Origin: Bacilli bacterium
Lineage (GTDB): Bacteria > Bacillota_I > Bacilli_A > RF39 > UBA660
DNA: 64,000 nucleotides
Direction: 5' to 3'
Assembly: GCA_016297695.1 (NCBI GenBank)
Contig: JAEDGC010000001.1
Location: 23,161-87,160 of the forward strand
Part shown: one piece after another, positions 1-64,000 of the stretch
Layout of the letters: each line of letters starts with the position of its first letter
How positions within the stretch are numbered: position 1 is the first letter of the stretch
Notes under the pieces: model-generated
Told to the model about the DNA's origin: nothing
Database searches by the model: none
What the model saw: only the letters and a program-made list of their open reading frames with translations
Position numbers and translations under genes: made by a program

Positions 1-168
1 AGTCTATTTGAAGTTGTGAGTAATTATTATGATTATCAATTTAATTTATATTCAGTTATTTATTCAAATAATAAATTTTATAGATTACTCCAATCTAAAG
101 ATATTGATTATTCTATTGAAGGATCTAAAAATTCAATAATATTAGCTATGGAAGTAGCAGATGATTAA
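1..168 (+). CDS. 3' end of an upstream virion (tail/baseplate module) gene, partial
   Basis: Frame 1 is open from the window edge to TAA at 166-168 (...SKNSIILAMEVADD*). The next gene starts 24 nt later. Function is assigned by position only. Confidence 0.4.
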   Translation, partial: SLFEVVSNYYDYQFNLYSVIYSNNKFYRLLQSKDIDYSIEGSKNSIILAMEVADD

Positions 169-191
169 ATAAAAAAAGGGGGTAAAAGGAG

Positions 192-3100
192 ATGGCTGAT
201 GAAGCTTTTTTAGACGGAGAAGGCTTAACTCAAGTGGTTACTTGGTTAAGAGATAAAGATGTTGGACAATATACAGATGAATCTAAGACTAATGAAATAT
301 TTAATGATTATTCTAACAATAAAGCAAAAGGGAATTATAATCATGCAGAAGGATATAATACTCAAGCAATAGGTTCATATAATCATGCAGAAGGTTATAA
401 TACTACAGCTGGTTCATATCAAAATGCCTATTACAGATACTGCGGAAATCCAATTTTACAAGTTGAAAGTGGAACTTCTATTATTAGTAAAGCTACAATA
501 GATAGTAATAATTATCAAATATCTGGAAAAACTGGTGCTTTCTCACTAGATAGTATAGAGCTACCAGAAGATTTTACTGTAGGAAAATATAGTTCAGAAT
601 TACAGATATTTGATTACAATTATGTTTTTAATAATGATAATTGGTATACTACACAAATTACTAATATAGAAACGACTGATGAATTAAATTCTTTGTTTAC
701 TACTTTATTTGAAAATAATTCAAATATAAATAGAAAAATATATATGGTTTCAGAAGAACCAACAGAGGTATCTGATGATTTATATATATATAATGGCGCA
801 ATATATTGTTCTGCTTTTATGGATAATAAAATTACTGTATCAGAAGATACTATTAACGTCCTTACAACTATTAATACTCTTGAATCTCAAAAAGATAATT
901 ATATTACAACATTATATGTAAATGAATCTAATACATTTGGTTTTATATATTATTTAGCTGACGATAGTTTAATATTATTTAAACAAGAATATGATATTAA
1001 TAATATAATAACAATAATTAATCTAACTAATAACTATGGTACTTTTAAGAAAATTGATAAAGTTTATCAGTCTGCGCCAACTATAACTACTCAATTAGGC
1101 TTAGTATGTGGAACTTCTTTTAATTCAACAACAACTCCGCAATATTATGGAAAGAGTGGTAAATGGGAATATCTTAATGAATATAATGTTGTATTAACTA
1201 TTACAGAATCAGATAGGACAGTTTATGATAGCGAAGGAAATCCAACAGATGTTGTTAATCCATCACTTATAGTTACATATAATGATGAAATTTTAATAAA
1301 TAAGACAGTAGATTTTGCTACTGATACTCTTGATTTTATTTATAATAAAAATGAAGAAGAAATTTTTAATTGGTATTTAGATGGTAGTATAGTAGATTTA
1401 TCTGAATATGGAATTTCAGTAGAAAATCAACAAGAATACGATATTATTTCTTTTGAATTAAATAAAGTTTATATATCTTATGATTCAGAAGGTAATCAAA
1501 TAGAAAAAAATCAAGAAGAATTTTATAATGATAATCACGCATCTGGAACTACTTCTTATATATTTAATGGTACTGCATCGGGAAATTGGGTTAAAATTGT
1601 AAAAGATGGTGCAATAGGAAATACTACTTATTGTCACGCAGAGGGTTATAAGACTATCGCAACTGGGACAGGAGCTCACGTTGAAGGTGGTTGTTACAAG
1701 GAAGACGGAACAGAAAATACTTCGCGTGTAATTAGCATATCTTCTTTGGAACCTGATGGAGAACCTACAGAAGTAGAAATCATATCTTCTCGTGCTGACG
1801 GTATACAAGCTCATGCTGAAGGTACTCAGACATACGCATATGGATATTCCTCTCATGCAGAAGGTTATCAAACTATCGTAACTGGACCTGATAGTCACGC
1901 TGAAGGAATACAGACTCAGGTTGCCGGTAGCGGTTGTCACGCAGAAGGCCTTCAAACAAAAGTACACGCAGGTACGGCAAACCACGTTGAAGGATTAAGT
2001 TTATCAATCGCTGATGGAACAGCAAATCATGCAGAAGGTATGTTTAATACAATTTCAAACGGCTTAGCAAATCACAATGAGGGTATGTCAAATATAATCT
2101 CTTCTACCGGTAATTGTAATCATGCAGAAGGCAATGGTCATTATATATATAACGGAACAGCAAACCATGCAGAAGGATATGGTCATCATATTAACGAAAC
2201 TACTGCTGGCGACTATAATAGTGTTAGAAATTATGCAAATACTACTGATGGTAATTATGCTTCTGATATTTGCTGTGGTACTAATAAAGTTAAAGGCTGT
2301 AAATATACAAGCGTTAGCGGACAATCTAATACAGTAACAAATGATTATGCTTCTATTATATCTGGTATGAATAATACAACAGAAGGTGGCTGGAGAAATA
2401 TTATAGGTGGAGATAGGAATGAACTTCAAGGCGGACTTAATATTATATCTGGTCAAGGCAATAAAGTTAGTGGTAATGTAAATATTATTGTAGCAAATGG
2501 TGAAACTGTTAATGGTAGTTATAATCTCATTTCTGGTCTTAATAGCACAGCACTAAAAGGTGATGGCAATATTATAGGTGGTACTGCTCATTCTAATTGC
2601 AGCGGGGATAATAATTTAATATTTGGTGATGTTAATTCTGTTAGTGGTAATCAAAACATCATAGGTGGTACAAGTAATAAAATAGTTACAATAGAAAAAA
2701 ATAAATATTCTAGGGATAATGCAATTTTTGGAAGTATTAATTCTATTTATTCAGGAGAGAGCAGTATCATCGGAGGTACTTATAATACCTCATATAATTC
2801 ATTTCAATTTATTTTTGGTACTAGTCTTCAATCGGGGAATACAGACACTATTAACTCGGCGAGATCCGCTCTGGTCATTGGTGAGTGTAATGAAAATTGT
2901 TTTACCGATACCGAATATGTACTAACTAATGATACCATTTATTATGACACTCATAGTAAAACTTACTATTATATTAAAAATGATGAATATTATAAAATAG
3001 AAATTCTTTCAAATACAACTCCTAATAGTAATTGGTATGAATTAGTAAATGATGAATACATAAAAACTCAAGATAAAGAAATGATAGAAAATAAAGAATA

Positions 3101-3392
3101 TTATTATAGATATAGTGATACTGATTATAGATTAATAAAAATAAAAAATACCGAAATTACTCAACCCATCTATGAAATTAAACAATATATAATGATTGCA
3201 GGTAATGGAATCTATGATAATAGATCTAATGCTTTAGAATTAGATTATCAAGGTAATTTACAAACATCTGGAGATATTATAAATGGTGATGGGGTAGTGC
3301 TTGGAGCATATATATCTAATGAAAAAATTGATGAAATATGGGATAATATTTTTGGAGGAGGTAGAGTATGCTTAGTACAGACGAGTTCTTAA
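192..3392 (+). CDS. tail fibre / adhesin-like protein with YadA-head-type repeats
   Basis: 1066-aa ORF with an AAAGGAG RBS. Many degenerate tandem repeats of the form (N/S)HAEG.xT.A.G (aa ~50-75 and ~490-690), followed by NxxxG-rich repeats. Lies in the fibre/lysis block. Confidence 0.7.
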   Translation: MADEAFLDGEGLTQVVTWLRDKDVGQYTDESKTNEIFNDYSNNKAKGNYNHAEGYNTQAIGSYNHAEGYNTTAGSYQNAYYRYCGNPILQVESGTSIISKATIDSNNYQISGKTGAFSLDSIELPEDFTVGKYSSELQIFDYNYVFNNDNWYTTQITNIETTDELNSLFTTLFENNSNINRKIYMVSEEPTEVSDDLYIYNGAIYCSAFMDNKITVSEDTINVLTTINTLESQKDNYITTLYVNESNTFGFIYYLADDSLILFKQEYDINNIITIINLTNNYGTFKKIDKVYQSAPTITTQLGLVCGTSFNSTTTPQYYGKSGKWEYLNEYNVVLTITESDRTVYDSEGNPTDVVNPSLIVTYNDEILINKTVDFATDTLDFIYNKNEEEIFNWYLDGSIVDLSEYGISVENQQEYDIISFELNKVYISYDSEGNQIEKNQEEFYNDNHASGTTSYIFNGTASGNWVKIVKDGAIGNTTYCHAEGYKTIATGTGAHVEGGCYKEDGTENTSRVISISSLEPDGEPTEVEIISSRADGIQAHAEGTQTYAYGYSSHAEGYQTIVTGPDSHAEGIQTQVAGSGCHAEGLQTKVHAGTANHVEGLSLSIADGTANHAEGMFNTISNGLANHNEGMSNIISSTGNCNHAEGNGHYIYNGTANHAEGYGHHINETTAGDYNSVRNYANTTDGNYASDICCGTNKVKGCKYTSVSGQSNTVTNDYASIISGMNNTTEGGWRNIIGGDRNELQGGLNIISGQGNKVSGNVNIIVANGETVNGSYNLISGLNSTALKGDGNIIGGTAHSNCSGDNNLIFGDVNSVSGNQNIIGGTSNKIVTIEKNKYSRDNAIFGSINSIYSGESSIIGGTYNTSYNSFQFIFGTSLQSGNTDTINSARSALVIGECNENCFTDTEYVLTNDTIYYDTHSKTYYYIKNDEYYKIEILSNTTPNSNWYELVNDEYIKTQDKEMIENKEYYYRYSDTDYRLIKIKNTEITQPIYEIKQYIMIAGNGIYDNRSNALELDYQGNLQTSGDIINGDGVVLGAYISNEKIDEIWDNIFGGGRVCLVQTSS

Positions 3393-3631
3393 ATATAGAA
3401 GGGTTTACTCATACCCTCGAAAAAATAAAGTCAATAACAAGCACTTATATGTATGAACAGGGAGTTGCTGCAAATATCTGGGAGATTAATCATAATATGG
3501 GTAAATTTCCTTCTGTTACGGTAGTTGATAGTGCAGGAAGTGTAGTAATTGGCGCAATTGAATATATAGATATAAATAATTTAAAAATTACTTTTAATAG
3601 TAGTTTTGGTGGAAAAGCTTATTTGAATTAA
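3368..3631 (+). CDS. small hypothetical protein of the fibre module
   Basis: 87-aa ORF overlapping the preceding stop. No motif recognised. Confidence 0.4.
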   Translation: MLSTDEFLNIEGFTHTLEKIKSITSTYMYEQGVAANIWEINHNMGKFPSVTVVDSAGSVVIGAIEYIDINNLKITFNSSFGGKAYLN

Positions 3632-3645
3632 AAGGAGGAACTTAA

Positions 3646-4530
3646 ATGGCTGCTGAAAATAAATTTTTAGTACATTTAAATTTAAACGGAAATGAAATTA
3701 GAAATGTGATTCTACAAAATTTGAGTAGCGCACCAGAGGTAGAAACTGGTACGAATATAGGTAGAATGTACTATGATACAACAGAACTGACACCAAAAAT
3801 CTTTAATGGAACTGAATGGGTTTCTTTTGGTGGAAGTGAAGATACTAATACAACTTATTCTTTTAGTATTACTGAAAAAAATGCTGACGGTAATAAGGAA
3901 AAATATTTCCATTGGGAAGATTCTGATGGAAAAAGTGGAGATATTCTAATTGTAACAATAGATGGAACTGTATCTAGTACATCTACTAATCCAATACAAA
4001 ATAAAATTATAAAAGCTTATGTAGATACAACAGCAGAATCTACTTTAGCAAGTGCAAAAGAATATGCTGATGGATTAGTTACAAGAGCTATGAATTATAA
4101 AGGTACAATTAGTCGTAGTTCGGGCTTACCAACAGAAAATGTAAAAATTGGAGATACTTATAAGGTTGCGGAAGCTGGAACTTACGCTAGTCAAACAGCT
4201 AAAGTGGGTGACATATTTATAGCTTCTTCTGCTACTCCTACTTGGGATTATATTCCATCTGGTGATGAATCAAACGTGATTGTATATACAGCTACTAATC
4301 CAACTCTTACTGCTACATCTGGTGGGGTTTGTGAATGGTCTATTACTACAGTTGCCGCATCAAAAAATTCAATTCAATCTGTTGCGGTTTATGAAAATTC
4401 AACAAATGAACAAGTTTATCCTAATATTACTATATCAGGAACTTCAAATCCTACAATTAAGATAACCATTGGAGCATCTGTAGGTACTACTATTAATGCA
4501 AATACATATACTGCACGATACATTTATTAA
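3646..4530 (+). CDS. tail fibre protein
   Basis: 294 aa with an AAGGAGG RBS. The N-terminus (FLVHLNLNGNEIRNV...GRMYYDT...IFNGTEW) resembles phage fibre attachment domains. Confidence 0.6.
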   Translation: MAAENKFLVHLNLNGNEIRNVILQNLSSAPEVETGTNIGRMYYDTTELTPKIFNGTEWVSFGGSEDTNTTYSFSITEKNADGNKEKYFHWEDSDGKSGDILIVTIDGTVSSTSTNPIQNKIIKAYVDTTAESTLASAKEYADGLVTRAMNYKGTISRSSGLPTENVKIGDTYKVAEAGTYASQTAKVGDIFIASSATPTWDYIPSGDESNVIVYTATNPTLTATSGGVCEWSITTVAASKNSIQSVAVYENSTNEQVYPNITISGTSNPTIKITIGASVGTTINANTYTARYIY

Positions 4531-4545
4531 TAAGGAGGCATTAAA

Positions 4546-7500
4546 ATGAAATTATTAGCTCCTATTATAAATGATGAAGATGTTGTTAATAAAAAATATG
4601 TAGATACTACAGCAGATAAACTACAATCTCAAGTTGACAATATTCAGATAGGCGGTCGAAACTTATTATATTATAGCCGATTTGATAATAAATATGCTGA
4701 TTACTGGTACTATCCACCGAGCGTAACGTATTCGTTTGACAGTGGTTATACTACAATGACAAAGCCTGAAACCGCAGCAAGACAGTTTACAACGCAAGCG
4801 TCAAATAAAAACTTAAATTTGTTACCGGAAAACGGTTGTAGCTACACGCTTTCCTGCGAAGTTATGAAAGCGGAAGGGCTTAATGTCGGATATGGAACAA
4901 AGGTCACAGTAAGATATAACTACACGGACGGTACAGTAAAGGATTTTGACATTAATATTCCAAGTGATATTACAGAAGATGTATGGCATAAATGTAGCTA
5001 CGCATTTACATACTCTTCCGGCAAAACTATAAACTATACACAGTTTATAGTTGCACTTGGAGCAGAAGCCTGTGGAATCAAGATAAAGAATGTGAAGTTT
5101 GAAAAAGGCAATAAAGCCACTGATTGGACACCCGCACCTGAAGATGTTGACAATAATATTGCTGCGGCTATTGATGCAGTTGAAATTGGTGGACGAAATA
5201 TTGTAACTGGAACGGCAACAATGACTATTGGTACCGGTGGTCGTAGTGTAGGACATTGGAGAAAATCCGGAACAGGAACAATCGAAACCATAGACATTAC
5301 TGATACACCTTTGCCAGGTATTAATAAAGGTATAAAGATTACATCGTCAGAAGCAGGTTCACAAATAGGTATAGCACAAGATAAAACTCCATTGAATAGC
5401 AGTAGTATATATACGCTTTCTTGTTGGGTGCGTAGCAATGCAGTGTCAGGTCTTGAATGTAGATTACAACCTTTTTATTTATCGGCTTCTGATTATGGCG
5501 GAAATGGTGCTTTTAACATTACAAATCAATGGCAACATATAAGTTATACGACTATAAATAACCCAAAGAACACAACAGAGTATAGTGCATCATATATCTA
5601 TTTAATACCACAATCAGAAGGTGATATACTAGAAATATGCGGTATCAAATTAGAAGTCGGAAACAAAGCAACCGACTGGACTCCTGCCCCTGAAGACATT
5701 GACAATAATATTACGGATGCAACTAATGATTTTATAAAAGAATTATCTGTATCAAAAAGGACTATTACTTATACGAAGGGCGATGGCTCAACAGGTACTA
5801 TTACAACACAAGATACGATTACAACTGCCACTACAACTGGTTCAGGTAATGCAGTTACAGCAATTACTGCGAATGATAAAGGAGCATTAACAGTTACTAA
5901 AGGTGCTACCTTTTTAACAGCGCATCCTACTATTGCTACAAGTATGGATTCTACGTCTACTGCTTCTCCAAGTGCGGGAGATACATTTACAGCTATAGAC
6001 GCAGTAACAAAAGATAGTAATGGTCACGTAACTAAAGTAAATACCAAAACCATTACCTTACCTGCTAAACAAACTACAATATCTGGAAATGCAGGAAGTG
6101 CAACTAAACTTGCGACTGCGCGTACTATACAAATAAATTTAGAAAGTACTTCATCAGCTTCTTTTGACGGTACTGCTAATATAACACCAGGAGTTACTGG
6201 TACTCTTCCAATATCTAATGGAGGTACTGGTCAGACGACTGCTAAAGCTGCTGCAAACTCTTTTATAAATGCATTAGAAACAGGAAGTGATACTCCACAA
6301 GATACAGATTATTATGTATCTCAATATGCTGGGGGTGGAACAACTAATACTAGTTATGTTAGACGGACAATGAGCGCTTTATGGAATTATATTAAAAGTA
6401 AACTTGCTACTGTAGCAACCAGTGGTTCTTATAATGATTTGAGTAATAAACCAACTATACCTACTGTTGGAAATGGCACTATTACTATTAAACAAGCTGG
6501 TACTACAAAAGGAACATTTACAACAAATCAAGATGGTAATACAACTATTGAATTAACAGACAATAATACAGATACTAAAGTTACTCAAATAGTAACTACA
6601 AGTAATGCTAACTATCCTCTACTACTTGCTCCAAGCGGACAAACTACTACTACTACTACATCATCGTATTTTGGTACAGATCTAATATTTAATCCAAGCA
6701 CAAAAACACTTAAAACTAAACAGTTCGAAGGAAATCTTGCTGGTAGTGCAGTAAGACGATATGTATATGGAGAAGATAATAATGTTACTACTAACTACGG
6801 TTATTATAAAATAGCAAGTTTTACAATAGATTCCCCATATTACACAGCCGTATTAAAACTACGTATTTGGTCAGATAACTTTACTAATTTTGCAAGAACG
6901 CCTGCAGAAGTAACTATTGTTTTTAGGACTAATTCAACAACAGCAACAACTACTAACGCTTATACATACGTTGATGGAGAAATAATCGCACCTTTATTAA
7001 ATTCAATATATTTAAAATATCCTAATACTACAAACGCTGGTACTTGTGAACTTTATTTTTATAAAGATGCAACCTATCAAAAGATAGATGTAGATGTATT
7101 ATATGAAGGTATAAGAGGTAGCACTCCTTCAACATATCAATATCAGTCAGTTTGGACGTTTTCAGATAACAAAGTAATTTCTAATGATATTGCGGAAGAT
7201 GGATATGCAGTTGCAACATTAAACGCTTTAAAACAACATCAAGCCATAAAAGCATCAACGTTTACTGGTATTCATAATTATGAAGGTAATAATGGAGCTT
7301 GGGGATTAAATATCATAAGAACTGATTTTACAAAAGGCGATATTCCAACTTATAATACATATTGGGCATTGAATTTTATGGATAAAAATAGTGGAAATTC
7401 TCACGCTAATAGAATAGGATATTTAGATAGTTATATTGATACAAGCGGAAATTCTTATATAGAACTATGCGCTATGAATAATGTATTAAATGACACGACA

Positions 7501-8598
7501 GGTGCAGTTATTAGATTTGGTAAAAAACGTGATGGCACAGAATATCTAAGATTAGGCTCTTCTACGATAGGTAGTAGTGATAGTCCAGTATATATAAATG
7601 GAGGTATTATTACATCTACAGGTAAAAAGTTTTCAAATTATTTACCATTAGCAGGCGGAACTATGAGTGACACAATAATTTCATCTAAAACCACTAACTC
7701 ATATTTAAAAGGAAATCAAGGTGAAGCTATTATAAACTCAACAGCAGGGGCCGGTTCTTATACAATGCTTGCTAAAACAAATTCCGCAAATGGTTATTTC
7801 ACTACTGGTTCTTATCAAACTAAATATTTACTTCAATATACAGAAAAAGCCACTGTTGACGCAGGCACTAACGCTGTAACGAAATCTGTTACATTATTAG
7901 ACGAATCAGGAAATAGTTCTTTCCCTGGAACGGTTTCTGCTACTACATTTAGTGGAGCGTTATCAGGTAACGCTTCCAGTGCTACATACTCAACAAATGT
8001 AAGAGTAACTGATACTAATCCTACTACAGGAGCATGGTATTACCCAGTATGGGCAGATAATAAATTAGCAGATACTAACTACAAACTAAAAGCTAATGAC
8101 GGCCTTTGTATGTATTCATTAAATGGCACAACATCAACAGTAGGGAGAACATATTTAAGCATTGGTAATTCAACAGCGTCTGGGACAGCTGGCAATAAAA
8201 AAGGCTATTTGAGACTATATAGTGAATCATCAAGCTATACTGATATTCTAGCTACAACTTCCTCTGATAATTATAAAGTTGTACTTCCCGATTCAAATGG
8301 AACAATAGCATTAAGAACAGAATGTGTAGAAGGTGTAATTGGAGGTAATTCATTAACATTATCTTACATAACTGGAAGCAAAAAAGTTTTGCTGATAGGG
8401 ATTAGTACAGATATGAGTACTTCTTGTGCAGTCACTCATACAATATCGAATAGTATGACTGCTGTTTCGAATAAAACACTGCTTAGTTTTGGAGAAGATA
8501 GTCTTAAGTATTCTATCTCAACCAAAGGTGATATTACATTAACTAATGTTGGATCAGCTTCTTACGGATCGAAATACGTAGCTATATATTTTAAATAA
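4546..8598 (+). CDS. large tail fibre / receptor-binding protein
   Basis: 1350 aa with an AAGGAGG RBS. N-terminal DVVNKKYVD fibre motif. Two copies of a module ending GNKATDWTPAPED(V/I)DNNI. Long S/T/G/N-rich shaft. Confidence 0.7.
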   Translation: MKLLAPIINDEDVVNKKYVDTTADKLQSQVDNIQIGGRNLLYYSRFDNKYADYWYYPPSVTYSFDSGYTTMTKPETAARQFTTQASNKNLNLLPENGCSYTLSCEVMKAEGLNVGYGTKVTVRYNYTDGTVKDFDINIPSDITEDVWHKCSYAFTYSSGKTINYTQFIVALGAEACGIKIKNVKFEKGNKATDWTPAPEDVDNNIAAAIDAVEIGGRNIVTGTATMTIGTGGRSVGHWRKSGTGTIETIDITDTPLPGINKGIKITSSEAGSQIGIAQDKTPLNSSSIYTLSCWVRSNAVSGLECRLQPFYLSASDYGGNGAFNITNQWQHISYTTINNPKNTTEYSASYIYLIPQSEGDILEICGIKLEVGNKATDWTPAPEDIDNNITDATNDFIKELSVSKRTITYTKGDGSTGTITTQDTITTATTTGSGNAVTAITANDKGALTVTKGATFLTAHPTIATSMDSTSTASPSAGDTFTAIDAVTKDSNGHVTKVNTKTITLPAKQTTISGNAGSATKLATARTIQINLESTSSASFDGTANITPGVTGTLPISNGGTGQTTAKAAANSFINALETGSDTPQDTDYYVSQYAGGGTTNTSYVRRTMSALWNYIKSKLATVATSGSYNDLSNKPTIPTVGNGTITIKQAGTTKGTFTTNQDGNTTIELTDNNTDTKVTQIVTTSNANYPLLLAPSGQTTTTTTSSYFGTDLIFNPSTKTLKTKQFEGNLAGSAVRRYVYGEDNNVTTNYGYYKIASFTIDSPYYTAVLKLRIWSDNFTNFARTPAEVTIVFRTNSTTATTTNAYTYVDGEIIAPLLNSIYLKYPNTTNAGTCELYFYKDATYQKIDVDVLYEGIRGSTPSTYQYQSVWTFSDNKVISNDIAEDGYAVATLNALKQHQAIKASTFTGIHNYEGNNGAWGLNIIRTDFTKGDIPTYNTYWALNFMDKNSGNSHANRIGYLDSYIDTSGNSYIELCAMNNVLNDTTGAVIRFGKKRDGTEYLRLGSSTIGSSDSPVYINGGIITSTGKKFSNYLPLAGGTMSDTIISSKTTNSYLKGNQGEAIINSTAGAGSYTMLAKTNSANGYFTTGSYQTKYLLQYTEKATVDAGTNAVTKSVTLLDESGNSSFPGTVSATTFSGALSGNASSATYSTNVRVTDTNPTTGAWYYPVWADNKLADTNYKLKANDGLCMYSLNGTTSTVGRTYLSIGNSTASGTAGNKKGYLRLYSESSSYTDILATTSSDNYKVVLPDSNGTIALRTECVEGVIGGNSLTLSYITGSKKVLLIGISTDMSTSCAVTHTISNSMTAVSNKTLLSFGEDSLKYSISTKGDITLTNVGSASYGSKYVAIYFK

Positions 8599-8613
8599 GG
8601 AGGATGGTATATA

Positions 8614-9294
8614 ATGTTAATTTTTAAAGATAATACTTGGCAAATTAACGGGTCGTATCCTGATTTTGATTATACAAGATATGAAAGAGTTTATAATGAT
8701 AAACTGTCTGATTATGAAATAAAAGAAAAAGAAGATTATATCGAAAATGTTAATCCTGTAGTTTATGTAATATCTGACGATTCTCCTTTAACGTCTAAAG
8801 TTATGCAGTATGCTCCTAATATGAAGGTCATCACCGACGAGAAAGGAATCGTTATTGATGTTATAGAGGATTATTCTCTTGAAGATGTAATTAAATTAAA
8901 AATTGCAGAAGTTAATAATTCTTGTAATAATACAATTTATAATGGTATTGATTATAATGGAGAACATTTTGATTTAACTGAAGAAGATCAAATAAATATA
9001 ATGTCTAATCAAAAAACAGCCGAATTAGGCATTCCAGTTCCTTATCATTCTTCTAGTGCAGATAAAACTCTTCCTTGTAAGATTTATACTCCAGAAGAAT
9101 TTATAGGTTTAGCAAGGGCGGCAGCAGAATTTAAAGTATATCAATTAAGTTATTGTAATTTATTGAAGTGTCAAATATGGGAAATGACAGATAAAGAAGA
9201 AATAAAAGCTATTAAATATGGTGATTCTTTAAATGACAAGTATCAAAATATGTTAAATCAACTATTAGGTGGTCAAAATGAAACAAATTTTTAA
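8614..9294 (+). CDS. fibre-associated protein (DUF4376-like C-terminal half, from memory)
   Basis: 226 aa with a GGAGG RBS. C-terminal ...NGIDYNGEHFDLTEEDQINI...IYTPEEFIGL... resembles DUF4376 proteins found next to phage fibres. Confidence 0.4.
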   Translation: MLIFKDNTWQINGSYPDFDYTRYERVYNDKLSDYEIKEKEDYIENVNPVVYVISDDSPLTSKVMQYAPNMKVITDEKGIVIDVIEDYSLEDVIKLKIAEVNNSCNNTIYNGIDYNGEHFDLTEEDQINIMSNQKTAELGIPVPYHSSSADKTLPCKIYTPEEFIGLARAAAEFKVYQLSYCNLLKCQIWEMTDKEEIKAIKYGDSLNDKYQNMLNQLLGGQNETNF

Positions 9295-9694
9295 ACAGAT
9301 TTTTTTATATATAATAGGTGGATTGATCTATTTATTAATAGAAATTTTATTTAGGGGACATACTCATTGGACAATGTTTATTATTGGCGGATTGTGCTTT
9401 ACTTTGATAGGCTTGCTGAATGAGTGTCCCAATCTCCGCCTATCTTTAATTTATCAAGGTATTTTAGGCTCAGTTATTATTACTACTATTGAACTTATTT
9501 CTGGAATAATAATAAATATTATTTTAAAGTGGAACGTTTGGGATTATAGTAATCAGCCATTAAATTTATTAGGACAAATATGTTTGCCATTTAGTTTAGC
9601 ATGGATCTTTTTAGCTATCATCGCAGTTTTTGTAGATGATATATTAAGATATATAATATTTAAGGAAGAGATTCCAAAATATAAAATTTTATAA
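9278..9694 (+). CDS. multi-pass membrane protein of the lysis cassette (holin-like)
   Basis: About 4 predicted TM helices. ATG at 9278 follows AGGTGG (the ORF track starts at GTG 9269). Lies immediately upstream of the holin and endolysin. Confidence 0.5.
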   Translation: MKQIFKQIFLYIIGGLIYLLIEILFRGHTHWTMFIIGGLCFTLIGLLNECPNLRLSLIYQGILGSVIITTIELISGIIINIILKWNVWDYSNQPLNLLGQICLPFSLAWIFLAIIAVFVDDILRYIIFKEEIPKYKIL

Positions 9695-9706
9695 GGAGTG
9701 TTTTAT

Positions 9707-10000
9707 ATGGATTTTAGTTTTTTAAAAGATTATATTGTATTAGTTGTAGTGGGAATTTGCCTTATTATAGGTTTTATTATTAAAAATGTAATTCCTTCAG
9801 AAAAAATTAATAAATTTATTCCCTTAATTATGGGAGTACTTGGAGTAGTATTAAATTGCTGGGTAAATAATTGGGGGTTCAGTCCAGAAATTTTACTTGG
9901 CGGTTTAGCAAGTGGATTAGCTTCTACTGGTTCCTATGAATTAGTAGATAATATTAAAGGTCTTTTTATTAAAGGAAAGGATGATTCTAATGAAGATTAA
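9707..10000 (+). CDS. holin
   Basis: 97 aa from ATG 9707 (AAGGAG RBS 8 nt upstream). Two to three TM helices and a charged C-terminus. Overlaps the endolysin start. Confidence 0.6.
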   Translation: MDFSFLKDYIVLVVVGICLIIGFIIKNVIPSEKINKFIPLIMGVLGVVLNCWVNNWGFSPEILLGGLASGLASTGSYELVDNIKGLFIKGKDDSNED

Positions 10001-17703: not shown

Positions 17704-17740
17704 GTATATATATTATAACAAAAATTTTTTAAAATTTCAA
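17704..17740 (-). promoter_or_regulatory. class-2 promoter, copy 3
   Basis: TTGAAA-TTTTAAAAAATTTTTGT-TATAAT upstream of tRNA-Met. Confidence 0.6.
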
Positions 17741-18177
17741 AAGTAACAAATGTAATCAACATCTTCGTCATAACTTGGAGTTTCAAAATTTTTATACATT
17801 CTTTCAATAACTGACTCAGGAACGACTCTTTGTCTATTTGAATTTCTTTCAAGAGCAGTATCAATTGGAGTTTTACAATAGCAAATTACATTATTACAAT
17901 TGTATTCTCTACCAATATCAGTAATAATTTTTCTATCTTTTTTTCGGATATTGGTAGCATCAAAAATAACATTCTCACCAAGAGATAAATAATTTCTTAT
18001 TCTTGAATAAGCAAGAGAAAAAACTTCTTTGCCATTGCCTTGAATGTTTTCATCTCCGTATAATTCTTCTCTAATGGAATCAGTTGAAACAATGTTACCA
18101 TTGAAAAATTTTGCAATTGTAGATTTACCACTTGCGGGGATGCCGCACATTATGATTAAATTCATTCTATGCTCCAC
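17737..18177 (-). CDS. polynucleotide 5'-kinase-like P-loop protein (T4 Pnk kinase-domain-like)
   Basis: Walker A GIPASGKST, then STDSIRE (D-x-x-R spacing as in T4 Pnk D35/R38), FDATNIR, and RNSNRQRVVPESVIERMYKNF (compare T4 [22 protein letters not shown]). No phosphatase domain. The real start may be ATG 18165. Confidence 0.65.
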   Translation of the reverse strand: MEHRMNLIIMCGIPASGKSTIAKFFNGNIVSTDSIREELYGDENIQGNGKEVFSLAYSRIRNYLSLGENVIFDATNIRKKDRKIITDIGREYNCNNVICYCKTPIDTALERNSNRQRVVPESVIERMYKNFETPSYDEDVDYICYF

Positions 18178-18395
18178 TTTCTAAATAAGTTGATTATTTC
18201 CTCAGAAGGTTCAGAATCAAACTCAACAGTAAGAACGCCAGATAAATCAATAGAGAAAATTCCCATAATTGACTTACCATCTACCGCATAGTGCATATTC
18301 CTAACAGTGATTCTACCATTAAACTTGTTTGCCGCATCAACAAAAGACTTAACATCATCTATTGTATTCAGCTTCATTTTAAATAAACTCTGCAT
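18162..18395 (-). CDS. HPr-like small protein lacking the catalytic His
   Basis: 77 aa. ...KLNTIDDVKSFVDAA...VDGKSIMGIFSIDLS..LTVEF... resembles the clostridial HPr-family-like proteins (from memory). Confidence 0.45.
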   Translation of the reverse strand: MQSLFKMKLNTIDDVKSFVDAANKFNGRITVRNMHYAVDGKSIMGIFSIDLSGVLTVEFDSEPSEEIINLFRKWSIE

Positions 18396-18416
18396 TTTTT
18401 TAACTCCTTTCTTAAT

Positions 18417-18455
18417 TTCTATAAATATTATAACAAAAATTTTTTAAAATTTCAA
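18417..18455 (-). promoter_or_regulatory. class-2 promoter, copy 4
   Basis: TTGAAATTTTAAAAAATTTTTGTTATAATATTTATAGAA upstream of 18395. Confidence 0.6.
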
Positions 18456-18460
18456 TAAAC

Positions 18461-18498
18461 AAAAAAAGGGGAAGAGCAGAAAACTAAGTTCTGCTCTT
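18461..18498 (-). terminator. terminator closing the upstream tRNA transcription unit
   Basis: Stem AAGAGCAGAA/TTCTGCTCTT followed by CCCCTTTTTTT on the minus strand. Confidence 0.7.
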
Positions 18499-18522
18499 TA
18501 AGAAAAGGAATGTTGTTACAAG

Positions 18523-18611
18523 TGGCGGCGGACAAAGGTGTCGATCCCTATAGGAGTAAACCTACGCATTGTTTTCAAGACAAGCCTAATTGCCGAATTA
18601 GTTTATCCGCC
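18523..18611 (-). tRNA. tRNA-Ser (UGA), type II, atypical T-loop
   Basis: GGCGGAT...loop CTTGAAA...variable arm TAGG/CCTA...ATCGACA T-loop...GTCCGCC-G-CCA. The anticodon stem and T-arm are weak. Confidence 0.5.
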
Positions 18612-19004
18612 GTATATAAAACTGGACTGTCTTTTGATTATTTACTTCGACTTGCGAGCAGTCCAGAGTAGTAAATAACCTCTTGTTAGTCATCTGCTAC
18701 GAAGCAGCTCGGCGGCAGTATATATCATTTCAACTTACCGCAGGCTGCAAGCCTTTTTCTAACAAAAATATTAAGAAGAAGCCTTCAGCCATAGGAGCAG
18801 CTTCCATGCATCCTTACTAACGAGATGTGTAAGGACATTAGATTATGATTCTTTTAAAATTAATGGTTGTCCTATCCTTGAGAAGTTGCTGTTATGCTCG
18901 CTTGATAGATGACTATTTAAGCTACACTGTTACACCATTCAATAAAATTTAAAAATCGACTCTAATGTTTACTACCCGCCTATATTCACAGCTCTTAATA
19001 TTGT
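18612..19004 (-). ncRNA. 393-nt structured RNA with group-I-intron-like P, Q, R, S strings and no ORF
   Basis: Minus-strand order: CCTGCGGTAAGTTGAAAT (18744-18727), ACTGCCGCCGAGC (18719-18707), GCAGATGACTAACAAGAGG (18697-18679), AAAAGACAGTCCAG (18635-18622). GCGG/CCGC and GACT/AGTC can pair as P4 and P7. No exons identified. Confidence 0.4.
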
Positions 19005-19099
19005 TGGCGGAGGCGGACGGACTTGAACCATCACACCAGTATAAACTGATTACTCTCGGTTTAGCAAACCGATCCCTTACCAATTAGGGTTACGCCTCC
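19005..19099 (-). tRNA. tRNA-Ser (GCU), type II
   Basis: GGAGGCG...TCGGT-TTGCTAA-ACCGA-(long variable arm)-GATGG-TTCAAGT-CCGTC-CGCCTCC-G-CCA. Confidence 0.75.
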
Positions 19100-19104
19100 A
19101 TATA

Positions 19105-19181
19105 TGGTACGGAGATTGAGATTCGAACTCAAGATCTTCTGAATATCAGTCAGATGCTTTAACCAACTAAGCCATCTCCGC
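19105..19181 (-). tRNA. tRNA-Ile (GAU)
   Basis: GCGGAGA-TG-GCTT-AGTTGGTTA-AAGC-A-TCTGA-CTGATAT-TCAGA-..-TTGAG-TTCGAAT-CTCAA-TCTCCGT-A-CCA. Confidence 0.8.
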
Positions 19182-19186
19182 ATATT

Positions 19187-19263
19187 TGGTACGAGTGCTG
19201 GGATTCGAACCCAGAAACGGAGGTACTTGAAGCCTCTGTGTCTACCAATTGCACCACACTCGT
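19187..19263 (-). tRNA. tRNA with CAA anticodon, Leu-like D-arm but short variable loop
   Basis: ACGAGTG-TG-GTG-CAATTGGTAGA-CAC-A-GAGGC-TTCAAGT-ACCTC-CGTTT-CTGGG-TTCGAAT-CCCAG-CACTCGT-A-CCA. C31-A39 mismatch. Class-I architecture. Confidence 0.55.
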
Positions 19264-19363
19264 ATATTAAAGTATGTCTTTCTGTTGTGATTACGGTTAC
19301 GGGTGGAAAACATACAAACCTAATAACCTACTTGTTTTAAAGTTGCAAGACTCAACTTATTAA

Positions 19364-19463
19364 TCAACAGGCATGGATTTGCACCATACATAACAACATC
19401 GTTTGTCTTGTTCTGTATATAAATAACACTCATACTAGCGTCTACCTATTCCGCCACTGTTGA
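19364..19463 (-). pseudogene. aberrant Leu-type tRNA-like gene (100 nt)
   Basis: TCAACAG-TG-GCGGAATAGGTAGACGC (Leu-type D-arm) ... TATGG-TGCAAAT-CCATG-(C)-CTGTTGA. No anticodon arm could be folded. No CCA. Confidence 0.3.
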
Positions 19464-19490
19464 TTATTATTCTATTTCTAATATTTCTTT

Positions 19491-19616
19491 TGGTGCGGAG
19501 AATGGGATTCGAACCCACACTGAATGGATTTTTGGTGCGAAATATTGGGGTTGAACCAATTTAATGATACCGATCATTTCGCAAGTCCATTGCCTCTGCC
19601 GTTGGGCTATCTCCAC
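19491..19616 (-). tRNA. tRNA (anticodon UAA after insert removal) interrupted after U34 by a 50-nt minihelix
   Basis: GTGGAGA-TA-GCCC-AACGGCAG-AGGC-A-ATGGA-CTT[insert]AAAA-TCCAT-TCAGT-GTGGG-TTCGAAT-CCCAT-TCTCCGC-A-CCA. Confidence 0.65.
19533..19582 (-). ncRNA. nested acceptor/T-arm minihelix with CCA
   Basis: GCGAAAT-(GATCGGTATC-ATTAA)-ATTGG-TTCAACC-CCAAT-ATTTCGC-A-CCA. Perfect 7-bp acceptor and 5-bp T-stem. Confidence 0.6.
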
Positions 19617-19650
19617 ATATTATAAAAGCTAAGATTATTATACTTAGCTT

Positions 19651-19728
19651 TGGTGACGGAAACAGGATTTGAACTTGTAAAAACCTGCTCACTAAGACAG
19701 GCGTGTATGCCAATTCCACCATTCCGCC
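19651..19728 (-). tRNA. tRNA with an 8-nt anticodon loop (CUUAGUGA; UAG-type)
   Basis: GGCGGAA-TG-GTG..CAC-G-CCTGT-CTTAGTGA-GCAGG-TTTTT-ACAAG-TTCAAAT-CCTGT-TTCCGTC-A-CCA. One extra U relative to a canonical CUUAGGA loop. Class-I variable loop. Confidence 0.5.
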
Positions 19729-19735
19729 ATATATT

Positions 19736-19810
19736 ATTTGAGTTTTAACCTGTTAAACTATCAACCACCTCCATGAGGCAGTTGAGTGAGATTCGAACTC
19801 ACATTCAAAT
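19736..19810 (-). ncRNA. circularly permuted tRNA mimic (closed acceptor, open anticodon stem)
   Basis: ATTTG-AAT-GTGAG-TTCGAAT-CTCAC-TCAACTG-[CCTC-ATG-GAGG cap]-TGGTTGA-TA-GTTT-AACAGGTTA-AAAC-T-CAAAT. All tRNA helices are present, in the order 3' half, cap, 5' half. Confidence 0.55.
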
Positions 19811-20047
19811 AATATTTTTTTCGTATGGCAATGTATTAAACCTCTGCAGTGTACTTCTACAGCGTGCAACTCATACACCAACCCCATTTTCGGCTATATC
19901 CATACTTGTCCAGACAAACAACTTATAAGGAGTTGCCAACCTTCAACTTTCGTATGAGCACGGGTGAGTATCCGGACTATCACCTTTATTTTGTGCTATT
20001 AGTTATAATCCAGACTACACCACGAGGAGGTTGCACTATCGTAGTCC
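19811..20047 (-). ncRNA. about 240-nt structured RNA 5' of the permuted tRNA mimic
   Basis: R-like TCAGAGGACTACGA and S-like AAAGGTGATAGTCCGG (GGACTA/TAGTCC can pair). Long-range helix CGTGCTCATAC/GTATGAG..GCACG. GAAA loops. A CCTTATAAG...TATGG receptor-like motif. Confidence 0.4.
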
Positions 20048-20784
20048 TCTGAGTGAAGAGAATCGAACTCTTGTTTCCGGATCCAGTAAAAAATACTCTT
20101 ATAAAACAGGGAACTCCTTATATTTCCAATAATAATTATAAGCCATTTTATTTTTTGCTATGCTCTCCTTAATATATCTTATTTGTCTATCGTCAAACTT
20201 TTGTTTTAACTCTTCTGTTGTCCATAATTTTTCTTCCTCTAAATCAGAATAAGAAATAAATCTGTTATCAGAGTACTTTTTTATAGGAGTTTGAGTTATT
20301 ATTGATTGAATCACATTATCTATTAAATAATCTGAAGCGATAGACATTGTAGATTGTATTCCTTTTTTAGGTGATTTAATCCGTAAATACTTTTCAGTTG
20401 AAACTTCACCAATAGGAATTAAAAATCCGTATTCTTTCCAAGAAGTATAAAAATAATCAACTTCTTTTTCTGAATAAGTATATTTTGTTGTTTTTTGAGT
20501 ATTAGTTGTACTTCTCGTAGCAGACATTTTTAATACACCTTCATCTTCTGAATAAGAAGATGCTTTACACTGTATTTTATATAATTTATCATTAATATCA
20601 ACGATTAAATCATATCGACAAGAACCGCTAAATGGAATACTACAATAATACCCTCTTTTTTGAAAATCTAAGATACATTGGAGTTCATTTACATCGCCAC
20701 GAATTAAAGTGCTATCCATAGCAAACTGTTTTATATTAAAGTTTTTCTACCAAATCCGGGGGCTTACCTCTAACCGACACCCAG
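20048..20784 (-). tRNA. tRNA-Pro (UGG) interrupted in the anticodon loop by a 666-nt ORF-bearing insert
   Basis: 5' half CTGGGTG-TC-GGTT-AGAGGTA-AGCC-C-CCGGA-TTTGG. 3' half GA-TCCGG-AAAC-AAGAG-TTCGATT-CTCTT-CACTCAG-A. C1-G72/A73 as in bacterial tRNA-Pro. No CCA. Confidence 0.65.
20099..20719 (-). CDS. PD-(D/E)XK homing endonuclease (I-Ssp6803I-like, from memory)
   Basis: 206 aa. GDVNELQ...RYDLIVD...YKIQCK gives the E/D...QxK catalytic pattern of the intron-encoded PD-(D/E)XK family. Fills almost the whole insert in tRNA-Pro. Confidence 0.55.
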   Translation of the reverse strand: MDSTLIRGDVNELQCILDFQKRGYYCSIPFSGSCRYDLIVDINDKLYKIQCKASSYSEDEGVLKMSATRSTTNTQKTTKYTYSEKEVDYFYTSWKEYGFLIPIGEVSTEKYLRIKSPKKGIQSTMSIASDYLIDNVIQSIITQTPIKKYSDNRFISYSDLEEEKLWTTEELKQKFDDRQIRYIKESIAKNKMAYNYYWKYKEFPVL

Positions 20785-20818
20785 TTATTACATAAGGCTG
20801 TTTTTTTGTTTAACCTTA

Positions 20819-20854
20819 TGTATATATTATAACAAAAATTTTTTAAAATTTCAA
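20819..20854 (-). promoter_or_regulatory. class-2 promoter, copy 5
   Basis: TTGAAATTTTAAAAAATTTTTGTTATAATATATACA upstream of the split tRNA-Pro. Confidence 0.6.
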
Positions 20855-20855
20855 T

Positions 20856-20981
20856 TTATGCTTTATTCTGCATTTTTCTTATTCTTCTACGCAGTTTAGA
20901 AATAATTGCCGCATTTGATACTGGATCTTTCTCTGAAAGGATCCTTATTCGATTTTCATAACTTTCAATAGTTCTATTCAT
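20856..20981 (-). CDS. 41-aa basic protein
   Basis: Hand-verified MNRTIESYENRIRILSEKDPVSNAAIISKLRRRIRKMQNKA* with a GAAAGGAA RBS, downstream of promoter copy 6. Confidence 0.45.
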   Translation of the reverse strand: MNRTIESYENRIRILSEKDPVSNAAIISKLRRRIRKMQNKA

Positions 20982-21002
20982 AAAAATTATTCCTTTCTTA
21001 AT

Positions 21003-21041
21003 TTCTATAAATATTATAACAAAAATTTTTTAAAATTTCAA
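21003..21041 (-). promoter_or_regulatory. class-2 promoter, copy 6
   Basis: Identical box TTGAAATTTTAAAAAATTTTTGTTATAATATTTATAGAA. Confidence 0.6.
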
Positions 21042-21076
21042 TTAAGTATTTTTATCTAAAAAATAATTTATTATAA

Positions 21077-21613
21077 TTAAACTGTGTTACCCAATCTTTT
21101 GATTAAATTTACTCCGGATTTAGTATAATAATCAGTCAATGTAATTTCATAGACTTTAATATCATATACCCCATTGTCAATAAGTCTTACATGGTCTCTA
21201 TATATTCCTATAATCCTTCCGCCGCATTTTTCTACTATTTTATCATATGCTTTTTCCGCAGGATTACCTTTGACAACATAAAAATTGATTTTATGAAAAT
21301 GAAATTTTTCAAATATATCTTTAATAGCTTTTATCAAATCTCTTGCAAAAGTAAGTTTATCATTATCAGAAAAATCTATTATTCTAACATCATAAATAGA
21401 ATTAGTTTGACGATTGATACTATAACTTATATATCCTATTATCTCTTGTTCTGAATTTATAGATACATACTGATGTTGCGCCCAAGTATCCTCCGCAACT
21501 TCAAAATCATTATAATAATATTGAGAATTATAGTATTTATATTTTTCATTAAACCATATAGACTGCATTTTAGACTTTAATTCATCCGCATATTTTACAG
21601 CTAAGTCTAACAT
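21077..21613 (-). CDS. GNAT-family N-acetyltransferase-like protein
   Basis: 178 aa. ...FYVVKGNPAEKAYDKIVEKCGGRIIG... matches the GNAT motif A region. Confidence 0.5.
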   Translation of the reverse strand: MLDLAVKYADELKSKMQSIWFNEKYKYYNSQYYYNDFEVAEDTWAQHQYVSINSEQEIIGYISYSINRQTNSIYDVRIIDFSDNDKLTFARDLIKAIKDIFEKFHFHKINFYVVKGNPAEKAYDKIVEKCGGRIIGIYRDHVRLIDNGVYDIKVYEITLTDYYTKSGVNLIKRLGNTV

Positions 21614-21930
21614 TAGTTAACCTCCTTATTTGTTCTCCTATATTTTTCAATAAGGTCCCATCTTTTGTTTAACTCTTTAACAATAGCGTCACAATCTTTA
21701 GAATCTGTAAATACTAAATAAGGGTATTTGCCATTTATAATAGTGGCATTATAATGTTTTACCGCATATTTAAGAAAATCTACATATGACAAATTAAAAA
21801 GTCTTGCAAAAATTACATTATAAGTAGTATCGCACCTTAAGTCTGGCTCCTGCTCCCATATCTCCAAAGTAATTGCTACTCTTCTTAATTTAGCATTAGT
21901 TAAAGATTCAGCGTTTTCAAATACTTTCAT
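21613..21930 (-). CDS. hypothetical protein
   Basis: 105 aa. Start/stop overlap with both neighbours. Confidence 0.5.
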   Translation of the reverse strand: MKVFENAESLTNAKLRRVAITLEIWEQEPDLRCDTTYNVIFARLFNLSYVDFLKYAVKHYNATIINGKYPYLVFTDSKDCDAIVKELNKRWDLIEKYRRTNKEVN

Positions 21931-22211
21931 TAATTAAATTCCTTTCTAAATTTTTCTATTTCATCTATTTCTTCTTGTGATATTTGTAAAATTTCACACC
22001 AGTCTTTATCAAAGTCAGCTAAGTTTAAATTGACGTTATAATCAGGAATATCAGATAAAATAAGTTGATTATCTGGTTTATAATTAGGATCAATATATTT
22101 AGATACTGTTGCTGGAGATATTCCTAATCGTTTAGCAACTTGACTTTTGATGCCTAAAACAAAGTAAAGTTCGTTAATTTTTTTAATTGTCTCTGAGGAA
22201 GTACGCGCCAT
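21930..22211 (-). CDS. HTH DNA-binding protein
   Basis: ATG 22211 after AAAGGAG. VAKRLGISPATVSKYI helix-turn-helix. Confidence 0.55.
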   Translation of the reverse strand: MARTSSETIKKINELYFVLGIKSQVAKRLGISPATVSKYIDPNYKPDNQLILSDIPDYNVNLNLADFDKDWCEILQISQEEIDEIEKFRKEFN

Positions 22212-22229
22212 AGATAGCTCCTTTCTGCT

Positions 22230-22263
22230 CATAAAAAAGCACCTTTTTTGATGAGAAGGTGCT
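22230..22263 (-). terminator. leader terminator/attenuator between promoter copy 7 and the HTH gene
   Basis: AGCACCTT/AAGGTGCT hairpin plus TTTTTTAT on the minus strand, 20 nt upstream of the start codon. Confidence 0.5.
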
Positions 22264-22357
22264 GAAACTCAAAATGAAAAGGAATTAAAATTAATTAAGA
22301 TACAAGTGGAGTTTAATTAAAGCTACAAACTTTAATTAAACATATTTATTCTTTATT

Positions 22358-22396
22358 TTCTATAAATATTATAACAAAAATTTTTTAAAAAATCAA
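22358..22396 (-). promoter_or_regulatory. class-2 promoter, copy 7
   Basis: TTGATTTTTTAAAAAATTTTTGTTATAATATTTATAGAA. Confidence 0.55.
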
Positions 22397-22541
22397 ATCA
22401 ATCCTCATATAGAATTTTCTTATTTTCCTGTCTATTAAAGCTACCTTTACCTTTGCGGAGTTTAGATGTTCCTTTTCTTTTTTTAAAATGGAAAAATAAC
22501 TGTAGTTCTTCTCCTGTTTTTTTATTTAAATTTTTCATTAT

Positions 22542-23006
22542 TTACTCCTTATCATCTAAATGGTACTCAATAGGAATTAAAATAGTTGTTCTTTCACATA
22601 ACCAAGGTTTATTTTCAGTACCAAAATCTCCATATTCATTTAAGATAACTGGGTTTCCATAAATATATGAACATATTTTATTGCTGTTAGGTTCTCCTAT
22701 GGCTTTGTTATATGTTGCGGCAGTATATATAGAGTTAATTAACTTTTGGACGCCTAGTGAGATATGCAATAATGTGCCATCGTGTATAAATTGGGCTGAA
22801 GTAAAATATTGAAAATTAGCATCTGTATTATACTTAACATTCAAGAGAATATTATCATTATCAACTTGATATTCTCCATCTGGAATGAGAGGAATACATA
22901 AAGACTCATAACTAAACTCTTTAGCCTTTGTCCAATCTAACTGACTATACCTAGAAAATTTTAAATCAGATGCTCGTTTTATACAAAAGTCATAAGATTT
23001 ACTCAA
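22542..23006 (-). CDS. hypothetical protein
   Basis: 154 aa. TTG start after GGAAAGGA. Confidence 0.5.
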   Translation of the reverse strand: MSKSYDFCIKRASDLKFSRYSQLDWTKAKEFSYESLCIPLIPDGEYQVDNDNILLNVKYNTDANFQYFTSAQFIHDGTLLHISLGVQKLINSIYTAATYNKAIGEPNSNKICSYIYGNPVILNEYGDFGTENKPWLCERTTILIPIEYHLDDKE

Positions 23007-23105
23007 AATAAAATTTCCTTTCCCATATATATTAACAAACCTATTACAAAAAGAATAGATGCCGCAATAGCAATTAAGCTAAAAATAATAAAAATTGATA
23101 TTATC

Positions 23106-23306
23106 TTATTCTTCATCGTCATCCTCTGTTCCATTAACAAAAGCATTAAAAAGCTCTATAAATTTTTCATCTTCAAGATAAAATCCATCTTTACCAATGG
23201 CTTCTTGAAAATTCACCAATAACTGCATAAACCGCCAATCTGGAACTGTTTTCCAAATCTCAGCGATTTTTGCGCAAATTACATCAATACGGTTAATATC
23301 TCTCAT
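23106..23306 (-). CDS. hypothetical acidic protein
   Basis: 66 aa with an AAGGAG RBS. Confidence 0.5.
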   Translation of the reverse strand: MRDINRIDVICAKIAEIWKTVPDWRFMQLLVNFQEAIGKDGFYLEDEKFIELFNAFVNGTEDDDEE

Positions 23307-23328
23307 ACTTAATTCTCCTTTTCTTATC

Positions 23329-23364
23329 TTCTATAAATATTATAACAAAAATTTTTTAAAAAAT
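23329..23364 (-). promoter_or_regulatory. class-2 promoter, copy 8
   Basis: Conserved box upstream of 23306. Confidence 0.55.
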
Positions 23365-23373
23365 AAAGAAGAT

Positions 23374-23625
23374 TTAAAAATCTTCTTTAAGTTTATTTAC
23401 ATAAAATTCAAACTGATTAATTAAGTCTATCCCATATTGACCGGATGTTTTCTTTAATTCATCAAAAAATTCAATCAATCTATCATAATTGACATATATC
23501 ATTGTAACTAGTTCATATTTAGTACATAAATCAGGCTTTTTTGATACTGGACAATCACAACCAAGATACTCTAAAACTCTTGAGCAAGTGCTATTAAGAT
23601 TCCATTTGCATTGGTCTACTTCCAT
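23374..23625 (-). CDS. hypothetical protein
   Basis: 83 aa with a GGAGG RBS. Confidence 0.5.
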   Translation of the reverse strand: MEVDQCKWNLNSTCSRVLEYLGCDCPVSKKPDLCTKYELVTMIYVNYDRLIEFFDELKKTSGQYGIDLINQFEFYVNKLKEDF

Positions 23626-23626
23626 T

Positions 23627-23782
23627 TTACTCTTCCTCCGTAAGACCCAAACTAACTAAAGCATTATAATCTATTTTAAAAAATTTACAGACATAAGGGT
23701 ATTCTATTATTGGACAAAAGTCAGCACAATAAGGGGATTTATCATTACAACATATTCCTTCTATTTCATAATCACATCTCAT
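23627..23782 (-). CDS. 51-aa Cys-rich protein
   Basis: Hand-verified MRCDYEIEGICCNDKSPYCADFCPIIEYPYVCKFF... Confidence 0.4.
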   Translation of the reverse strand: MRCDYEIEGICCNDKSPYCADFCPIIEYPYVCKFFKIDYNALVSLGLTEEE

Positions 23783-23797
23783 ATTAATTTTTCTCCT

Positions 23798-23983
23798 TTA
23801 TTCAAATATTTTATAACTTGGAACATTTTTAAGGATATACTCTAAATCTGATGTACTTATTGTATTAATAGATAAACCAAAATCTTCGAGTAATTCTTTT
23901 ACATATACTACTTCTGCGGCTTCCGCAGCTTTCTTTACTCTATCTAACTTTGAATAATGGTCTAAGAACATCGCAGTAAACAT
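23798..23983 (-). CDS. hypothetical protein
   Basis: 61 aa with an AAGGAG RBS. Confidence 0.5.
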   Translation of the reverse strand: MFTAMFLDHYSKLDRVKKAAEAAEVVYVKELLEDFGLSINTISTSDLEYILKNVPSYKIFE

Positions 23984-24018
23984 TGTATTCTCCTTTTGTT
24001 TTTTATTACTCTTTATCT

Positions 24019-24054
24019 TTCTATATATATTATATCAAAAATTTTCAAAAAAAT
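24019..24054 (-). promoter_or_regulatory. class-2 promoter, copy 9 (variant)
   Basis: TTTTTTGAAAATTTTTGATATAATATATATAGAA. Confidence 0.5.
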
Positions 24055-24066
24055 AAAAGGAGATAA

Positions 24067-24741
24067 TTAATCTCCTTTTACATTCTCTGTAAAGTATTGT
24101 ATTTCATATCCTATGTTTTCAACATAAGGCGCCCACACTTCATCCGCATAATGTAGACCAATAGTATGAATAGATGTGCTTGTATGATAATTTCCATTGT
24201 GGTCATACCAAGGTTCCTCATACCACGTACCATCTTCCGCAATATATCCCTTAAGTATTAAATGTATAAAATCTTCTATACTTGCTTCATAAGAATTATA
24301 GTCTACAAAAGCATAGCTATTTTCTTGTCTGATATTAAAACAGTTATAGTTTCCTCGTGTAAATTGACCTGCGCCAGTTTCTGTTCTAGCGACACTTAAT
24401 AAGAAAATTAAATTAATTTCTTTATCTTTTGATAGCAAAAAATCTTCTAAGCCAACCCAATATTTACAATAGATAGAAAGATATTTAGATAATTCAGCTT
24501 TTGTTAAATTAGAAGGTTTAGTAATATCATAGGGGTCAAAATCAAAACCTTGTAAATTTAGTTTTTCTTCAATAGAGATAAGTCTATATGGAGGGATTTT
24601 ATATAAAGTTGGGGCAATAGACGAATCTTCTATTGATATATGAATAACATTACTTTTTATATCTTTCTCTTGATAATTAAGTAAATTTAAAGATAGAAAC
24701 AAATTTACAAAAGTAAAGAAATATATAAGTTTTTTTATCAT
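24067..24741 (-). CDS. secreted/anchored glucosaminidase-domain cell-wall hydrolase
   Basis: N-terminal hydrophobic segment. ...LLSVARTETGAGQF...NCFNIR...SYEASIEDF resembles the LytD/FlgJ glucosaminidase domain. Confidence 0.5.
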   Translation of the reverse strand: MIKKLIYFFTFVNLFLSLNLLNYQEKDIKSNVIHISIEDSSIAPTLYKIPPYRLISIEEKLNLQGFDFDPYDITKPSNLTKAELSKYLSIYCKYWVGLEDFLLSKDKEINLIFLLSVARTETGAGQFTRGNYNCFNIRQENSYAFVDYNSYEASIEDFIHLILKGYIAEDGTWYEEPWYDHNGNYHTSTSIHTIGLHYADEVWAPYVENIGYEIQYFTENVKGD

Positions 24742-25019
24742 AAATTAAGTGCAGCAAGCATTTCAGCTACCGTTCTCTTCTCCTTTGGTGTGATTTCAAC
24801 AGTATAATCCTCTGTGGCTGTTGCGGCGGCTACTGGTTTTTCTACTGTTTCATTTACAATATTTTCCTTTGCCGCAGTTAGACTTACTTTAATTTGTATT
24901 TCTTCGCCATTTTCATTTCCACAAATTCTTATTTCTTTGCCATTTACAAAGCTATTCGGAAATACTTCCAATATCTTGCTCACTATCTGGTTCTTCAGTT
25001 CTTGTCCTCTCGCTGCCAT
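24738..25019 (-). CDS. hypothetical protein
   Basis: 93 aa with a GGAGG RBS. Confidence 0.5.
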   Translation of the reverse strand: MAARGQELKNQIVSKILEVFPNSFVNGKEIRICGNENGEEIQIKVSLTAAKENIVNETVEKPVAAATATEDYTVEITPKEKRTVAEMLAALNL

Positions 25020-25764
25020 TCTTAACCTCCGCTATTTTATTTGCTATACTTATCATACTCTTGCATAAATTACATTGTCTTCCGCACATACAAGCATAAT
25101 GACACTGTAGGCGTAACTCACCAAAATTTGTTGGAATAAAAGGGTTCGCCGCATCTATATTAGGTATAATAATATTCAAGTTTGCTATCCACTCTTTTGT
25201 TTCAAAATATATATCAAATAATGTATCTTGCATATCTGGTCTATCATATGGAAATGCAAATTCTATAATATCAATATATGGTTCATATATTTCAATATCT
25301 TCTGGTCTAATATAAAAAGACCTTTCATCAGCCGCTGGTATATTGGGGATAACTCTTATAAGAATATCTTCTCCGCATACTTTTCTAACCGCAGGTAAAT
25401 CAAAACAAAGATCTTCTCCTATGTATATACTATAGGGATTTAGTTCTTTAATCCTATTTAGAGAAGTCCAGTTTGTAGCAATAGTATGAAAATAATAATC
25501 AATATTTAGCTTTTTAGCCTTTTCTATTAATATATCTATATTATAACTATCTAAGCTAAATAAAAAAGTTAAATTATCAGTTACTAAATCATTAGATATA
25601 AACATATCAAATTGTTCTATTGATTCAATAGGAACAATAACTCTTTGGCGGCTGTGTAAATCTAAAAAAGCCCGCCACTGGTCTGTTTCTTTATAATTAA
25701 TTATTAGTTCATCTGCTTCATAATTATATTTACTATTGCGGAAAAATCTTAAACACTTCTTCAT
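24952..25764 (-). CDS. hypothetical protein with C-terminal Cys cluster
   Basis: About 270 aa. CHYACMCGRQCNLC. The start is uncertain (ATG 25764, weak RBS). Overlaps the next gene by 68 nt. Confidence 0.4.
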   Translation of the reverse strand: MKKCLRFFRNSKYNYEADELIINYKETDQWRAFLDLHSRQRVIVPIESIEQFDMFISNDLVTDNLTFLFSLDSYNIDILIEKAKKLNIDYYFHTIATNWTSLNRIKELNPYSIYIGEDLCFDLPAVRKVCGEDILIRVIPNIPAADERSFYIRPEDIEIYEPYIDIIEFAFPYDRPDMQDTLFDIYFETKEWIANLNIIIPNIDAANPFIPTNFGELRLQCHYACMCGRQCNLCKSMISIANKIAEVKNGSERTRTEEPDSEQDIGSISE

Positions 25765-25780
25765 AAAGCAAAGAGGAAGC

Positions 25781-26203
25781 TTACGCTTCCTCACCTCCAG
25801 AAACAATTGCGATATATGCCATTCTGCGGCTCTTTGCTTCTCCTACGCGGACTTCATCCTTAACTACTCTACCAGCCTTAACAAGATTAGAAAGACGAGC
25901 TATAATCTTCTGCTTACTAAGACCTTCAATATCAAGAGCTTCAAGAATACTATCCGCAGTCATCTCTCTATCAGCTTCAGCAAGGATATTATAAATCTTT
26001 TCCTGAAGTTCATCTCCTGCAACCTTCTTTTCAGCAGCCTTTTCTCTTGCCTTGTCAGCCTTTCTGTCAAGAATCTCTATCTGCTTGTCGCACCATTCAA
26101 TAAGTTCTGCGTCGCTGGGATCGGTTTCATCTACATCATCACCAGTTAAAAGAGCCTTGATTGTAATAAACATATCCTTGTTTGTAAATTTCTTATCACT
26201 CAT
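25781..26203 (-). CDS. winged-helix-like protein, paralog 1 of 3
   Basis: 140 aa. The C-terminal half aligns with 33128..33493 and 38508..38894 (...ILE.L......S.....L..LVKAG.V.K...). Confidence 0.5.
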   Translation of the reverse strand: MSDKKFTNKDMFITIKALLTGDDVDETDPSDAELIEWCDKQIEILDRKADKAREKAAEKKVAGDELQEKIYNILAEADREMTADSILEALDIEGLSKQKIIARLSNLVKAGRVVKDEVRVGEAKSRRMAYIAIVSGGEEA

Positions 26204-26235
26204 TGTACATTCTCCTTTTAAAATCTCATTTTTTA

Positions 26236-26274
26236 TTGTATATACATTATATCAAAAATTTTTATTTTTGTCAA
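26236..26274 (-). promoter_or_regulatory. class-2 promoter, copy 10 (with TTGACA -35)
   Basis: TTGACA-AAAATAAAAATTTTTGA-TATAAT. Confidence 0.6.
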
Positions 26275-26282
26275 ATGCGTTC

Positions 26283-26420
26283 TTAACGCTTATTTTTTAT
26301 TGGCATAGTATATCCGCATCTCTTACAGATATATAATGTTTGTTCTGGTTCAACCGCCAAAACCTTAAAATTATGCCCTAGTTTTGAGCATAGCCAGTTT
26401 TTAAAGGTTTTCATCATCAT
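26283..26420 (-). CDS. 45-aa zinc-ribbon protein
   Basis: MMMKTFKNW...CKRCGYTMP with a GGAGGAG RBS. Overlaps the upstream ORF by 20 nt. Confidence 0.4.
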   Translation of the reverse strand: MMMKTFKNWLCSKLGHNFKVLAVEPEQTLYICKRCGYTMPIKNKR

Positions 26421-26574
26421 ATAACTCCTCCTCTGCGTTATAGTAATCTTCAATCTCATCATTAATAAATGAAATAGGAGTGTCCAAAAGAATAAGTTCA
26501 TTAATAAAACTTAACTCTCCACTAAAGTGAGTTCCATAATTAGTACCTTTAGGTTCTACATAAAACTTTCCCAT
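26401..26574 (-). CDS. 57-aa acidic protein
   Basis: MGKFYVEPKGTNYG... with an AAGGAGG RBS. Hand-verified. Confidence 0.45.
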   Translation of the reverse strand: MGKFYVEPKGTNYGTHFSGELSFINELILLDTPISFINDEIEDYYNAEEELYDDENL

Positions 26575-26584
26575 AATTACCTCC

Positions 26585-27313
26585 TTAAAGATATGACTGC
26601 GTACTATAATACTCTTCTGAACTATCAGAATATGAAGATGGATATGAATATTCATTAAAGCCAGCATAATCAATTATAACTGGCTTATTTTTATAGTATC
26701 CTATATTTGCGGAGTGCAAATCAGTAATGTTATTTTTTATAAATGATAATAAATCAACAACAAGATGTGTTGGATAAGCTAAAATAACATCATAAACCCA
26801 CTCTAAAGGCAAACGATATTTAAATTCAGACGGGACCTTATGCTGTTTATAAAAGTTATTAGTTGTAGTTTCAACTTTTTCATGATCATATTTCATTATT
26901 CCTTTGCAAGCAAAAATATCTCCAATAGGCTGTTTGTATATAGGGTACCCATTTATTTTACCTATTTCATAAATTGGTAAAAAGCAAGCCTCAATACCTT
27001 TTACTTTTGCGAGTTTATACAGTGCTTCTTCAACAGCACAATAGTCCCAATGATTAACTGCGTTAATTGCTCCTGTAAAATCCATTAACCAATTATCTTC
27101 ATCATTGGTATTGAAAGGCACTTTAATTACAAAGTCAGCATCCTTTAAGAATATTACTCCTTTTGAACAACCCTCTGACAAGCTTGAACAATAAGGTTTA
27201 ATTTTCTCATATACTATTTTAGTCCAATTCCAAGTGCTGAGTTTTATATCCTTATGCAACTCAGTCTTATTGAAAATAGATAAGATTTCTTTATCGGTAT
27301 AAACTCTACTCAT
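26585..27313 (-). CDS. protein-kinase-like fold protein, paralog A
   Basis: 242 aa. GCSKGVIFLKDADFVIKVP (Gly-loop/Lys) and DLHSANIGYYKNKPVIIDYAGF (HxD..N plus DFG-like). Confidence 0.5.
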   Translation of the reverse strand: MSRVYTDKEILSIFNKTELHKDIKLSTWNWTKIVYEKIKPYCSSLSEGCSKGVIFLKDADFVIKVPFNTNDEDNWLMDFTGAINAVNHWDYCAVEEALYKLAKVKGIEACFLPIYEIGKINGYPIYKQPIGDIFACKGIMKYDHEKVETTTNNFYKQHKVPSEFKYRLPLEWVYDVILAYPTHLVVDLLSFIKNNITDLHSANIGYYKNKPVIIDYAGFNEYSYPSSYSDSSEEYYSTQSYL

Positions 27314-27333
27314 TTTTTTAACCCCTTTTCTTT

Positions 27334-27369
27334 TTCTATAAATATTATAACAAAAATTTTTTAAAAAAT
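27334..27369 (-). promoter_or_regulatory. class-2 promoter, copy 11
   Basis: Conserved box upstream of 27313. Confidence 0.55.
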
Positions 27370-27431
27370 GAAGCAGAAGTTATAAGTTCTATAAAGTTTC
27401 AATAGCAAAAATAGTAAAATTTTCCAGCCGC

Positions 27432-27794
27432 CTATACATAATAAAGTTCACTTTCATTATCAATAGTATCAATATCTACTATTACTGGGTTATCACATTC
27501 AAATATTTTAGTATATCCATTTACAATAAATTCATTTCCCGCCAATTTAGATTCAATTTCATCGTAGAAGATGTTAAAAGCATCTTCCGCATCTATAGCT
27601 CTTATAAAACAATTTCTTCTTTCCCACTTTTCGCCATCGTCTATTATATATTTAATATTAAAAACTCTATCTCTGGATGCCAATAGTTCAAAACAGCTAT
27701 ATGCGTCTAACATTTCTTTAGAAAATAATGATTTTACAATACAATCTTCGCAAAGATGTGTTTGACAGTAATCAGTAGCTGCTTCTATATTCAT
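27432..27794 (-). CDS. hypothetical protein
   Basis: 120 aa. ATG overlaps the upstream stop. Confidence 0.5.
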   Translation of the reverse strand: MNIEAATDYCQTHLCEDCIVKSLFSKEMLDAYSCFELLASRDRVFNIKYIIDDGEKWERRNCFIRAIDAEDAFNIFYDEIESKLAGNEFIVNGYTKIFECDNPVIVDIDTIDNESELYYV

Positions 27795-28372
27795 ACCTCA
27801 TATCCTCCATAATCTATAAAAACTGGTTCTTTTTCTGCGGTATATCCTATATTACAAGAATGTAGGTCATTAATATTGTTATTATTAATAAAAGTAATAA
27901 GCTGTTCCAAGAGTGAAACATCATAAGTTATGTAAAATTCTTCAAAAAGAGTGTTTTCACATAAACCATTCCAATCATCACAATAGCCAAGTAATTCTGA
28001 TGCGGCTGGTGATAAATCCACTGTTTCATCTTTACCTATCGGTGGCGTAATTAATTTAGGTTGTGCATATATCTCTACTCCGTTAATTACATCATATAAA
28101 ACTGTTTTAGCAAAGAAGCGCTCTAAACCTGCCTCCTCCGCCTCCACATATATTTCTTCTTCTCTCTTGCAAGAGTCAGTATCTAATTCTATTTTAAATA
28201 CATAATCATTATCTGGAAATATAAAAACTCCTTTGGTGGCTCCATTCGTTAATTCCACTTCTTTACTATCCGCCATTTTATCTGCAAATTCATACCAACC
28301 AAGACTATCATCACTAAAATTTAGACAATAGTCAGCTATAATATTTAATTGCTTTTCTGTTAATGAAATCAT
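27791..28372 (-). CDS. protein-kinase-like fold protein, paralog B
   Basis: 193 aa. GATKGVFIFPDNDYVFKIE and DLHSCNIGYTAEKEPVFIDYGGY. Confidence 0.5.
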   Translation of the reverse strand: MISLTEKQLNIIADYCLNFSDDSLGWYEFADKMADSKEVELTNGATKGVFIFPDNDYVFKIELDTDSCKREEEIYVEAEEAGLERFFAKTVLYDVINGVEIYAQPKLITPPIGKDETVDLSPAASELLGYCDDWNGLCENTLFEEFYITYDVSLLEQLITFINNNNINDLHSCNIGYTAEKEPVFIDYGGYEV

Positions 28373-28421
28373 AGCAACCTCCGCATAAAAAATACCATTT
28401 AATTTAGGTACTTTATTTATT

Positions 28422-28457
28422 TTCTATAATAATTATAACAAATTTTTTATAAAAAAT
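28422..28457 (-). promoter_or_regulatory. class-2 promoter, copy 12 (variant)
   Basis: TTTTTTATAAAAAATTTGTTATAATTATTATAGAA. Confidence 0.5.
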
Positions 28458-28491
28458 AAATAAGTTCGCTAAACTAAATGGCGCTCTTTAT

Positions 28492-28833
28492 TTAGAGTAA
28501 GAAAAATAAATCACTTAAATCAATAGCTGAAGATGTTCTATACTTCTTCTTTGTGGGACTATTGATATATACATCAGTAAGATATTCCTTTAAATCTTGT
28601 GTATCTATATTAGGGTCAAGAGTAAGAAAACACTTAACTATTGTACCTATTGCTTTTGCCTTTTTCTCATTTTCTGCGGCAATTGCTTTTGCTCTCTCTT
28701 CTTCGGCTTTCTTTTTGTTATAAGCCTCCGCCTTTTCCTTCGCAATCTTATTCAGGGCTTCATCAATCTCCTTATCAACTTCCGCCCTAACCGCATCTAC
28801 ACTTTTAGTTTTTAACTCATTATAAAAATTCAT
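28492..28833 (-). CDS. K/E/A-rich coiled-coil protein
   Basis: ATG 28833 after AAAGGAG. 113 aa. Confidence 0.45.
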   Translation of the reverse strand: MNFYNELKTKSVDAVRAEVDKEIDEALNKIAKEKAEAYNKKKAEEERAKAIAAENEKKAKAIGTIVKCFLTLDPNIDTQDLKEYLTDVYINSPTKKKYRTSSAIDLSDLFFLL

Positions 28834-28880
28834 ATAAAAATTGCTCCTTTTGTTTGGTTTATTTATTCGAGAAAATGCGA

Positions 28881-29240
28881 TTACTCGCATACTTCTACAT
28901 AATAAGTATTTGTTTCTGTTGTGCTTCTATCCGCATAAAAATTATTAACTTGTTTAATAAGTTCCTTGAAGTTCTTTAAAGCAGTTTCCGCACTTTGTTT
29001 ATTATTATACGCATAGTGAAAAGTGGTATTATTTTCAGATTGATTTTTTCCTCTTAAATGTAATATATCATCATATAACATAGGTCTACTAAATATACAT
29101 AGACGATATAAATTATTATCTTCCAGTATATCATATTTATTAACTTTTTCTATTAATCTATCATCTTGCTGTAAAATCTTGCCGCATAGTATGTTTTCAT
29201 ATAAGCAAAATTCTACTTTTAAAAGGATATAATTTTTCAT
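28881..29240 (-). CDS. hypothetical protein
   Basis: ATG 29240 after AAAGGAG. 119 aa. Confidence 0.45.
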   Translation of the reverse strand: MKNYILLKVEFCLYENILCGKILQQDDRLIEKVNKYDILEDNNLYRLCIFSRPMLYDDILHLRGKNQSENNTTFHYAYNNKQSAETALKNFKELIKQVNNFYADRSTTETNTYYVEVCE

Positions 29241-29306
29241 AAATATTAACTCCTTTTGTTTTGTCATCTTCTCTTTATTTTAGAGGAGATTTATAATCTC
29301 CTCTTT

Positions 29307-29340
29307 TTCTATATATATTATAACAAAAATTTTTAAAAAA
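29307..29340 (-). promoter_or_regulatory. class-2 promoter, copy 13
   Basis: TTTTTTTAAAAATTTTTGTTATAATATATATAGAA. Confidence 0.55.
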
Positions 29341-29543
29341 AGCAAAAAGAACAAGAGTCTTTAACAGTAACAATGCATTGACTTTCGCAAGAAAGGCAAT
29401 GCAAAGGGGCAAAAAGGAGAATTATACTCAAGTAATTTCTCTGAAAGAGAAATTTCTTAGATGTATTGTTCGACGCATTTGCGCCTCTCTTTTTCTTTGG
29501 TCAAGATAATAAAATATATAAATAATAATTTTAAATAATATAT

Positions 29544-29584
29544 GGAATAAGTATTAGTCATTCCAAATTTTCAATACTTATTCC
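29544..29584. repeat. 12-bp perfect inverted repeat plus extra half-sites (operator-like)
   Basis: GGAATAAGTATT (29544-29555) and AATACTTATTCC (29573-29584). Additional TTGGAATAA/TTATTCCAA half-sites up to 29635, just upstream of ORF 29666. Confidence 0.6.
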
Positions 29585-29665
29585 AATTTTCATCATCCCT
29601 ATATTATATATAGGAATGATCGATTTTGGAATAACTCTTAGATTTGATGGAAGGAGGAAAGCGCA

Positions 29666-30361
29666 ATGATATTAGAAGCTGGAAAAATATATAACGCCGC
29701 TCAGTTAGCAGAATGGTTTAGAATTAAACCTAAAAGTTTTTCTAATAATAAAATTAAAAAGCTAAAAGAATTAGAAGAATATTGTAAATTTAATGATTTA
29801 GGTAGAAAAGGAGTAGAAGTAATAGAAGTTTATATAGAAGAATATAAGACTGCCGCAAAAGAAAAAGTTGCTAAATCATTTGAAGACTGTTGGGGTAATT
29901 CACACGGTGAAAAACTTGATACTGGAAAAAATGTTGCAAGAAAGATTAAACAAAAATATAATTTAGACACAAAAGAACAAACTTTAAGTAGTTATGTAAA
30001 TTTAGAAAGAAAAAAACAATATGGGAAAATTAACACTATAAAACATACTAATCCTCAAGGTGAAAAAGGTTCTTGTAAGTATGTATTTTGTAAAAAAGTA
30101 GGAAATGAGTTTTTACCCTTCACCGCCGCAGAATTAGAAATTAAAAAAGAATTATATAAAAAATATAAGTTTGATGAAGAAACAGAAGAATATGCAATTT
30201 GGAAAGAAGCTTATTTAGATGGAGATATAAGTGAACAAGATTGGATTGACTTTTGTAAAAATTATCAGTCTGATAAATGGGCTAATTTTAAGGCGGAGTT
30301 GAGTAAAGAATTAAAATGTATTTGTACTTATGCTACTTTATTAGAATTAAAACAAAATTAA
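29666..30361 (+). CDS. hypothetical protein, paralog of 31020..31736 (possible DNA-binding/replication-control)
   Basis: 231 aa with a GGAGG RBS. N-terminus ...AAQLAEWFRIKPKSFSNNKIKKLKELEEY aligns with ...LSEIAEWFGIKVTSFNAAKEKKLEELKEF. Confidence 0.5.
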   Translation: MILEAGKIYNAAQLAEWFRIKPKSFSNNKIKKLKELEEYCKFNDLGRKGVEVIEVYIEEYKTAAKEKVAKSFEDCWGNSHGEKLDTGKNVARKIKQKYNLDTKEQTLSSYVNLERKKQYGKINTIKHTNPQGEKGSCKYVFCKKVGNEFLPFTAAELEIKKELYKKYKFDEETEEYAIWKEAYLDGDISEQDWIDFCKNYQSDKWANFKAELSKELKCICTYATLLELKQN

Positions 30362-30370
30362 TATTAAAGG

Positions 30371-30416
30371 TATATATTATATAAATAATATATACCTTTA
30401 TTTTTTTTTATGATGT
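30371..30416 (+). terminator. terminator after 29666..30361
   Basis: AAAGGTATATATTAT...ATAATATATACCTTT hairpin followed by a T-run. Confidence 0.65.
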
Positions 30417-30484
30417 GTTATATCTTCTAATTTTATTCTATTCTTATTTTCTTTTGTTTTCTTGCCTTCTCTTATTTTCTTATC

Positions 30485-30518
30485 TTTTGATTTTTGATTT
30501 TTGATTTTTGATTTTTGA
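30485..30518. repeat. heptamer tandem repeat (GATTTTT, 4 full copies plus a partial fifth)
   Basis: ttttGATTTTTGATTTTTGATTTTTGATTTTTGAgg, preceded by an about 60-nt polypyrimidine tract. Confidence 0.8.
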
Positions 30519-30621
30519 GGAAAGTGAGGTGGCCCAATCTACACCTTCTTCCACAACACTTGAGTTGATTTCTTCGTTTTGTCGTTTATTGTTTATTAAG
30601 AGGTATATATCTCTATGGAGT

Positions 30622-30696
30622 TTCTGAAAAATAATAAGTTTTTTTTTCATCTCATATATATAAGTCAGTGAAAAAAAAACTTATTATTTTTCAGAA
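30622..30696. repeat. perfect 26-bp inverted repeat with 23-nt spacer
   Basis: TTCTGAAAAATAATAAGTTTTTTTTT ... AAAAAAAAACTTATTATTTTTCAGAA. Confidence 0.85.
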
Positions 30697-31019
30697 GATA
30701 TACATTTCTGTATATCTACTTACAACATTACTACTTTTGTTATTTTTAAATATACATAAGATTGATGTAATTTACAAATGTTTATATAATATATTATATT
30801 CTCTATTAAAAAGCAATGGTGTGTTGATAAAATTATTACTTTAGTAAATATTATTAAAATTAAATTATAATATATTAACTATTTTTAAGAAAAAAGTAAA
30901 ATTTATTAATTTGAAAAATTTTTCAGAATTTTTGGACAATATAGGAAAATGTAACTAAATATATTTTTAATATATAATGTCGAAGGACAAAATATATTAT
31001 ATTAAAAGGAGAAAGGAAA

Positions 31020-31736
31020 ATGACGCAATTAACTGTTGGAAAGTTCAAACTTTCAGAAATAGCTGAATGGTTTGGAATTAAAGTCACAAGTTTCAATGCA
31101 GCAAAAGAAAAGAAGTTAGAAGAGTTAAAAGAATTTGCGGATTATGAATTAATATCAACTCATCAAATTCAAATTACAAAAGTAAAATACCCTTTCTATG
31201 TAAAGAAAAATTCCAAGAACTATGAAATTATTAAAAAGCAGATAACTAAAACTTGGAATCCAGACGGTATTGATACTTGTAAAAGAGTTTCTAATCAAAT
31301 CTACAAAGAAAAGCATAATGAATTAACTCTTACAGAAAGTACTACATATAACTACACAATTAAAGCTAAAACTGAGTTGTATGGTAAGTGCGGAAGTAAG
31401 TATGGCGGCAGCATAGGTTATAGTAATTATATATGGGCTAAGTGGGATCACGAACATCAAAAGTATGTTAAATTATCTCCAGAAGAAGATAAAATAAAGA
31501 AACAGCTATTTACAAAGTATTTTGGTAAAGCCAATGAAGTCACTATGTTTATACAAGAGTCTATTAAGAATGGTGAATTAACTAAAGAAGAAGCTTGGGC
31601 GGCATATGATGAAATGATGGATATAGATTATAACTTTAAAAATGTATTAGATGATTTCTTTATTCAGACTGGTATAAAATTAGTAAGATGTACAATAGTA
31701 ACAGGTAAAGACTGGGAAGAAATAGTTGAGGCGTGA
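31020..31736 (+). CDS. hypothetical protein, paralog of 29666..30361
   Basis: 238 aa with an AAAGGAGAAAGG RBS. Confidence 0.5.
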   Translation: MTQLTVGKFKLSEIAEWFGIKVTSFNAAKEKKLEELKEFADYELISTHQIQITKVKYPFYVKKNSKNYEIIKKQITKTWNPDGIDTCKRVSNQIYKEKHNELTLTESTTYNYTIKAKTELYGKCGSKYGGSIGYSNYIWAKWDHEHQKYVKLSPEEDKIKKQLFTKYFGKANEVTMFIQESIKNGELTKEEAWAAYDEMMDIDYNFKNVLDDFFIQTGIKLVRCTIVTGKDWEEIVEA

Positions 31737-31806
31737 GTTGATATATATGTTACAGTAGTAGAGGGGCGTGGTAATTTTTGGAAGCCGCATTTTGTCTTTT
31801 TTTACT

Positions 31807-31835
31807 ATTGTAACATATTTTTTATTAAAAGTCAA
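31807..31835 (-). promoter_or_regulatory. tandem promoter 1 of 3, antisense to 31020..31736
   Basis: TTGACT-TTTAATAAAAAATATGT-TACAAT (17-nt spacer). Confidence 0.5.
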
Positions 31836-31878
31836 TGCAAATGAAAATTATGGAAATTATAATTTGCCTTTTTTATAT

Positions 31879-31907
31879 ATTATAACATATTTTTTATTAA
31901 AAGTCAA
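31879..31907 (-). promoter_or_regulatory. tandem promoter 2 of 3
   Basis: TTGACT-TTTAATAAAAAATATGT-TATAAT. Confidence 0.55.
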
Positions 31908-31933
31908 ATTATTATTATAATAAACCCCATTTT

Positions 31934-31962
31934 ATTATAACATATTTTTTAATAAAAATCAA
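31934..31962 (-). promoter_or_regulatory. tandem promoter 3 of 3
   Basis: TTGATT-TTTATTAAAAAATATGT-TATAAT. Confidence 0.5.
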
Positions 31963-32048
31963 GCGGCAGGTAATTTTTAACAGAAATGTAAAATTTTTCC
32001 TCGCCCCTTTATCTTAGACTATTGTTACATAAGCAAATAAAATTTGCT

Positions 32049-32321
32049 AACTTTTTTTGAGTAATTTCCTTAACCTTAACACTGACTCATTTTTAGTATT
32101 ATCAAGCAAATGCTGCTTAATTTACTATTGTTTCCTCTTGCAAAATTGGAAGGGGAGGAGCTTAAATTTTATATATGAGCGGCAACCAAAATCTGCTAAC
32201 TTTTGTTAAAGTAATTTATTACTCACGAACATCAATCCATTTTTGGTTTTATTAAGCAAATCCTGTTGAAATTAATTAGCATAGCGGCAACAAAAATGGA
32301 AAAGGAGGAACTTAAATTTTA
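32049..32321. repeat. two tandem about 125-135-bp repeat units
   Basis: Both units start AAAAT(T/C)TGCTAACTTTT, share CATTTTT.GT.TTAT.AAGCAAAT.CTG, and end GGAA..GGAGGA.CTTAAATTTTA. Confidence 0.7.
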
Positions 32322-32345
32322 GGAAAAGTAAAAAGCGGAGGATAG

Positions 32346-32531
32346 TTTACTTTATCCATAGAAAAGTTGCATATAGCTAGGGTGGGTTGGTTTAACGGCT
32401 TAAGCTGAGCGCAAGCCGACCTTGGTTATTCTGGGAAAAAGAATATAAATTTAGACATTTACTTTATTCAGGAGAAAATTGCATATAGGTCTAGGGTGAT
32501 TGGATTTACGGGGAGCTTTGCCCGCTCCCCG
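32346..32531. repeat. two tandem about 80-bp units, each ending in a different GC-rich hairpin
   Basis: TTTACTTTAT.CA..GAAAA.TTGCATATAG..TAGGGTG..TGG.TT.ACGG, followed by CGGCTT..AAGCCG or CGGGGAGC..GCTCCCCG. Confidence 0.65.
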
Positions 32532-32625
32532 CCCGAATAGCAGCCGCATAATATTGCAAAACTCAATACTTTACACAATAAAATATCAAAAAAAGCAATA
32601 TTTTACTATGTAAGGTATTGAAAAT

Positions 32626-32660
32626 ATAAAAAAATAGCAAGAAAAATGAATTTTTCTTGC
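32626..32660 (-). terminator. terminator after 32676..33077
   Basis: GCAAGAAAAA/TTTTTCTTGC stem plus a T-run on the minus strand. Confidence 0.7.
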
Positions 32661-32675
32661 CAAAAATATGGAATT

Positions 32676-33077
32676 TTACTTATTTCTCTGTCTTATTAAG
32701 TCAAGTTTAAAGGTATCTCCGCCCAAAGTAAAGGAAATTAACTTAGTTTTATTAAGAATTTCCACTTTTTCACAGCCTTTTTCTTCCAAAAGTGCCTTAA
32801 TACACTTGATAATGCTTTCTTTGGTAGGGTCATCTTTTAGTACTCTCTCACGCTGTGTTTTTTTAGTGTTTATTGCTTTAGCTTGATGTATTGTTGCGGT
32901 TATGCGGTTTGACTTAGCTTTTGTATCAAGTTGCACCTGTTCCGCATTTTCAAGGTACTCGTTATCCTCCAGCCATACTTGAACAGCCTCTTGATTAGTA
33001 ATACCCAGACCCGCCGCAATTTTTTCAACCTCTTGCTCTTTTATGCGGACAGCTTTACCATTTACAGTAATTGTCAT
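32676..33077 (-). CDS. hypothetical protein, partner gene of cassette 1 (paralog of 38098..38475)
   Basis: 133 aa. ...EAVQVWLEDNE... / ...EAEQLWEDDN..., K-rich middle, C-terminal ..ISF.....FKLDL. Confidence 0.5.
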   Translation of the reverse strand: MTITVNGKAVRIKEQEVEKIAAGLGITNQEAVQVWLEDNEYLENAEQVQLDTKAKSNRITATIHQAKAINTKKTQRERVLKDDPTKESIIKCIKALLEEKGCEKVEILNKTKLISFTLGGDTFKLDLIRQRNK

Positions 33078-33127
33078 AAAATCCCCCTTTTACAAGGGCG
33101 GGGGAATTTCACCCCCGCATTTTTGGC

Positions 33128-33493
33128 TTATTCCTCTATATCGGTAATAGAGTATCTATAAGCGCCTTTGACTTTTTCTCTTGTCACCTTGCCTTCATCA
33201 CATAACTTCATCAGCAGGTTTGTCATACGGGCGGAGGACATTTCAACAGGATTGCAATTGTAAGCTGTGATAATATCCTTAACGGTAACAGGGGCATTTA
33301 AAGCCTTGACATAACCGTAAACCTTGACAAGATTTTTCTCCATATCAGGATTTACCTTTTTGCTTGACTTTTTAGCAAGCAATTCAATTTCGTGCTGAAC
33401 AAACTGTTCAAGCTCAGGCTCTCCTGCGTTTGCAAGAATAGCGGCAATCTTAGAAAAGCCTTCTCTTTTTGTAAAATTAAACATTTTTTCCAT
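33128..33493 (-). CDS. winged-helix-like protein, paralog 2 of 3
   Basis: ATG 33493 (MEKMFNF...) after GGAGA. The track start at 33544 would lie about 10 nt from the predicted transcription start. Confidence 0.5.
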   Translation of the reverse strand: MEKMFNFTKREGFSKIAAILANAGEPELEQFVQHEIELLAKKSSKKVNPDMEKNLVKVYGYVKALNAPVTVKDIITAYNCNPVEMSSARMTNLLMKLCDEGKVTREKVKGAYRYSITDIEE

Positions 33494-33561
33494 AAGTTTA
33501 CATCTCCATTTCTGCTCTTTTCGAGCGGCTAAAGTTTTTTGCACCTCTTTGGTACATTTAT

Positions 33562-33590
33562 ATTATAGCACATTTTGTGCCATAAGTCAA
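33562..33590 (-). promoter_or_regulatory. class-1 promoter
   Basis: TTGACT-17-TATAAT. Confidence 0.6.
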
Positions 33591-33608
33591 GAGTTTTTTG
33601 AAAAATTT

Positions 33609-34370
33609 TTAAATATTTTTCAAGATTATATTATCTCCGTTGTTGCGGACAGTTTTTCTATTATAGGCAAATTCGTGCTTAAATCCGTCTGTGTCTGTAA
33701 CAGTCAAGACTTTTTCCGTAGTGCGTGGAATGCTTGAATAAGTTTTATATTCCTTGCCATATTCTAAGCCGTATCTGCCTACTGTGGATACAAGTATTTC
33801 TAACTCAATTACACTATCAGCAAGGGCGGTATGTTCCTCTTCAAAATCAATTACACCTGTAATATATTGATATACACTCTCTGCTGTTGTAGAATAATTA
33901 CCTTTTTCTGTAAAACGGTTATACTGTTCACAAAAGTTTTTATATACTTGATTAAAAGCAATGCTGTTATGAACATTTCCTCTTATATCAAGAATTGGTA
34001 CTGTATCAAAAGGATTATTACACTTGAAATAATCACAATTGTATTCAAATACCTTTTCATCAAAAGGTGCGTTATATGCGTAAGCATATTCAACATTAAA
34101 AGTATTTAAATCTCTTATCATTTCCTTGCATATATAGCCAAACTTATTCATTTTGGTTTTTCTTGCCTTCATGCGGCTAACATATATAGGGCGCTTATTC
34201 GCATAATAGGCGGTTGAGAATAAAGGCACATTATGCCATATCTGTTCAACAACAAAATCCTTTTGTGCAAGCATTTTATCGGTATCTGTGTTATATATAA
34301 CATAACCAATGTTATAGCAGAAAGGCTTGTTAAGGTTTACTGTTTCTGTATCAAATACCATAATATTCAT
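33609..34370 (-). CDS. DEDDh (DnaQ-like) 3'-5' exonuclease
   Basis: From MNIMVFDTET (Exo I), AYNAPFDEKVF (Exo II), HTALADSVIE (Exo III, H-x4-D). ATG 34370 after AAAGGA. Confidence 0.7.
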   Translation of the reverse strand: MNIMVFDTETVNLNKPFCYNIGYVIYNTDTDKMLAQKDFVVEQIWHNVPLFSTAYYANKRPIYVSRMKARKTKMNKFGYICKEMIRDLNTFNVEYAYAYNAPFDEKVFEYNCDYFKCNNPFDTVPILDIRGNVHNSIAFNQVYKNFCEQYNRFTEKGNYSTTAESVYQYITGVIDFEEEHTALADSVIELEILVSTVGRYGLEYGKEYKTYSSIPRTTEKVLTVTDTDGFKHEFAYNRKTVRNNGDNIILKNI

Positions 34371-34434
34371 TTGTAAAAATTCCTTTTCTCTGTTTTTACT
34401 GGAGTTTATCAGCTCTCCCCTTTTCTGTACTCTT

Positions 34435-34463
34435 ATTATAACACATTTTCTTGCGTTTGTCAA
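34435..34463 (-). promoter_or_regulatory. class-1 promoter
   Basis: TTGACA-AACGCAAGAAAATGTGT-TATAAT. Confidence 0.65.
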
Positions 34464-34533
34464 GAGTTTTTTGAATTTTTTTTAATTTTTTTTCAAGCGG
34501 TGATTTTTTTCTCTCCCTCTTGATTACATTTAT

Positions 34534-34562
34534 ATTATATCACTTTTTCATCAGAATTGCAA
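34534..34562 (-). promoter_or_regulatory. class-1 promoter (tandem, upstream)
   Basis: TTGCAA-17-TATAAT. Confidence 0.5.
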
Positions 34563-34631
34563 TAGGCAAAATGCACAAAAGTTTCGGGATTTTTTATTGA
34601 AAATTTGTGCAAAATTTTTTTGCAAAAATAC

Positions 34632-34660
34632 TTGACAAAGCACAAAATTTGTGGTATAAT
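34632..34660 (+). promoter_or_regulatory. consensus promoter driving a non-coding + strand transcript
   Basis: TTGACA-AAGCACAAAATTTGTGG-TATAAT, flanked by three GCACAAAA/TTTGTGC motifs. Confidence 0.6.
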
Positions 34661-34667
34661 TGTTGGA

Positions 34668-34866
34668 CCCACTCTGCGGGTTTCGGGAATTTGCAGAATA
34701 TGGTAGATATGGTAGAATCTGGAGCAAAAATCTGTACTTTAGTGCTTTAGTGTGGTAAAGTGGGCCTTGGCAAAAGAAAAGGGCCCACAGGCTGATGCCT
34801 TACAAAGTATAGTATTGATTTGTATAATATATAGAAAAGGAGAGCGGTTTCCCGCCCTCTCTTATT
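34668..34866 (+). ncRNA. candidate about 200-nt small RNA
   Basis: No ORF. Runs from the consensus promoter to the GAGAGCGG...CCGCCCTCTC hairpin plus T-rich tail. Contains the GTGGGCC...GGCCCAC hairpin and a GTATAGTATTGA box. Confidence 0.4.
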
Positions 34867-34969
34867 ACTTCTTTTTAGTTTTCTTCTTTTGTCCTTTTAC
34901 CTTATATTCTGCAAGTAAATAGTTTTTAAACTGTTCTCTATCTAAATATCTACCATTGACTTTAACCAT
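34865..34969 (-). CDS. 34-aa basic protein
   Basis: Hand-verified MVKVNGRYLDREQFKNYLLAEYKVKGQKKKTKKK*. TAATG overlap with the upstream ORF. Confidence 0.35.
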   Translation of the reverse strand: MVKVNGRYLDREQFKNYLLAEYKVKGQKKKTKKK

Positions 34970-35145
34970 TAAACATTCTCCTTATCAATTATACGTTCAA
35001 CTGTTAAAATATCACAAGGACTTGCCCCAACTCCTCTTAGTATATCGTCTGCAAATATTACAGCTTCATAAATAGATATTGCATTTATTGTAATACTCTC
35101 TGCTTTAAAATTTTCTGAAGGTCTTATAGTTACTTTAAATTTCAT
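34969..35145 (-). CDS. 58-aa hypothetical protein
   Basis: Hand-verified MKFKVTIRPSENFKAESITINAISIYEAV... The start overlaps the stop of 35135..35389. Confidence 0.4.
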   Translation of the reverse strand: MKFKVTIRPSENFKAESITINAISIYEAVIFADDILRGVGASPCDILTVERIIDKENV

Positions 35146-35389
35146 TTTTAATACTTATCCTTTCTAAATCCCAACGTTCAGGGAGTTCTTCTCTTAATAT
35201 GCAATCACCTGAACTATCATTATAAAATACACACTCATGACAATGGTGATATTTATTACATATTTCCTGTACTGTTTTAAGAGTGGGTATAATATCTTTT
35301 AGTTTATTAAATGTTTCATATTTAACACATTCTTCTTCTGTTTTAAATTCTTTACCGTCACAAGCAATAAATCTCTGTTCAATTGTCAT
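35135..35389 (-). CDS. hypothetical Cys/His-containing protein
   Basis: 84 aa with an AAAGGAA RBS and the conserved leader. Confidence 0.5.
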   Translation of the reverse strand: MTIEQRFIACDGKEFKTEEECVKYETFNKLKDIIPTLKTVQEICNKYHHCHECVFYNDSSGDCILREELPERWDLERISIKNEI

Positions 35390-35445
35390 TTTATTAATTC
35401 CTTTTCTCTGTTTTAGAAGTTTATCAGCTCTTCTTTTCTATAATT

Positions 35446-35474
35446 ATTATATCATATTTTTAAAAATTTGTCAA
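35446..35474 (-). promoter_or_regulatory. class-1 promoter
   Basis: TTGACA-17-TATAAT. Confidence 0.65.
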
Positions 35475-35483
35475 GTAGTTTTT

Positions 35484-35651
35484 TTAATTTTCTTGTTCTG
35501 TGTATAGAACACAGCAAGAGTAAAAATCATAGCGCCCATGGGAACTAACAGTGTATGATATTTGTTCAATATGATGAGTTTTTGCAAAATCATTTACCTC
35601 ATCTTTTAAATCCTGCCTAATATCACTTTCAAATATTTGAACCTTTTGCAT
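35484..35651 (-). CDS. 55-aa hypothetical protein
   Basis: Hand-verified MQKVQIFESDIRQDLKDEVNDFAKTHH... with GAGG 8 nt upstream. Confidence 0.4.
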   Translation of the reverse strand: MQKVQIFESDIRQDLKDEVNDFAKTHHIEQISYTVSSHGRYDFYSCCVLYTEQEN

Positions 35652-35661
35652 TTTAAAAACC

Positions 35662-35889
35662 TCACTTCCGCTCTTTATAAATTTTTATACCTTTTTCTAA
35701 CTGGTAATAGCTACCTCTTTCGTCGTACTGTAATTCTGCTCCTTGACGTTCAATCAGTTTAATCATTTTAAAATGTTGTATAGGTGTTAAAGATAACCAA
35801 AACCATCCCGCACAGTTAAATTCTGTATCTTTTACTATTGATACTTTTATTGTTCTTTCGTACCAATTATTAAACTCTTTTGTCAACAT
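35662..35889 (-). CDS. hypothetical protein
   Basis: ATG 35889 (MLTKEF...) after TGAGGTG. Confidence 0.45.
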   Translation of the reverse strand: MLTKEFNNWYERTIKVSIVKDTEFNCAGWFWLSLTPIQHFKMIKLIERQGAELQYDERGSYYQLEKGIKIYKERK

Positions 35890-35899
35890 TTTAAACACC

Positions 35900-36145
35900 T
35901 CACATAAATATTTTTACAATTAAGACGCCTAAACATATAGCGGTTAAGCATATATTCTTAATCTTTTCACTTAAAGGATATTTGCAAGCAAATACCCTTA
36001 TTAGTATAAGTATATCTGTTATCAGATATACAGTCTGTCCGACATAGAACAGAAAACCTATTGTGATTTGTCCAATTATTAAACCACCTAAACAAAGATA
36101 GTTAATAACTTCCCAAAAAGTGTTTGTTTTGTTTTCCATTAGCAT
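35900..36145 (-). CDS. small membrane protein
   Basis: About 80 aa with 2-3 TM helices. Confidence 0.5.
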   Translation of the reverse strand: MLMENKTNTFWEVINYLCLGGLIIGQITIGFLFYVGQTVYLITDILILIRVFACKYPLSEKIKNICLTAICLGVLIVKIFM

Positions 36146-36171
36146 TACCTCATTTCCTTTTCTGTATCTAT

Positions 36172-36200
36172 ATTATAACACACAGTCAGGTAATTGTCAA
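36172..36200 (-). promoter_or_regulatory. class-1 promoter
   Basis: TTGACA-17-TATAAT. Confidence 0.65.
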
Positions 36201-36389
36201 TAGGTAATTATACACAAAAATAAAACATCTTTTTTGGGAAAATTGCACAAAAGGAGAATCAATACTATATTAAATAAAATATTGGCTGACCTAATATTTG
36301 GTGCGCTAAAGTGGCGCGTGTCATTAGTAAGCGCGCCACAGGCCCTCAGTGTATTGCGAATGTCAATATTTTAGGTTGTATGGTATTGA

Positions 36390-36423
36390 GAATAGAAAAG
36401 GAAGGCAAGCCTAAACTTGCCTT
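36390..36423 (-). terminator. terminator
   Basis: AAGGCAAG/CTTGCCTT stem with a T-rich tail on the minus strand. Confidence 0.6.
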
Positions 36424-36525
36424 ACCTATTATTTTTTTATTGTTCGTATTATTGCGACACATATTCGACAAACCAGTAGTATTCCACCACAAATTAAATA
36501 AACTGTTTTTTCATCAATCATAATA

Positions 36526-36705
36526 TTAGTCAATCTTTATTACTAAAGCAGCCGTAGATAAATTTCTTTTCACATAATCAATATTTTCTTCTTCAATATA
36601 TTCTTCAAGAGAATAATAATCATCCCCGCAAGCATAATCTACAAGTATAGGGTAATCTTCAATCTTCAACTCTTTACAATATTCATAAAGTTCTTTTACT
36701 GTCAT
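36526..36705 (-). CDS. 59-aa protein, tandem paralog of 36720..36911
   Basis: Hand-verified MTVKELYEYCKELKIEDYPILV... Both paralogs start MTVKELY. Confidence 0.45.
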   Translation of the reverse strand: MTVKELYEYCKELKIEDYPILVDYACGDDYYSLEEYIEEENIDYVKRNLSTAALVIKID

Positions 36706-36719
36706 ATAATTGTTCCTCC

Positions 36720-36911
36720 TTATATTATTAAAGTTACTCTTGTATCTGGCTTTAAACTATCATCACACTGATAAAAGTCACTTACCGTCACTACATTAGA
36801 AAAGGTTAATTTCACATAATCTTCTATATTATCACCATTAGATACAATAACTAGTTCCTTATCTTCCCAATGATTATTTGCACAAAGATTGTATAATTCT
36901 TTTACTGTCAT
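36720..36911 (-). CDS. 63-aa protein, tandem paralog
   Basis: MTVKELYNLCANNHWEDKELVIV... ATG 36911 after GAGGAGG. Confidence 0.45.
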   Translation of the reverse strand: MTVKELYNLCANNHWEDKELVIVSNGDNIEDYVKLTFSNVVTVSDFYQCDDSLKPDTRVTLII

Positions 36912-36929
36912 ATAATCGTTCCTCCTCAA

Positions 36930-37373
36930 TTATTCAAGTTCACCGAGTATATCAAGCATATTGACTACATCAAAAGCATTTATACCCCATTCTGCACGAT
37001 TATTTTCTTCATCATCGAATAAATAACCATTCTTTTCTCTTGCTACTGTGCTTTTAGGTGTACCATAAGGTACAATGTGAATTTCATCAAACTTTACACT
37101 TGGTAAATGCTTATTGAGCCAAAAGTTTTTTGCTTTTTCAACAGCCTTGTCATATTCGGCGGTTGCGTGTTTACTTCCCCATGATATTATTCCTATTGTA
37201 TATCCTTTTCTCTGTAAAGTATTTAATCTTCTTGCAAGAGCGGATAACTTTACAAGCGGTCTTGCTTGTATATAGGGTGTTGCATCCTCCGCCCTTAATT
37301 TCTTTAGCCAATTATCAACGCTGTATAAGTCAGCTATTGTTCCATCCATATCAAGATAAATTGCCTTTGTCAT
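36930..37373 (-). CDS. HAD-superfamily phosphatase (nucleotidase-like)
   Basis: DMDGT motif I at residues 8-12. 147 aa. Confidence 0.6.
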   Translation of the reverse strand: MTKAIYLDMDGTIADLYSVDNWLKKLRAEDATPYIQARPLVKLSALARRLNTLQRKGYTIGIISWGSKHATAEYDKAVEKAKNFWLNKHLPSVKFDEIHIVPYGTPKSTVAREKNGYLFDDEENNRAEWGINAFDVVNMLDILGELE

Positions 37374-37427
37374 AATTTAATTCCTTTTCTCTGTTTACGG
37401 GTTTATCAGCTCCCTTTCTGTAATTAT

Positions 37428-37456
37428 ATTATAACTTATTTTTAATAATTTGTCAA
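37428..37456 (-). promoter_or_regulatory. class-1 promoter
   Basis: TTGACA-AATTATTAAAAATAAGT-TATAAT. Confidence 0.65.
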
Positions 37457-37504
37457 GTAGTAAAAATGTACAAAATTTTTTATTTTTTTTGTTAAATTTG
37501 ACTA

Positions 37505-37533
37505 TTGCGTTTTTTTAATTTTTGTGTTATAAT
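37505..37533 (+). promoter_or_regulatory. extended -10 promoter for the lone + strand gene
   Basis: TTGCGT-17-TATAAT with TGT immediately upstream of the -10. Confidence 0.5.
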
Positions 37534-37589
37534 GTAAATGTAATCAAGAGAGATGATAAACTCTTAAAAACATAGAAAAGGATAAAAAT

Positions 37590-37883
37590 ATGAAAAAGTT
37601 TGAAGAAATTAGAAGATATGAACCCTATCGTAGATACGAAAAACTTAAAATTTATGTCTTGACTACAAATGAAGTATATGATTGTTTTGATGATTTTTTC
37701 AATACCGAATATTTTCAAGAGAGATTTTATAGTAATTTAGATTGTAGTTATAGCGCTTCTGATGTCATTAACTTATCTCCGGTTGCAAAAAATGAGATAT
37801 TTCTAACAACAGCAGATAATACAATTGATGATTTAGTCGGATGTCAAGATATACTTATTATCAAGGAATTAGAGGGGAGGTAA
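37590..37883 (+). CDS. hypothetical protein (single + strand gene inside the - strand block)
   Basis: 97 aa. Own promoter, AAAGGA RBS and terminator hairpin GAGGGGAGG/CTCCTCTC. Confidence 0.5.
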   Translation: MKKFEEIRRYEPYRRYEKLKIYVLTTNEVYDCFDDFFNTEYFQERFYSNLDCSYSASDVINLSPVAKNEIFLTTADNTIDDLVGCQDILIIKELEGR

Positions 37884-38053
37884 TACTCCTCTCTATTATT
37901 TTAGGATTTTAATACCTTAAATATATAATATTATATCAACCTAAATATTTACCAAGCCAATATTTGGTACGCAAAATTGGGCGCCCTCCAATCAAATGCG
38001 CCCAGACGCCGCAAAATATTGACAAATCTAATATATTATTTTGTATAGTATTG

Positions 38054-38088
38054 AAAATAAAAAATTTGGCAAGATAAAATCTTGCCAA
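38054..38088 (-). terminator. terminator after 38098..38475
   Basis: TTGGCAAG/CTTGCCAA stem plus ATTTTTTATTTT. Confidence 0.7.
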
Positions 38089-38097
38089 TAAATAAGA

Positions 38098-38475
38098 TTA
38101 TTCTGCTTTTGTTTTAGGAGGTCTATGCTCTGTTAGTTTTAATGTATACTTTTTATTATCATACTCAAAACTAATTTCTGTTTCTGTCTTTGTCTGCATT
38201 TCCGCAATACCTAGATTAGTAAGGGTTTCTGCAAACTTTTCAAGCAAAAACTTTTTAGTTGTATTTACTTTTCTTTCTTTTGTTGAGGTTTTCCTTTTTT
38301 TGTCAGGATTTATTTCGTATTGCCTTTTCAAATTCTTTTTGGCTTTTTCTGTTAGCTCTGCTACCTCGGGCAATATCTCATCAGAATTATCATCCTCCCA
38401 TAGCTGTTCAGCCTCTTCTCTTGTCAAAGACAGCGTTTTCATATATTTTTCTATTGCTATATCTTTTTCTGTCAA
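38098..38475 (-). CDS. hypothetical protein, partner gene of cassette 2
   Basis: 125 aa. TTG start after GGGGGA. Paralog of 32676..33077. Confidence 0.5.
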   Translation of the reverse strand: MTEKDIAIEKYMKTLSLTREEAEQLWEDDNSDEILPEVAELTEKAKKNLKRQYEINPDKKRKTSTKERKVNTTKKFLLEKFAETLTNLGIAEMQTKTETEISFEYDNKKYTLKLTEHRPPKTKAE

Positions 38476-38507
38476 TCAAATTCCCCCTTTAGTAAGGGAG
38501 GAAGGGA

Positions 38508-38894
38508 TTACCCTTCCTCTGTTTCAGCAAGTGAGAAGTAGGACTTCTTCTTATCAGTAGTCTTGACTACCGTACCTGCCTTAACTGCAGAATTGAGAAT
38601 ATTGCTTACAAGCGCATTGGAATACTCAACAGGGTTGAGATTAAATTCTGCAAGGATTTCTGATACACGCATAGGCTTATCAGCCTTAGCAAGGCAATCC
38701 ATAATTACAGATACCTTCTTTTCACGCTCAGGATTTTCCTTCTTGCTTGACTTCTTGCGGCTTAACAGTTCAACTTCTCTGTCAATAAAGCTTACAAGGT
38801 CGGCTCTGTCAGCGGCTTCTGCAATTGCACGAAGTTCTGCAAAACGTGTTGCCTTAGTGATACGCTCACCATTCTCATTAAATTCGATTGTCAT
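38508..38894 (-). CDS. winged-helix-like protein, paralog 3 of 3
   Basis: 128 aa. ...REVELLSRKKSSKKENPEREKK... aligns with ...HEIELLAKKSSKKVNPDMEKN... of 33128..33493. Confidence 0.5.
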   Translation of the reverse strand: MTIEFNENGERITKATRFAELRAIAEAADRADLVSFIDREVELLSRKKSSKKENPEREKKVSVIMDCLAKADKPMRVSEILAEFNLNPVEYSNALVSNILNSAVKAGTVVKTTDKKKSYFSLAETEEG

Positions 38895-38962
38895 AATTAA
38901 ACACTCTCTTTCTGCCTTTGCGGCTCATAAAATTTTGTTTAGTACCTCTTTGGTACACTCTT

Positions 38963-38991
38963 ATTATAACACATTTCGTGTTATTTGTCAA
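38963..38991 (-). promoter_or_regulatory. class-1 promoter
   Basis: TTGACA-17-TATAAT. Confidence 0.65.
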
Positions 38992-39053
38992 GGGGTTTTA
39001 AGAAATTTTTTTCGGATTTTTTCTTTTTTCTTTCTTTCCCCTTCTGTATTTAT

Positions 39054-39082
39054 ATTATAACATAAAAATTTTAAATTGTCAA
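39054..39082 (-). promoter_or_regulatory. class-1 promoter (tandem, upstream)
   Basis: TTGACA-ATTTAAAATTTTTATGT-TATAAT, with TTTTGTGCAAT about 10 nt upstream of the -35. Confidence 0.6.
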
Positions 39083-39258
39083 TAGGAAAAATTGCACAAA
39101 AATATAGTTGCTCTTTTTGGGATTTTGCATACTATACAACCTAAGATATTTTCAAATAAAAATATTGGCTCATCTATTATTTTGGAGGAGGAATCGTGCG
39201 GGTGCAATAGAAAGCCGCACGCTGAGAAGATTGTCTATCATTGACATTGTATAGTATT

Positions 39259-39297
39259 GAAAATAAAACATATGCGGCAGGTAATATATCTGCCGCA
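39259..39297 (-). terminator. terminator after 39304..39549
   Basis: TGCGGCAG/CTGCCGCA stem plus TGTTTTATTTTC. Confidence 0.65.
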
Positions 39298-39303
39298 ATA
39301 AAT

Positions 39304-39549
39304 TTATTCTAGTTCTTTTTCATATCCTGTATAATAGCTTGGATAAGCATTAAGATTTTCTTGAAGCCTTGCTTTTATTTCATCTAAATTGTTTTCTGTT
39401 ATTTCCTTGTCATCATCTTTACATTTATTAATCTTATTGGCAATATAATTAACAGCTTTTTCTTTTGTAGCAAATACTTTGTCGAGTTTTTCATTTTCCC
39501 AATCCCAATTCTCCCATTCCCAAACTTCACAAACTACATAAACTCTCAT
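39304..39549 (-). CDS. hypothetical protein
   Basis: 81 aa, W/E-rich N-terminus. Confidence 0.5.
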   Translation of the reverse strand: MRVYVVCEVWEWENWDWENEKLDKVFATKEKAVNYIANKINKCKDDDKEITENNLDEIKARLQENLNAYPSYYTGYEKELE

Positions 39550-39550
39550 A

Positions 39551-39967
39551 TTACTTATTCTCCTTTAATTCATTTAACATTCTGTCGAGGTCTGCCTTGT
39601 TTCCGCCGAGTTCAAGAGTAAGAATAATATTCTCAATAGCTTCATTTATTTTTATTCTTCTTGCTCTTGCCGCTTCCTGTGCTTTTTGTCCTATTTCTGT
39701 GGTACTTCCTAAATCATAGGCATCATATATACATATATAGCTATCTCGTAATCTTATTCCGCCAGTTCTTTTATCAAGTCCGTGAATTGCATTAAAGGCT
39801 TTAATTTCTTCTTTAATCATAGGCTTAAATTTTTCATTAAGTCTATCTACTTCCGCACTTATTGCTTCTTTTAATGCGGAGTAAACCTTTTCTTCTTCTG
39901 TTGGTTCACTATAAATTTCTTCGACCATTCTTGTTACATAATCCTTAATTGTCTTTGTTACTCTCAT
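39551..39967 (-). CDS. hypothetical protein
   Basis: 138 aa with the conserved leader and AAAGGAA RBS. Confidence 0.5.
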   Translation of the reverse strand: MRVTKTIKDYVTRMVEEIYSEPTEEEKVYSALKEAISAEVDRLNEKFKPMIKEEIKAFNAIHGLDKRTGGIRLRDSYICIYDAYDLGSTTEIGQKAQEAARARRIKINEAIENIILTLELGGNKADLDRMLNELKENK

Positions 39968-40022
39968 ACTTAAATTCCTTTTCTCTGTTCTGTCGGTTTA
40001 TCAGCTCCCTTATCTTGATTAT

Positions 40023-40051
40023 ATTATAACACATCTTGATTGATTTGTCAA
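40023..40051 (-). promoter_or_regulatory. class-1 promoter
   Basis: TTGACA-17-TATAAT. Confidence 0.65.
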
Positions 40052-40063
40052 GAGTTTTTTGAA

Positions 40064-40528
40064 TTATTTTTCAATTAATCTGAAACAAACTTCTGTCCAG
40101 CCGTCATAACAATTTCCAATTTCCTTCGTAAAACCTTCAAGCTCAAAATTTTCAATTAAATAACTTCTAATTTTGCCGCCCCAAAAGTTACAATTATATT
40201 TCCACCATTTGCGGTCACGGAATTTAAGGTATTTCTGATTATACTTCAAACCCCATCCCATGCCATTATCGAAAAAGTAAAAAGACTTATCTTCTTCATC
40301 CCATTCAGCTATGCGTGGAATATAATAACTAAGAATTTCCTGCGCCCTGTTATCATCCCATTTATATTTACAAATAAGATACGGCTCAATTTTTTCTTTT
40401 ATCTTGATACTCCACCAAATAGGGAACAAAATCACTCTCATTACTTTATATCTGTTTTTGTTCCACCATTTGCGGAAGGTGTGTTCCTTCTCTTTTTTGT
40501 TCATAGCTTTAATTACTTCTTCATTCAT
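40064..40528 (-). CDS. hypothetical W/K-rich protein
   Basis: 154 aa. Confidence 0.5.
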   Translation of the reverse strand: MNEEVIKAMNKKEKEHTFRKWWNKNRYKVMRVILFPIWWSIKIKEKIEPYLICKYKWDDNRAQEILSYYIPRIAEWDEEDKSFYFFDNGMGWGLKYNQKYLKFRDRKWWKYNCNFWGGKIRSYLIENFELEGFTKEIGNCYDGWTEVCFRLIEK

Positions 40529-40560
40529 TTTATTTTATTCCTTTCCTTTACTGTACTTAT

Positions 40561-40589
40561 ATTATATCACATTTTGACTGATTTGTCAA
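40561..40589 (-). promoter_or_regulatory. class-1 promoter
   Basis: TTGACA-17-TATAAT. Confidence 0.65.
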
Positions 40590-40596
40590 GAGGTCT

Positions 40597-40758
40597 TTAA
40601 AAAATTCTCTCTTCAGTGATATAATCGTATCTAAAAATTTCTTCTCCAGTATCAATCACATAAAAGCCGAGCGGAGATACTCTAATTGATAAATCAGTTA
40701 AATCTCCACATCTCACTAAGTCTGTAAAATAGATAACATCTTTTTTAAATTCTGTCAT
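40597..40758 (-). CDS. 53-aa hypothetical protein
   Basis: Hand-verified MTEFKKDVIYFTDLVRCGDLTDLSIRVSPLGFYVIDTGEE... with an AAAGGTG RBS. Confidence 0.4.
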   Translation of the reverse strand: MTEFKKDVIYFTDLVRCGDLTDLSIRVSPLGFYVIDTGEEIFRYDYITEERIF

Positions 40759-40794
40759 AATAATCACCTTTAGCCTTTCCTTTTCTGTATCTTA

Positions 40795-40823
40795 ATTATA
40801 ACATAGTTTAAGCAATTTGTCAA
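40795..40823 (-). promoter_or_regulatory. class-1 promoter
   Basis: TTGACA-17-TATAAT. Confidence 0.65.
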
Positions 40824-41020
40824 GTGTTTTTTTATTGTGATTTTGCACAAAAATTTATAGGATTTTTTATGCATTTTGCCTTTACATTTTTACACATATT
40901 TTATAAATAAAATATTGAGAGCATAAAACATATACAACTTTGCGGCTCTGAGTCTAAGGTATTCGAGCGGCAGGCTCAATTTTATAAAGAATATTCAAGT
41001 ATATATAATATAACACGCTC

Positions 41021-41132
41021 TATACTATATAAGACATAGTATAACATCGCATAATAATACCTTACATTATAAGACATAGCAATAGCCGCATATTACTATA
41101 CAAGACATAATATTGCATAGCATAATAATACT
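41021..41132. repeat. three imperfect about 35-40-bp tandem repeats
   Basis: (C)TATA(T/C)AAGACATA(G/A)...GCATA(A)TA(A)TA occurs three times in the non-coding gap. Confidence 0.55.
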
Positions 41133-41148
41133 TGGTAAAAGGCAACCC

Positions 41149-41562
41149 TTAGAGGGCTACCCTTTCACCTTTTTCTTTTAGCAATATGCCTTTATGCCCA
41201 GCCTTTACCCACTGGTTTATATTGGTTTTATCATCATCTATCAGTATGCCTGTTTTAGTTCTCATATAATCGCATTTTTTACCACTGCCCACGATAACGA
41301 TTATACGATTTGATTTTAATTCCGGTATATACTTTTTAAGCCAATCAATTTTGCCCAGTTTTGCATTTTCACTTGCTGCCTTTGATAATATATACACGCT
41401 TTTACCCTGTTTTATAAGATTACGGATTAAATCAACATTATACATAAAAGGCTCAAGGTTTGCTATCCATTCTCTATTAATAGCATTTACATACTTATAA
41501 GGTTCTTTATGGAAATTACTTATTACGCCGTCCATATCAAAATAATATACTGTTCTTGCCAT
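41149..41562 (-). CDS. HAD-superfamily phosphatase (5'-nucleotidase-like)
   Basis: FDMDGV motif I. ...ILIDDD motif. 137 aa. Confidence 0.6.
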   Translation of the reverse strand: MARTVYYFDMDGVISNFHKEPYKYVNAINREWIANLEPFMYNVDLIRNLIKQGKSVYILSKAASENAKLGKIDWLKKYIPELKSNRIIVIVGSGKKCDYMRTKTGILIDDDKTNINQWVKAGHKGILLKEKGERVAL

Positions 41563-41563
41563 A

Positions 41564-41935
41564 TTATATACCCTCTTTCATTATTCCCATTATTTCTTTA
41601 TAACTTTGTTCAGCGTATTCAATAGCCTTTTCAGATATTTTTTTAATATCGTTTTTACTATTGTTTATATCATATAAGAAATGATCGTTCTGTACTGAAT
41701 TATATTCAGGCATTAAACTCAATTTAAATCTTACGTCAGCCTCTATCTTTTCAAGGGCGGGTTTGCTTATATTTTCAAAGCCTATTGAAGTATATATTTT
41801 AAACACCTCTTTTTTATTTAATTCATTTTCTCTTGCTTTAGGGGTTCTGCCGGTAATGCCTATTTTAAAGCAACCATATTTTTTCCTTTTGTACTGATAC
41901 CCGATATAAAAGTAGCCTGTGTTAAAGATTTTCAT
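41564..41935 (-). CDS. T5orf172/GIY-YIG-like domain protein
   Basis: FYIGY...GCFKIGITGRTPKARENEL... resembles the T5orf172 (GIY-YIG-related) family (from memory). Confidence 0.45.
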   Translation of the reverse strand: MKIFNTGYFYIGYQYKRKKYGCFKIGITGRTPKARENELNKKEVFKIYTSIGFENISKPALEKIEADVRFKLSLMPEYNSVQNDHFLYDINNSKNDIKKISEKAIEYAEQSYKEIMGIMKEGI

Positions 41936-42000
41936 TTTAAATCCCTTGCCTTTTCTCAGTTTTAAAGAATTTATCTGTTCTTTTGTTTTATTGTGTCTTT

Positions 42001-42029
42001 ATTATAGCACAGGTTTTCCAATTTGTCAA
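42001..42029 (-). promoter_or_regulatory. class-1 promoter (leftmost-transcribing unit of the divergent region)
   Basis: TTGACA-17-TATAAT. Confidence 0.65.
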
Positions 42030-42341
42030 GCCTTTTTTTGAAAAAATTTTTTCGTCAAAATATACAAAAAAATATGCGGTTTTTGTGCAATTTGACGGTA
42101 CTATATTTACCTATATATATGACGGGTATATATAGGGAAATAAGGTATTGACTGGAAGAAACTGGTATTCCCTCGACAACTCCCACTCCAAAAAATTTTT
42201 TCCAATATCAAAACACGACAAACTTTTCTTTCAATAATATACGATAATAACCCTATTAAACCAGGAAAATCAAAACTCAAATCATCAATTCAATTTTGTA
42301 AAAAAATTACCCATGCACAAAAACTCCAATTCCCGCTTTAC

Positions 42342-42370
42342 TTGACTTCATGTAAAATTTTTGCTATACT
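42342..42370 (+). promoter_or_regulatory. promoter of the rightward (packaging/structural) block
   Basis: TTGACT-TCATGTAAAATTTTTGC-TATACT. ATGCACAAAAA motif 20 nt upstream. Confidence 0.6.
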
Positions 42371-42395
42371 AATAAAAGAAAGGAGAATGAACCTC

Positions 42396-43448
42396 ATGAA
42401 ATTAGATTTTACTATTCAAGATGCTAAAGAAAGAGTTAAATATGTAGAAAATATTTTACAAGATCCTAATATTAATCCTACTCCTTCTCTTTTAGAAAAA
42501 TTAGCAGACTATATTATTTTTGCTCAAGATAAACAAGAGCGTAAAGAAAAAAAGATTTTAACAGATAATAGATTAGCAACTGTAAATAAACGAGAAACTT
42601 CTTATGAGGGTTTGGTTGCTAAATTTGAAAATGGGGAGGATGGTGTCTACAACTTAATGAGTTCTAATAAAAATGTCTTATTAGTTCCAAAAATTGCCAT
42701 CACCCCACAAGATTTAAAAGATATTCCAGAATTATCAAATTTAAAAGAAGATATAAAAACAATAGAAGGACAGTTCTCAAAAGCTACCGGCCGCCGCAAA
42801 TATCTTCTAAAAAAGCAATTAATAGAAATGCACCAAGACCAATATGTAATTAAAAATGCAGCAAAACCGCCCGTAAAAGCTAACAACCTCGCCAAAACAA
42901 TAAACAGTATAGACTTATATGAACAGATTACTTTTGATGAAAGCGGCGAACCAGTTAGTAATTGTATAATAAATTTTTTCAATCCATTACACATATCTGC
43001 GCTATTGTGTAATTATTCTGCGCTAAAGCAAGAAGTGTCAGAATGTTTTTGGGGCGATGCGTATTATATGATGTTAGACTTTGATGCGTTATGTTCTGCG
43101 GCTTTGGATGATAAGCCTATATTTTTGCGGCTTGTGGAATATAAGGTAGACGGTTTACAAAATTTGGAAATACAGGCTCTAATAAAAGATGAATTTGATA
43201 TTAAGTATACTGTTGAATATATTTCTGCTCTTTGGCGCAAAAAGATACCCAAAATTATTGCGGATAAGGCAAAAGAACAGTATATAAATTGGTATTTTAC
43301 TTATAAAGAAAAAGGCGCATATAAAAAATGTTCACGCTGTGGACAAAATAAATTAAAAATTAATCGTTACTTTTCTAAAAACAACACCAGTAAAGATGGC
43401 TATTATAGTATATGCAAAGAGTGTAGAAATAAGGCGGCAAATAAATGA
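42396..43448 (+). CDS. hypothetical protein with C-terminal zinc ribbon (first gene of the rightward operon)
   Basis: ATG 42396 about 10 nt after AGGAG (the track start lies inside the promoter). C-terminal CSRCG...CKEC. Confidence 0.5.
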   Translation: MKLDFTIQDAKERVKYVENILQDPNINPTPSLLEKLADYIIFAQDKQERKEKKILTDNRLATVNKRETSYEGLVAKFENGEDGVYNLMSSNKNVLLVPKIAITPQDLKDIPELSNLKEDIKTIEGQFSKATGRRKYLLKKQLIEMHQDQYVIKNAAKPPVKANNLAKTINSIDLYEQITFDESGEPVSNCIINFFNPLHISALLCNYSALKQEVSECFWGDAYYMMLDFDALCSAALDDKPIFLRLVEYKVDGLQNLEIQALIKDEFDIKYTVEYISALWRKKIPKIIADKAKEQYINWYFTYKEKGAYKKCSRCGQNKLKINRYFSKNNTSKDGYYSICKECRNKAANK

Positions 43449-43759
43449 TTTGCGAAAGATGTAAAAAAGATAAGGTGCCTTCCAAATTTTTACAATTTAA
43501 AGATAAACAAATCAAACCAGTTTGTAAAGATTGTCTTTATTCAAATATAAAAGATGAAAATATAGAAACAATTCTACCATTAATGCAAGAGTTTAATATA
43601 CCTTATATAGAAGATGTATGGCGGCGACTATTAAATAATAAACCAATTACCGCACCATCTATTTTTGGTAAATATCTTGCAACAATGAAACTATATAGTT
43701 ATTCTTCTTTTGGTTATAATGATAGCTATCTATTTAATAACAAGGAGAGTGATTTATAA
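43445..43759 (+). CDS. zinc-ribbon protein, paralog of the N-terminus of 43761..44936
   Basis: CERC...CKDC, then ...FNIPYIEDVW...IFGKYLATMKL, versus CQKC...CKKC...LDVPYIEAEW...VFGKYIAKMKL. Confidence 0.5.
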   Translation: MICERCKKDKVPSKFLQFKDKQIKPVCKDCLYSNIKDENIETILPLMQEFNIPYIEDVWRRLLNNKPITAPSIFGKYLATMKLYSYSSFGYNDSYLFNNKESDL

Positions 43760-43760
43760 A

Positions 43761-44936
43761 ATGGCAAAAAAGATTTGTCAAAAATGCCATAAAGAAATGG
43801 AGGATGGCAATTTTTATACATATAGAAATGGTGAAAAAACAGAGCTATGTAAAAAATGTTTAACCATGCATATAGATAATTTTGATCCTTCAACCTTTTT
43901 ATGGCTTTGTGAAAAATTAGATGTACCATACATAGAGGCGGAATGGAATGTCCTAAGAGACAGGGCTTATGCAAAAGACCCCACTAAAATGAATGGTATG
44001 TCTGTATTTGGTAAATATATAGCCAAAATGAAACTAAAACAATGGAAACAATATACTTGGGCGGATACTGAAAGATTAGCGGAAGAAGCAAAAAAAGCTG
44101 CGGAAGAACAATTAGCAAAAGAAAAAGAACAAGAAGCTTATGCAGAGGTGGCTTTCGCACAAAACTTAATATCAGAAGCTCAATATAAAACATTAGTATC
44201 AACAGAAACTCAACATAAAAATGATAAACCTGCGGCGCCTCCGCCAATAGAAGAAACATACTTCTTTGATGAAGATTATCTTCCAGATTTTGCGGCAAGC
44301 TTAACAGAAGATGATAAAATAAAAATGGCATTAAAATGGGGCAGATATTATAAACCATCTGAGTGGGTTGAATTGGAAAAAGCTTATACTGATATGGAAA
44401 ATTCATTTGATATACAAGATGCGGATACCCGCAATACTCTAATACTCTTGTGTAAGACAAATTTAAAAATGAATCAAGCCCTAGACAGCGGAGATATAGA
44501 AACCTACAAAAAGTTAAGCACTGTATCTGATAGTTTAAGAAAATCAGCAAAATTTACTGCCGCACAAAATAAAGAAAAGAAAGAAGAATTTGTTGATAGT
44601 GTAGGTCAGATTGTTTACTATTGTGAAAAATGGGGCGGACAAATTCCAAGATTTAAAATAGAAGCTCCGCAAGATATTATTGATACTATTATTAATGATA
44701 ATAAACAATATATTAAAAACTTATTTTATCAAGATACTGCGCTGGCTCGTCAAATGGAAGACTACTTAAAGAAAAGAGAAATTGCTGAACAACAACATAG
44801 AGATATGCTATTGGCAAAATCAAAAGGACAAGATTATGTAGAGATTTCTGATGCGGATATCATAGAACATCAAGAAAATTTGCGGAAGATGCAAGAAGAG
44901 TCAGAGCAAATTTCTAATGGGGAGGCTGATGAATAA
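43761..44936 (+). CDS. zinc-ribbon/coiled-coil protein upstream of terL (possible small terminase, by position only)
   Basis: ATG 43761 after AAGGAGAG. 391 aa. Stop overlaps the terL start. Confidence 0.4.
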   Translation: MAKKICQKCHKEMEDGNFYTYRNGEKTELCKKCLTMHIDNFDPSTFLWLCEKLDVPYIEAEWNVLRDRAYAKDPTKMNGMSVFGKYIAKMKLKQWKQYTWADTERLAEEAKKAAEEQLAKEKEQEAYAEVAFAQNLISEAQYKTLVSTETQHKNDKPAAPPPIEETYFFDEDYLPDFAASLTEDDKIKMALKWGRYYKPSEWVELEKAYTDMENSFDIQDADTRNTLILLCKTNLKMNQALDSGDIETYKKLSTVSDSLRKSAKFTAAQNKEKKEEFVDSVGQIVYYCEKWGGQIPRFKIEAPQDIIDTIINDNKQYIKNLFYQDTALARQMEDYLKKREIAEQQHRDMLLAKSKGQDYVEISDADIIEHQENLRKMQEESEQISNGEADE

Positions 44937-45271
44937 TGGCATTAGCTGACATTATTGCTCTCTCTTGTGAAGATTCTAACAAAAAAAGTGGTATGTCAGA
45001 AGAAAGACTTAGGGCGCAATTGGAAAATTTACGCTATTTAATCAGTTTTTTTAGAGAATATCCAGATTTATTTGTAGATTTTATTAAGGGAGAAGATTGT
45101 AATTTTAAATTTTTCTTCTATCAGAGAGTATTTTTGCGACAAGTCATGCGCTATAGATTTGTTTACGCAACCTATCCGCGCGCATTCTCTAAGTCATTTT
45201 TATCTATTATGGCATTAATGTTAAAAGCAATTTTATACCCAGGTTGTGAGCTCTTCATAACTACTGGTGGT
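44936..45271 (+). CDS. terL: terminase large subunit, exon 1
   Basis: ...FVYATYPRAFSKSF (deviant Walker A)...LFITTGG. The ORF runs into a stop 15 nt after the proposed 5' splice site (the U at 45271). Confidence 0.75.
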
Positions 45272-46261
45272 AAATTTATATTTATATAATTTCAAATTTT
45301 TATAAAGGAGTTTTATAATGAGTGCAACAAATAATATAAGACATTTTGAAATTATAGATACAGAAGAAAAAGCTTATTGGTTAGGATTTTTATATGCAGA
45401 TGGTTCAGTTGGTTCTACTGATAATCGAATTGAGTTAGGATTAGCAGAGAAAGATTTAACTCATATTGAAAAGTTTAAAGAATTTATTGGAATACCAAAT
45501 AAAATTAGTTATAGACCTCAAACTAAATCTTATCGTTATTCTTTTAAAAGTATTCCTTGTAAAGAGGATTTGATAAACCACGGATGTGTACCTAAAAAAT
45601 CTTTAATCTTAAAATTTCCAACAGAAGAACAAGTTCCAGAGCATCTAATAAGACATTTTATTAGAGGATATTTTGATGGAGATGGTTGGTTTAGCAATAC
45701 TTCCTCTTGTTTCCAAGTTGGGATTATTGGAACTGAAGATTTTATAAGAGGTTTTTTAAATATAATTGATATTCAAAATAAAAGTAATAAAATTTTTATA
45801 GTACATAGAGAGCAAGGAGCTAAAAGATATGTTTTTAGTGGATTAAATGATGTAACTAATTTTTTAAACTGGATATATAAAGATTCTACAATATACTTAG
45901 ATAGAAAGTATGAACATTATTTAGATTTTATAAATAATGGAAGTAAGTATCATAAAAAAAAATAAATATAATTTGCCGTATAATATAGTAATATGTTATA
46001 TGATTACTGCGGAATTAAGCGGGAAGGCTGAGATGCTAATCCGAACCGAAGGCTATGCAAAGTATAGTCAGGGGCAACGCATAGTAGGTGAAAAGATATA
46101 ATCCTACCACGAGGCCGCAGCATAAAAGCTATAGGCTTTTTGAGATTATCTCACCAATAATCAATACCTACCGTTATAACGAGGATGAAAAGATATGCTG
46201 AGCTTATGAGAAAATGAATCATAAGAAATAAATGATAAAAAGCATTTATGATAACAAACTG
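45272..46261 (+). mobile_element. group I intron (990 nt) with LAGLIDADG ORF
   Basis: Exon 1 ends in U and the intron ends in G (46261). The 3' non-coding 300 nt contains AAGCGGGAAGG / AATCCGAACC / AAGTATAGTCAGG / AAAGATATAATCC strings. Joining 45271 to 46262 keeps the frame (…TTGG|KEQAAS…). Confidence 0.7.
45318..45965 (+). CDS. double-motif LAGLIDADG homing endonuclease
   Basis: LGFLYADGSV and IRGYFDGDGWF motifs. Own AAAGGAG RBS. Confidence 0.85.
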   Translation: MSATNNIRHFEIIDTEEKAYWLGFLYADGSVGSTDNRIELGLAEKDLTHIEKFKEFIGIPNKISYRPQTKSYRYSFKSIPCKEDLINHGCVPKKSLILKFPTEEQVPEHLIRHFIRGYFDGDGWFSNTSSCFQVGIIGTEDFIRGFLNIIDIQNKSNKIFIVHREQGAKRYVFSGLNDVTNFLNWIYKDSTIYLDRKYEHYLDFINNGSKYHKKK

Positions 46262-47656
46262 AAAGAACAGGCCGCGTCAATCACTATGAGCAAGGTCGAA
46301 GAAATATGTAAGCTGATTCCTGCGTTGCAGAACGAGATTAAGTGGGACAGGGGCGCAACTAAAAAGACTAAAGATAGTGTTGAATATGTATTTAAAAATG
46401 GTAGTAAAATTAATATACTTCCCGCAAAAGAAAGCTCCCGAGGCCAAAGGCGCACAGGAGGACTCATGGAAGAGTGTGTTCTGATAGACCAGGAAGCCCT
46501 AAATGAAATTATTATACCTACAACCAACGTTGACAGATTATTGCCAGACGGAACCCGTCATAAGGAAGAGATTATCAATAAATCTCAAGTGTATATTACT
46601 ACAGCAGGCTATAAGAACTCATTCGCATATTCAAAATTAATTGAGTTATTTATACAAAGCGTAATAGATCCAAATCTTGTTACAGTAATGGGCGGAACTT
46701 ATGAAACTCCTGTTGCGGAGGGTCTTATTGCAGATGACTTCGTCGCACAACTGAAACTGCAAGGTACTTTCAATGAGGACTCGTTTGATCGAGAATATCG
46801 CAGTGTCTGGACCGGAGATGTAAGTAATGCATTCTTCTCTGCGGAGAAGTTTGATAAACATAGACAATTACTCCAACCTGAATATCAATTAAATAACAAG
46901 ATAGGAAAAACTACTTATTACGTTATTGGAGTCGATGTTGGTAGATTAGACTGTACAACAGAAGCGGTTGTTATGAAAGTGGCTCCGCAGCAGCAAGGAA
47001 CTGCATTAAAAAGTGTTGTTAATATATTTAGTTATGTTGCAGAAGATTTTGAACAGCAGGCTATAAAATTAAAGAAATTATTTTTCAAATTCCACGCAAA
47101 AGCATTAGCTATTGATGGTAACGGACTGGGTATTGGATTAATAGATTTTATGATAAAATCCCAAGTTGATCCCGAAACATCTGAAATATTACCACCTTTT
47201 GGAATTATTAATGATGATAAAGGTGAATATAAAAAGTATAAAACTGCGGATATGGTAAATAATGCTATTTATATAATAAAAGCAAATGCACCAATCAATA
47301 CAGAATGTTATACTTATGCGCAGACTCAAATGGGAAGTGGAAAAGTTAAATTCTTAATTGATGATAGCTCCGCAAAAACAAAACTTATGCAAACAAAAGT
47401 GGGACAGAATATGACTGTTGAACAAAGAAATGAATATTTAATGCCATTCTTAAATACTACTATTTTAAGAGAACAAATTTTAAATTTAGTACAAGAGAAT
47501 GAAGGTATAAATATTATTTTAAAACAATCAAATAGAGGTATTAAAAAAGATAAATTTTCTGCTTTTATTTATGGTTTATATTTTATTAAACAAGAAGAAG
47601 ATAGAAAGAAAAAGAGAAGAAGCAGAGATATGTCAGAATTTTTATTATTCTCTTAA
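46262..47656 (+). CDS. terL: terminase large subunit, exon 2
   Basis: KEQAASITMSKVEEI...GLMEECVLID (Walker B-like)...IGVDVGRLD and LAIDGNGLG (RNase H-like nuclease aspartates). Precedes the portal gene. Confidence 0.75.
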   Translation, partial: KEQAASITMSKVEEICKLIPALQNEIKWDRGATKKTKDSVEYVFKNGSKINILPAKESSRGQRRTGGLMEECVLIDQEALNEIIIPTTNVDRLLPDGTRHKEEIINKSQVYITTAGYKNSFAYSKLIELFIQSVIDPNLVTVMGGTYETPVAEGLIADDFVAQLKLQGTFNEDSFDREYRSVWTGDVSNAFFSAEKFDKHRQLLQPEYQLNNKIGKTTYYVIGVDVGRLDCTTEAVVMKVAPQQQGTALKSVVNIFSYVAEDFEQQAIKLKKLFFKFHAKALAIDGNGLGIGLIDFMIKSQVDPETSEILPPFGIINDDKGEYKKYKTADMVNNAIYIIKANAPINTECYTYAQTQMGSGKVKFLIDDSSAKTKLMQTKVGQNMTVEQRNEYLMPFLNTTILREQILNLVQENEGINIILKQSNRGIKKDKFSAFIYGLYFIKQEEDRKKKRRSRDMSEFLLFS

Positions 47657-47756
47657 AAAATTTTAGGACAACGAAGTTTAAATATTTCTTCTTTATTTTT
47701 AAGATTATAAGATAAAGGAGAAATATCACTTTATAAACAGAAAGGGCGTTATTTTT

Positions 47757-48116
47757 ATGAAAGCAAGTCGTGGAGAAATAAAAATATTTGATATTTTAAC
47801 TGCGGCAGGTCTGAATTTTGAAGAAGAATATAGCTTTCCAGATCTAGTAAGTGCTAAAAAAGCGCCGTTAAGATTTGATTTTGCAGTATTTGATGATGAT
47901 GGAGATTTAGATTTTTTAATTGAGTATCAAGGTATACAGCATTATCTTCCTAAAGAAAAATTTGGCGGATTAGCTGGATTAAGAAAACAGCAGTTTAATG
48001 ATATGTTAAAAAGAGAGTATTGCCGCAAACATAATATAACTTTAGTTGAAATACCTTATACAGAAGAAGGTCTTCTTGATTATGATTTAATTATGACTAA
48101 AGCAGGTTATAATTAA
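47757..48116 (+). CDS. Vsr/DUF559-like PD-(D/E)XK nuclease (free-standing, homing-endonuclease-like)
   Basis: 119 aa. ...RFDFAVFDDDGDLDFLIEYQGIQHY... has the D...E.Q pattern of the Vsr-like fold. Inserted between terL and the portal gene. Confidence 0.45.
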   Translation: MKASRGEIKIFDILTAAGLNFEEEYSFPDLVSAKKAPLRFDFAVFDDDGDLDFLIEYQGIQHYLPKEKFGGLAGLRKQQFNDMLKREYCRKHNITLVEIPYTEEGLLDYDLIMTKAGYN

Positions 48117-48122
48117 TTAAAG

Positions 48123-48151
48123 TTGACAAAGATGAAAATTTTTGGTATACT
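48123..48151 (+). promoter_or_regulatory. consensus-type promoter upstream of the portal gene
   Basis: TTGACA-AAGATGAAAATTTTTGG-TATACT. Confidence 0.55.
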
Positions 48152-48178
48152 ATACAAAGAGAAAGGAGAAGGATAGTT

Positions 48179-49699
48179 TTGATAAACAGACAAAATAACA
48201 ATATAGAACAATCTCCTAAAATTGATTTCTCTAAAATAAAAGTTGGTTTAAAAACTTTAGATGATGCTACATTAACTTTAACTCAAGAAAAAACAAATCC
48301 ATATACAGATAAAAGTTATATTTTACAAGCTATTGAAAATTGTGATTATGAAGAAATGATAAAAATCTCTGATTACTATTATAAGACAAGTGGTATTTAC
48401 AACAGATTATGTAGATATATGGCTTATTTATATAGATATGATTGGATGGTTACCCCTTATATTAGTGATGAAAAACAAAAGAATGATAAAATGTTATCAA
48501 CCTTTTACAAAATTTTACAATTTTTAGATAATTTTAATGTAAAAAGATTTTTTGGAGAAGTTGCTTTAAAAGTTATAAAAAATGGTTGTTATTATGGTTA
48601 TAAAATATATAATAGTAACAATACATTATCTATACAAGAACTTCCAAGTAAATATTGTCGTTCAAGATTTAAAGTTGATTTGCAACCAGTTGTTGAATTT
48701 AATATGAAATACTTTGATGAAGTTTTCAAAGATGTAAATCAAAGAATGAAAATATTAAATTTATTTCCGCCAGAATTTAAAAAAGGTTATAGTTTATATA
48801 AACAAAATAAATTAAAGCCTGAGTTTAGCGGAGATAGCGCTGGATGGTATATGTTAGATATTAATTTTGCTTTTAAATTTAACATTAATGAAACAGATAT
48901 TCCAACTTTTATTTCTGTAATTCCTGCTATTATTGATTTAAATACAACAGAAGAATTAAATCTCAAAAAAATGCAACAACAGCTATTAAAAATAATAATT
49001 CAAAAAATGCCATTTGATAAAAATGGAGATATGATTTTTGATTTAGATGAAGCGGCTCAACTTCATAATAATGCTGTGCATATGTTAAAAAGAGCAATTG
49101 GCATAGATGTATTAACGACTTTCGCGGATGTTGAAGTTGCTACTTTATCAGATAGAAATACTAACACCACAACAGATGATTTAGCTATTGTTGAGAGAGA
49201 AGTTTTTAATGAAGCTGGTGTTTCTCAGAAGCAATTTAATACAGATGGTAATTTAGCTCTTGAAAAATCTATTTTAAATGATGAAGCTTCAATTTATAAT
49301 TTAATTATTCAATTTGAAGATTTTTTAAATAGCATTATTAGACCTTTTTATAAAAATCCAAATAAATTATATTTTAAAGCACAAATATTGACAACTACAA
49401 TTTATAATTATAAGGAAATGTCTAAAATGTATAAAGAGCAAATGCAATTAGGTTTTTCTAAACTATTGCCGCAAATTGCTCTTGGTCAATCTCAAAGTAT
49501 GATTCTTGCAACTGCTTATTTTGAAAATGAAGTATTAGATTTGGTAACATTATTTATTCCCCCAATGATGTCATCAACTATGAATACAGAAGCTATTGAT
49601 AAAATAAGAGAAGAGAATAAAGCTGGAAGACCATCAAATGAAGAATTAGGAAAAGAAGTTTCTGATAAAACTTTAGCTAATAAAGAAGCAGAAAGCTGA
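48179..49699 (+). CDS. portal protein
   Basis: 506 aa. TTG start after AGGAGAAGG. Size and position immediately after terL. Confidence 0.6.
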   Translation: MINRQNNNIEQSPKIDFSKIKVGLKTLDDATLTLTQEKTNPYTDKSYILQAIENCDYEEMIKISDYYYKTSGIYNRLCRYMAYLYRYDWMVTPYISDEKQKNDKMLSTFYKILQFLDNFNVKRFFGEVALKVIKNGCYYGYKIYNSNNTLSIQELPSKYCRSRFKVDLQPVVEFNMKYFDEVFKDVNQRMKILNLFPPEFKKGYSLYKQNKLKPEFSGDSAGWYMLDINFAFKFNINETDIPTFISVIPAIIDLNTTEELNLKKMQQQLLKIIIQKMPFDKNGDMIFDLDEAAQLHNNAVHMLKRAIGIDVLTTFADVEVATLSDRNTNTTTDDLAIVEREVFNEAGVSQKQFNTDGNLALEKSILNDEASIYNLIIQFEDFLNSIIRPFYKNPNKLYFKAQILTTTIYNYKEMSKMYKEQMQLGFSKLLPQIALGQSQSMILATAYFENEVLDLVTLFIPPMMSSTMNTEAIDKIREENKAGRPSNEELGKEVSDKTLANKEAES

Positions 49700-49709
49700 G
49701 GAGAATAAT

Positions 49710-50960
49710 ATGTATAAATCATTAGCAACTATTAAATCTCCTGAATTTATTAATCTACAACCAGTTGATATAAACCCTCTTATGAGTACCTGTGATATAA
49801 AGGTTTTATATTTAGGAAAAAATAGAAATCATAGTTATATTACTAAAGAAGTTGCTACAGAAATGGCAAAGACGTTAAGAGGGTGTCCAATTGTTGGATA
49901 CTTTAAAGAAGAGCAACAAGATTTTAGAGACCATGGAGAACAAGTAGTAATGGATGAATCTGGTATTCATTTTAATTGTCTTACTACTCCCTATGGTTTT
50001 GTTGCGCCAGATGCAAAAGTATGGTTTCAAGAATTTGAAGACACTGACCAATTTGGTAATGTAACAACAAGGGAATATTTAATGACAACTGGCTTTTTAT
50101 GGACTGGACAATTTCCAGAAATTAAAGAAGCAGTGGATGAAGGCCGCCCTCAGTCAATGGAATTAGATGAAAAAACTTGTGAAGGAAATTGGGCAACCGA
50201 TAATAATTCAGGTTTAGAATTTTTTATTATAAATGATGCAATATTTTCAAAATTATGTATTTTAGGAGAAGATGTTGAGCCTTGTTTCGAGGGTAGTTCA
50301 GTTAAAACTACATTTACAAAAGATCTGGATGATAAATTTACAACTACATTATTCTCCATGATGCAAGATTTACAATTTGTTTTAAAAGGAGGACCTAATA
50401 TGCCAAATATGGACAATATTGAACAAACTGTTGAAGTTGAAAATCAAGAAATTACAGAAACAGAAGTTCCTGTAGAAGAAACTCCAACAGAAGAAATAGT
50501 TGAAGAAACTCCTGCTGAAGAACCAACTGTAGAAGAAGAACCAGTTGTTGAAGAAGCTTCTGTAGAAGAACCTGCAGAAACTCCAGAGTCTACTGAATTT
50601 TCTTTATTACAAACTCAATATCAAGAATTACAAGCTAAATTTGATAATTTAAAGAAAGATTATGATGAACTTGTAGAATTTAAATTACAAGTAGAAGATA
50701 AAGAAAAAGATGCTTTAATTAATAGTTTCTATATGTTATCAGATGAAGATAAAGCAGATGTAATTAAAAATAAAAGACAATATTCTTATGATGATATTGA
50801 AGCAAAACTTTCTGTTATTTGCGTAAGAAATAAAGTAAATTTCACAAATGACAATGAAGAAAAGCAAGATCAAGTTATTACATATTCTTTAAATGATGAT
50901 ACTGATAGTGTACCAGCTTGGTTAAAAGCAGTTCAAAGAACTCAATCAAAACAAGATTAA
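49710..50960 (+). CDS. scaffolding protein (possibly protease-scaffold fusion)
   Basis: 416 aa. Acidic E/P/V/T low-complexity linker, then a coiled-coil C-terminus. Lies between portal and capsid genes. Confidence 0.45.
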   Translation: MYKSLATIKSPEFINLQPVDINPLMSTCDIKVLYLGKNRNHSYITKEVATEMAKTLRGCPIVGYFKEEQQDFRDHGEQVVMDESGIHFNCLTTPYGFVAPDAKVWFQEFEDTDQFGNVTTREYLMTTGFLWTGQFPEIKEAVDEGRPQSMELDEKTCEGNWATDNNSGLEFFIINDAIFSKLCILGEDVEPCFEGSSVKTTFTKDLDDKFTTTLFSMMQDLQFVLKGGPNMPNMDNIEQTVEVENQEITETEVPVEETPTEEIVEETPAEEPTVEEEPVVEEASVEEPAETPESTEFSLLQTQYQELQAKFDNLKKDYDELVEFKLQVEDKEKDALINSFYMLSDEDKADVIKNKRQYSYDDIEAKLSVICVRNKVNFTNDNEEKQDQVITYSLNDDTDSVPAWLKAVQRTQSKQD

Positions 50961-50978
50961 TATAAGGAGGACAATTAT

Positions 50979-51503
50979 ATGGCACAGATAGATAGAATTG
51001 GATTTGGTCAAGTAGAACCTAATCACTTATCTGCTCAAAGAACTGGACAGATTTATGCTCAGCTTCCCGCAGCATCTGCAATTACTACTCTTGAAAATGG
51101 TCAGTTTGCAAAATATGATTATGCTACTGGAGAAGTTAATTATACAGGCGCAGGCGAGTGGATGCTTGTATTTAATGAAGTAAAACTTTATGGTTCAAAA
51201 GAAACTTATAAGGATTTTGCTTTACAAAAGACAGATTATATTGATGGAGTTATGACTCCAAGATTATTTAAGACAAATGTTGGTGATATTTTCACAACTA
51301 ATACAGTAAAGAAGGCTGCAACATCAAACACTGGCTCTACTACTGGTGAAGCTCTTGCTGAAAAGGATACACTCGTTGTAAATGCAGCAGGTTATCTTGA
51401 AAAGTCATCAGCCCCAACAGCAGGCGCAATGGTTTGGGAAGTAGCTAAGGTTACTACAATGCCAGATGGTCAAGCCGCAGTTAAAATTGTAAGAATTAAG
51501 TAA
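50979..51503 (+). CDS. head protein (decoration/accessory, by position)
   Basis: 174 aa with an AAGGAGG RBS and GC-richer codons like the capsid gene. Confidence 0.4.
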   Translation: MAQIDRIGFGQVEPNHLSAQRTGQIYAQLPAASAITTLENGQFAKYDYATGEVNYTGAGEWMLVFNEVKLYGSKETYKDFALQKTDYIDGVMTPRLFKTNVGDIFTTNTVKKAATSNTGSTTGEALAEKDTLVVNAAGYLEKSSAPTAGAMVWEVAKVTTMPDGQAAVKIVRIK

Positions 51504-51516
51504 GGAGGTAAAAGAT

Positions 51517-52539
51517 ATGTTAGATTTTAATAATTTAGTAACTCTTGCAAAGAAAACTACAGAAGCTGCTAATAAGCCAACAACTACTTTTTCTTATAAT
51601 GATGTAAATTGTACTTATTCAGATCTTAATAATACTTTAAGAGAAGAATTAAATAACTATGCTGGCACTTATGCATCCTTCCGTGAAAATAAAAACAAGA
51701 TTTTCCAACTTGTAGAAACAATTATTGACGATGTACTTCCTCAGAGAGTTATGGAAGCATACGCACAGTTTGCAGAAATTAAGACTTTCAACCAGGGAGA
51801 TAAGCCTGTATTCGTACAGAAAGTTACTGCTGCCTCAAGACGCAGAGCTAAACAGTTTATTACTAAGGTAGGTCTTGCTGGTATTTATGAAGTATTTAAG
51901 CTTGATGGACAGAGCTATGAAGTTCCTACTTCTGCTTATGGCGGAGCTGCTCAGATTGGTCTCGAAGAGTTCCTTGATGGAAGAGTAGATTGGGGCGTTT
52001 TAGTAGACATTGTAATGGAAGGTCTTGATGAAGCTATTTATAGAGAAATGGCTAAGGCTCTTGTTGCTGCTGTAACAAGTCTTCAGTCTACAAATAAGAC
52101 TACTCAAACTGGTTTCGTAGAGGCTGAAATGGATAAGCTTCTTCAAATTGCAGATTCTTATGGTAAGGCAGAAATTTACTGCACATATGAATTTGCAGCT
52201 ACAATGGTTCCTTCTACTGGTTGGGTATCTGATGATATGAGAAATCAGAAGTGGAATAATGGTTATCTTGGTAACTATAAAACTCACAGAGTAATTGTTC
52301 TTCCTCAGTCTTTTGAAGATGAAACTAACACTAAGAAGGTTCTTGATCCTAGCTACGCTTGGATTATTCCTACTGGAACGGGTGAAAAGCCTATCAAGGT
52401 TGCTATGGAAGGTCAGACAATTGTTGATGAATATGTTAATAAAGATCGTTCAAGAGAAATTCAAGTTTACAAGAAGATTGGTGTAGGCGCAAAGATTACT
52501 AATAATATTTGCGTTTATAAGAATAGTTCTCTTGCGTAA
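51517..52539 (+). CDS. major capsid protein
   Basis: 340 aa with an AAGGAGG RBS. Shift to highly-expressed-type codons, strong terminator directly downstream, position after the scaffold gene. Confidence 0.65.
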   Translation: MLDFNNLVTLAKKTTEAANKPTTTFSYNDVNCTYSDLNNTLREELNNYAGTYASFRENKNKIFQLVETIIDDVLPQRVMEAYAQFAEIKTFNQGDKPVFVQKVTAASRRRAKQFITKVGLAGIYEVFKLDGQSYEVPTSAYGGAAQIGLEEFLDGRVDWGVLVDIVMEGLDEAIYREMAKALVAAVTSLQSTNKTTQTGFVEAEMDKLLQIADSYGKAEIYCTYEFAATMVPSTGWVSDDMRNQKWNNGYLGNYKTHRVIVLPQSFEDETNTKKVLDPSYAWIIPTGTGEKPIKVAMEGQTIVDEYVNKDRSREIQVYKKIGVGAKITNNICVYKNSSLA

Positions 52540-52552
52540 TTAGATAAAGAAA

Positions 52553-52596
52553 GGGAAGATAAAATTTAATATTTTTATCTTCCCTTTTTATTTTTT
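52553..52596 (+). terminator. terminator after the capsid gene
   Basis: GGGAAGATAAAA/TTTTATCTTCCC stem plus a T-run. Confidence 0.75.
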
Positions 52597-52621
52597 ATAA
52601 GAGATAAAAGGAGAGAATAAT

Positions 52622-53182
52622 ATGTTATTAGATGATGTTATAATTGAAGTAACCAATAGAGATAATGGAAGTGTTGGTTATACTATAGAAGATTTGAATA
52701 ATTTACACAGAAATTTTATGCCCAATGAAACAAAAAAGATTACAATGGGCGAATTAAGAAAATTAGCTTATACTCCAGGCGGACAATATTTACTTAATAA
52801 TTGTTTAAAGTTAAATAATAGTGAAGCAATAGATGAACTAATTGGTGAAGTAGAAATTGAATATTATTACGATGAAGAAAAAATAAAGAATCTATTAACA
52901 GTTGGTTCTCTTGATGAATTTTTAGATTGTCTTGATTTTGCGCCAGATGGAGTAATTGATTTAGTAAAAAATTTAGCTGTAACATTAAAATTAAATGACT
53001 ATGCAAAGAGAGAAGCAATTCTTGAAAAAACTGGATTTGATGTTAGTAAAGCTATTGAAATAAATAAAGAAACAGAAGAAGTTAAACAGGATAAAACCAA
53101 TACAACAAGAAGGGTTAAAGAAGAAACTCAAGAAGTTGAAAATAAGCCTGTAAGGAGAACACTTAGTTCAACTAAAAAATAA
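52622..53182 (+). CDS. hypothetical head/connector-module protein
   Basis: 186 aa. Confidence 0.4.
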   Translation: MLLDDVIIEVTNRDNGSVGYTIEDLNNLHRNFMPNETKKITMGELRKLAYTPGGQYLLNNCLKLNNSEAIDELIGEVEIEYYYDEEKIKNLLTVGSLDEFLDCLDFAPDGVIDLVKNLAVTLKLNDYAKREAILEKTGFDVSKAIEINKETEEVKQDKTNTTRRVKEETQEVENKPVRRTLSSTKK

Positions 53183-53196
53183 AGGAGGAAAATGCT

Positions 53197-53739
53197 ATGG
53201 GTAAAACCTCTTTTTCCTTTGTATATGACAGATTTCTATCAAAAATAACTGATGATATGTATATGGAATTAACAGAATTAGATACTTATAGATTATTAGA
53301 AGATTTGTTAATTTCCGCAATACAAAAGTTTGAATTTCCAAGAGTTAATCTAAATGACTATGAAATTGAAAGCTTTGAAGATCAGAGTGAATATACTGGA
53401 GTAGAAAGTGATAACGAGACTGTTATCACTTATCTTTATACAGAGGGATATTTTAATGCTGAATTAACAGCGGAAGAGATTAATATTTTAGCAACTTATA
53501 TGATTGTAGAATGGCTTGGACAACAATTAGCAAGTGTAGAAAATACAAGATTAAAGTATAGCGGTTCAGATTTTAAATTCACTTCACAAGCTAATCATAT
53601 GGCTAAAATATTAGCGTTAAAAACAGATTATGAAAGAGAAGGCTTCCATTTACAAAGATTATATAAGAGAAGAGAAAATGGGTCTGATGGATTTATTAAA
53701 AATAGAATGGATGTCTTTTTAACAAGCGCAAATGAATAA
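53197..53739 (+). CDS. head-tail connector protein (by position)
   Basis: 180 aa with an AGGAGG RBS. Confidence 0.4.
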   Translation: MGKTSFSFVYDRFLSKITDDMYMELTELDTYRLLEDLLISAIQKFEFPRVNLNDYEIESFEDQSEYTGVESDNETVITYLYTEGYFNAELTAEEINILATYMIVEWLGQQLASVENTRLKYSGSDFKFTSQANHMAKILALKTDYEREGFHLQRLYKRRENGSDGFIKNRMDVFLTSANE

Positions 53740-54046
53740 AAGATTATCAATATCAAATTCCGCTATACAAAAGAATTTACGCAGAATAGTAAATCAAATT
53801 TATAAATTATTACCTTGTAGAGAAGAAGGTTTAGATTGGCAATCCCCCTTAACAACAATTATTGAAGAACTAATTGGTATGAATGATTTAATTGAAGATG
53901 AGAATTTCTTCTCCTTAATATGTAAACTACAAGGATTATTACATCTAACCGCAGAAGAAGATTTTTTCTTATATAGAAGAATTATATTTGAATGTCTTTC
54001 TTTATTAAATAAAATATTAAATAACTTTAAGGAGGAAGATATATGA
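53732..54046 (+). CDS. small connector-module protein
   Basis: 104 aa. Overlapping start/stop codons with neighbours. Confidence 0.4.
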   Translation: MNKRLSISNSAIQKNLRRIVNQIYKLLPCREEGLDWQSPLTTIIEELIGMNDLIEDENFFSLICKLQGLLHLTAEEDFFLYRRIIFECLSLLNKILNNFKEEDI

Positions 54047-54999
54047 GTGGATTAGATAATTTAAAAACAAGAGTAAAATACTATGGTGTTACTACTGAGG
54101 ACAGAATGAGGACTGATAAATTAAGGGGTTTACGGACAGCCCTGTTTAATTCAGACCAGGCGGAAACTATAGTATTAAATGATGGTAGAGAATTTAAATG
54201 CCTTATTAATCCAAGTAAAATAAATAAAGATGAAGATATAAAACTATTATCTATTCCTTTTAAAGATATATGTTTAAATAGTGATAGAAAAGGTAAAACT
54301 TCTGAAGGAATAGAAGAAATTGGAATAAAAAATGGCGATGTTATTCAATGGAAAGAGAATCAATCTTATTGGTTAGTATATTTACAAAATTTAGAAGAAG
54401 AAGCTTACTTTAGAGGTACTCTTCGCAGATGTAGATATGAACTTACTATTGGTGAAAATACTTATAAAATTTATTTTTGTGGACCAAGTGTTAAGACTAT
54501 GGACTGGAGTTCTGAAAAACAGATTTACTGGAATGGTCTCAATTATGATGCAATGCTTACAATAACTCAAAATGAAGAAACTTTAAAATTTTTTAATAGA
54601 TTTACTAAAGTTAAAATTAATAATGAAAATTGGGTTGTTGAAGCAACAGATAAAATTTCAACAGAAGGAATAATTGATGTGTATTTGAAAGAAGATTATT
54701 CAAATACTGTTGAAGATGAAAATGAAATTGCGCCAATTGAACCAGTAGAGCCAGACTTAGAATCTTCATACATTAAGGGTGATGATTCAGTCTATCCTTA
54801 TGATGTTAAACAGTATAATATTATTAATTCAGAAAAGGGATTTTGGTCTGTTGATAATATTAAAAAAGCAAAAATATTATCTCAATCTTCTTCTAATTGT
54901 GAAATTGAAATACTTGGTAATAAAGGTGAATTTAATTTAATCTATAGCGCTGATGGGCAAGATGATATAATTTTATTGATTAAAATTTTACCAATATAA
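54043..54999 (+). CDS. virion neck/tail-module protein
   Basis: 318 aa. Confidence 0.4.
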   Translation: MSGLDNLKTRVKYYGVTTEDRMRTDKLRGLRTALFNSDQAETIVLNDGREFKCLINPSKINKDEDIKLLSIPFKDICLNSDRKGKTSEGIEEIGIKNGDVIQWKENQSYWLVYLQNLEEEAYFRGTLRRCRYELTIGENTYKIYFCGPSVKTMDWSSEKQIYWNGLNYDAMLTITQNEETLKFFNRFTKVKINNENWVVEATDKISTEGIIDVYLKEDYSNTVEDENEIAPIEPVEPDLESSYIKGDDSVYPYDVKQYNIINSEKGFWSVDNIKKAKILSQSSSNCEIEILGNKGEFNLIYSADGQDDIILLIKILPI

Positions 55000-55011
55000 A
55001 AGGAGAAAAAT

Positions 55012-55590
55012 ATGATTAACTTAACTAAACCTATTGAATCCTCTTTTTTCTCTTGTGAAAAAGATACTGAATTAATATTAGAAAAATTGTTTATTACAAA
55101 TAGACAAAAAGGAAATGAGTTAAAAAGACTCCTTGTTATTAATACACCAGACTGTTTAGATACAACTAATATAAGATATCAACAAATCGTTGAGAGTAAA
55201 TCTATTAAAGATTTAAAAAATGAACAGTATATTAAGATTACTCCTAAAATTGCTTTTAAAGAACACGAAGAAGTAAAAAGTTATATACTAATTAGTTTTG
55301 ATAATTTTGTTCCTAATGCCACAAACCCAGAATTTAGAGATTGCACGGTTAGTTTTGATATTATATGTCATACTGATTATTGGGATTTAGGCGGCTTTCA
55401 ATTAAGACCTTTAAAAATTGCTGGTTATATAGATGGATTACTAAACAATTGTAAATTAACTGGAATAGGTACTTTCCAGTTTTTAGGCTGTAGTGAATTA
55501 ATTTTAGATGAGAACTTAGCCGGTTATACTTTAATGTACTCTGCCATTCATGGTAGTGATGATAGGATAGAGAATAACGATGATGATTGA
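55012..55590 (+). CDS. virion neck/tail-module protein
   Basis: 192 aa. Confidence 0.4.
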   Translation: MINLTKPIESSFFSCEKDTELILEKLFITNRQKGNELKRLLVINTPDCLDTTNIRYQQIVESKSIKDLKNEQYIKITPKIAFKEHEEVKSYILISFDNFVPNATNPEFRDCTVSFDIICHTDYWDLGGFQLRPLKIAGYIDGLLNNCKLTGIGTFQFLGCSELILDENLAGYTLMYSAIHGSDDRIENNDDD

Positions 55591-56311
55591 TGAATTAACT
55601 CTTGCAACTGGCGCAGATATAGTGTTTAAAAAAGGTAGATTAGTAATACATCAGCCAACAATTAAAGAAATTGGTCTTATTGGAGAAAACAATTTCTTTT
55701 TAGGAATACAATTGTTAAGATTATCTAAGGAAAATTTATTTGGAGCTAAGGACAATGTAGATTTATCTAATTATAGTGATTTTCAAGTATTAATGTCAAT
55801 AATAAAAAGCAATCTTAAAGAATCACAAGAGCAGATAGAAGCTTTTTATTTAGTTCTTTCGTTGCTATTTCCGCAAAATGAAGTAAAAATTGAAGACTCT
55901 AAGATATCTATTGGAGAAACTGGATTTTTAAATGATTATAATTTTGAGGATTTTAAGCAATATATAAAAGAAATGTTCTCTTCTTTTAATGGAGAACAAG
56001 AATTACGACCTTCTGAAGGTAAACTTATGGATAAACTTATGAAAAAGTTAAATGAGCGTCATAAAAAATTGGCGGAATTGAAAGATGAAAGTGAACAAGA
56101 AGGAAGTCTATTAGGTAGACTTGTATCTATTATTGCTGTTGGGGGAAATAAAAGCAAAGTAGATATATCTCAATACACTTTTTATCAAATTCAAGAAGAG
56201 TTTAAAAGAATGAATTTAAAAATTTATTATGATTTTTATAATTCAGCAAAGATGGTAGGTTGTAAAGATTTAAAAGAACCAGAAGATTGGATGCAATATA
56301 TACATCCATAA
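55580..56311 (+). CDS. virion neck/tail-module protein
   Basis: 243 aa. Confidence 0.4.
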   Translation: MMIDELTLATGADIVFKKGRLVIHQPTIKEIGLIGENNFFLGIQLLRLSKENLFGAKDNVDLSNYSDFQVLMSIIKSNLKESQEQIEAFYLVLSLLFPQNEVKIEDSKISIGETGFLNDYNFEDFKQYIKEMFSSFNGEQELRPSEGKLMDKLMKKLNERHKKLAELKDESEQEGSLLGRLVSIIAVGGNKSKVDISQYTFYQIQEEFKRMNLKIYYDFYNSAKMVGCKDLKEPEDWMQYIHP

Positions 56312-56334
56312 AATATTTTAAGGAGGAAAAACCT

Positions 56335-57555
56335 ATGAAATTTGGTATTCGTGAAGTTTGTAATTTAACTTATAGAGCAAAGACTTCTGTAAAAATTGGT
56401 AACAAAATTTTTGAGGCTGGTCAACCTGTTTTAATAATTGATTCTGCAAAGACTTCAACTCTTGAAGGAGCAGGCACAACTGTATATGCAACTGGTGGTC
56501 GTGGTAATACTCGTTTAATAGCTTGGGAAGGTGAAAAGACTCTTACCTTTACAGTAGAAGATGCACTTATTTCACCAATAGGCTTATCAATACTTACTGG
56601 TGCAGGTCTTATTAAAAAAGGAGAAAAGGAATATGTTCATGTACATCAAACAATTATGGCAACAGCAGATGCAAATAATGGTGTTATAGATCTAAAAGAT
56701 GCTCTTGGCAGTGATAAAATTTGTGGTTCAGCGCCTTTATTTGTTTTAGCTACCGATCCAGATGGTGGTTTAACAGGCGATATTTATAAAGTAGCTAGTG
56801 TAGACCAGGATGGTGATAATAGAAAGATTATTCTGCTCGGAGATGAAGGAAAAGGAAACAATGTAATTGTAGACTGTTATATTTTAAAAGAAGGTTCTAG
56901 TGTTTCAGAAATTCAAATTGATGCTGAAAATTTTGCCGGTTATTATTATGTAGAAGGAGACACTTACTTCAGAGCACAAGGTAATGGTAAAGATATGCCA
57001 GCTGTTATTACTCTTCCTAATGTAAAGATTCAATCTAACTTTACATTTACAATGGCTTCCAGTGGCGATCCTAGTACATTTACTTACACTATGGATGCGT
57101 TCCCCGGTTACACCTATTTTAATAAAACAAAGAAAGTTCTTTGTTTAATTCAAATAATTGAAGAATCAAAACCAGTAGATGCTAAATGGGATACTGTAAT
57201 GGGACACGCAGAAAGAGAAGAAATAAGAACAGACGATGAAACAAATACAGATGTAGATAGCTATAAGGGCATAGATATTCCTAGTTTTTCAGCAGTTACT
57301 TTTACTGCAAATGGGAAAACGATTGATTTAATTGATAATACTATAACAGTTCCAGCTGATGCTAGTGATAACTTAACATTAGCTATTAGCGAAGAAGGAT
57401 TTAATATCAGAGATGATGTTAAAATTCCAGTAACTGGAATATCAGATGCTTATAAAACAGCCTATGCAACAACCATTTATTCTACAACAGATAATACTAA
57501 ATCAAAAACTTATACTTGGTATGCTATTAAAGCAAAAGCAGCAGCAACTGAATAA
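56335..57555 (+). CDS. major tail protein with C-terminal Ig-like domain
   Basis: ATG 56335 after AAGGAGG. 406 aa. Strong terminator downstream. Position before the chaperone and tape measure. No separate sheath/tube pair seen. Confidence 0.5.
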   Translation: MKFGIREVCNLTYRAKTSVKIGNKIFEAGQPVLIIDSAKTSTLEGAGTTVYATGGRGNTRLIAWEGEKTLTFTVEDALISPIGLSILTGAGLIKKGEKEYVHVHQTIMATADANNGVIDLKDALGSDKICGSAPLFVLATDPDGGLTGDIYKVASVDQDGDNRKIILLGDEGKGNNVIVDCYILKEGSSVSEIQIDAENFAGYYYVEGDTYFRAQGNGKDMPAVITLPNVKIQSNFTFTMASSGDPSTFTYTMDAFPGYTYFNKTKKVLCLIQIIEESKPVDAKWDTVMGHAEREEIRTDDETNTDVDSYKGIDIPSFSAVTFTANGKTIDLIDNTITVPADASDNLTLAISEEGFNIRDDVKIPVTGISDAYKTAYATTIYSTTDNTKSKTYTWYAIKAKAAATE

Positions 57556-57563
57556 TTAAAATA

Positions 57564-57596
57564 AATAAGGGGGATTTATTCCCCCTTATTTTTTTA
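57564..57596 (+). terminator. terminator after the major tail protein gene
   Basis: AATAAGGGGG/CCCCCTTATT stem plus TTTTT. Confidence 0.75.
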
Positions 57597-57616
57597 CCTA
57601 AAAAGAGGTGAAATAA

Positions 57617-59212
57617 ATGATAACTAAGCAAAAAAACTATGTCCATGCATATATGGACAGTATTGAAGATATAGATAAAAATAATTATGCAAAGCTAATT
57701 GACAAACATCATAACTATTTAAATAATTTAATTCAAAAAACAGGTAATGAGAATACCGCAAGAGATATAAGAGAAAAATTAAAAAATAATAAGGAAGAAT
57801 ATAAAAATTTAGAAAAAAACCTTTTAGCATTTTTAAAAGAAAAAGGAAATGAAGATATATATACTAAATTTTGTGAATCACTTTTAGATGAATTTACTAA
57901 TATAACTGTTGATAAAGATAATCTTTTTACGGAAGATTTTAAAATTAATCCAGAAGCTATTTTAACTTATACAGACAAAATTACTAAACTCGGTAAGGTT
58001 AAAGAAAAACATTATCTTACAACTATAGAAAAAAGAATAAAAAAAGCTGAAACTGTTAAAAACGATTTACTTCAAGACTATAAAAATAGTAAAAATCCTT
58101 ATACTTTAAAAATTATTAAATTAATTTATTCACAGATGCTCGATATACGAAAGCTATATAATCAATTAGTTAAATTAAATATAAAAGAAGTTAAAAAATC
58201 AGATTTAGAAAAACAAATTGATAATCGAATAACTATTAATAATAACCAAGAGAAAATAGACGCTTTTAAATTTTTTGAAGATAGTATTAAAAAGCTATAT
58301 AAAACAATTAATAAGTCTGGTTGTGTATTTAGACTAGAAAAAAGATTAAGAGAAGTAATTGTATATTATATTATGAATAATGTTGAGAATTTATCTGTTA
58401 AGTTCACAACTGAAATGATAGAAAAAGGAATTAAAGATGTTTCTGCAGCCAGTAAAAAAGTTACTTTTTCTAAGGGTCTTATTGACAGTCAAGGTAAATC
58501 AACGATAGGTAAACTATATAGAAATGTAGCAAAAGATATAAGTGATAAAATTGTAGAACAAATTGGTAATGACGATTATTATATTAATTTTGGAGCAAAA
58601 AAAGTTGATAATAAAATTGATTTTTATATTCAGATAAATGAAAAAAAAGATACTGGTATATCTTTTAAATCATATGATTTTACAAATAAGAATCCAAAAA
58701 TAAAAGGAATTACTCTTGCAAGTACTTTAAATTTATTAAGTTTAATTTTAGGAATGAACAGTATTGATAAGTCTTATGCTTTTTTAAATACTATTGCACC
58801 AGAGGGTCAAAATAAAAATAGAAAAAAAGCTCTTGATACATTAGAAAGACAAGCTGTTTATGCCGCGGCGACAGGTCATTTAGGTGGAAGAGAATTAATA
58901 AATAATAATAAGGATAAAGCAGAATATTTAGTTATTGAAGATACTAATAGTAAAGAAATATATATATATGCTATGAGTACAATAATTAATAATCTTAGAG
59001 GATATATTTTTATAGATCCAAATCCATTTAATTTAGATAATTATAATGATTATTTTATAAACAAATATATTACATCTAAATCTGGAGATGAAAGAAATGC
59101 TTTAGCTGCAATGGAAAGAAACACTATATTATTAATAAAATTAAGACAGACAAAAATGCACATTGGAATTAAAAAAGAAGTCCTTCCTCAAGGAAATGTT
59201 ACAACAGTTTGA
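57617..59212 (+). CDS. 531-aa K/N-rich protein of unknown function (moron-like insertion in the tail module)
   Basis: Own RBS (AGAGGTG). Bracketed by a terminator upstream and a consensus promoter overlapping its stop. More AT-rich than its neighbours. Confidence 0.5.
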   Translation: MITKQKNYVHAYMDSIEDIDKNNYAKLIDKHHNYLNNLIQKTGNENTARDIREKLKNNKEEYKNLEKNLLAFLKEKGNEDIYTKFCESLLDEFTNITVDKDNLFTEDFKINPEAILTYTDKITKLGKVKEKHYLTTIEKRIKKAETVKNDLLQDYKNSKNPYTLKIIKLIYSQMLDIRKLYNQLVKLNIKEVKKSDLEKQIDNRITINNNQEKIDAFKFFEDSIKKLYKTINKSGCVFRLEKRLREVIVYYIMNNVENLSVKFTTEMIEKGIKDVSAASKKVTFSKGLIDSQGKSTIGKLYRNVAKDISDKIVEQIGNDDYYINFGAKKVDNKIDFYIQINEKKDTGISFKSYDFTNKNPKIKGITLASTLNLLSLILGMNSIDKSYAFLNTIAPEGQNKNRKKALDTLERQAVYAAATGHLGGRELINNNKDKAEYLVIEDTNSKEIYIYAMSTIINNLRGYIFIDPNPFNLDNYNDYFINKYITSKSGDERNALAAMERNTILLIKLRQTKMHIGIKKEVLPQGNVTTV

Positions 59213-59237
59213 CATTTACCAAAATTTTTGGTATAAT
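59209..59237 (+). promoter_or_regulatory. perfect consensus promoter inside the tail operon
   Basis: TTGACA-TTTACCAAAATTTTTGG-TATAAT. Confidence 0.6.
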
Positions 59238-59270
59238 ATAAAAAAGAAGAGAAAAAAGGAGATAAAAGAT

Positions 59271-59801
59271 ATGAAGTTTTCAGAATTAAATCTTACAATA
59301 GACCAAAGTGTTACAGAAGTAACATTTAACAGTCAAACATTTAATGTATATAATTATTTACCAACAAGAGACAAGGCAAACCTAATTGAAATTACTTTAC
59401 AAGAAAGTTATGAACCAGAAGGTTGGTATAATCCTATTAAATTAGACTGGTTCTTTTATGCTAACATTGTTATGGTATATACTGATATTGAATTTGATAT
59501 TGAAGATGAAACAGATTTATCAGAATTTTATGATAAAGTAAAAACTTCTGGATTACTTGCGGAAGTTATTAAAGCAATTCCTAAAACAGAATATAATGAA
59601 TTATTTAAGATGATGGAAGATATGCTTACTGCTCGAAAAGAAGTTGAATCTTCAATTGTTAATAAACTTATTAATTTCCTTAGAACAGCCCCAGAAGAAA
59701 TGCAAAAACTTAATGAACTTGTAAAAGATTTTGATAAAGAAAAGTATCAGGAAGTTATGCGTTTTGCACAAGCCGCAAATGGTGGAAGAGAAATAAGCTG
59801 A
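59271..59801 (+). CDS. tail assembly chaperone (by position)
   Basis: ATG 59271 after AAAGGAGA. 176 aa, acidic. Immediately upstream of the tape measure gene. Confidence 0.45.
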   Translation: MKFSELNLTIDQSVTEVTFNSQTFNVYNYLPTRDKANLIEITLQESYEPEGWYNPIKLDWFFYANIVMVYTDIEFDIEDETDLSEFYDKVKTSGLLAEVIKAIPKTEYNELFKMMEDMLTARKEVESSIVNKLINFLRTAPEEMQKLNELVKDFDKEKYQEVMRFAQAANGGREIS

Positions 59802-59892
59802 TTGGACAAAATTATATAATCATAAAGCCTTTATTATTATTTATTAATAGTAGAGGCTTTATTTTTATATAAAGAAAAGGAGGAATAAGGAT

Positions 59893-62800
59893 ATGGCTAA
59901 TAGACGCATAGATTATACTATTGGCTTTAAACCCGATAAGACTAGTCTTAACTCAATTTATAATAGTCTTAAAGAAATTCAGCAGATGACTGCAAAAGAC
60001 TATATGCTTAAATTTAGTAAAAGTGATAATATTTATCAAGCAAGAGTAGAGTTAGAGGCTATTCAAGGACAAGTATTAAATATTGCAAATTCCTATTCTA
60101 AAAGTTTTGATTCAAAATTAGGAGTTGTAAATTTAAGAAATTTTGATAATGAGTTACAAAAATGCAATATACAATCTAAAGATTTATTTACGATTTTATC
60201 TAAAGTAGGTAAAGAAGATGTATTTAGTAATATTATTAAAGATTCTTTAACCGCAAATGTTCAATTAGAAAAAACTACAAGCTTTTTAGATAAAATGGGA
60301 GAAACTTTAACTTCAACTATTAGATGGGGCATTTCTTCTCGTTTAATGAACTCTTTTGTAGGTTCTGTTAAAGGTTCTTTTACATATATTAAAGAATTAG
60401 ATACTTCTTTAAGTAATATTCGTATAGTTACTGGTAAAAGTGCTGATGAAATGGCAACTTTTGCAAAAGAAGCTAATAAAGCTGCAAGCGCTTTAGGTTC
60501 AACAACTAAGACATATACTGATGCTTCTTTAATTTATTTCCAACAGGGTCTTTCTGATAGTGAAGTAAAAGCAAGGGCGGAGACTACATTAAAAGCAGCA
60601 AATGTTACTGGTCAAACCGGTGAGGAAGTTTCTGAACAATTAACTGCGGTATGGAATGGTTATAAAGTATCTGCTGCGGAAACAGAACTTTATGTAGATA
60701 AACTTGCAGCCGTTGCAGCTACAACTGCATCTGACCTTGAAGAATTATCTACTGGTATGTCTAAAGTTGCATCTGCCGCAAGTATTATGGGTGTTGATAT
60801 AGACCAATTAAATGGTATGCTATCAACAACTATATCTGTTACAAGACAGGCTCCAGAATCCGTAGGTACAGCCTTTAAAACAATTTTCGCCCGTATTGGT
60901 GATATTGAAGCTGGAAAAGGAGAAATTAGTTTAGGTGAATATACATCTAAAATGAAAGAAATTGGTTTCAATGTATTAGATGCAAATAATAAATTAAGAA
61001 ACCAGGGTCAAGTTATTGAAGAAATAGGTAGTAAATGGAATACTCTAAGTAGAGAACAGCAAATTGCATTAACGCAGACTATGGCTGGTGCAAGACAATA
61101 TAATAATCTATTAGCATTGTTTGATAACTGGAGTATGTATACTAAAGCTATTGAAACTTCTAAAAATGCAACTGGCACACTCCAAAAACAGCAAGATATC
61201 TATATGCAGTCTACAGAAGCTCATTTAAAGGAATTAACTGCTGCACAAGAACAATTTCAAGCGAGCTTATTAGATCCAAACACTATTAATGAAGTTGCTG
61301 ACGCTTTAAAAGCAATGTTTAATGTTTTTGCTAAAGGCGTTGATGCTTTAGGTGGCGGAGCTGGTGTTTTATTAAATTTTGGTTCTATACTGACACAAGT
61401 ATTTAGTAAACAAATTGCCGCAAATATTATGCCTATTGTTAATGGGTTCAAAGCAATGGGTAATCAATCTAAGGCAGTTCAACAAATAGTTGATAATGTT
61501 AAAACAATGGCTAATTTAGATAGCTTAGGTTCAAAAACAGCGATTCCAAACTTAGTAAAAAGAGTTGAGAGAGATATTAGTGCGCTTAATTATATGAATC
61601 CTCAACAACTTGAACAAATGATTGGATATTACACTAAAATAGCTGAGTTAGAAAGTGATCTTGAAGCTCATAATATAAGAAAAGGCGAAACAGCAGGAAA
61701 ATTAAATTTAATTAGTAAAGCTACTGGTGGAAAAGAAATTACAGCAGATACAAATTTTAACTCTACTGAAGTTAATCAGATGATAGATGATAGAGCTGGA
61801 AGAATAGACCAGTTCACAGTAAGTTTACAGCAAATAGAAGAACAAAGTGCGGCTTTATTAACAAAGAGTGGAGATAAACAAAAACAATTAGCTGAAAGCG
61901 TTGCTCAACAGGCTCAAGATTTATTAATAAATTTTAATAGTTTAAATGGACTTCAATTTTTTGACGAGAAACAATATAAAGCAACTGAACAAAGAATTAA
62001 AGAAATTCAGCAATTGGCTAATGAAGTTCTTAATCCAAAAACCCCAATAGATAAAGACACAGCTATAGATAACTTACCAAAAGAATTAAAGGAACAAATA
62101 GACGCAAGGAAAAAAGCTCTACTAAAAAATGGGCCTGCAGTAAAAGAAGGACGGTATCTTGTTTATAAAGATGAAAATGAAAATAAAATTACCAGTAAAG
62201 ACATAAAAGAGCAATTTATACAAGAGTATAATGATGGTATAAGAACATCGGTAGAAAATACTAATGCTCTTGGAGAAAAAATTAAAGAAATTGTCCAAGA
62301 TACACAAAGAGCAACAGAAGCTAATAAAGGTTTTGTAGAGACACTTGAAGAAGGAAAAACTCCAACAGAACAATTAAAAGGTGATATAGAAGCTGCTAAA
62401 AAGAATGCAGAAGCTTTAAAAAAATCAACAGATTTACAAAAAAATATCGACAGCGTAGTTCAATTAACAAGTAGTTTAGGCATGAGTATGTCTATAATGA
62501 ATAATATTGCTAATTTACCTAACATTTGGCAAAGTCAAGAGGATGGAGTTACAAAATTTGCTCAAATCAGTTTTAATTTAGCACAAACCGCAATTCCGGC
62601 TGTCGTATCAGGTATTAATACTATAGCAACAGCAACCACCGCACTTCAAGCCGCAATGGGCTGGATAGGTATTATAGGTATGGCTCTTGGTGCTATTGTA
62701 GGTATTTTCCAGGCAGTCGCAAATGCTCAAGAAAACGAAAGAAAAGCAAGAATAGAAAATAATAAAGCTATTATTGAAGAAAACAAACTCCGCCAAGAAG

Positions 62801-64000
62801 AAATAGATTCAAATACAGCTTTATGTAATAATTATATTGAATTAGAAAAAAAATATAAAAATGGAGATATTTCTAAAAAAGAATTATTATCTTCTACTGA
62901 TGAATTAATAGACGCTTATGATGTTGAAAATGGTAAGTTATATCAGTTAACTGGACAATATGATAAATTAGCTGAAGCAATTAAGAAAAAAAGGCTTGAA
63001 GAGGCTCGTGATAAAAGAGATATTGCAAAGTCTAGTTTAGAAGCAAATTTAGACACTTTTAAAGCAAATTCTGGTAATAAAGATTTAAATGAATTATTAT
63101 CAAAAAATATTTATTTTACAGAAGATGCGAATGATAAAAAATTATATCAAATTCAAGAGATATTTGAAAAAGCTGGCTTAAAAACACAAATAAGTACTAG
63201 TGCTATGTCTGGGGTAACAAGTTTAGATTTTATAAAAGATCAAGATGTTAATTTAAATGATCCAAATAATATTTTAAAACTGCAAAATGCAATACAAGAG
63301 CTTGCAGATAATTCATTATATGGAGAATTAAGCACTGAAGTCGGTGGCATATATACTATTCTTCATGGTTTTGTAGATAATGATACAACAGATTTAAAAC
63401 AATCCTTATTAGAAGCTAATCAAGCAGAATTTGAATTTCAAATTAAAGATAGCGATATAGAATCTATTACTTCTTATGAAGAATATGTTAAAGCATTAAA
63501 AACGTTACAGAACTCTATGAATATTAGCTCTGATGAATTTTATTCTCTTGTTGAAGGTTTAGGCACTACTTACTCATCAAGATTTGCAGCGCTTGAAAGA
63601 ATTTTAAATAATCCATTACAAACAGGAGTTTCAGAATTTTTAAAAAGTTTATCTGATGAAGATTTAGCTATTGCTGTAACATTAGGCATTAATGAGCAAG
63701 ATAGTGTTGAAAGCATAAAAGCAGCTATTGAAGCGGCTAAGCAACAATTGTCAACTAAAGATACAACTATTTTTGTTGATATTAGAGCTAAATTAGGAAC
63801 TGAAGATATAAAAGAAGCTAAAAACGAATTATCTGAATATGCTGATTTATTAGAAGATATTGAAGATAGAAGTTTATTTAGACAGGTAAACGCTCTTGAA
63901 GGTATTGAAGATACTATGTTAAATGATAATCAACAATATATACAAGATATGTTTTTATCTGATAAAGAAAAAGATGCTCAATTAGAAAAATATAAAGAAG
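59893..64000 (+). CDS. tail tape measure protein, 5' partial (runs off the window)
   Basis: Absent from the ORF track because it has no stop in the window. I translated about 1.6 kb from ATG 59893 (GGAGGA RBS) without a stop, and the absence of any + strand track ORF is consistent with it staying open to the edge. Contains the canonical TMP core ...ITGKSADEMATFAKEANKAASALGSTT...LAAVAATTASDLEELSTGMSKVASAA... Confidence 0.85.
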   Translation, partial: MANRRIDYTIGFKPDKTSLNSIYNSLKEIQQMTAKDYMLKFSKSDNIYQARVELEAIQGQVLNIANSYSKSFDSKLGVVNLRNFDNELQKCNIQSKDLFTILSKVGKEDVFSNIIKDSLTANVQLEKTTSFLDKMGETLTSTIRWGISSRLMNSFVGSVKGSFTYIKELDTSLSNIRIVTGKSADEMATFAKEANKAASALGSTTKTYTDASLIYFQQGLSDSEVKARAETTLKAANVTGQTGEEVSEQLTAVWNGYKVSAAETELYVDKLAAVAATTASDLEELSTGMSKVASAASIMGVDIDQLNGMLSTTISVTRQAPESVGTAFKTIFARIGDIEAGKGEISLGEYTSKMKEIGFNVLDANNKLRNQGQVIEEIGSKWNTLSREQQIALTQTMAGARQYNNLLALFDNWSMYTKAIETSKNATGTLQKQQDIYMQSTEAHLKELTAAQEQFQASLLDPNTINEVADALKAMFNVFAKGVDALGGGAGVLLNFGSILTQVFSKQIAANIMPIVNGFKAMGNQSKAVQQIVDNVKTMANLDSLGSKTAIPNLVKRVERDISALNYMNPQQLEQMIGYYTKIAELESDLEAHNIRKGETAGKLNLISKATGGKEITADTNFNSTEVNQMIDDRAGRIDQFTVSLQQIEEQSAALLTKSGDKQKQLAESVAQQAQDLLINFNSLNGLQFFDEKQYKATEQRIKEIQQLANEVLNPKTPIDKDTAIDNLPKELKEQIDARKKALLKNGPAVKEGRYLVYKDENENKITSKDIKEQFIQEYNDGIRTSVENTNALGEKIKEIVQDTQRATEANKGFVETLEEGKTPTEQLKGDIEAAKKNAEALKKSTDLQKNIDSVVQLTSSLGMSMSIMNNIANLPNIWQSQEDGVTKFAQISFNLAQTAIPAVVSGINTIATATTALQAAMGWIGIIGMALGAIVGIFQAVANAQENERKARIENNKAIIEENKLRQEEIDSNTALCNNYIELEKKYKNGDISKKELLSSTDELIDAYDVENGKLYQLTGQYDKLAEAIKKKRLEEARDKRDIAKSSLEANLDTFKANSGNKDLNELLSKNIYFTEDANDKKLYQIQEIFEKAGLKTQISTSAMSGVTSLDFIKDQDVNLNDPNNILKLQNAIQELADNSLYGELSTEVGGIYTILHGFVDNDTTDLKQSLLEANQAEFEFQIKDSDIESITSYEEYVKALKTLQNSMNISSDEFYSLVEGLGTTYSSRFAALERILNNPLQTGVSEFLKSLSDEDLAIAVTLGINEQDSVESIKAAIEAAKQQLSTKDTTIFVDIRAKLGTEDIKEAKNELSEYADLLEDIEDRSLFRQVNALEGIEDTMLNDNQQYIQDMFLSDKEKDAQLEKYKE

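What the first reader, a model, noticed from the sequence alone, without database searches (positions are those of the whole stretch)
19811..20047. 240-nt ornate RNA with ribozyme-like hallmarks between tRNA-Pro and the tRNA mimic
There is no ORF here. On the minus strand I see TCAGAGGACTACGA and AAAGGTGATAGTCCGG, which resemble group I R and S elements (GGACTA and TAGTCC can pair). I also see an 11-bp long-range helix CGTGCTCATAC/GTATGAG(TT)GCACG, two GAAA-containing loops, and a CCTTATAAG...TATGG arrangement reminiscent of the 11-nt tetraloop receptor. The hairpin GTGC-AACCTCCTCGTGGTGTAGTCTGGATTATAACTAATA-GCAC recurs at 15040-15081, with the closing stem changed to AAGAGTA/TACTCTT while the CCTCCTCGTGGTG core is kept (a covariation-like pattern). 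P and Q elements are not evident upstream, so this is not a straightforward intron. Large ornate RNAs such as ROOL and GOLLD are reported next to tRNA arrays in phages, so that class should be tested.
Basis: partly seen in the sequence, partly recalled or inferred. Interest (0 to 1): 0.6.

Follow-up and report, generated by a model that had tools for sequence, protein, structure and literature searches.

The report
Self-cleaving ribozyme plus unclassified phage RNA
The "240-nt ornate RNA" is two things joined end to end: a known type of small self-cleaving (HDV-like "theta") ribozyme that trims the neighbouring tRNA-Pro, and a conserved ~170-nt RNA domain of unknown class that always travels with the downstream tRNA look-alike in a small group of gut phages.

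Summary
All features are on the minus strand.

- **Theta ribozyme, 20047-19993.** This is a minimal HDV-like ("theta") ribozyme. Its first base directly follows the discriminator base of an intron-split tRNA-Pro(UGG). The "recurring hairpin" near 15040-15081 is a second theta ribozyme (15083-15029) behind tRNA-Gln, and its exact sequence is already in the published theta catalogue.
- **Group I signals are coincidences.** The R-like string is the tRNA-Pro 3' end plus ribozyme P1. The S-like string is a variable loop. Rfam gives no group I, ROOL or GOLLD hit.
- **The two parts are separable.** Ten related gut-metagenome contigs were recovered, giving six distinct further copies of the downstream unit. 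Five contigs lack the ribozyme; there tRNA-Pro ends in an encoded CCA followed by AUU. Three carry the identical ribozyme and no encoded CCA.
- **Conserved unit, 19984-19729.** The 170-nt domain plus the circularly permuted tRNA-like module is present in all seven distinct copies. Covariation clearly supports the tRNA-like module. In the 170-nt domain it supports only two helices. That domain's predicted fold is no more stable than shuffled sequence, and it matches no RNA family.
- **Best guess.** It is a stable non-coding RNA processed from the tRNA operon, possibly a Y-RNA-like scaffold. Function is unproven.

The parts
20826..20854 (-). Sigma-70-type promoter (TTGAAA, 17 nt, TG-TATAAT) that should drive the operon tRNA-Pro > ribozyme > conserved RNA > tRNAs
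   Evidence: 11 of 12 consensus matches with an extended -10. No terminator-like site until about 19389-19371. Use of this promoter is inferred, not shown.
20048..20078 (-). 3' half of tRNA-Pro(UGG) ending in discriminator A20048, with no encoded CCA. The 5' half is at about 20783-20750. The two halves are separated by a PD-(D/E)XK homing-endonuclease ORF (20719-20099).
   Evidence: sequence; PF11645, E = 2.9e-23. Intact orthologues are called tRNA-Pro by ARAGORN in L005, L040, L096, L097 and L099.
19993..20047 (-). Theta (minimal HDV-like) ribozyme no. 1. Predicted cleavage is between A20048 and G20047.
- P1: 20047-20041 / 20018-20012 (G1.U wobble)
- P2: 20036-20033 / 19996-19993 (only 4 bp)
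- P3 / L3 / P3': 20031-20019
- P1.1: GG 20011-20010
- L4: 20009-20003
- Catalytic C: 20002 (J4/2 CUAAU)
   Evidence: The region-by-region layout matches published theta entries. The identical sequence sits behind tRNA-Pro in L097, L098 and L101. Activity was not tested.
19985..19992 (-). A-rich linker AAAAUAAA. It travels with the ribozyme; ribozyme-free relatives have CCA-AUU here instead.
   Evidence: Alignment A2.
19815..19984 (-). Conserved 170-nt domain of unknown class (position 1 = 19984). Candidate helices:
- H1: 19984-19980 / 19967-19963
- H2: 19962-19952 / 19876-19863
- Ha: 19948-19944 / 19935-19931
- Hc: 19919-19904
- He: 19896-19879
- Hd: 19862-19844
- Long-range b-e helix: GUAUGGA 19905-19899 with (G)CCAUAC 19829-19823
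   Evidence: It is 92-98% identical in relatives, while the neighbouring GNAT-like gene is 78-92% identical at nucleotide level.
- Hd is replaced by a different hairpin in L096.
- The b-e helix shows an A-U to U-A swap in L040.
- Hc loses one U and one A together in L040.
- All other helices are invariant, so they are untested.
- No Rfam hit.
19729..19814 (-). Circularly permuted tRNA-like module joined to the domain. Order: stem 5' strand, T-arm, acceptor-like stem closed by a loop, D-arm, stem 3' strand. It ends at the 5' end of the next tRNA (19728).
   Evidence: Alignments A2 and A4, with counts.
- T-stem: U-A to C-G in L069 and L096.
- Entry stem: UAUUUG/CAAAUA becomes UAUCUG/CAGAUA in L096.
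- The acceptor-like arm is 5-11 bp, has a different sequence in each lineage, and is always paired and capped.
15029..15083 (-). Theta ribozyme no. 2, directly 3' of tRNA-Gln(UUG). Discriminator is G15084 and ribozyme G1 is 15083.
   Evidence: [quoted passage not shown] In relative L005 the same tRNA-Gln ends in an encoded CCA and has no ribozyme.

Best explanation
The stretch is a composite of two independent RNA elements in a phage tRNA operon.

**1. Theta ribozyme (20047-19993).** It should fold into the HDV-type nested double pseudoknot and cut its own 5' phosphodiester, between A20048 and G20047.
- This frees tRNA-Pro exactly at its discriminator base with a 2',3'-cyclic phosphate. The tRNA then needs end-healing and CCA addition.
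- The downstream RNA is left with a 5'-OH and the ribozyme still attached.
- In this phage lineage the ribozyme is an exchangeable cassette that replaces "encoded CCA + AUU".
- Both copies in the 125-kb phage contig sit where a tRNA is followed by a long non-tRNA RNA. At such junctions no downstream RNase P site would define the trailer.

**2. Conserved unit (19984-19729).** This is about 256 nt: a 170-nt, probably pseudoknotted, domain covalently joined to a YrlA-like permuted tRNA module.
- It would be released on the 3' side by RNase P cutting at the next tRNA.
- It would accumulate as a stable non-coding RNA.
- My preferred function is a Y-RNA-like scaffold. The tRNA-shaped module would engage tRNA-binding host or phage proteins, and the 170-nt domain would bind a phage protein such as the DUF2828 protein encoded 3-5 kb downstream on the same strand.

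**Shown:** the anatomy, the separability of the two parts, conservation, and covariation in the tRNA-like module and in two helices of the domain.

**Inferred:** cleavage activity, transcript ends, the fold of most of the domain, and all of the function.
For: **Ribozyme**
- P1 (with G1.U), P1.1, P3, L3, L4 and J4/2 match the delimited sequences in the theta catalogue element by element; P2 is the exception (see evidence against). Copy 2 is listed there verbatim.
- There are only two copies in 2.08 Mb, and both start at the base after a tRNA discriminator.
- P1 and P2 covary between the two copies.
- Presence and absence swap with encoded CCA at both tRNA-Pro and tRNA-Gln. This matches the published finding that only 4.5% of theta-associated tRNAs encode CCA.
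- A PF09414 RNA ligase is on the same contig. That family is enriched 140-fold in theta-carrying phages.

**Conserved unit**
- It is present in seven distinct sequences (window plus L005, L040, L069, L096, L097, L099), always between tRNA-Pro and a tRNA-Leu.
- The domain is 92-98% identical where the adjacent gene is 78-92%.
- Compensatory changes are seen in the T-stem, entry stem, acceptor-like arm, Hd and the b-e helix.
- The T, closed acceptor stem, D order matches YrlA as described in PMC4201824.
- The DUF2828 gene is on the same strand in the window, L005, L096 and L099.
Against: - Ribozyme no. 1 has only four Watson-Crick pairs in P2, flanked by A.A. It is absent from the held parts of the published list, so it could be weak or inactive.
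- The 170-nt domain has no thermodynamic signal.
- Most of its helices are invariant, and two incompatible folds (H2 versus the RNAalifold fold) fit equally well.
- All copies come from one shallow phage lineage, so part of the conservation may reflect recent common descent and mosaic recombination.
- The Rfam YrlA model does not hit.
- The YrlA motif GNCGAAN0-1G is only approximated (UACGAAAG). Its second copy loses the G in L040, L096 and L097.
- The DUF2828 protein showed no sequence match to Ro60 in the PDB.
Confidence: 0.6

Rival explanations
1. The 170-nt domain is not a functional RNA in its own right. It would be a decayed remnant of tRNA genes or introns, or a processing spacer, that looks conserved only because the sampled phages are close relatives that exchange this segment by recombination.
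For: - All seven copies belong to one lineage.
- The flanking promoter-bearing intergenic regions are also 92-95% identical.
- L096 shows a sharp recombination-like break right after position 122.
- Folding z-scores are about 0.
- Positions 80-162 can be drawn as an acceptor/D-arm/anticodon-arm relic without a T-arm.
Against: - The domain is more conserved than the tRNAs on either side (88-95%) and than the 41-aa ORF (87-90%).
- The few changes that occur fall in loops or keep pairing: Hd replaced by another hairpin, the b-e swap, and the paired single-base deletions in Hc.
- It is retained whether or not the ribozyme and the homing endonuclease are present.
Confidence: 0.2
2. The domain is a cis-acting processing or stability element for the operon. 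For example, it could be a structured block that stops 3' exonucleases from running from the RNase P cut into tRNA-Pro, or an entry or recognition site for an endonuclease that cuts at CCA|AUU. It would not be a trans-acting RNA.
For: - It starts 3 nt after the encoded CCA in ribozyme-free relatives.
- Where the self-cleaving ribozyme is inserted, the CCA is lost. This shows that defining this 3' end is a real problem at this junction.
Against: - 170 nearly invariant nucleotides are far more than a roadblock hairpin needs.
- The domain stays just as conserved in phages where the theta ribozyme already defines the tRNA end (L097, window).
- It is always coupled to the tRNA-like module.
Confidence: 0.12
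3. One reading: the stretch is a group I-derived ribozyme, or a member of the large ornate RNA classes (ROOL, GOLLD).
For: - R-like and S-like strings are present.
- The helix order a < b < c < e, with hairpins in between, has the same pseudoknot topology as P3-[P4-P6]-P7-P3'-P8-P7'. This is my own inference.
- The size, about 140 nt, is close to a minimal group I core.
Against: - No Intron_gpI, GIR1, ROOL or GOLLD hit, even at E <= 10 on 271 nt.
- R is the tRNA end plus theta P1 and is absent in five relatives. S varies.
- There is no conserved G at the would-be 3' splice site: 19822 is A in L040 and L096 and is missing in L097.
- No gene is interrupted, and no P1 or internal guide sequence is found.
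- ROOL and GOLLD are 3-5 times larger.
Confidence: 0.04

Closest known systems
Theta ribozymes (minimal, P4-less HDV-like ribozymes at the 3' ends of gut-phage tRNAs; Kienbeck et al. 2024, PMC10879173)
   Same: - 55 nt, with G1 directly after the tRNA discriminator.
- 7-bp P1 with a G.U wobble, ACC|U|CC|UCGU|GGU core, GG P1.1, 6-7-nt L4 and CUAA(U) with the catalytic C.
- The tRNA lacks an encoded CCA, and an RNA ligase is encoded in the same phage.
- Copy 2 is an exact catalogue entry.
   Different: - Copy 1 has a 4-bp P2 instead of 7 bp and is not in the held part of the catalogue.
- Here both ribozymes sit specifically between a tRNA and a long non-tRNA RNA.
- Close relatives show the ribozyme and "CCA + short spacer" as alternative alleles.
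YrlA-type bacterial and phage Y RNAs (Chen et al. 2014, PMC4201824; Rfam RF02553)
   Same: - A tRNA-like domain entered through the anticodon-stem position, in the order T-arm, closed acceptor-like stem, D-arm.
- The acceptor-like stem is variable in sequence and length. The 7-bp versions resemble M. smegmatis YrlA, which RNase P cuts.
- It is encoded upstream of, and on the same strand as, a candidate Ro-like gene.
- A CGAA-containing motif lies 5' of the T-arm.
   Different: - No hit to the Rfam model.
- It carries a 170-nt conserved 5' domain, against a few tens of nucleotides in YrlA.
- The motif is UACGAAAG rather than GNCGAAN0-1G.
- The protein partner is DUF2828, not a recognisable TROVE/Ro60 by sequence.
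- It lies 3-5 kb from that gene, inside a tRNA operon.
Stable RNAs of unknown function in the phage T4 tRNA gene cluster (species 1 and 2, rnaC/rnaD). This is from my own knowledge and was not checked here.
   Same: Non-tRNA RNAs that are co-transcribed with phage tRNAs, released by tRNA-processing enzymes, and have no known role.
   Different: No sequence relation was tested. The T4 RNAs are 120-140 nt and have no described permuted tRNA module or adjoining ribozyme.
Group I introns in tRNA anticodon loops
   Same: Similar pseudoknot topology of the candidate helices, and a phage tRNA context with homing endonucleases nearby.
   Different: No P1, no internal guide sequence, no terminal G, no interrupted gene and no model hit. 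The R and S resemblance is coincidental.

Membership tests
Theta / minimal HDV-like ribozyme | G at the cleavage site; 6-7-bp P1 closed by a G1.U wobble | tested here: met
   GGACUAC (20047-20041) pairs with GUAGUCU (20018-12); copy 2 has GGUUUGC/GCAAACU. 7 of 7 pairs in both.
Theta / minimal HDV-like ribozyme | 3-bp P3 with L3 reading U-CC-NCGU, and GG after P1 forming P1.1 with the CC | tested here: met
   ACC|U|CC|UCGU|GGU ... GG in both copies, identical in layout to the catalogue rows.
Theta / minimal HDV-like ribozyme | No P4: a short L4 followed by J4/2 that begins with the catalytic C (CUAA or CUAAN) | tested here: met
   - Copy 1: L4 AUUAUAA, then C20002-UAAU. The same L4 occurs in a catalogue entry.
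- Copy 2: GUAACG|CUAA.
Theta / minimal HDV-like ribozyme | P2 helix of about 7 bp closing the double pseudoknot | tested here: inconclusive
   - Copy 2: 7 bp, AAGAGUA/UACUCUU.
- Copy 1: only GUGC/GCAC, flanked by A.A. A catalogue relative with the same P1 (|GGACTAC|GAT|AATAGCA|...|CTAAT|AGCTATT|) has 6 bp plus one A.A.
Theta / minimal HDV-like ribozyme | Cleavage site within +/-1 nt of a tRNA 3' end (the tRNA-associated subgroup) | tested here: met
   G20047 follows discriminator A20048 of tRNA-Pro, and G15083 follows discriminator G15084 of tRNA-Gln.
Theta / minimal HDV-like ribozyme | Mg2+-dependent self-scission that is abolished by changing the catalytic C to U | not testable with these tools
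   Needs in vitro transcription and a cleavage assay.
Group I intron | Match to the family covariance model (P3-P9 core, including the P7 guanosine-binding site) | tested here: not met
   No Intron_gpI hit at the gathering threshold or at E <= 10.
Group I intron | Conserved R/S (P7) pairing, a terminal G at the 3' splice site, and interruption of a gene | tested here: not met
   - R is absent in five relatives.
- S reads UAAGCU or UAAUCC in others.
- G19822 is A in L040 and L096 and is missing in L097.
- The element lies between genes.
YrlA-type Y RNA | tRNA-like domain in the order T stem-loop, closed acceptor-like stem-loop, D stem-loop | tested here: met
   Positions 19814-19729. Covariation is seen in the T-stem, acceptor-like arm and entry stem.
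YrlA-type Y RNA | GNCGAAN0-1G motif near the 5' end | tested here: inconclusive
   - UACGAAAG at 19954-19947 is invariant in all seven sequences.
- The second copy, UACGAAAA at 19825-19818, loses its G in L040, L096 and L097.
- Neither copy has the leading G.
YrlA-type Y RNA | Match to Rfam RF02553 | tested here: not met
   No hit at E <= 10 on 19725-19995.
YrlA-type Y RNA | Encoded within about 4 kb of, and on the same strand as, a Ro60 orthologue, and bound by it | tested here: inconclusive
   - A DUF2828/DUF7788 gene is on the same strand, 3.1 kb away in L005 and 4.9 kb away in the window.
- Its Ro60 likeness was not confirmed by sequence.
- Binding is not testable here.
ROOL / GOLLD large ornate RNAs | Match to the family model; size 500-800 nt | tested here: not met
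   No hit. The unit is 256 nt.

The most novel reading that the evidence does not exclude
The 170-nt domain would be a new class of compact, pseudoknotted functional RNA. It could be a protein-recruiting or self-associating scaffold, or conceivably a catalytic RNA. It would have been fused to a YrlA-like tRNA module to make a chimeric "giant Y RNA" in gut-phage tRNA operons.

Two observations prompt this reading:
- The L1 loop carries a palindrome, CCGG, which changes to CUAG in L040 and so keeps its self-complementarity.
- Theta ribozymes appear to be recruited as exchangeable cassettes that give such RNAs a defined, 5'-OH-protected end.
Probability: 0.2. Interest if true: 0.7.

Novelty: new variant of a known kind. 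Interest (0 to 1): 0.45.

Why it matters
- **A natural contrast for theta ribozymes.** Close phage relatives carry either "encoded CCA + spacer" or "no CCA + ribozyme" at the same two tRNAs. This supports the proposed tRNA 3'-end function. It also suggests why ribozymes are placed where they are: at junctions between a tRNA and a non-tRNA RNA.
- **A possible gap in the published motif.** Copy 1, with its short P2, may be missed by the published search motif.
- **A concrete candidate RNA.** The 170-nt domain joined to a tRNA mimic is a testable example of a non-coding RNA made by a phage tRNA operon. Such RNAs have been known since T4 and are still unexplained. If it binds the DUF2828 protein, it would extend the Ro/Y-RNA idea to a new protein family and a new RNA architecture.

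Tried and rejected
- **Group I intron**, including a permuted intron-exon version that would circularise the tRNA halves. Rejected: no model hit, no conserved terminal G, R and S not conserved.
- **ROOL, GOLLD, RNase P RNA, tmRNA, hatchet, twister, hammerhead.** No Rfam or ARAGORN hits.
- **Protein coding on either strand.** The frames are not conserved.
- **Antisense regulator.** No complementarity beyond chance anywhere in the 2.08-Mb assembly.
- **Paralogues in the same genome.** None.
- **Regulatory pairing of GGACUA (ribozyme P1) with UAGUCC (loop L1).** The loop reads UAAUCC in ribozyme-bearing L097 and UAGUCC in ribozyme-free L005, L096 and L099, so the two do not co-vary.
- **11-nt tetraloop receptor.** UAUGG lies in a Watson-Crick helix that shows a compensatory swap.
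- **Internal promoter.** None above background.
- **Homologue searches that found nothing:**
  - GenBank phages by blastn
  - IMG/VR by protein and by three DNA patterns
  - JGI metagenomes
  - GTDB genome contigs
  - 61 and then 401 genomes of the host family and class
  - 80 IMG/VR loci around kinase homologues
- **A covariance model of the tRNA-like module** gave weak hits. L140 is probably a permuted module. L171 was not interpreted. L176 and L179 are junctions of two adjacent insert-bearing tRNAs, that is, false positives of the dimeric-tRNA kind.

Full report
**Setting**

The window is part of a 124.7-kb phage-like contig (C52) binned into a 2.08-Mb assembly. All features discussed are on the minus strand.

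A strong sigma-70-type promoter at 20854-20826 precedes a tRNA cluster. The first gene is tRNA-Pro(UGG). Here it is split by a PD-(D/E)XK homing-endonuclease ORF (PF11645) into a 5' half near 20783-20750 and a 3' half at 20078-20048. The finding, 20047-19811, begins at the very next base.

**The first 55 nt are a theta ribozyme**

Rfam gave only sub-threshold hits: HDV-F-prausnitzii at 21.5 bits and drz-agam-1 at 19.4 bits. Read against the HDV fold, however, the sequence is complete:
- P1: GGACUAC (20047-41) / GUAGUCU (20018-12), with a G1.U wobble
- P3 and L3: ACC-UCCUCGU-GGU
- P1.1: GG
- L4: 7 nt
- J4/2: catalytic C20002 followed by UAAU
- P2: GUGC/GCAC

The supplement of Kienbeck et al. 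2024 (PMC10879173) lists theta ribozymes delimited by region. [quoted passage not shown]

Copy 1 has relatives in the list with the same P1, for example |GGACTAC|GAT|AATAGCA|GCC|...|CTAAT|AGCTATT|. It is not itself found in the held files. It differs by a short P2: four pairs flanked by A.A mismatches.

A motif scan finds only these two copies in the whole assembly, and both start one base after a tRNA discriminator. It is P1 and P2 covariation between two HDV-like ribozymes.

**The ribozyme is a separable cassette**

DNA and pattern searches of public phage, viral, metagenome and genome collections found no relatives. Protein anchors did.

Contigs encoding close homologues of the upstream GNAT-like protein and of the downstream kinase yielded ten related gut-metagenome loci:
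- In L005, L040, L069, L096 and L099, tRNA-Pro is intact. It ends ...A-CCA, followed by AUU and then GGUGAUA... There is no ribozyme.
- In L097, L098 and L101, the identical ribozyme follows an intron-less tRNA-Pro that lacks CCA.
- L006 and L100 end before the tRNA cluster.

The same swap occurs at tRNA-Gln. The window has theta copy 2, while L005 has CCA plus a spacer.

This fits the published observation that only 4.5% of theta-associated tRNAs encode CCA, and that an RNA ligase family is enriched 140-fold in such phages. A PF09414 ligase is on this contig. The only CCA-adding enzyme in the assembly is on another contig.

Both ribozymes sit where a tRNA is followed by a long non-tRNA RNA. 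I infer that they solve the problem of defining a tRNA 3' end when no downstream RNase P site exists, and that they give the downstream RNA a 5'-OH end.

**The group I reading fails**

- The R-like string is the tRNA-Pro 3' end plus P1, and it is absent in five relatives.
- The S-like string lies in loop L1, which reads UAAGCU in L040 and UAAUCC in L069 and L097. It does not track the presence of the ribozyme.
- The only G that could serve as a terminal G (19822) is A in L040 and L096 and is missing in L097.
- No group I, GIR1, ROOL, GOLLD, RNase P or tmRNA model matches, even at E <= 10 on a 271-nt query.
- The proposed receptor UAUGG pairs instead with CCAUAC (19828-23). The closing pair is A-U in L005, L069, L096 and L097, U-A in L040, and A.G in the window and L099.

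**What remains: a conserved 256-nt unit (19984-19729)**

Seven distinct sequences (alignment A2) all have the same order: tRNA-Pro, a 170-nt domain, a permuted tRNA-like module, then a tRNA-Leu.

The tRNA-like module is well supported:
- The T-stem changes U-A to C-G in L069 and L096.
- The entry stem changes UAUUUG/CAAAUA to UAUCUG/CAGAUA in L096.
- The acceptor-like arm has a different sequence and length (5-11 bp) in each lineage, yet it is always paired and capped, by GAGA in L096.

Its T, closed stem, D order is that of YrlA Y RNAs (PMC4201824). The 7-bp versions resemble the M. smegmatis YrlA that RNase P cleaves.

The 170-nt domain is 92-98% identical among relatives. The neighbouring gene is 78-92% identical and the flanking tRNAs are 88-95%. 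Its few changes are informative:
- Hairpin Hd (19862-19844) is replaced in L096 by an unrelated hairpin, CUUCA-AUC-UGAAG.
- The b-e helix shows one compensatory swap.
- Hairpin Hc loses one U and one A together in L040.
- The palindromic loop CCGG becomes CUAG in L040. This keeps both its self-complementarity and its possible pairing with CUGG at 19913-19910.
- L099 changes a residue in the predicted Ha loop.

Caveats on the domain:
- H2 is incompatible with the RNAalifold fold.
- If H2 and b-e both form, the domain is a large pseudoknot.
- Nested folding energies are no better than shuffles.
- The domain is not coding. It has no paralogue and no antisense target in the assembly.

**Function**

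Nothing here shows function. The most economical reading is a stable non-coding RNA released from the tRNA operon. The 5' side would be cut by the theta ribozyme, or by an endonuclease at CCA|AUU in relatives. The 3' side would be cut by RNase P at the next tRNA.

I lean towards a Y-RNA-like scaffold, for these reasons:
- The tRNA module has YrlA-like architecture.
- An invariant UACGAAAG resembles the YrlA motif GNCGAAN0-1G.
- A DUF2828/DUF7788 gene lies on the same strand 3-5 kb downstream in every contig long enough to show it. Earlier notes of this scan call that protein Ro60-shaped.

Against this reading:
- The Rfam YrlA model does not hit.
- The DUF2828 protein has no sequence match to Ro60 in the PDB.
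I saw such modules next to tRNA-like elements in L109 and L140.

The rivals remain open: a relic kept by shallow divergence, or a cis-acting processing element.

**Verdict**

One is a theta ribozyme, a known kind. Copy 2 is already catalogued, and copy 1 is a short-P2 variant. The other is an unclassified, narrowly distributed, conserved RNA domain fused to a YrlA-like tRNA mimic. Interest is moderate.

Noticed in passing
window 19651-19728 (-): The tRNA right after the mimic has an 8-nt anticodon loop (CUUAGUGA); ARAGORN calls a 4-base anticodon. Its orthologues in L005, L040, L096 and L099 are ordinary tRNA-Leu(UAG) with the loop CUUAGAA, and L097 has GAG. So the window copy carries a one-base insertion. 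It is either a +1 frameshift-suppressor-like tRNA or a damaged gene.
   Followed up: partly
L040:5332-5405 versus window 16890-16965 (-): At the position of the window's tRNA-Trp(CCA), relative L040 has a clearly orthologous tRNA with anticodon CUA (loop UUCUAAA versus CUCCAAA). This is an amber suppressor derived from tRNA-Trp, which hints at TAG recoding in that relative.
   Followed up: partly
window 20750-20783 and 20048-20078 versus L005:8389-8462: Only the window's tRNA-Pro carries the PD-(D/E)XK endonuclease insert. Its D-loop, anticodon stem and variable loop differ from the intron-less relatives, while the T-arm and acceptor stem are identical. This is what a co-conversion tract around a homing site would look like.
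   Followed up: no
L176:2740-3080 and L179:4040-4380: In more distant phages, upstream of DUF2828 homologues, two consecutive tRNA-like genes appear to carry large inserts containing ACAGCAA motifs between their halves. The junction of one 3' half and the next 5' half mimics a permuted tRNA and scores with my covariance model.
   Followed up: partly
L140:19495-19603: A permuted tRNA-like module (T-arm, 7-bp stem capped by UUCG, D-arm) is preceded by GGCAGUUCAGCAAAA in an unrelated IMG/VR phage tRNA cluster. L109:2690-2810 has a similar GUCAGCAAA + T-arm + capped stem arrangement. So the tRNA-like module seems to be combined with different 5' modules in different phages.
   Followed up: partly
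window 21041-21013 and 20854-20826 (-): Two nearly identical promoter cassettes (AATTGAAATTTTAAAAAATTTTTGTTATAATAT) flank the 41-aa ORF 20981-20856. The same duplicated cassette is conserved at 92-95% in relatives.
   Followed up: no
G000 contig C52:20593-21153 (-), just outside the window: The phage contig encodes an RNA ligase (PF09414, 77.8 bits). This is the family reported as strongly enriched in theta-ribozyme phages. The only CCA-adding enzyme of the assembly (PF01743) is on a different contig, C68.
   Followed up: partly

Follow-up and report, generated by a model that had tools for sequence, protein, structure and literature searches.

The locus considered here raises the question of how a tRNA could be made from a gene whose anticodon loop is interrupted by a protein-coding insert with hardly any space for a ribozyme. 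It lies on the minus strand of the window, the 64,000-nucleotide stretch of DNA that was analysed. The 5' exon of this tRNA-Pro(UGG) gene (20750..20784, tRNA nucleotides 1-36) is 35 nt long, reads CTGGGTGTCGGTTAGAGGTAAGCCCCCGGATTTGG (20784..20750) and ends with G36, the anticodon T34 G35 G36 occupying 20752-20750. The 3' exon (20048..20083, 36 nt, nucleotides 37-73 from G37 to A73) reads GATCCGGAAACAAGAGTTCGATTCTCTTCACTCAGA (20083..20048), and CCA is not encoded. An intervening sequence of 666 nt (20084..20749) separates tRNA nucleotides 36 and 37, as placed from the sequence, ARAGORN and the junction shared with related loci. It contains an ORF of 621 nt (20099..20719; 206 amino acids plus stop), with 30 nt of non-coding sequence ahead of it and 15 nt behind, 45 nt in total. 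ARAGORN recognised the joined halves as a canonical 71-nt tRNA-Pro(tgg) with C1-G72, A73 and the loop TTTGGGA; the expected exon-exon joint is CCCCGGATTTGG|GATCCGGAAAC, and the intron ends are TAGAAAAAC...TTTTTTACTG. With introns allowed, ARAGORN returned the same gene and a 666-nt intron, placed the junction 2 nt upstream and called the tRNA Gln; the split gene was missed by ARAGORN in default mode and by the Rfam tRNA model. It is the sole tRNA-Pro of the window's tRNA array. A first-pass annotation of this DNA had already described the two tRNA-Pro halves with C1-G72, A73 and this loop, their 666-nt separation, the 621-nt ORF and the roughly 30 and 15 nt around it that leave little room for a ribozyme. 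Its coordinates proved correct, and the anatomy given here is regarded as virtually certain.

The ORF product matches PF11645 (PDDEXK_5) with an E-value of 2.9e-23, scoring 82.9 bits where the cutoff is 26.1. I-Ssp6803I (PDB ID: 2OST) is the one relative of solved structure, and the product resembles it both in sequence (E 1.7e-6) and in predicted fold (Foldseek E 1e-5, TM 0.65). These matches place it in the I-Ssp6803I family, as the first-pass annotation had proposed. The PD-(D/E)XK domain comprises residues 6-132. Residues Glu-12, Asp-37, Asp-41, Gln-50 and Lys-52 are invariant among 14-16 homologues and align with 2OST, so that the metal-binding E/D/D/Q-K motif is kept; an invariant His is absent. 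Database searches gave 224 homologues of the intron protein, almost all of 205-207 residues. In these long-family proteins the C-terminal 70 or so residues are conserved, have no Pfam match and gave a poor single-sequence fold model (pLDDT 53); a DNA-binding repeat of phage homing endonucleases was suspected there, but the region stays unassigned. The free-standing homologue L004 has retained the protein in full, C-terminal part and all, which shows that this part is protein-coding and conceals no RNA.

In scans of IMG/VR and JGI metagenomes, complemented by contig look-ups, about 60 loci were gathered. Thirty-six distinct loci have an ORF inside a tRNA anticodon loop, and they cover eight anticodons: Pro UGG (24), Pro CGG (2), Arg ACG (4), Asn GUU (2), Thr UGU (3), and Lys UUU, Gln UUG and Glu UUC (one each). 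Since the arrangement recurs in 36 independent loci, it is not due to chance. The gene is split at 36|37 in all 36, the single junction common to all of the Pro cases, and joining the halves restores a canonical tRNA each time. The inserts fall into length classes of 465-506, 665-672 and 763-780 nt, each filled by its ORF except for a few tens of nucleotides. While the endonucleases have diverged to 33-86% identity, all tRNA stems and loops are kept. Some of these phages (L014, L017 and L057) read TAG as Gln inside the ORF. The inserts come from gut and rumen metagenomes and from one cultured phage, Enterococcus phage EFP01, the sole match in a protein search of GenBank phages. A blastn search of GenBank phages with the window region gave no match, a protein-pattern scan of the bacterial and archaeal genomes in GTDB found no relatives, and IMG/VR held no intron-less allele of the window's tRNA-Pro. 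The survey of about 40 loci and 224 proteins brought up neither decayed copies nor any that lacked the ORF. A pattern search for ORF-less rods (AACTTTAATA...TAAGAGTA) gave at least 120 chance matches in AT-rich DNA, and none of the matches listed lay in a tRNA; ORF-less copies may therefore exist.

The I-Ssp6803I gene is borne by a group I intron in the tRNA-fMet of cyanobacteria, and one rival explanation is that the present insert, too, is an ordinary group I intron, its catalytic core concealed within the ORF. ORFs occasionally extend into group I cores, and in a codon alignment of 14 intron-borne ORFs synonymous sites were mildly conserved over codons 7-27; a long-range GAACTCC/GGAGTTC match is also present. 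The synonymous-site signal is confined to those codons, with no core-sized block. The first-pass annotation had seen no conventional core and had proposed searching the split gene with RF00028. This model gave no match at E<=10, and neither group I nor any other ribozyme was found by Rfam inside the insert (positions 19950-20900, E<=10), in the EFP01 insert (E<=10), in 20 related loci at gathering score or in 12 loci at E<=1. Group I introns need a U at the end of the 5' exon and would have a conserved terminal G. Here the final 5' exon nucleotide depends on the tRNA, being G in Pro, Arg and Gln, C in Glu, and U in Asn, Thr and Lys; the intron itself closes with any of G, A, T and C. A group I intron comprises about 200 nt or more of structured RNA; the non-coding part of the inserts is only 36-60 nt, even in the 463-506-nt versions, which are filled by an ORF of 137-146 residues consisting of the nuclease domain alone. 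The C-terminal region of the longer proteins offers no hiding place, as it is coding in L004. A hidden group I core is therefore considered extremely improbable.

The insert ends do form a structure of another kind. The first-pass annotation had pointed out that they can pair, which covariation and folding bear out, with a helix longer than was claimed. The 5' strand of this rod (20726..20752, minus strand) runs from the anticodon TGG through TAGAAAA (helix 1, intron nucleotides i1-i7), A, CTTT and AA to TATAAAACAG (helix 2), and the 3' strand (20084..20109, minus strand) consists of CTGTTTTATA, AGAG, TA, TTTTTTA and CTG. In the window T34, G35 and G36 pair with G, T and C, the final three intron nucleotides; TAGAAAA pairs with TTTTTTA, CTTT with AGAG, and TATAAAACAG with CTGTTTTATA. 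Helix 2 thereby joins the 5' untranslated region to the last ORF codons and part of the stop codon (CTGTTTTATA). Neither the anticodon pairing nor this second helix was part of the earlier description. Beyond the anticodon stem the rod comprises 24 pairs; with the stem included it measures about 25-30 bp. A mini-precursor in which the ORF interior was replaced by GAAA gave a minimum-free-energy fold of cloverleaf plus continuous rod at -46.4 kcal/mol (z -5.85).

Among 12 introns of the long family, 91.7% of cells are paired versus 72.6% in shuffles; 16 of 29 pairs have changed on both sides, none of 500 shuffles attained the observed value, and slid registers gave 43-52%. The short family (11 introns) behaves likewise, with 97.5% paired versus 77.8% in shuffles and both sides changed in 14 of 22 pairs. 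At 35 curated junctions, spanning eight anticodons, pairing of the anticodon to the three final intron nucleotides occurs in 102 of 105 cells (shuffles: mean 70, maximum 83), and the helix runs on for at least four to five further pairs. The RNA structure is thus well supported. The two junctions are separated by 3 bp of a single helix, beside a 2x2 loop of nucleotides 32, 33, 37 and 38, and the cuts implied by the exon sequences would leave 3-nt 3' overhangs. The implied stagger is 3 nt in every tRNA type; a few Pro cases, being ambiguous in sequence, also allow 1 nt, and none allows 2.

Outside the tRNA, no nucleotide is conserved across all families. In the long family the internal loops read A/CTTT/AA facing AGAG/TA, in the short family G(A/C)GATTT facing TCTAA(G/A)A; the loop motif tracks the protein clade and not the tRNA type. 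Some rods, for example that of L013, are nearly perfect duplexes. Rod and endonuclease are the only conserved cargo of the element.

Some neighbouring elements and phage genes may bear on RNA processing. An HDV-like (theta-type) ribozyme candidate directly follows A73 (19983..20047, minus strand; RF02682, E 0.19), and a stronger theta candidate abuts tRNA-Gln (15027-15083); with 21.5 and 30 bits, respectively, both stay under the gathering score of 44. The former would form the 3' end of the tRNA-Pro, an arrangement that has been described for ribozymes abutting tRNA 3' ends; an RNA ligase and a CCA-adding enzyme are reportedly enriched in phages that bear theta ribozymes (PMC10879173). Inside the tRNA array, a polynucleotide-kinase-like P-loop kinase is encoded (17737..18177, minus strand; Pfam AAA_33, 3e-24; PHROG 505 'polynucleotide kinase', 6e-22), a candidate end-healing enzyme, and it is adjoined by a gene for a Ro/TROVE-like RNA-binding protein (PHROG 850, 4e-101). 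The window also holds a tRNA-like insert at 19494-19616 that is similar to a Lak intron. EFP01 encodes the tRNA-splicing ligase RtcB (gp162; PF01139, 3e-59) together with several metallophosphoesterases, and in L057 a metallophosphoesterase is found nearby. No RNA ligase, RtcB included, was found among 30 scanned ORFs of the 64-kb window, which is part of a genome, and no Rnl-type ligase among 10 further EFP01 proteins. 5'-OH ends are substrates of RtcB and of polynucleotide kinase alike, a hint of cyclic-phosphate chemistry. RNA-repair genes are frequent in phages without such inserts and are common anti-defence tools, and for this reason the presence of ligase and kinase counts as weak, permissive evidence.

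These genes also fit a novel, tiny self-cleaving or self-splicing RNA, in which the rod, perhaps with the tRNA body, would make both cuts and leave 2',3'-cyclic phosphate and 5'-OH ends for sealing by RtcB or by a kinase plus ligase. RtcB in EFP01 and the kinase in the window handle such ends, small HDV-like candidates already adjoin tRNAs in these phages, and a self-sufficient RNA would account for the invasion of unrelated phages. A shared small ribozyme is nevertheless disfavoured because no unpaired nucleotides are conserved: the families have no nucleotide in common outside the tRNA and differ in their internal loops, and some rods, such as that of L013, are near-perfect duplexes. Moreover, one of the cuts lies within a helix, which is unfavourable for in-line attack, and no Rfam ribozyme matches the inserts scanned. 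This explanation is rated as rather improbable.

The cultured phage allows the insertion to be viewed at the DNA level. In EFP01 (Schiekvirus), a 463-nt insert splits a tRNA-Asn(GUU) gene that is absent from the annotation; its ORF product gp109, annotated as 'hypothetical protein', is a PDDEXK_5 protein (1e-27). About 60 sister Schiekvirus genomes have an intact, annotated tRNA-Asn, and the EFP01 exons are identical to those of EFGrNG and phiSHEF16, the two relatives compared base by base. In CTGTT|AACCAGT the insert can be placed in a single way, between nucleotides 36 and 37, and this comparison with the intact allele fixes the junction unambiguously. EFP01 alone among about 66 related genomes has the insert, and such a presence/absence pattern fits a homing element. 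For the metagenomic members of the long family, mean identity is 0.77 between introns and 0.71 between exons, the two measures being uncorrelated (r 0.07), and the introns of the window and L057 are 86% identical while their exons share 64%. From these comparisons the insert is very probably mobile.

In a rival reading the insert is selfish and never spliced, an endonuclease gene having homed into the anticodon loop and inactivated a dispensable phage tRNA, with the rod merely stabilising or regulating the mRNA or the transcript being cut into halves. Phage tRNAs are often dispensable, and the insert in one of about 66 related genomes may be a recent neutral event; the stop codon within the rod would be consistent with translational control, and the splicing enzyme is so far a candidate only. 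Against this, all 36 genes keep every stem and loop despite endonuclease identities of 33-86%, and the last three intron nucleotides follow eight different anticodons, which an mRNA-stability stem would not require. In addition, the window copy is the sole tRNA-Pro in its array and has a candidate ribozyme for 3' processing. An unspliced insert is accordingly judged unlikely. The same observations, namely the perfect cloverleaf in every split gene, anticodon pairing that tracks tRNA identity, the single tRNA-Pro and the HDV-like candidate abutting its 3' end as at tRNA-Gln, make it probable that the split tRNA is functional. Insertion that happened recently, into genes that still worked, may account in part for the intact exons, as opposed to selection afterwards; in EFP01 the insertion looks recent.

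The first-pass annotation had left three options: the ORF conceals an overlapping ribozyme, splicing depends on protein, or the gene is dead. The first is disfavoured; the third is weakened by the canonical tRNA that every one of the 36 split genes yields, and survives as the unlikely alternative just described. Protein-dependent removal is the best-supported option, since the tests oppose a group I core and weaken the dead gene. We therefore lean, with somewhat better than even confidence, towards ribozyme-free, protein-dependent splicing of a mobile tRNA insert that consists of a PD-(D/E)XK homing-endonuclease gene and about 45 nt of structured ends, a class for which no description was found. 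In the proposed pathway, the endonuclease would cleave intron-less tRNA genes in the anticodon loop and the element would spread by homing. The precursor would fold as cloverleaf plus rod with the two junctions facing each other at a 3-nt stagger, and a protein endonuclease, rather than a ribozyme, would cut 3' of nucleotide 36 and 3' of the final intron nucleotide. The anticodon loop would then be resealed by an RNA ligase, RtcB in EFP01 and possibly a kinase-dependent healing and sealing route in phages of the window type, and the freed intron with its paired ends may act as the endonuclease mRNA. A shape-recognising protein endonuclease followed by ligation is the most economical reading.

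As to the enzyme, the element enters unrelated tRNAs and phages of different hosts, and thus needs either a universal factor or an activity of its own; the host is Enterococcus for EFP01, and a GH25 muramidase in the window also points to a bacterium. Candidates for the cutter would be a universal host nuclease for double-stranded RNA or tRNA, or the protein of the intron. We know of no bacterial or phage endonuclease that cuts at 36|37 and at the intron end. Excision by RNase III does not fit the stagger, implied as 3 nt here versus the 2 nt left by that enzyme. RNase P and RNase Z, with the rod as an acceptor-stem mimic, were rejected, since they would cut at 33|34 or leave two surplus nucleotides, and the distance from junction to internal loop varies between families (8-10 bp). 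A bulge-helix-bulge was rejected as well, as there are no two 3-nt bulges with a 4-bp helix and the junctions lie on a continuous helix. Excision at the DNA level by the endonuclease was also rejected, the overhangs at the two junctions being non-complementary and the G.T pairs of the rod pointing to RNA. Anticodon switching, in which splicing on the other side of the triplet gives CUA or CUG, was discarded too, since the Arg, Thr and Lys genes would end up with nonsense anticodons.

A more specific version of protein-dependent splicing is a self-sufficient element, whose homing endonuclease would also cut its own precursor tRNA before a phage ligase reseals it. It is proposed that the anticodon stem and the triplet of anticodon and anti-anticodon mimic a half-site and the centre of the DNA target. 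The stagger deduced for the RNA equals the 3-nt 3' stagger around the anticodon that the enzyme family leaves in DNA. This version is favoured by the lack of ORF-less or decayed copies among those surveyed and by a loop motif that follows the protein clade. Foldseek matches to EndA are weak and at fold level (E 0.5 over 45 columns). We consider it a long shot.

Among known systems, the I-Ssp6803I intron is the closest in its protein. This group I intron follows nucleotide 36 of cyanobacterial tRNA-fMet and has its ORF within a loop; cleavage by the enzyme produces 3' overhangs of 3 nt around the anticodon. The endonuclease family (PF11645, with 2OST as top match) and the target in the tRNA anticodon loop are the same. 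In contrast to that self-splicing intron, there is here no core, no 5' U rule and no terminal G, and the phage proteins of the long family have an extra C-terminal region of about 70 residues.

The intervening sequences of bacterial 23S rRNA, some of which carry an ORF, resemble the insert in residing in a stable-RNA gene and in having a long stem, here a duplex of the insert ends that exceeds about 20 bp, as in those excised by RNase III; they are removed by a host enzyme rather than a ribozyme. They differ in that the rRNA fragments work unligated, whereas a nicked tRNA anticodon loop would need ligation, in the 2-nt stagger of RNase III versus 3 nt here, and in having no homing endonuclease.

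Introns in tRNA genes of Lak megaphages were called 'enigmatic', and phage tRNA introns were said to have been unreported earlier (Devoto et al. 2019, PMC6784885). Like the present inserts they occur in tRNA genes of gut phages and belong to no Rfam class; unlike them they are short and ORF-less, one being tRNA-like, and no endonuclease, rod or anticodon-pairing rule was described (PMC6784885). The split tRNAs of Nanoarchaeum equitans are also joined via complementary flanks at or near the anticodon loop, but their halves are transcribed separately and form a bulge-helix-bulge, whereas here there is one transcript with an ORF in between. No description of ribozyme-less phage tRNA introns bearing an endonuclease was found in full-text searches of the literature outside subscription journals, where an earlier account may exist.

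Protein-dependent tRNA splicing is regarded as an archaeal and eukaryotic trait, and to our knowledge the cutting and rejoining of a tRNA by proteins has not been known for bacteria or their viruses. The feature itself is real and recurrent, with the mechanism being a proposal built on sequence comparison. If the insert is spliced, it would represent a new splicing route within the bacterial domain and a natural example of a group I intron coming to depend on proteins after the loss of its ribozyme. Such a course was proposed for the origin of archaeal introns, an idea cited in PMC6125680. Should the element prove self-sufficient, it would give the bacterial world its first protein-only system of tRNA splicing and, as a living link, tie homing endonucleases to the splicing endonuclease of archaea and eukaryotes, which is PD-(D/E)XK-related. 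Irrespective of mechanism, tRNA finders overlook split genes, leaving phage tRNA repertoires and codon-usage analyses incomplete. With EFP01 and its roughly 60 intron-less relatives, the splicing question is directly open to laboratory test.

The nearest parallel for the element as a whole is found in archaea, where bulge-helix-bulge introns of tRNA, and of rRNA with LAGLIDADG genes, are spliced by EndA and RtcB. Both are mobile protein-coding inserts in structural RNA genes whose paired ends present both junctions; both have pairing between anticodon and intron, and RtcB is available at least in EFP01. The archaeal site is 37/38 instead of 36/37, the bulges are absent here and the implied cuts lie 3 bp apart, and we know of no EndA in bacteria. 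By analogy, the element would act most like an archaeal protein-spliced, endonuclease-bearing intron, while standing outside both the group I and the bulge-helix-bulge classes.

Endonuclease open reading frames (ORFs) of three related metagenomic loci, L057 (10001-10621), L014 and L017, contain an in-frame TAG codon, which in L014 and L017 sits at the conserved glutamine of the ELQC motif. On this basis, the phages carrying these loci read TAG as glutamine. An in-frame TAG is absent from the window endonuclease ORF. In the cultured relative, Enterococcus phage EFP01, the split tRNA-Asn (1414-1949 of locus L188, corresponding to about 105242-105777 of KY549443.1) is left unannotated in both the GenBank and RefSeq records, where the endonuclease is a "hypothetical protein" with its start placed at an internal ATG. 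HNH endonuclease genes also split the DNA polymerase, terminase and recombinase genes of this phage.

In locus L008 (1400-1500), an atypical tRNA that has A33 and anticodon TGG is uninterrupted, and a free-standing endonuclease homologue follows 28 nt after the intact gene; the same A33 tRNA is split at 36|37 in locus L003 (2940-3680). At 1400-2194 of locus L063, the 5' exon and the 5' strand of the rod, i.e. of the paired insert ends, match those of locus L026, but both 3' counterparts, rod strand and exon, derive from another intron and tRNA, with no pairing between the two rod sides. L063 is either a recombinant or a chimera produced by assembly at the end of a contig.

The tRNA array of the window is flanked by, and contains, RNA-handling genes on the minus strand: a Ro/TROVE-like "RNA-binding protein" with DUF2828 and DUF7788 (13369-14823), a polynucleotide-kinase-like kinase (17737-18177), and a small ORF of 77 aa (18162-18395) that overlaps the start of the kinase gene. 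The last looks HPr-like when judged by eye, and a PHROG search with it gave no match. Within the structural-gene block, a LAGLIDADG-domain ORF on the plus strand (45318-45965) may be a further mobile element, intron or free-standing.

Two candidate HDV-like (theta-type) ribozymes, also on the minus strand, start exactly 1 nt past a tRNA 3' end, one beside tRNA-Pro (19983-20047, RF02682 21.5 bits) and one beside tRNA-Gln (15027-15083, 30 bits), both under the gathering score of 44. A trailer motif, AGAC/GGCC-NN-TACAGCAA, is common to the 3' flanks of split tRNA-Pro genes in related loci L029, L036, L037, L042, L045 and L047, and the several tRNA-Pro genes upstream of it are otherwise unlike one another. 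The tRNA arrays of related phages also hold ROOL RNAs scoring 312 and 166 bits, a tmRNA scoring 71 bits and sequences that weakly match Y-RNA-like YrlA (L030 2226-2804, L018 2972-3417, L001 4980-5336, L021 287-378 and L039 821-931).

Further tRNA-like sequences lie on the minus strand of the window array. At 15620-16560, an HNH endonuclease ORF (15683-16474) separates what look like two portions of a single tRNA-like gene: a 5' portion beginning with GGCGGCA near 16556 and, near 15647-15620, a T-arm with TGCCGTT-ACCA. The two halves of its acceptor are complementary, the insertion site is outside the anticodon loop, and ARAGORN made no call for this gene. The non-coding stretch of about 250 nt between the tRNA-Pro ribozyme candidate and the next tRNA (19729-19982) terminates with the T-arm-like hairpin GTGAG TTCGAAT CTCAC and an acceptor-like 3' strand, for which a search found no 5' partner; neither Rfam nor ARAGORN called this stretch. 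At 19651-19728, ARAGORN calls a tRNA with a four-base anticodon (tagt) and assigns it no type; the Rfam tRNA model gives this sequence 44.8 bits.

The tRNA at 19494-19616 (minus strand; Rfam 43 bits; Ala tgc with a 50-nt intron by ARAGORN) carries an insert that lacks an ORF and resembles a mini-tRNA: it has an acceptor-like helix of 7 bp (GCGAAAT/ATTTCGC), ACCA, and ATTGG TTCAACC CCAAT as its T-arm. Unlike the endonuclease inserts, it does not obey the 36|37 rule, by which the last three intron nucleotides pair with the anticodon. A similar tRNA-in-tRNA has been reported from Lak phages (Devoto et al. 2019, PMC6784885).
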